From: Candidatus Bipolaricaulia bacterium
GTDB lineage: Bacteria > Bipolaricaulota > Bipolaricaulia > JBHIAT01
Length of the DNA: 13,342 nucleotides
Assembly: GCA_046758705.1 (NCBI GenBank)
Contig: JBHIAT010000100.1
Coordinates: 1 to 13,342 of the forward strand
Direction of reading: 5' to 3'
Under the pieces are notes generated by a model, which saw nothing but the letters and a program-made list of their open reading frames with translations, did not search any database and was not told the origin of the DNA. Position numbers and translations under genes: made by a program. Shown here in pieces: positions 1 through 13,342 of the stretch; within the stretch, counting starts at the first letter, position 1; each line of letters begins with the position of its first letter.

Positions 1-334
1 GCCTCAAGTTGAAGGTGATCGTCCGATTGTCCGGGGAGATCTCCCAGCTCTTGGCCAGTCCCGGCTCCACCGCCGCCGTCACCGGGCTGATGTCGATCAG
101 GCCGGCGTGCATCAGACCGGTAATGTTTGTAGAGCTGGTCTCCTGGGCGATGAGATCGTTCAACGTCTTGGGCCCCTCGCCGATCGTTCCGATGACCAGT
201 CGACCGCCCGAGACGCCGGGCTCACTGATCTCCGGCGCCCCGACCACCTTAAGATCTTGAGCGACAGCCGAGGCCGACACCAACAGAAACGCCAACAGAA
301 AACTTAATCCGATAGCCAGATACCTTTGACTCAT
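1..334 (-). CDS. ABC transporter substrate-binding protein, family 5 (peptide/nickel, OppA/DppA-like); 5' part only, truncated by the window edge
   Basis: Manual translation from ATG 334: MSQRYLAIGLSFLLAFLLVSASAVAQDLKVVGAPEISEPGVSGGRLVIGTIGEGPKTLNDLIAQETSSTNITGLMHAGLIDISPVTAAVEPGLAKSWEISPDNRTITFNLR. It has a Sec signal peptide (AVA|Q), GG-x-L, PKTLN and the SBP-5 signature P-x-LA-x-SWE-x-S-x-D-x-x-T-x-TF-x-LR. AGGAGGT SD at 344-350. Absent from the ORF track because there is no stop inside the window. Confidence 0.9.
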   Translation of the reverse strand, partial: MSQRYLAIGLSFLLAFLLVSASAVAQDLKVVGAPEISEPGVSGGRLVIGTIGEGPKTLNDLIAQETSSTNITGLMHAGLIDISPVTAAVEPGLAKSWEISPDNRTITFNLR

Positions 335-450
335 CTCATGTCCACCTCCTCGTGGATCTTGTGAGGTTGAAAAGTATTTAAGGCACCTTTAGGGGGCACC
401 CACCACCGCCATTCCATCTACAGGTTCTGACCAATCTTCCTCAAAAATAG

Positions 451-480
451 AAGATACCACACCGATCTTCCCTCTGTCAA
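451..480 (-). promoter_or_regulatory. Putative sigma70-type promoter for the SBP gene
   Basis: Minus strand reads TTGACA (480-475), an 18-nt spacer ending in TG-g (extended -10), then TATCTT (456-451). Implies a leader of about 110 nt. Confidence 0.6.
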
Positions 481-756
481 GTGACTGGAGATTATCCGGA
501 TGTATGTAAACACCCGAAGGTCGTTACGTTTATACCCCGTATCGTTGGTCATGCGGAACGGTCGGAGAGGGGCTCGTGTCTTGGTAGGGCTGAACTCTGC
601 CTTCGTGGGCACAATTAAAGTAGAACTTTATCACCATGCAGAGCTACCAAACACCAAGCCCGTATCCATTGGTGAGTTCATCCAGAAAACCCATGAATTC
701 TGCAGACCAGTTATGACAACTTTCGTATAACCAAGCGCGAATTCAGGAGGTCGATC

Positions 757-2085
757 ATGTTGAAGGGACTGGGAAAACGAAGGTTGATGATGATGGTGCT
801 GTTGCTGGTGAGCTTGCCGGTCCTGCTCATCGGTTTATCAACCGTAGGGTCAACGGATGGGACGAGCACCATCAGACCGGTCAATCTACTCATTGCCTGG
901 GACACCTCCGGGTCGGTGGCAGGCGACAAGTGGGAGGCTATCCGCGCGGCCAGTTATCGGTTGATGGACAACCTGGAGCCAGGAGATCGGGTCGCCTTGT
1001 TGCACTTTGACACTTATGCCTACGTCCTGACGTCTGAACCGATCAAAATACGGGGCGCGGAGGAAAAAACCAAGATCCGAGAGGTCTTCGATTCACTCAC
1101 CCCCGACGGCCAGTGGACGTTTTTCAACGGGCTGTTTGAGGCAATCGAACTCTATGAGGCTGAACACGGGCCGTTTTCGACCATCTTGCTCACCGACGGA
1201 CTCAGCGACCCCGGCCCGGGTCGAACCACGGACGATGAGCCCGGGCAGAAGGCCAATCAGGAGATCCCGATGGACGGAGTGCTGATCTATGTACTGGGGG
1301 AGGATGAGCAGTTGCCGCAGGTACTTGAAGCCCGTTCGGACTCAGGGGCCCAGCTTGAAGGTTCTGGGAGTGTCCTCAGCATCCCAGTTGAAAAGAACGA
1401 TCAGCTCGTGGAGCTCCTGCGTCAAAATACCAAGGTGATGCAGTCCAGCTTCGAGGAGGAGGAGGAGGCAACCCGTCCCGTACCCGGAGTTGAAGCCAAA
1501 TCTTCGGCTCCCAATGCCACCGATGGGGATCGGACTGAGGGTCCCAGTCTCATGCGGTCGATCCTCAACGAGGCCAAGGAAGGATCTTTGGCGTTCTGGC
1601 AGTGGATGAGAGATCACTCCCGCCTGTTCGTGGCTCTAGGGATCGTCGCAGCGCTCATACCGGCTGGGACGGTCCTCTCCCGACGGTGGAGACAGGCGGT
1701 GGAAGAGTTGGAGAAGGAGATAGGAGATCTTGAGCTTGAGGAGGATCTGGATGATCAGATCTTTCTCCACATCAAGGTTGATGGGATGCAGTATCGTTAT
1801 GAGATCTGGGAGAGAGAATGGCAACCCATCGGGCCGAACGAGGAGATCCCCGTCCCTGAGCTGGACAAGATGATCGCTGAGGTCCGGGGGATTGAGGATT
1901 CAAGGGTTCAACTCAACCCCCTCACCTTCGGCATCCGGGTCAACAGCAATGAACTCGATCCGGAGCAGGTAGCCACGCTGATGCCCGGCGATGTCATCCG
2001 TTACCAGGATCTCCAGATGACCGTTGAGTTAGGAGAGCACGACGATCGGCCCGAGGAGGAACCCTCCGCGGATGAGGAGGTATAA
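757..2085 (+). CDS. Membrane protein: N-terminal signal/anchor, vWA domain, TM helix, degenerate FHA-like cytoplasmic domain
   Basis: AGGAGG SD just upstream. Basic plus hydrophobic N-terminus (KRRLMMMVLLLVSLPVLLIGL). Full MIDAS: D49-T-S51-G-S53, T121 (GQWT), D147 (LLTDG), plus GDRVALLHF. TM aa 290-308 followed by RRWR. C-terminal GIRVN...LMPGDVI pattern typical of the FHA C-terminal strands. Confidence 0.85.
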   Translation: MLKGLGKRRLMMMVLLLVSLPVLLIGLSTVGSTDGTSTIRPVNLLIAWDTSGSVAGDKWEAIRAASYRLMDNLEPGDRVALLHFDTYAYVLTSEPIKIRGAEEKTKIREVFDSLTPDGQWTFFNGLFEAIELYEAEHGPFSTILLTDGLSDPGPGRTTDDEPGQKANQEIPMDGVLIYVLGEDEQLPQVLEARSDSGAQLEGSGSVLSIPVEKNDQLVELLRQNTKVMQSSFEEEEEATRPVPGVEAKSSAPNATDGDRTEGPSLMRSILNEAKEGSLAFWQWMRDHSRLFVALGIVAALIPAGTVLSRRWRQAVEELEKEIGDLELEEDLDDQIFLHIKVDGMQYRYEIWEREWQPIGPNEEIPVPELDKMIAEVRGIEDSRVQLNPLTFGIRVNSNELDPEQVATLMPGDVIRYQDLQMTVELGEHDDRPEEEPSADEEV

Positions 2086-2093
2086 CGGTTAAC

Positions 2094-4835
2094 ATGGTCA
2101 CGCGAAGCTTAACACCGATTCAGATTGTCCGAAAGGCCCTTCTGATCTTTGTCGGGGGTTCAGGACAGGAGGTGGCCCACCGGCTCCTGATGAGAGGGGC
2201 GTTCAATTCGATCACGACCACGATCGTCGTGATCGATACCGATCTGACCTACCCAGAGTTGGCCCCCTACTTCATCAAGTTGGACAAAGTGCGAGCCAGG
2301 CTGGTCAAAGCGCATCCCGAGGAGTATCCGCACTTCGCCGATTATCTTGATCTGGAAGGGATACCTGACATCGGGAAGAAGCCCGGAACTGGACAGATCG
2401 GATCTCAGGGACTCTTGCTGACTCTAGCGACCGTGCCAGCCATCCGGAAGGGGCTCGATGAGGCGATCCGAAAGCTTGTGGATCCGAAGCTTCGAAATCG
2501 AGCGGCAGAGGCCGGTCTGGAACTGGTTGAGGAGGAGAAGATCTACTGTCTGATCTTTCGGTCATCCGCCGGCGGCACAGGAAGCGGTTCGAGAAGCGTG
2601 ATCATCTCGCTGGCCGACGAGCGGCTGACCGAGGAGCTTGGAGACAGCAACAACTTCGATATTGTCGACGTCGTCCTCGCGCGCAACGTCTTTGAGCACT
2701 CGACGAACATCGACAAGAGGAAGGCGAGGATCAATGAGGCGGCATTCCTGGTGGATAAGCTGTACAATCACAGGTTGACAGAGGGCTCGAGGATGATCGA
2801 GGTAGAGCTGGCCACTGAAAATACCGAAGATCGGGGGATCCGGATGGGGGTGGGGCCCGACATGACCTTCTGGGTGATGGACTGCAACTCCACCCAGCTG
2901 AAGGAAAAGCCAGCGGTCCATTTGACCCTTAGCGACTGTTATGAAATGATGACCAATCTGGCCTGCCTCTATATCGATGGCGAGATGATCCCTCAGTTCG
3001 ACGCCCGGTTGGCCAACCTGATCGAACAGCAGGGATATATCGAGGAGGTCCGGGGGCAACCGGCGATCTTGAGTGGATTTGCTTACGTCGAAGTCGTCTA
3101 CAATTCGGAGCTCCTGTTCCGGTACATGACCGCCGAATTCGGTCTGGATGTTCTGGCTGACATCGTGGGGAATACTGTTGATGGAGATGAAGATGTGACG
3201 GCAGCCGCGGTGAAGGTGGAGATGAACCGGGCGGATGAGGCACTCAAGGCAGCGGCCCAGAGAGCGATCGAAGCTCTGGAACGGACGGAATCTCGCTACA
3301 TCGGGAAGATGGTGGACAGAGCCGCGAGACAGATCAAAAAGTCGGCTCTGCGGGCGGGAAACGCCTTCAACAATGCGATCAAGAGTGCCAAGATCCAGCT
3401 CGAAAAGGTGAAGACCGACGTGTTGGAGGAGGTCCGACAGGAGATCCATGCGGAGTTGATGAAGCAGTCCATCAACCACGGGAGGAGGTCGATCGAGGAG
3501 CTGATGATCGGGTGTGACTCCCTTGTTTCCTGTGCGGATGAGCAATTGAAGCGCATTGAGAAGAGACGCAAACGGACTGAGAGGGAGCTTACACCGCTAC
3601 GGGCCAGGGTCCTCCATGAGACCGTCGGATTGCTAAAGCGGCTGATCATGGCGGTGAGGTACCGCAGACAACAGCGAATGGAGGCCCAGCTGTACCTCTC
3701 AAAACTGAGAGAGGTGAGCGCCCTGAGGATCACGGAAGCCCAAGCAAGCGAGTCGAAGGACGCAGCGAGACGGCTTAAGAGGATTCTGGAGGAGGGGCTT
3801 GCCGGTCTCGACGGTGAGGAGAAGTGGCACGCTCAGGCTCGGGCGATTCTAGCGGGGGAGAAGCGGAAGACTGTAACGGACCTTATGGGAAGGGCCTACG
3901 ATCAGGATTGCCGACCACTCGCCAAGATCGCCATGGAGTTAGAGGGCGGCATGGCCAACAACACCGACCGTATCCGGAAGATCGCCTGGGAGATCAGAGA
4001 AAGCTCGGCATCCAAATCCCTTCCCCCCAGTGAGGTGATGGTGTACCTCGAGGGATACGCCGAGGAACTCTTCGGCCATATCAGGGAGGAGACGGTTATC
4101 GACCGGTTGAAGGAGCTTCGGACCGAGCGAGGTAAGGTCGTCGCTTCCTATATCGATGAGCTGATCCAAGGGCCGGCGTCACCCTTTATCCAGCTCAATG
4201 ACAAGCTTTTCGATGAGGCTCCCCCGATGATCTCAATCATCGGCGCCCCTGAGACAGGGGGACGTGACCTGAAGATGAAGGATGAGCTCGTGATCCATCA
4301 CCAAAAGGATCGGGTGAAGATCCTGACCGTTATCCCATGGATCCCGCCGTTTGCACTCTTCGGGATCACGAAGGATTTCAACGCGCTCAGGCGGGTAAAG
4401 GACGGTCATGATGACTGGTTTGGCGAGCGGAACTGGCTGGAGACCTATCAGATCGATGGAGCCGGGCAGCTGCCTGTCAGGCGATTTGTGACCGACAATG
4501 GCCTTGTCCTGGGGCTCGCCGCCGGCGTTCTGAACAAGCAAAGCGGAGGGTGGTACAAATTCGACGGAAAGACGATCAATGGCCTGCAAAACCTGAGAAG
4601 AGAGCTGCAGAAGAACGAGCAGTTGCAACAAAGAATTGAGCAGTACTGGATAGCGCTTTTCCAGCAGAGGGGGAAGGAGGGTGTCATCGCCCATCTCGAA
4701 GTGGCAAAGGCAAAGAGCCTCAATGGGACGTTGGCATTCTCCGAAAGGATTGACGAGATCGTGACGAAGCTCCGCAACGAGCCCAGCGACGGGAGGGTAT
4801 TGAGCCGAGACCGGCTTTTGAAACTGCTCTTCTGA
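2094..4835 (+). CDS. Tubulin/FtsZ-like GTPase-domain protein (FtsZl1 / Tubulin_2 type) with long helical C-terminal extension
   Basis: Ordered tubulin-fold loops: LLIFVGGSG (T1, aa 16-24), VVIDTD (T2), GTGQ (T3, aa 98-101), SSAGGTGSG (T4 signature, aa 157-165), RINEAAF (T6-like). About 550 further aa, rich in E/K/R/A and probably helical or coiled-coil. Starts 8 bp after the vWA gene stop. Too long and divergent for canonical FtsZ. Confidence 0.85.
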   Translation: MVTRSLTPIQIVRKALLIFVGGSGQEVAHRLLMRGAFNSITTTIVVIDTDLTYPELAPYFIKLDKVRARLVKAHPEEYPHFADYLDLEGIPDIGKKPGTGQIGSQGLLLTLATVPAIRKGLDEAIRKLVDPKLRNRAAEAGLELVEEEKIYCLIFRSSAGGTGSGSRSVIISLADERLTEELGDSNNFDIVDVVLARNVFEHSTNIDKRKARINEAAFLVDKLYNHRLTEGSRMIEVELATENTEDRGIRMGVGPDMTFWVMDCNSTQLKEKPAVHLTLSDCYEMMTNLACLYIDGEMIPQFDARLANLIEQQGYIEEVRGQPAILSGFAYVEVVYNSELLFRYMTAEFGLDVLADIVGNTVDGDEDVTAAAVKVEMNRADEALKAAAQRAIEALERTESRYIGKMVDRAARQIKKSALRAGNAFNNAIKSAKIQLEKVKTDVLEEVRQEIHAELMKQSINHGRRSIEELMIGCDSLVSCADEQLKRIEKRRKRTERELTPLRARVLHETVGLLKRLIMAVRYRRQQRMEAQLYLSKLREVSALRITEAQASESKDAARRLKRILEEGLAGLDGEEKWHAQARAILAGEKRKTVTDLMGRAYDQDCRPLAKIAMELEGGMANNTDRIRKIAWEIRESSASKSLPPSEVMVYLEGYAEELFGHIREETVIDRLKELRTERGKVVASYIDELIQGPASPFIQLNDKLFDEAPPMISIIGAPETGGRDLKMKDELVIHHQKDRVKILTVIPWIPPFALFGITKDFNALRRVKDGHDDWFGERNWLETYQIDGAGQLPVRRFVTDNGLVLGLAAGVLNKQSGGWYKFDGKTINGLQNLRRELQKNEQLQQRIEQYWIALFQQRGKEGVIAHLEVAKAKSLNGTLAFSERIDEIVTKLRNEPSDGRVLSRDRLLKLLF

Positions 4836-4915
4836 ATATTTAATCAGCTCAAGAAAGCGCCAGAAACCGCTTAGCTCAACGATATTTACTCTCAAGTCCT
4901 TCTGAGAGTCCAACC

Positions 4916-4961
4916 TGAAGTTGCGTCCCCCCAAAACATAATCTATATAATTGAAGTTGCG
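4916..4961 (+). promoter_or_regulatory. Putative promoter region for the dhaKL-aldolase operon, with a 10-bp direct repeat
   Basis: TTGCGT at 4921-4926 and TATAAT at 4946-4951 (19-nt spacer, suboptimal). TGAAGTTGCG occurs at 4916-4925 and 4952-4961. Confidence 0.35.
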
Positions 4962-5013
4962 ATGAGGACGCTCCATTGGACACGAGTATGAGTAACAAAC
5001 GGGGGTGAGGTTT

Positions 5014-6015
5014 GTGAAAAAACTGATGAACGCACCTGAGCGGTTTGTCGACGAAATGTTGGAGGGATTGCTACTCGCCCACCCTGATCAGATCAGATCG
5101 GTTCGATCAGATAATCGGGCGCTGATACGGGCAGATGCTCCGCAGACGGGTAAGGTCGGGATCGTCACCGGAGGAGGGTCCGGTCACCTCCCTGTCTTCC
5201 TCGGCTATGTCGGAAAGGGATTGGCCGGCGGCGTCGCGGTCGGCAATGTCTTCTCGTCACCGAGTTCCGAACAGATTCTCGATGCGACACGCGCGGTTCA
5301 CGGTGAAGCAGGCGTTCTCTACCTTTATGGCAACTATAGCGGAGATGTTCTGAACTTCGATATGGCGGCTGAGCTGGGCGAGCTGGAGGGGATAGAAACG
5401 GAGACGGTGCTCGTCTCCGATGATGTGGCCTCCGCCCCCAGATCGGAATGGCAAAAACGCCGTGGGGTGGCCGGGTTGTTTTACGCTTATAAGGTCAGCG
5501 GGGCGTGCGCGGAGACGGGCGCGGATCTAGACGCCGTCGTTGCTGTGGCGCGTAAGGTCGTCCGTCGAACCGCCAGCATGGGCGTGGCCCTTACACCCTG
5601 CACGATCCCGACCGTCGGGAAACCGACCTTTACCATTGGGGCGGACGAAATGGAGGTCGGCATGGGGATACACGGAGAACCTGGTGTCCGACGAGGCACG
5701 CTTGAGCCGGCAGACCAAGTGACAGAGCACCTCGTCGAGGCAATCGCTGATGATCTGAAGCTGAAAAGCAGCGATGAGGTATCTGTGTTGGTCAACGGAT
5801 TGGGAGCAACACCGCGAGAGGAGCTCTATATCATTTATCGCAAAGTACACGAACTGTTGATGGATCGCGAAGTGCGCATTGGCCGCCGCTATATCGGGGA
5901 GTTTGCAACTTCCCTCGAGATGGCAGGTGCTTCCGTCTCTGTGCTCAAGCTGGATAACGAACTGAAGGAACTGCTCGACCGTCCTGCATTATCGCCGTTT
6001 TTTGTGCAGGGGTAA
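5014..6015 (+). CDS. dhaK: Dihydroxyacetone kinase family, substrate-binding subunit DhaK (Dak1 domain)
   Basis: Motifs GGGSGH-x-P, GNVFSSPS, NYSGDVLNF, RRGVAG, EVGMGIHGEPG, LVNGLGATP, TSLEMAG. Start moved to GTG 5014, which gives the canonical MKKLxNxPE N-terminus and has GGGGTGAGG upstream. Confidence 0.9.
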   Translation: MKKLMNAPERFVDEMLEGLLLAHPDQIRSVRSDNRALIRADAPQTGKVGIVTGGGSGHLPVFLGYVGKGLAGGVAVGNVFSSPSSEQILDATRAVHGEAGVLYLYGNYSGDVLNFDMAAELGELEGIETETVLVSDDVASAPRSEWQKRRGVAGLFYAYKVSGACAETGADLDAVVAVARKVVRRTASMGVALTPCTIPTVGKPTFTIGADEMEVGMGIHGEPGVRRGTLEPADQVTEHLVEAIADDLKLKSSDEVSVLVNGLGATPREELYIIYRKVHELLMDREVRIGRRYIGEFATSLEMAGASVSVLKLDNELKELLDRPALSPFFVQG

Positions 6016-6022
6016 AGTGTGT

Positions 6023-6679
6023 ATGGCTGGCCCTGACGTAATGAACGCTGACCACCTCAAACAGATGTTTCAATCGGTCGCTGACGCTTTAAGCGATCAA
6101 AGAGAGTACCTCGGCGAACTCGACGCCGTAGCCGGCGACGGAGATTTAGGCGTGACGATGTCGACCGGCTTTACGGCCGTTGCACAGGAATTTTCCGACT
6201 CGGAAGAGGACGATATCGGAAAGGTGTTACTGGCCGCGGCTCAAACCCTGAATCGGACCTCGCCGTCGACTATAGGAACGCTGTTTGCCACCGCGCTGCT
6301 CCGCGCCGGAAAGCAGGCGATGGGTAGAACCGAGGTGACAGCGCTCGACTGGGCCGACCTGATCGAGGCCGCAAGACAAGGCATCGAAGCGCGCGGCAAG
6401 GCAAAACAGGGAGATAAGACCGTACTTGATGCGCTGGTCCCCGCTGAGGAGGCGTGGAAGCGCATTGCCGCCTCCGGGGGCTCCCTCAGTGAGTGCGCCA
6501 AGGCGGCCCTCGAAGCTGCGCGGGAAGGTGTTGAGGCAACCCGTGCACTGACTCCGAAGATAGGCAGAGCAAGTTGGCTCAAGGAACAGAGCACTGGACA
6601 ACCTGATCCGGGTGCCGCGGCGTTAGTCGTCATCTTAGCGGGCGTTGTTGGCTACCTAGACAAGGAGGACATAATATGA
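6023..6679 (+). CDS. dhaL: Dihydroxyacetone kinase family, nucleotide-binding subunit DhaL (Dak2 domain)
   Basis: Motifs LDAVAGDGDLG, GDKTVLDAL, GRASWL, DPGA. Follows dhaK. Start is ATG 6023 or 6041. Confidence 0.9.
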   Translation: MAGPDVMNADHLKQMFQSVADALSDQREYLGELDAVAGDGDLGVTMSTGFTAVAQEFSDSEEDDIGKVLLAAAQTLNRTSPSTIGTLFATALLRAGKQAMGRTEVTALDWADLIEAARQGIEARGKAKQGDKTVLDALVPAEEAWKRIAASGGSLSECAKAALEAAREGVEATRALTPKIGRASWLKEQSTGQPDPGAAALVVILAGVVGYLDKEDII

Positions 6680-7443
6680 GCTCACCCAACAGAGTTAAAG
6701 AGGCACTTGAGGCCGGCAAGACGGTGATCGGCCCGTTCATGAAGCTGACCGATCCTGCCGCCGTTGAGATCATCGGCCATGCCGGATTCGATTTCGTGAT
6801 CATCGATGCCGAGCACGGGCCGATAAGCATGGAGTCCACCCAGAACATGGTGCGGGCCGCTCAGTGCGTCGGGATTACGCCGATCATCCGGGTGCGCGAT
6901 AATGACCCCACGTTGATCCTCCGGGCGCTGGACATCGGCGCCGGCGGCGTTGAGGTACCGCAGATCAACAAAAAGGCGGCGGCCGAGGCACTCGTTTCGG
7001 CGGCAAAGTTCGCACCGGAGGGTAGCCGGGGCGTATGCCGGTTCGTCCGTGCGGCACGCTACTCCGCGAGGCCGCGTGAGGCGTATTTCAAGGGTGCCAA
7101 CGTGGAAACCATAACCATCGCACACCTCGAAGGGATAGAGGCGATCGAGAATATGGAGGGCATCCTGTCGGTAGATGGGTTGGATGTGGCGTTTATCGGG
7201 CCCTATGACCTGTCTCAATCTATGGGCATACCGGGGAAGGTACAGGATCCGGCAGTGGTCTCGAAGATGGAAGAGGTTGTCCAGGCTGCGAAGCGACTGG
7301 GCAAAGTTGTGGGGACGTTCGTGGACGATGTACCCACAGCTAAGCGATGGCTGGCGGCGGGTGTGCAATACATCTCGTTCTCTGTGGATGTAGGCATTTT
7401 CTATGACGCGTGCGCCAGGGCGGTCGCAGAGTTGAGGAGCTGA
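6676..7443 (+). CDS. HpcH/HpaI (GarL/RhmA-like) class II pyruvate aldolase
   Basis: Motifs GFDFVIIDAEHG, IIRV, ALDIGAGG, PEGSRG, FIGPYDLS. AAGGAGG SD. ATGA overlap with the dhaL stop. Confidence 0.88.
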   Translation: MSSPNRVKEALEAGKTVIGPFMKLTDPAAVEIIGHAGFDFVIIDAEHGPISMESTQNMVRAAQCVGITPIIRVRDNDPTLILRALDIGAGGVEVPQINKKAAAEALVSAAKFAPEGSRGVCRFVRAARYSARPREAYFKGANVETITIAHLEGIEAIENMEGILSVDGLDVAFIGPYDLSQSMGIPGKVQDPAVVSKMEEVVQAAKRLGKVVGTFVDDVPTAKRWLAAGVQYISFSVDVGIFYDACARAVAELRS

Positions 7444-7450
7444 CGGGCCG

Positions 7451-8383
7451 TTAGGCTTGCGACCAGGTGACCACCGGGTTGGTTAACCTCCCCAGCCCCT
7501 CGACCTCGATGCTCACCCGGTCCCCTGGCTTTAAGAAGACTTGGGGATCGCGAAATACGCCCACCCCGTGGGGCGTTCCGGTGGCGATGATATCGCCCGG
7601 CATCAGGGTGAACGCTCGACTGGTGAACGCCACCAGCTCAGGGACCTTGAAGATCATCTCCCCGGTGCTCGAGTCCTGGAGCACCTGGTCGTTGACGGTG
7701 CATCGGATCGCCAGACGGTGGGGATCCTCGATCTCGTCGTGGGTCACCAGATACGGTCCGATCGGACAGAACGTATCCAGCGATTTTCCTCGAACCCACT
7801 GACCGTCATCGAACTGGAGATCACGGGCGGAGACATCATCGAGGTTCATATAGCCGGCCACATAGTCGTACGCCCGCTCGGGAGAGACGGACCGCGCCCG
7901 CCTCCCGATCACGACCGCAAGCTCGGCCTCGCAGTCGACCTGCTGGGCGAGATCCGGCGGCCAGGTGATTGGAACTCCCGGACCGATGATCGCCGACGGG
8001 TACTTGGCGAAGATGATCGGCCGTTCGGGTGGATCGACCCCCTGCTCCCGGCAGTGATCCATGTAGTTCAACCCGATGGCAACGATCTTCTGCGGGTCTG
8101 GGACCGGCGCCGTCAGTTTCACCTCGTTCGGCCCGAAGACGACCTCCCCCGCAAGGTCTTGTTCCTGCTCCAAAGCGGACTCTATCCAGCGGAGCGTCTC
8201 ATCAGCCGCCTGCCGCGCCGGTTTACCCTGTTCCAGAAATGTCCGCATCGTCGGAGCGAGCGACTCTCCGGTTCGCTCGGTATGGGCGCGATTCAGATCG
8301 ACGATCTGATCGTCTCCGCTTCTGCCTTTGAGGACAGTCCCGACAGCGTCGCGTCCTTCCCTGATAAAGGTGACCAATCGCAT
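7451..8383 (-). CDS. Fumarylacetoacetate hydrolase (FAH) family protein
   Basis: Motifs IGLNYMDH, PIIFAK, D-x-EAELAVVIG, DVSARDLQ, WVRGKSLDTFCPIGP, PGDIIATGTPHGVG. Purine-rich SD upstream. Confidence 0.92.
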   Translation of the reverse strand: MRLVTFIREGRDAVGTVLKGRSGDDQIVDLNRAHTERTGESLAPTMRTFLEQGKPARQAADETLRWIESALEQEQDLAGEVVFGPNEVKLTAPVPDPQKIVAIGLNYMDHCREQGVDPPERPIIFAKYPSAIIGPGVPITWPPDLAQQVDCEAELAVVIGRRARSVSPERAYDYVAGYMNLDDVSARDLQFDDGQWVRGKSLDTFCPIGPYLVTHDEIEDPHRLAIRCTVNDQVLQDSSTGEMIFKVPELVAFTSRAFTLMPGDIIATGTPHGVGVFRDPQVFLKPGDRVSIEVEGLGRLTNPVVTWSQA

Positions 8384-8402
8384 CGATCTACTCTCCCCTC
8401 CT

Positions 8403-8434
8403 CTACTTTCTAACTTTTAACTTTTTAACTTTTC
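8403..8434. repeat. Short AT-rich tandem repeat: four ACTTT cores with 7-8 bp period
   Basis: ctactttc-taactttt-aactttt-taacttttc, with cores at 8405, 8413, 8420 and 8428. Overlaps the stop codon of the DHDPS-like gene. Confidence 0.6.
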
Positions 8435-9336
8435 ACTCTATTGAGCACACCCAGCGCGTCCAATTGACTGTGGAGCTTCTCCATCTCCTCCGGTCCGAGC
8501 CGGGTCAGCGGAGCCCGAGGGCCGCCCACCGACAGGCTGCGGAGCTCCAGGGCCGCCTTGAAGCCGGAGATCGGCCATTCCATCAACGTTGCCCGGATCG
8601 CGGTCACTTGATCTTGAAGCCGTTTCGCCTCCTCCAGATCCCCCGAGATGAACGCTTCGTATATGCCGACCACCAGCTCCGGGAAGACGTTGGAGGTCGC
8701 GGAAACGCCTCCTGTTGCGTTCAGCGACAGAGCCGAGTAAATGAGCGCATCGTTGCCTATAAGGAACGTGAAATCCTCGATCCGTTGTACCGCTTGGTAG
8801 AACCAGTTGAGATCCCCGGAGCTGTCCTTGATTCCCCGGACGTTGGGGATCTCGGCCAGCGCCTCCAGGGTCTCCAGCGACAGGGTGTTGCCGGTGCGTG
8901 GGGGGATGTGATAGATGAAGATCGGCAGGTCGATCGATTCGGCCACCGCCCGGTAATGGGCGAGCGCTCCGGCATGGGACAGGGAGTAGTAATAGGGGGT
9001 GACCACGACCACGCCGTCGGCACCAACCCGTTCAGCATACTGACTCAGCGCCACCGTCTCGGCCGTCCCCGCAGATCCGACTCCGGCCAGCACCGGAACC
9101 CGGCCGGCGGCCTGGTCGACCGCCGTCTCGATCACCCGACGCTTCTCTTCGAAGTTGAGCAGCGGGAATTCTCCATTGGTCCCGAGCACGAACACACCGT
9201 GAACGCCGCCTCGGATCACAAACTCCAGATGTTTGCTCGTTCCTTCAACATCGAGTTCGCCGTCGTCATCGAACGCCGTGAACGTCGGCGTGATGATCCC
9301 GTGAAGCACATCATCAAATCTGTTCTCTACACCCAT
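8425..9336 (-). CDS. DHDPS/NAL-family class I aldolase (DapA-like; probably a 2-keto-3-deoxy sugar-acid aldolase or dehydratase from context)
   Basis: Motifs LGTNGEF, GRVPVLAGVG, VVTPYYY, IYHIPPRTG, Schiff-base GIKDSSG. Start set at ATG 9336 with GAGGTG SD 6 nt upstream, overlapping the eda stop. Confidence 0.85.
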   Translation of the reverse strand: MGVENRFDDVLHGIITPTFTAFDDDGELDVEGTSKHLEFVIRGGVHGVFVLGTNGEFPLLNFEEKRRVIETAVDQAAGRVPVLAGVGSAGTAETVALSQYAERVGADGVVVVTPYYYSLSHAGALAHYRAVAESIDLPIFIYHIPPRTGNTLSLETLEALAEIPNVRGIKDSSGDLNWFYQAVQRIEDFTFLIGNDALIYSALSLNATGGVSATSNVFPELVVGIYEAFISGDLEEAKRLQDQVTAIRATLMEWPISGFKAALELRSLSVGGPRAPLTRLGPEEMEKLHSQLDALGVLNRVKS

Positions 9337-9346
9337 ATGGAACACC

Positions 9347-9985
9347 TCATTTGTCTGCCCGCGCCTGCTTCACGGCCTCCACGAACCGTCGGGCCGTATC
9401 CGTTAGCTTCGCCCAGTCCTTATTTGCCACCGCCATCTTGTCCACCATGGCGCTGCCCGCGCCCACGGCGCACGCGCCCGCCTTGATGAACTCCGGCGTG
9501 GTCTGGATGTTCACCCCACCCGTCGGCATCAGCCGCACTTGCGGGAACGGACCCTTGAGATCCTTGAAATAGGACGGTCCACCCACCGACGCCGAGAACA
9601 CCTTCACCACGTCCGCACCCGCTTGCCAGGCCGTCAGGATCTCCGTCGGCGTGAATCCCCCTGGCATCACCACCTTCCCGTAGCGCTTGGCCATCTCGAT
9701 CATGCCTAAGTTCAACGCCGGACCTACCACGTACTCCGCTCCGGCCAAGATCGCCGCCCGCGCCGTCTCGGCATCCAGCACCGACCCCACGCCCACGATC
9801 GTATCTTCCATCTTTGCCGCCGCCTCGATCACCTTCAGCGCCCCCGGCACAGTCATTGTCACCTCGATCGCCACCACGCCCCCGTCGCGCAGTGCCTTGG
9901 CCACGTCCATCAACTGCGTCGGCGAATCCGCGCGCAGCACGGCCACCACACCGCAATCGATAATCCGGTCCAGGATGCTAGCCAT
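9347..9985 (-). CDS. eda: KDPG/KHG aldolase
   Basis: Motifs VVAVLRA, GGVVAIEVT, VGVGSVL, PGGFTPTEI, GADVVKVF, GPFPQVRLMPTGGV. GAGGGAGGGG SD. Adjacent to kdgK. Confidence 0.92.
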   Translation of the reverse strand: MASILDRIIDCGVVAVLRADSPTQLMDVAKALRDGGVVAIEVTMTVPGALKVIEAAAKMEDTIVGVGSVLDAETARAAILAGAEYVVGPALNLGMIEMAKRYGKVVMPGGFTPTEILTAWQAGADVVKVFSASVGGPSYFKDLKGPFPQVRLMPTGGVNIQTTPEFIKAGACAVGAGSAMVDKMAVANKDWAKLTDTARRFVEAVKQARADK

Positions 9986-10065
9986 CGTCCCCCCTCCCTC
10001 AAAAAATATCCGGATGCTTCACTCAAGTACTCGAACCTCTGAGACCAGGGCAGCTCCATGCGGCC

Positions 10066-11109
10066 TTACCGGCGGATGCGCGCAGCGCCGCTTTTGGTCG
10101 CCGCCTCCGTCTCCGCCCGGGTCGCCCAATTCACGTCTCCCGGGAAGGTATGGGCCAACGCTGAATAGGCCCCCGCAAAGTCCACCGCCGTCTGCAGATC
10201 CTTGTCCTCTAACAGGCTGACGATCAGGCCCGCTGAGAAGCTGTCTCCCCCCCCCACCCGGTCCACGATCTCCATATCTTCATAGATCCGGCACAGGTAG
10301 AACTCCTTGCCGTCGAACAACAGTGTCCGCCAGTCGTTTAGAAGCCCCGTTTTGGCCACCCGCAGCGTCGTCCCCACGTACTCCACGTTCGGGTACTGCT
10401 CGACGACCCTGCGGGCCACCTCCTTGTAGCTCTCGGGATCCAGCGCGCTGTAGTCCTCAGTCGTCCCCTCAGCCTTCAACCCCAGGACCTTGTCGAAGTC
10501 CTCTTCATTCCCGAGCAGCACCTTCACCAGCGGCATGAACTGCTTCGTTGTCTCCTGCGCCTGCTCCGGACTCCAGAGCTTCGATCGAAAGTTTAGATCA
10601 TAGCTCGTCGTCACACCCACCTGGTTCGCCGCCTTCAGTGCCTCTAAGGTCGTCGCCGCCGCGCTCTCCGACAGTGCCGGCGTAATTCCGCTCACGTGAA
10701 ACCACCGTGTTTCGTCAAAGAGCGCCTTCCAGTCAATCATCCCGGGCTCGACCTTTGAGATCGCCGAGTGCCCTCGGTCGTAGGTCACTGCGCTGGCTCG
10801 GGGCCCCACTCCCACTTCCAGATGGTAGAACCCGTTTCGCTCCAGGCCAACCCCGTCGAACGGCACCCAGATGATGTGGGACATATCCACCCTATGTTCG
10901 CGGCCCTTATTTCGGATGAGTCGCCCCGTCCAGTTGTCCACCAGCCGGGACACCCACGCCGTCTTCAGGCCTAAGTGCGCGCACCCCACCGCCACATTGT
11001 ATTCACCCCCGCCGACTTCCACGTCTAACTTCGTCGCGTTTTCCAACCGTCGGTACTCCGGCGACGACAGCCGGATCATCGCCTCTCCGAACGTTACCAC
11101 ATCGTACAT
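10066..11109 (-). CDS. kdgK: 2-dehydro-3-deoxygluconokinase-like PfkB sugar kinase
   Basis: Probable start ATG 11109 (MYDVVTFGEAMIRLS). Motifs GGGEYNVA, YDR, FHVSGITPALS, SYDLNFRSKLWS, DRVGGGDSFSAG. Directly upstream of eda. Confidence 0.85.
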   Translation of the reverse strand: MYDVVTFGEAMIRLSSPEYRRLENATKLDVEVGGGEYNVAVGCAHLGLKTAWVSRLVDNWTGRLIRNKGREHRVDMSHIIWVPFDGVGLERNGFYHLEVGVGPRASAVTYDRGHSAISKVEPGMIDWKALFDETRWFHVSGITPALSESAAATTLEALKAANQVGVTTSYDLNFRSKLWSPEQAQETTKQFMPLVKVLLGNEEDFDKVLGLKAEGTTEDYSALDPESYKEVARRVVEQYPNVEYVGTTLRVAKTGLLNDWRTLLFDGKEFYLCRIYEDMEIVDRVGGGDSFSAGLIVSLLEDKDLQTAVDFAGAYSALAHTFPGDVNWATRAETEAATKSGAARIRR

Positions 11110-11134
11110 AGCTTCAATCTCCCCTCCGTTGATC

Positions 11135-12202
11135 TCACCATCCCATCGCCTCCAGGATCGCCTTCTGGGTCGCTGCCACCGAGATCGGCTCCGGCGCGAA
11201 CCGGATCGCGCTCTCGGGATCTTTGAGACCGTGGCCGGTGAGCGTGCAGACGACGGTTGCTCCGTCCTCAAGCAGGTTGGCTCGATCGAGCTTGATCAGG
11301 CCGGCCACAGAGGCCGCCGAAGCAAGCTCGCAGAAGACCCCCTCCAAATCAGCGAGCTGTCGATAGGCGGTCGTGATCTCCGCATCGCTCACCGAGTCGA
11401 TCAGTCCCCCTGATTCGTCCCGGGCGGCCTCGGCCCGCTTCCAGCTCGCCGGATTCCCGATCCGAATCGCAGTTGCGATGGTTCTGGGCTTCTCAATCGA
11501 CCGGCCACAGACGATCGGTGCAGCATCCTCAGCCTGAAAGCCAAGCATCCGTGGCAGCTTGTCGATCTTTCCGGCCCGATGGTACTCCCGGTAACCTTTC
11601 CAGTAGGCGGTGATGTTCCCGGCGTTCCCCACCGGGAGGGCATGGTAGTCAGGCGCGCTTCCAAGCCGGTCACAGATCTCAAACGCCGCCGTCTTCTGTC
11701 CCTCGATCCGGTAGGGGTTGACCGAGTTCACCAGCGTGACCTGATCCTTGAACTCCTCCGCGATCTTCCGGACCAGATCAAGAGCGACGTCGAAACTCCC
11801 CTCGACTTGGAGCACGTTTGCCCCGTGGATCATCGCCTGAGACAGCTTGCCCAGGGCGACCTTGCCCTTCGGGATCAGGATGTAGGAACGCAGCCCCGCC
11901 CGGGCAGCGTAGGCAGCCGCGGCGGCGGCGGTGTTCCCCGTCGAGGCGCAGATCGTGGCCTCGGCCCCATCCTCCACCGCTTTGGAGATCGCCACCGTCA
12001 TCCCCCGATCTTTAAACGAACCGGTTGGGTTGAGCCCCTCATACTTCAGGTGGATCTGGATGTTGCTGTCGAACAGACGCTCCAGTCGTTTCGCCCGAAT
12101 CAGCGGCGTGTTTCCCTCGAGAAGGGTGATAATGTGGCGATCCTCCTCCAGGGGGAGATAACGTCGGTAGGCTCGGATCACTCCCGGCCACATCTTATTC
12201 AC
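11135..12202 (-). CDS. thrC: Threonine synthase
   Basis: Motifs LLEGNTPL, KYEGLNPTGSFKDRG (PLP lysine), CASTGNT, VNSVNPYRIEGQKT, PVGNAGN, TIATAIRIGNPASW, TLTGHGLKDP. Start is GTG 12202 or ATG 12193; no clear SD for either. Confidence 0.95.
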   Translation of the reverse strand: MNKMWPGVIRAYRRYLPLEEDRHIITLLEGNTPLIRAKRLERLFDSNIQIHLKYEGLNPTGSFKDRGMTVAISKAVEDGAEATICASTGNTAAAAAAYAARAGLRSYILIPKGKVALGKLSQAMIHGANVLQVEGSFDVALDLVRKIAEEFKDQVTLVNSVNPYRIEGQKTAAFEICDRLGSAPDYHALPVGNAGNITAYWKGYREYHRAGKIDKLPRMLGFQAEDAAPIVCGRSIEKPRTIATAIRIGNPASWKRAEAARDESGGLIDSVSDAEITTAYRQLADLEGVFCELASAASVAGLIKLDRANLLEDGATVVCTLTGHGLKDPESAIRFAPEPISVAATQKAILEAMGW

Positions 12203-12210
12203 AGAAGTTC

Positions 12211-12253
12211 AGCCGAGGAAGCCCCCTGCTTGAGCAGCGGGGAGGAATCGGCT
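12211..12253 (+). repeat. IS200/IS605 left-end subterminal hairpin with guide tetranucleotide
   Basis: GAAG (12218-12221) sits at the foot of the hairpin CCCC-CTGC-TTGA-GCAG-c-GGGG (12222-12242, one bulged C at 12238). Outer inverted repeat AGCCGA (12211-12216) / TCGGCT (12248-12253). Confidence 0.8.
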
Positions 12254-12268
12254 GCTCGTCCGAAGGAC

Positions 12269-12297
12269 TTGACCTCCTTCCTTGAGTCCGCTACACT
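12269..12297 (+). promoter_or_regulatory. sigma70-type promoter of tnpB, probably giving a leaderless mRNA
   Basis: TTGACC (12269-12274), 17 nt, TACACT (12292-12297). The tnpB ATG begins at 12304 after only 6 intervening nt, with no SD. Confidence 0.7.
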
Positions 12298-12303
12298 TAA
12301 ATC

Positions 12304-13342
12304 ATGCGCAATAAGGAAACCGTTGTGGTTAAAGTTCTGAATCCCAACCAACACAAGATGAACTGGCTTCAGCAAACCGCTGAGGCGTTTGGCCAAGCCG
12401 TGCAACTTGGCCTTGATGCCGCTAAGGAACAACGGACCAGCAGTCGCAACAAGCTTCATAAAGCTGTCTATAAGCCAGCACGCAACCTGGGTCTGCCTGC
12501 TGACTACGCTCGCATGGCTGTGAACGCTGCCGTCTCCCTGGTCCGCTCGTTCTACGGCCAGCTCAAGGCTGGGCTGAAGGCTTCGTTCCCCAAGGTCAAC
12601 GGGAGTCAGAGCCAGGGCATTGGTTTGGGAATCAATGCCTATGAACTGTTGCGTGCTGATAACCGTTGGGTCTTGCGGGTTTCGACGGGCAGGCGAGGGC
12701 ATTACCTCTGGCTGCCGCTGTGTGTTCCACAAAAATACATGGATAGGCTGGAAGCTGTTCAAGGAGATGCGAAGCTCTTTCAGCGCCATGGTGATTGGTA
12801 TGTCATGTTGCCGATCCGTGTTCGTGGTCGCGTAACCCCAACACCGACCGGAAGTTCCGGTGAACACACGTTCATCGGTGTTGACCTGGGCATCGTGAGA
12901 CACGCCACCGTCGCTGCGCCTGATCAGGTTGTCTTCTTCAACGGTAAGCCGGCCAGACATAAGCGAGAGCACTTTGCAAACCTTCGCCGTCGCTACCAGA
13001 GGCACCATCGCCTGGATCGGGTGAAGTGCTCGAAGGGCAAAGAACGCCACTGGATGCGAGACCACAACCACAAGATCAGCCGACAGATCGTTGATCTGGC
13101 CGCCCGGTATCCGCACCCAGTGATCTGCCTTGAGCGGCTTGACGGTATCCGCAACCGCACCCGTGGCAGCAAGCGGTTCAACCGCATGATGGCCTCGTGG
13201 TCGTTCCGCCAACTCGCGGATTTCATCAACTACAAAGCTGCCCGGAAGGGAATCCCTGTGGTCTTCGTCGATCCGCGCAAGACCTCGAAGACCTGTTCTC
13301 GCTGTGGCTACAGCTCCCGTTACAACCGGCATACTCAAGGTG
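12304..13342 (+). CDS. tnpB: RNA-guided endonuclease TnpB (IS200/IS605 OrfB, Cas12f-like); 3' end truncated by the window
   Basis: Manual translation gives 346 codons without a stop: MRNKETVVVKVLNPN... RuvC-I FIGVDLG (D194, 12883), NHKISRQIV, RuvC-II VICLERL (E277, 13132), WSFRQLADFINYKA..GIPVVFVDPRKTSKTCSRCG (Zn-finger C331/C334). Not in the ORF track. Confidence 0.95.
   Translation, partial: MRNKETVVVKVLNPNQHKMNWLQQTAEAFGQAVQLGLDAAKEQRTSSRNKLHKAVYKPARNLGLPADYARMAVNAAVSLVRSFYGQLKAGLKASFPKVNGSQSQGIGLGINAYELLRADNRWVLRVSTGRRGHYLWLPLCVPQKYMDRLEAVQGDAKLFQRHGDWYVMLPIRVRGRVTPTPTGSSGEHTFIGVDLGIVRHATVAAPDQVVFFNGKPARHKREHFANLRRRYQRHHRLDRVKCSKGKERHWMRDHNHKISRQIVDLAARYPHPVICLERLDGIRNRTRGSKRFNRMMASWSFRQLADFINYKAARKGIPVVFVDPRKTSKTCSRCGYSSRYNRHTQG

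Follow-up and report, generated by a model that had tools for sequence, protein, structure and literature searches.

A rare two-gene module joining a vWA membrane protein to a far-diverged FtsZl1-type tubulin/FtsZ-like protein

What would a membrane protein with a vWA domain and a very large tubulin/FtsZ-like protein do when encoded side by side among transport and catabolic genes, and are the two a functional unit at all? The question arises at 757..4835 of the window, the whole 13,342-nt contig analysed here, where the reading frames exactly reproduce the coordinates and the 8 bp spacing (2086-2093) that the initial annotation had given for this gene pair, ORF1 (P0001) and ORF2 (P0002) (Table 1). 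The AT-richer spacers and unrelated transport and metabolic flanks it had described are likewise present: the GC content of the two module genes is 0.57, above that of either spacer, and the neighbours were assigned to a solute-binding protein (2-334, minus strand, divergent from the upstream spacer), Dak1/Dak2, aldolases, a PfkB kinase and others, with no defence island in the window. The upstream spacer presumably carries the module promoter; no sigma-70-like site was found on its plus strand, the sole site lying on the minus strand (480-451), and it contains no Rfam family. No terminator-like site was found in the downstream spacer. The Shine-Dalgarno-like GAGGAGG and the layout of the junction suggest that ORF1 and ORF2 are translated as a coupled pair.

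Table 1. Features of the two-gene module and its flanking spacers (positions in the window).
Feature	Position	Strand	Remarks
Upstream spacer, 422 bp	335..756		GC 0.483, AT-richer
ORF1 (P0001), 442 aa	757..2085	+	Membrane protein; predicted outward vWA and cytoplasmic beta-rich tail
N-terminal hydrophobic segment, aa 9-31	781..849	+	Kyte-Doolittle maximum 2.61
vWA domain, aa 43-182	883..1302	+	Pfam VWA PF00092
Ectodomain remainder and acidic, Ser-rich stalk, aa 183-288	1303..1620	+	E 14%, S 12%
Second transmembrane helix, aa 289-308	1621..1680	+	Kyte-Doolittle 2.26; followed by SRRWRQ
Tail domain, all-beta, aa 325-430	1729..2046	+	FHA-like by predicted structure only; ESM Atlas model
GAGGAGG, Shine-Dalgarno-like	2074..2080	+	13 nt 5' of the ORF2 ATG, within the end of ORF1
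ORF2 (P0002), 913 aa	2094..4835	+	Full-length, far-diverged FtsZl1-type tubulin/FtsZ-like protein (by alignment)
Tubulin/FtsZ-fold GTP-binding domain, aa 1-357	2094..3164	+	PF13809, AF2, Foldseek, VIA-align, hhalign
Helical middle region, aa 368-620	3195..3953	+	A/R/E/L/K-rich, coiled-coil-like; composition
FtsZl1-type C-terminal domain, aa 621-913	3954..4832	+	Alignment A2, hhalign
Downstream spacer, 169 bp	4836..5004		GC 0.438, AT-richer; then an unrelated Dak1 gene

The N-terminal hydrophobic segment of ORF1 is preceded by K3, K7, R8 and R9 and would act as a signal anchor or be cleaved off as a signal peptide. The vWA domain behind it is recognised by Pfam at 35.5 bits (cut-off 23.8; E 1.5e-8), and its MIDAS is complete (D49-T-S51-G-S53, T121 and D147, the DTSGS being encoded at nt 901-915). 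Residues D49, S51, S53, T121 and D147 are invariant in P0016, the orthologue from genome G112, whose vWA domain shares 39% identity with that of ORF1 (E 3e-18) and whose linker, matching the ORF1 stalk, is about 260 aa long and Pro/Glu/Thr-rich. As ORF1 has two hydrophobic segments, the vWA domain and the tail are predicted to lie on opposite sides of the membrane, the former outside and the latter inside, a topology based on Kyte-Doolittle hydrophobicity and flanking charges. This agrees with the proposal of a MIDAS-intact vWA domain outside the cell and of an RRWR stretch following the second helix.

The tail had been described as FHA-like, a claim that stands on predicted structure and fails at the level of sequence families. 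In the ESM Atlas model, all 10 structural rows gave a TM score by query of 0.71-0.79 with predictions on both sides of the comparison, and in 8 the aligned part was named FHA or Yop-YscD_cpl; for full-length ORF1, the Atlas pLDDT is 0.54. The AF2 model of the tail is also all-beta, with strands at 335-424, but its pLDDT is below 50. No Pfam family matches aa 309-442 even at E<=10, FHA (PF00498) included, and the tail alignment has no PDB sequence match at E<=10; of the three families that had been expected, Tubulin_2 and VWA are thus found above their cut-offs in this module and FHA is left unmatched. FHA domains bind phosphothreonine through the residues G-R, S-x-x-H and N. Neither a G-R nor an S-x-x-H signature is visible in P0001 or P0016, where the three-way alignment is too weak for columns to be assigned. 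An analogous protein is found in G091, of the same phylum, in which a signal peptide-VWA_3-TM-FHA protein lies directly upstream of an 815-aa canonical FtsZl1 (Tubulin_2) gene; its FHA domain is a true Pfam match (PF00498, E 2.2e-5, above the cut-off) and shows VGRD...RRH. As neither P0001 nor P0016 has pairwise sequence similarity to this protein, the shared vWA-FHA layout may be convergent. The likeness in predicted structure and this analogue are the grounds for calling the ORF1 tail FHA-like.

The tubulin fold expected in the N-terminal part of ORF2 is present, and the assignment to FtsZl1/Tubulin_2 was confirmed over both halves of the protein. Pfam Tubulin_2 (PF13809) matches aa 60-348 at 38.6 bits, where the cut-off is 27 (E 9.7e-10). 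An AF2 model built for aa 1-367 (pLDDT 70.5, pTM 0.78) gave 283 PDB matches in Foldseek at E<=0.001, with FtsZ or tubulin making up 45 of the 45 matches listed, and VIA-align superposed it on T. maritima FtsZ (1w5f_A) with Z 16.8 and an rmsd of 3.6 A over 184 residues; by sequence search, no solved-structure relative was found. Heptad-like windows occur at aa 360-541, judged from composition and a crude heptad count, and the C-terminal domain conserves in alignment A2 an IPxFAL block, a GWYK.xG block and the extreme C-terminus. Compared by hhalign with canonical FtsZl1, represented by six proteins from the same phylum, the N half gave Prob 99.3 and E 1.2e-20, and the C half (A2) gave Prob 96.4 and E 1e-9 over 337 columns, at canonical positions 509-871 of 950. 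Since both halves align in order, ORF2 is, on these alignments, a full-length but extremely diverged FtsZl1.

The ordered tubulin GTPase loops of the initial annotation survive in part: a T1-like GGSGQE (aa 21-26, nt 2154-2171) and the tubulin signature AGGTGSG (T4; aa 159-165, nt 2568-2588), which fits the GGGTG(S/T)G type, can be read in the sequence, the other loops are unassigned, and the T7 loop and FtsZ activation domain have no placement, model pLDDT being below 50 at aa 304-344. T6-H7 is not identifiable in FtsZl1 according to Makarova and Koonin (PMC2875224, in the part considered here), and polymerisation by the FtsZ mechanism is therefore not assured. ORF2 resembles cell-division FtsZ in the nucleotide-binding-domain fold and the glycine-rich T1 and T4 loops, and differs from it in having no FtsZ_C match, no placeable T7 and 550 extra residues. 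The only FtsZ_C match of the genome, at G000:C11 (E 5.5e-31), is a normal FtsZ apart from ORF2; ORF2 is therefore not the division protein, and this candidate identity was rejected.

Relatives of ORF2 are few. A single-sequence search of 1.84 billion representative proteins returned only 10 real relatives, reaching no canonical FtsZl1; all 10 are split into two genes, whereas ORF2 is unsplit. The closest genome-borne relative, in G112, consists of the vWA-TM-tail protein (P0016), the tubulin domain (P0017) and the C-part, all on one strand and ordered as here, and its locus has four genes, the extra membrane protein (P0020) being encoded by an overlapping gene. This G112 module abuts type III CRISPR-Cas genes (Cas10, RAMP/Csm4). 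In G130 an N-terminal vWA membrane protein is encoded upstream of the Tubulin_2 gene, and the upstream protein in G022 is its homologue (E 1.2e-27). A vWA-type protein lies upstream in four of the six other Tubulin_2 loci with visible context, and membrane partners adjoin FtsZl1 in five of these six. In G022, the last cluster gene is followed after about 80 bp by an IS200-type transposase gene, two genes from the Tubulin_2 gene; in G175, a KAP NTPase is found alongside the Tubulin_2 locus.

The recurrence of vWA and FtsZl1 genes in G112, G091 and G130 bears on whether the two genes are merely unrelated neighbours. Their order is the same in those genomes, in G022 and in the published catalogue (PMC2875224, as far as the part considered here goes), and as the adjacency is conserved, a meeting of unrelated genes by chance is hardly credible. 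Decay of a larger system into a non-working remnant is also improbable. The fourth gene of G112 was not found in G000 with the P0020 query used, the window lacks the GTPase and kinase partners known from published systems, and a strain variant in run X4 carries 13 non-synonymous against 6 synonymous differences in 1,492 covered coding bases, a weak hint from low-depth contigs. Against these points, the two frames run open through 1,355 codons with the MIDAS and tubulin signature intact, a ribosome-binding site lies at the 8-bp junction, and no insertions or deletions were seen in the module across the four runs compared; the pair does not look like a decayed remnant. Its description as a minimal version is a fair one, the closest relative having four genes and the canonical FtsZl1 loci of the phylum having larger partners, which differ between loci.

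To our knowledge, no experimental study has addressed the function of the FtsZl1-vWA pairing. In the computational survey of Makarova and Koonin (2010; PMC2875224), most FtsZl1 operons include vWA genes, and the part of supplement file 5 considered here holds two-gene vWA and FtsZl1 rows (e.g. Cagg_1317/Cagg_1316) as well as FHA-gene neighbours of FtsZl1 in Planctomycetes. The module shares with these operons a MIDAS-intact membrane or secreted vWA gene directly upstream and a regular FtsZ elsewhere in the genome; unlike them, going by the same part of that work, it has an extremely diverged FtsZl1, carries its FHA-like module within the vWA membrane protein, and has no GTPase, kinase or OmpA partner in the window. 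Genes for a tubulin plus a coiled coil also appear in the GTPase-centred conflict systems of Kaur et al. (2020; PMC7159879, in part), where they accompany a vWA protein that is extracellular and TM-anchored. These GAP1-N2 systems resemble the module in tying a tubulin with a coiled-coil or alpha-helical C-terminal region to an extracellular vWA domain, and the membrane site of action predicted and the conflict role proposed for them may, by analogy, apply here. They differ, as far as that text goes, in that GAP1/DO-GTPase, FNIII-repeat proteins and HSP70 are missing from the window, where none of the 11 other ORFs scanned on this 13.3-kb contig belongs to a GTPase family and no GAP1-type GTPase is found, and in having been described in Firmicutes and Actinobacteria, whereas this module comes from a small uncultured phylum. 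The Esr pathway (PMC13622651, in part) is similar in logic: a part that senses outside the cytoplasm acts with a vWA component and an FHA module to control a cytoplasmic machine. Pathways of this kind use MoxR ATPases and Ser/Thr kinase/phosphatase pairs, none of which the window encodes, and no FHA sequence signature is visible in the ORF1 tail. The module is thus a very rare, stripped-down form of a pairing already catalogued computationally in 2010 and 2020. Type VI secretion has a comparable surface-threat pathway, PpkA/Fha1, likewise ending on an FHA protein.

Within the phylum, 9 of 184 genomes carry Tubulin_2 and 2 of 184 the ORF2 subfamily, a patchy distribution that, with the small number of relatives, the Cas neighbours in G112 and the transposase or KAP NTPase genes near other members, gives the module an accessory, fast-evolving character. 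It could nonetheless serve as a housekeeping machine for membrane remodelling or vesicle formation, in which FtsZl1 would shape the membrane with the vWA protein as an anchor or assembly factor and no sensor. Membrane remodelling or vesicle formation is what Makarova and Koonin propose for FtsZl1 (PMC2875224, in part), and the adjoining membrane partners and the metabolic neighbourhood of the window would fit; however, such patchiness, extreme sequence divergence, variable partner genes and adjacency to CRISPR-Cas would be unusual for a housekeeping function, which we regard as disfavoured and rather unlikely. By analogy with integrins, the outer vWA domain might instead attach to a surface, to matrix or to a neighbouring cell, with an FtsZl1 filament as its mechanical anchor. 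An intact MIDAS on a stalk predicted to lie outside the cell is consistent with such an adhesion link, as are the eukaryotic vWA domains, adhesion modules as summarised in PMC2875224 (in part), but no further adhesion or pilus genes occur within the window and the patchy distribution speaks against it, leaving this a slim prospect.

That the locus is an FtsZl1-vWA module with the architecture described is very probable. That its role lies in conflict or in sensing at the surface, and not in housekeeping, is proposed tentatively, at somewhat below an even chance, and we consider evenly balanced, though the likeliest of those weighed, the fuller reading of a real two-gene operon, a minimal and far-diverged FtsZl1-vWA member acting as an accessory envelope-surveillance device of the conflict or defence type. 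Protein 1 would span the membrane, with its ligand-binding MIDAS vWA domain on the acidic stalk outside and an FHA-like beta-sandwich of about 110 residues inside; protein 2 would be cytoplasmic, comprising the GTP-binding domain, the long helical region and the FtsZl1 C-terminal domain. Binding of a ligand by the outer vWA domain would put the inner tail into another state or alter how it clusters, and the tail would recruit or nucleate GTP-dependent FtsZl1 assembly at the membrane, and this assembly would remodel or perturb the membrane or the division machinery; contact between ORF1 and ORF2, polymerisation and the biological role are what we infer here. Several points count against the surveillance reading. 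PADLOC-DB 2.0 models gave 0 families for P0001, P0002, P0016, P0017 and the G091 pair, the neighbours are transport and catabolic genes with published partners missing, FtsZ-type polymerisation is not assured with T7 unplaceable, the tail has neither an FHA match nor a visible phosphothreonine-binding signature, and the layout shared with the G091 protein may have arisen by convergence.

A more specific form of the surveillance reading, which we consider unlikely, is that the two proteins are a self-sufficient transmembrane signal-to-polymer device, in which a ligand captured by the vWA domain (phage, epibiont or envelope damage) would cluster phospho-independent FHA-like tails and these would nucleate FtsZl1, perhaps via its conserved C-terminal end. 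If true, bacteria would here have an equivalent of integrin-to-cytoskeleton coupling that operates with no kinase, GTPase or chaperone partner, and the occurrence of both split and fused proteins in the subfamily would show the nucleotide-binding half to be functionally separable from the coiled-coil/C-terminal half.

The module is composed of two genes separated by 8 bp, ORF1 for a vWA membrane protein (P0001) and ORF2 for a far-diverged tubulin/FtsZ-like protein of the FtsZl1 type (P0002), with GAGGAGG located 13 nt ahead of the ORF2 ATG. The window is a complete 13,342-bp contig from a 3.7-Mb MAG (94% complete), in which the spacers flanking the pair are AT-richer (GC of 0.483 and 0.438, against 0.57 in the two genes). 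The upstream neighbour is a solute-binding protein gene on the opposite strand, and Dak1, Dak2, HpcH aldolase and more catabolic enzymes lie downstream; the genes around the module are unrelated to ORF1 and ORF2. The catabolic cluster is spread over both strands (Dak1, Dak2 and HpcH/HpaI aldolase on the plus strand; an FAA-hydrolase-family enzyme, a DHDPS-family lyase, a KDPG/KHG aldolase, a PfkB kinase and a PLP-dependent enzyme on the minus strand) and probably serves a sugar-acid or deoxy-sugar pathway. The ORF that runs antisense to ORF2 over its conserved 3' part is unlikely to be a gene. Scanning of the plus strand for promoters and terminators gave nothing above chance, the Rfam scan of the window returned no family, and no RNA run is present among the public runs listed for the window sequence.

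Coordinates of the module, its neighbours and features at related loci
Feature	Location	Coordinates	Strand	Content
ORF1 (P0001)	window	757-2085	+	442 aa
ORF2 (P0002)	window	2094-4835	+	913 aa
Antisense ORF	window	4233-4976	-	247 aa, no family
Catabolic cluster	window	5005-12202	both	enzymes named in the text
Contig-end ORF	window	12199-13338	-	379 aa, no Pfam family
ORFs after split-type C-part gene	L004	988-2324		169-aa ORF of no family downstream of the C-part gene, then an opposite-strand ORF
Transposase gene	L018 (G022:C73)	5254-6147		IS200-type
NTPase gene	L019 (G175:C31)	11393-13045		KAP-family P-loop NTPase, convergent to canonical FtsZl1 gene
Small tubulin-like pair	L022 (G181:C236)	8259-10603		two adjoining 394-aa genes
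P0020 and CRISPR-Cas block	L026 (G112:C264)	3718-9888	-	P0020, Cas10, RAMP/Csm4

Within the tubulin/FtsZ superfamily, no branch is more diverged than FtsZl1. ORF2 matches Pfam Tubulin_2 above cut-off at aa 60-348, and two motifs are legible in its sequence, GGSGQE at aa 21-26 and, at aa 159-165, the tubulin signature AGGTGSG. An AF2 model of aa 1-367 from a six-row alignment (pLDDT 70.5, pTM 0.78) gave 283 PDB matches at E<=0.001 in Foldseek, with all 45 of the rows listed being FtsZ or tubulin, and VIA-align of the model to T. maritima FtsZ (Z 16.8, rmsd 3.6 A, 184 residues) covered the nucleotide-binding domain. Together, the Pfam match and the two structural comparisons uphold the tubulin fold that the initial annotation had read in the N-terminal part of ORF2. 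The expected T7 loop position, aa 304-344, was modelled at pLDDT <50, and sequence searches of PDB chains with the N domain and the C part (the coiled-coil/C-terminal half) found nothing significant. An ordinary FtsZ is encoded elsewhere in the window's genome.

The link to canonical FtsZl1, the Tubulin_2 (PF13809) proteins of the usual type, comes from profiles. PF13809 matches 9 of the 184 genomes of the phylum (8 above cut-off), and BLASTP of ORF2 against the canonical protein of one of them, G082, found similarity just in the region of the T4 loop (E 1e-5). When a canonical profile was built from the proteins of six genomes (815-939 aa), hhalign aligned it to the profile of the N-domain subfamily (Prob 99.3, E 1.2e-20) and, over 337 columns that fall at canonical positions 509-871 of 950, to that of the C part (Prob 96.4, E 1e-9); the C part reaches significance only with this six-sequence profile, as against one canonical sequence the result was not significant (Prob 0.12). 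Since both halves align to the canonical profile, ORF2 is judged from these alignments to be colinear with FtsZl1 along its entire length.

The subfamily to which ORF2 belongs is rare, and elsewhere it is split. Word-index protein searches returned zero relatives of P0001 or P0002, and an alignment-based protein search returned only generic vWA proteins (P0018, P0019). Exhaustive phmmer with P0002 against 1.84 billion representatives gave 12 proteins at E<=0.001, query included. Five are stand-alone N-type proteins (348-483 aa) whose match falls on aa 4-359 (E 1e-37 to 2e-29, 30-35% identity), and five are stand-alone C-type proteins (540-550 aa) whose match lies inside aa 394-913 (E 7e-17 to 5e-9). 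Another match, P0010 (576 aa, one repeated unit; P0002 aa 137-174, E 4.5e-16), was excluded as a relative; its sequence reads as translated sequencing-adapter concatemers and it would be a database artefact. Three proteins of each type appear to pair up (P0003/P0012, P0005/P0008 and P0006/P0015), as their contigs are equal in size and the same in source; P0004, P0009 (on a 64.7-kb contig) and P0011 are further split relatives. Locus scans of genome contigs and of viral contigs gave no match, nor did tblastn against plasmids, and the scan of metagenome contigs yielded one 2.3-kb locus, L004, which holds the end of a C-part gene only; on the opposite strand beyond its 169-aa ORF lies another ORF, with likeness by eye to an IS3-type transposase. 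Across the phylum, an N-domain profile search found 3 of 184 genomes: the window's own, G112 (strong, E 9e-103) and G082 (weak).

The joint alignment A5, of P0002 and all ten relatives, was dropped as it misplaced C-part proteins onto the tubulin domain, and the tree was built from the N domain (12 rows, the 5'-short G126 protein being left out). In this tree the subfamily stands apart from the canonical proteins (support 100/100); the fused ORF2 clusters with two split high-GC proteins (100/99), and four split low-GC proteins fall outside. By this topology, two fissions and one fission followed by re-fusion would be equally parsimonious at two changes each, and the tree does not separate an ancestral fused state from re-fusion. 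That the fused 913-aa frame is an assembly artefact was also considered and set aside: positions 600-5100 are covered with zero differences by contigs from three public runs of one study, which are possibly the source of the window DNA and hence not independent, and single records bridge both the ORF1/ORF2 junction and the N/C junction in the middle of ORF2. A fourth run of the same study, X4, carries fragments 95-99% identical to both genes over window positions 600-4254, with 22 substitutions and 0 indels; 19 are coding (13 non-synonymous, 6 synonymous), in low-depth contigs where some substitutions may be errors. This pattern hints at fast protein evolution.

ORF1 matches Pfam VWA above cut-off at aa 43-182 and has a complete MIDAS (D49, S51, S53, T121, D147). 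A Kyte-Doolittle scan gives two hydrophobic segments and no more, at aa 9-31 and at aa 289-308, the first preceded by K3, K7, R8 and R9 and the second followed by SRRWRQ; an acidic, Ser-rich stalk links the vWA domain to the second helix. Based on these segments and their flanking basic residues, the simplest predicted topology places the N-terminus in, the vWA domain out and the tail in; alternatively, ORF1 would be type I if aa 9-31 is a cleaved signal peptide. The FHA-like tail proposed initially finds partial backing, in predicted structure and not in Pfam: an ESM Atlas model of aa 325-430 shows FHA/YscD-type likeness in 10 of 10 structural rows (TM by query 0.71-0.79), 8 of which have the aligned part named FHA or Yop-YscD_cpl, and even a permissive Pfam search (E<=10) found no family for the tail (aa 309-442). 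A sequence search of PDB chains with the tail found nothing significant, and a two-row alignment gave an AF2 model of ORF1 of poor quality (pLDDT 44), in which aa 335-424 are predicted as strands only; this model was not used for a fold search. FHA domains carry a G-R and S-x-x-H sequence signature; these motifs are not visible in the tail in a three-way alignment, A8, that is too weak to inform. The predicted FHA-like fold is taken as a good lead, not as family membership.

The proposed pairing of a vWA gene with FtsZl1 recurs in the phylum. Besides the window, seven Tubulin_2 loci lie above cut-off, with neighbours visible in six and the gene alone on the G126 contig. Directly upstream on the same strand, G112 has a vWA-TM-tail protein, G091 a 574-aa protein with signal peptide, VWA_3 (E 2.8e-12) and FHA, and G130 a membrane protein of 1,215 aa whose vWA domain is N-terminal. 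The G022 protein in that position is homologous to the one in G130 (E 1.2e-27), the G082 protein there is a membrane protein of no known family, and G175 has no partner. The G091 FHA domain is a Pfam match above cut-off (aa 451-521, E 2.2e-5), and a hydrophobic stretch at about aa 411-425, below the scan threshold, is read as a membrane helix. BLASTP of P0001 and P0016, the G112 vWA protein, against the G091 protein found no significant similarity, so that their common layout could be very old or convergent. In G022, the transposase gene lies about 80 bp past an 857-aa gene that follows canonical FtsZl1, on the same strand. The L022 pair, whose first gene matches Pfam Tubulin (PF00091, E 1.5e-8) and not Tubulin_2, has a four-PKD-domain protein on one side and an SPFH/Band 7 protein on the other, and looks like a different small tubulin-like pair.

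G112 holds the closest genome-borne relative of the module, in the order P0016, tubulin-domain gene and, 50 nt on, the start of a C-part gene that runs off the contig. P0016 (586 aa) starts with a hydrophobic segment and a DTSGS vWA domain (39% identity to that of P0001, E 3e-18), continues through a stalk of about 260 aa that is rich in Pro and Glu, and ends with a TM helix and a tail of beta type. The remainder of the C-part gene is at the end of another contig (E 3.7e-56), where its end is overlapped by 40 nt by P0020, a 448-aa protein with a signal peptide, a C-terminal hydrophobic stretch and no family, which as query had no match in the window's genome. Beyond P0020, Cas10 (PADLOC E 5e-113) and a fusion of RAMP/Csm4 type make up a type III CRISPR-Cas block.

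The vWA-FtsZl1 kind of system is already known from comparative genomics (2010, 2020). According to PMC2875224, most FtsZl1 operons include vWA genes, some of them encoding signal peptides or TM segments and an intact MIDAS, and rows of its supplement file 5 include two-gene cases such as Cagg_1317/Cagg_1316 and FHA genes adjoining FtsZl1 in Planctomycetes. Kaur et al. 2020 (PMC7159879) describe tubulin-plus-coiled-coil genes with extracellular TM-anchored vWA proteins in GTPase-centred GAP1-N2 conflict systems; the GTPase that defines those systems is absent from the window. In the literature searched, neither FtsZl1 nor any tubulin-like plus vWA system has been studied experimentally, and other papers could exist. 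What is new here is the minimal content of two genes, the fused/split polymorphism within the ORF2 subfamily, a subfamily so diverged that single-sequence search misses canonical FtsZl1, and a predicted FHA-like tail carried by the vWA membrane protein itself.

Beyond the genes, their domains, homology and conserved order, we infer how the module may work. Most likely, the metal site of the outer vWA domain would bind a ligand, after which the inner FHA-like tail would recruit or nucleate the FtsZl1 protein, which would assemble with GTP at the membrane. Complex prediction of the ORF1 tail with the ORF2 N domain and with aa 547-913 scored 0.00 and gives no verdict either way. For the biological role, an accessory function in conflict or envelope surveillance is tentatively favoured over housekeeping membrane remodelling, which is considered less likely, because of a patchy distribution, extreme sequence divergence, partner genes that differ from locus to locus, and the presence of CRISPR-Cas, KAP NTPase and transposase genes close to relatives; against a conflict role, the window's own neighbours are metabolic and no PADLOC model matches P0001, P0002, P0016, the G112 tubulin-domain protein P0017 or the G091 pair.

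As the relatives of ORF2 are split, the two halves of a protein of this type can act as separate chains, and the natural division of the closest relatives into a tubulin-domain gene and a coiled-coil/C-domain gene offers ready-made domain boundaries. The two-gene version is the simplest system for asking whether FtsZl1 binds GTP and assembles, whether it binds the cytoplasmic tail of its partner, and what the outer vWA domain senses.
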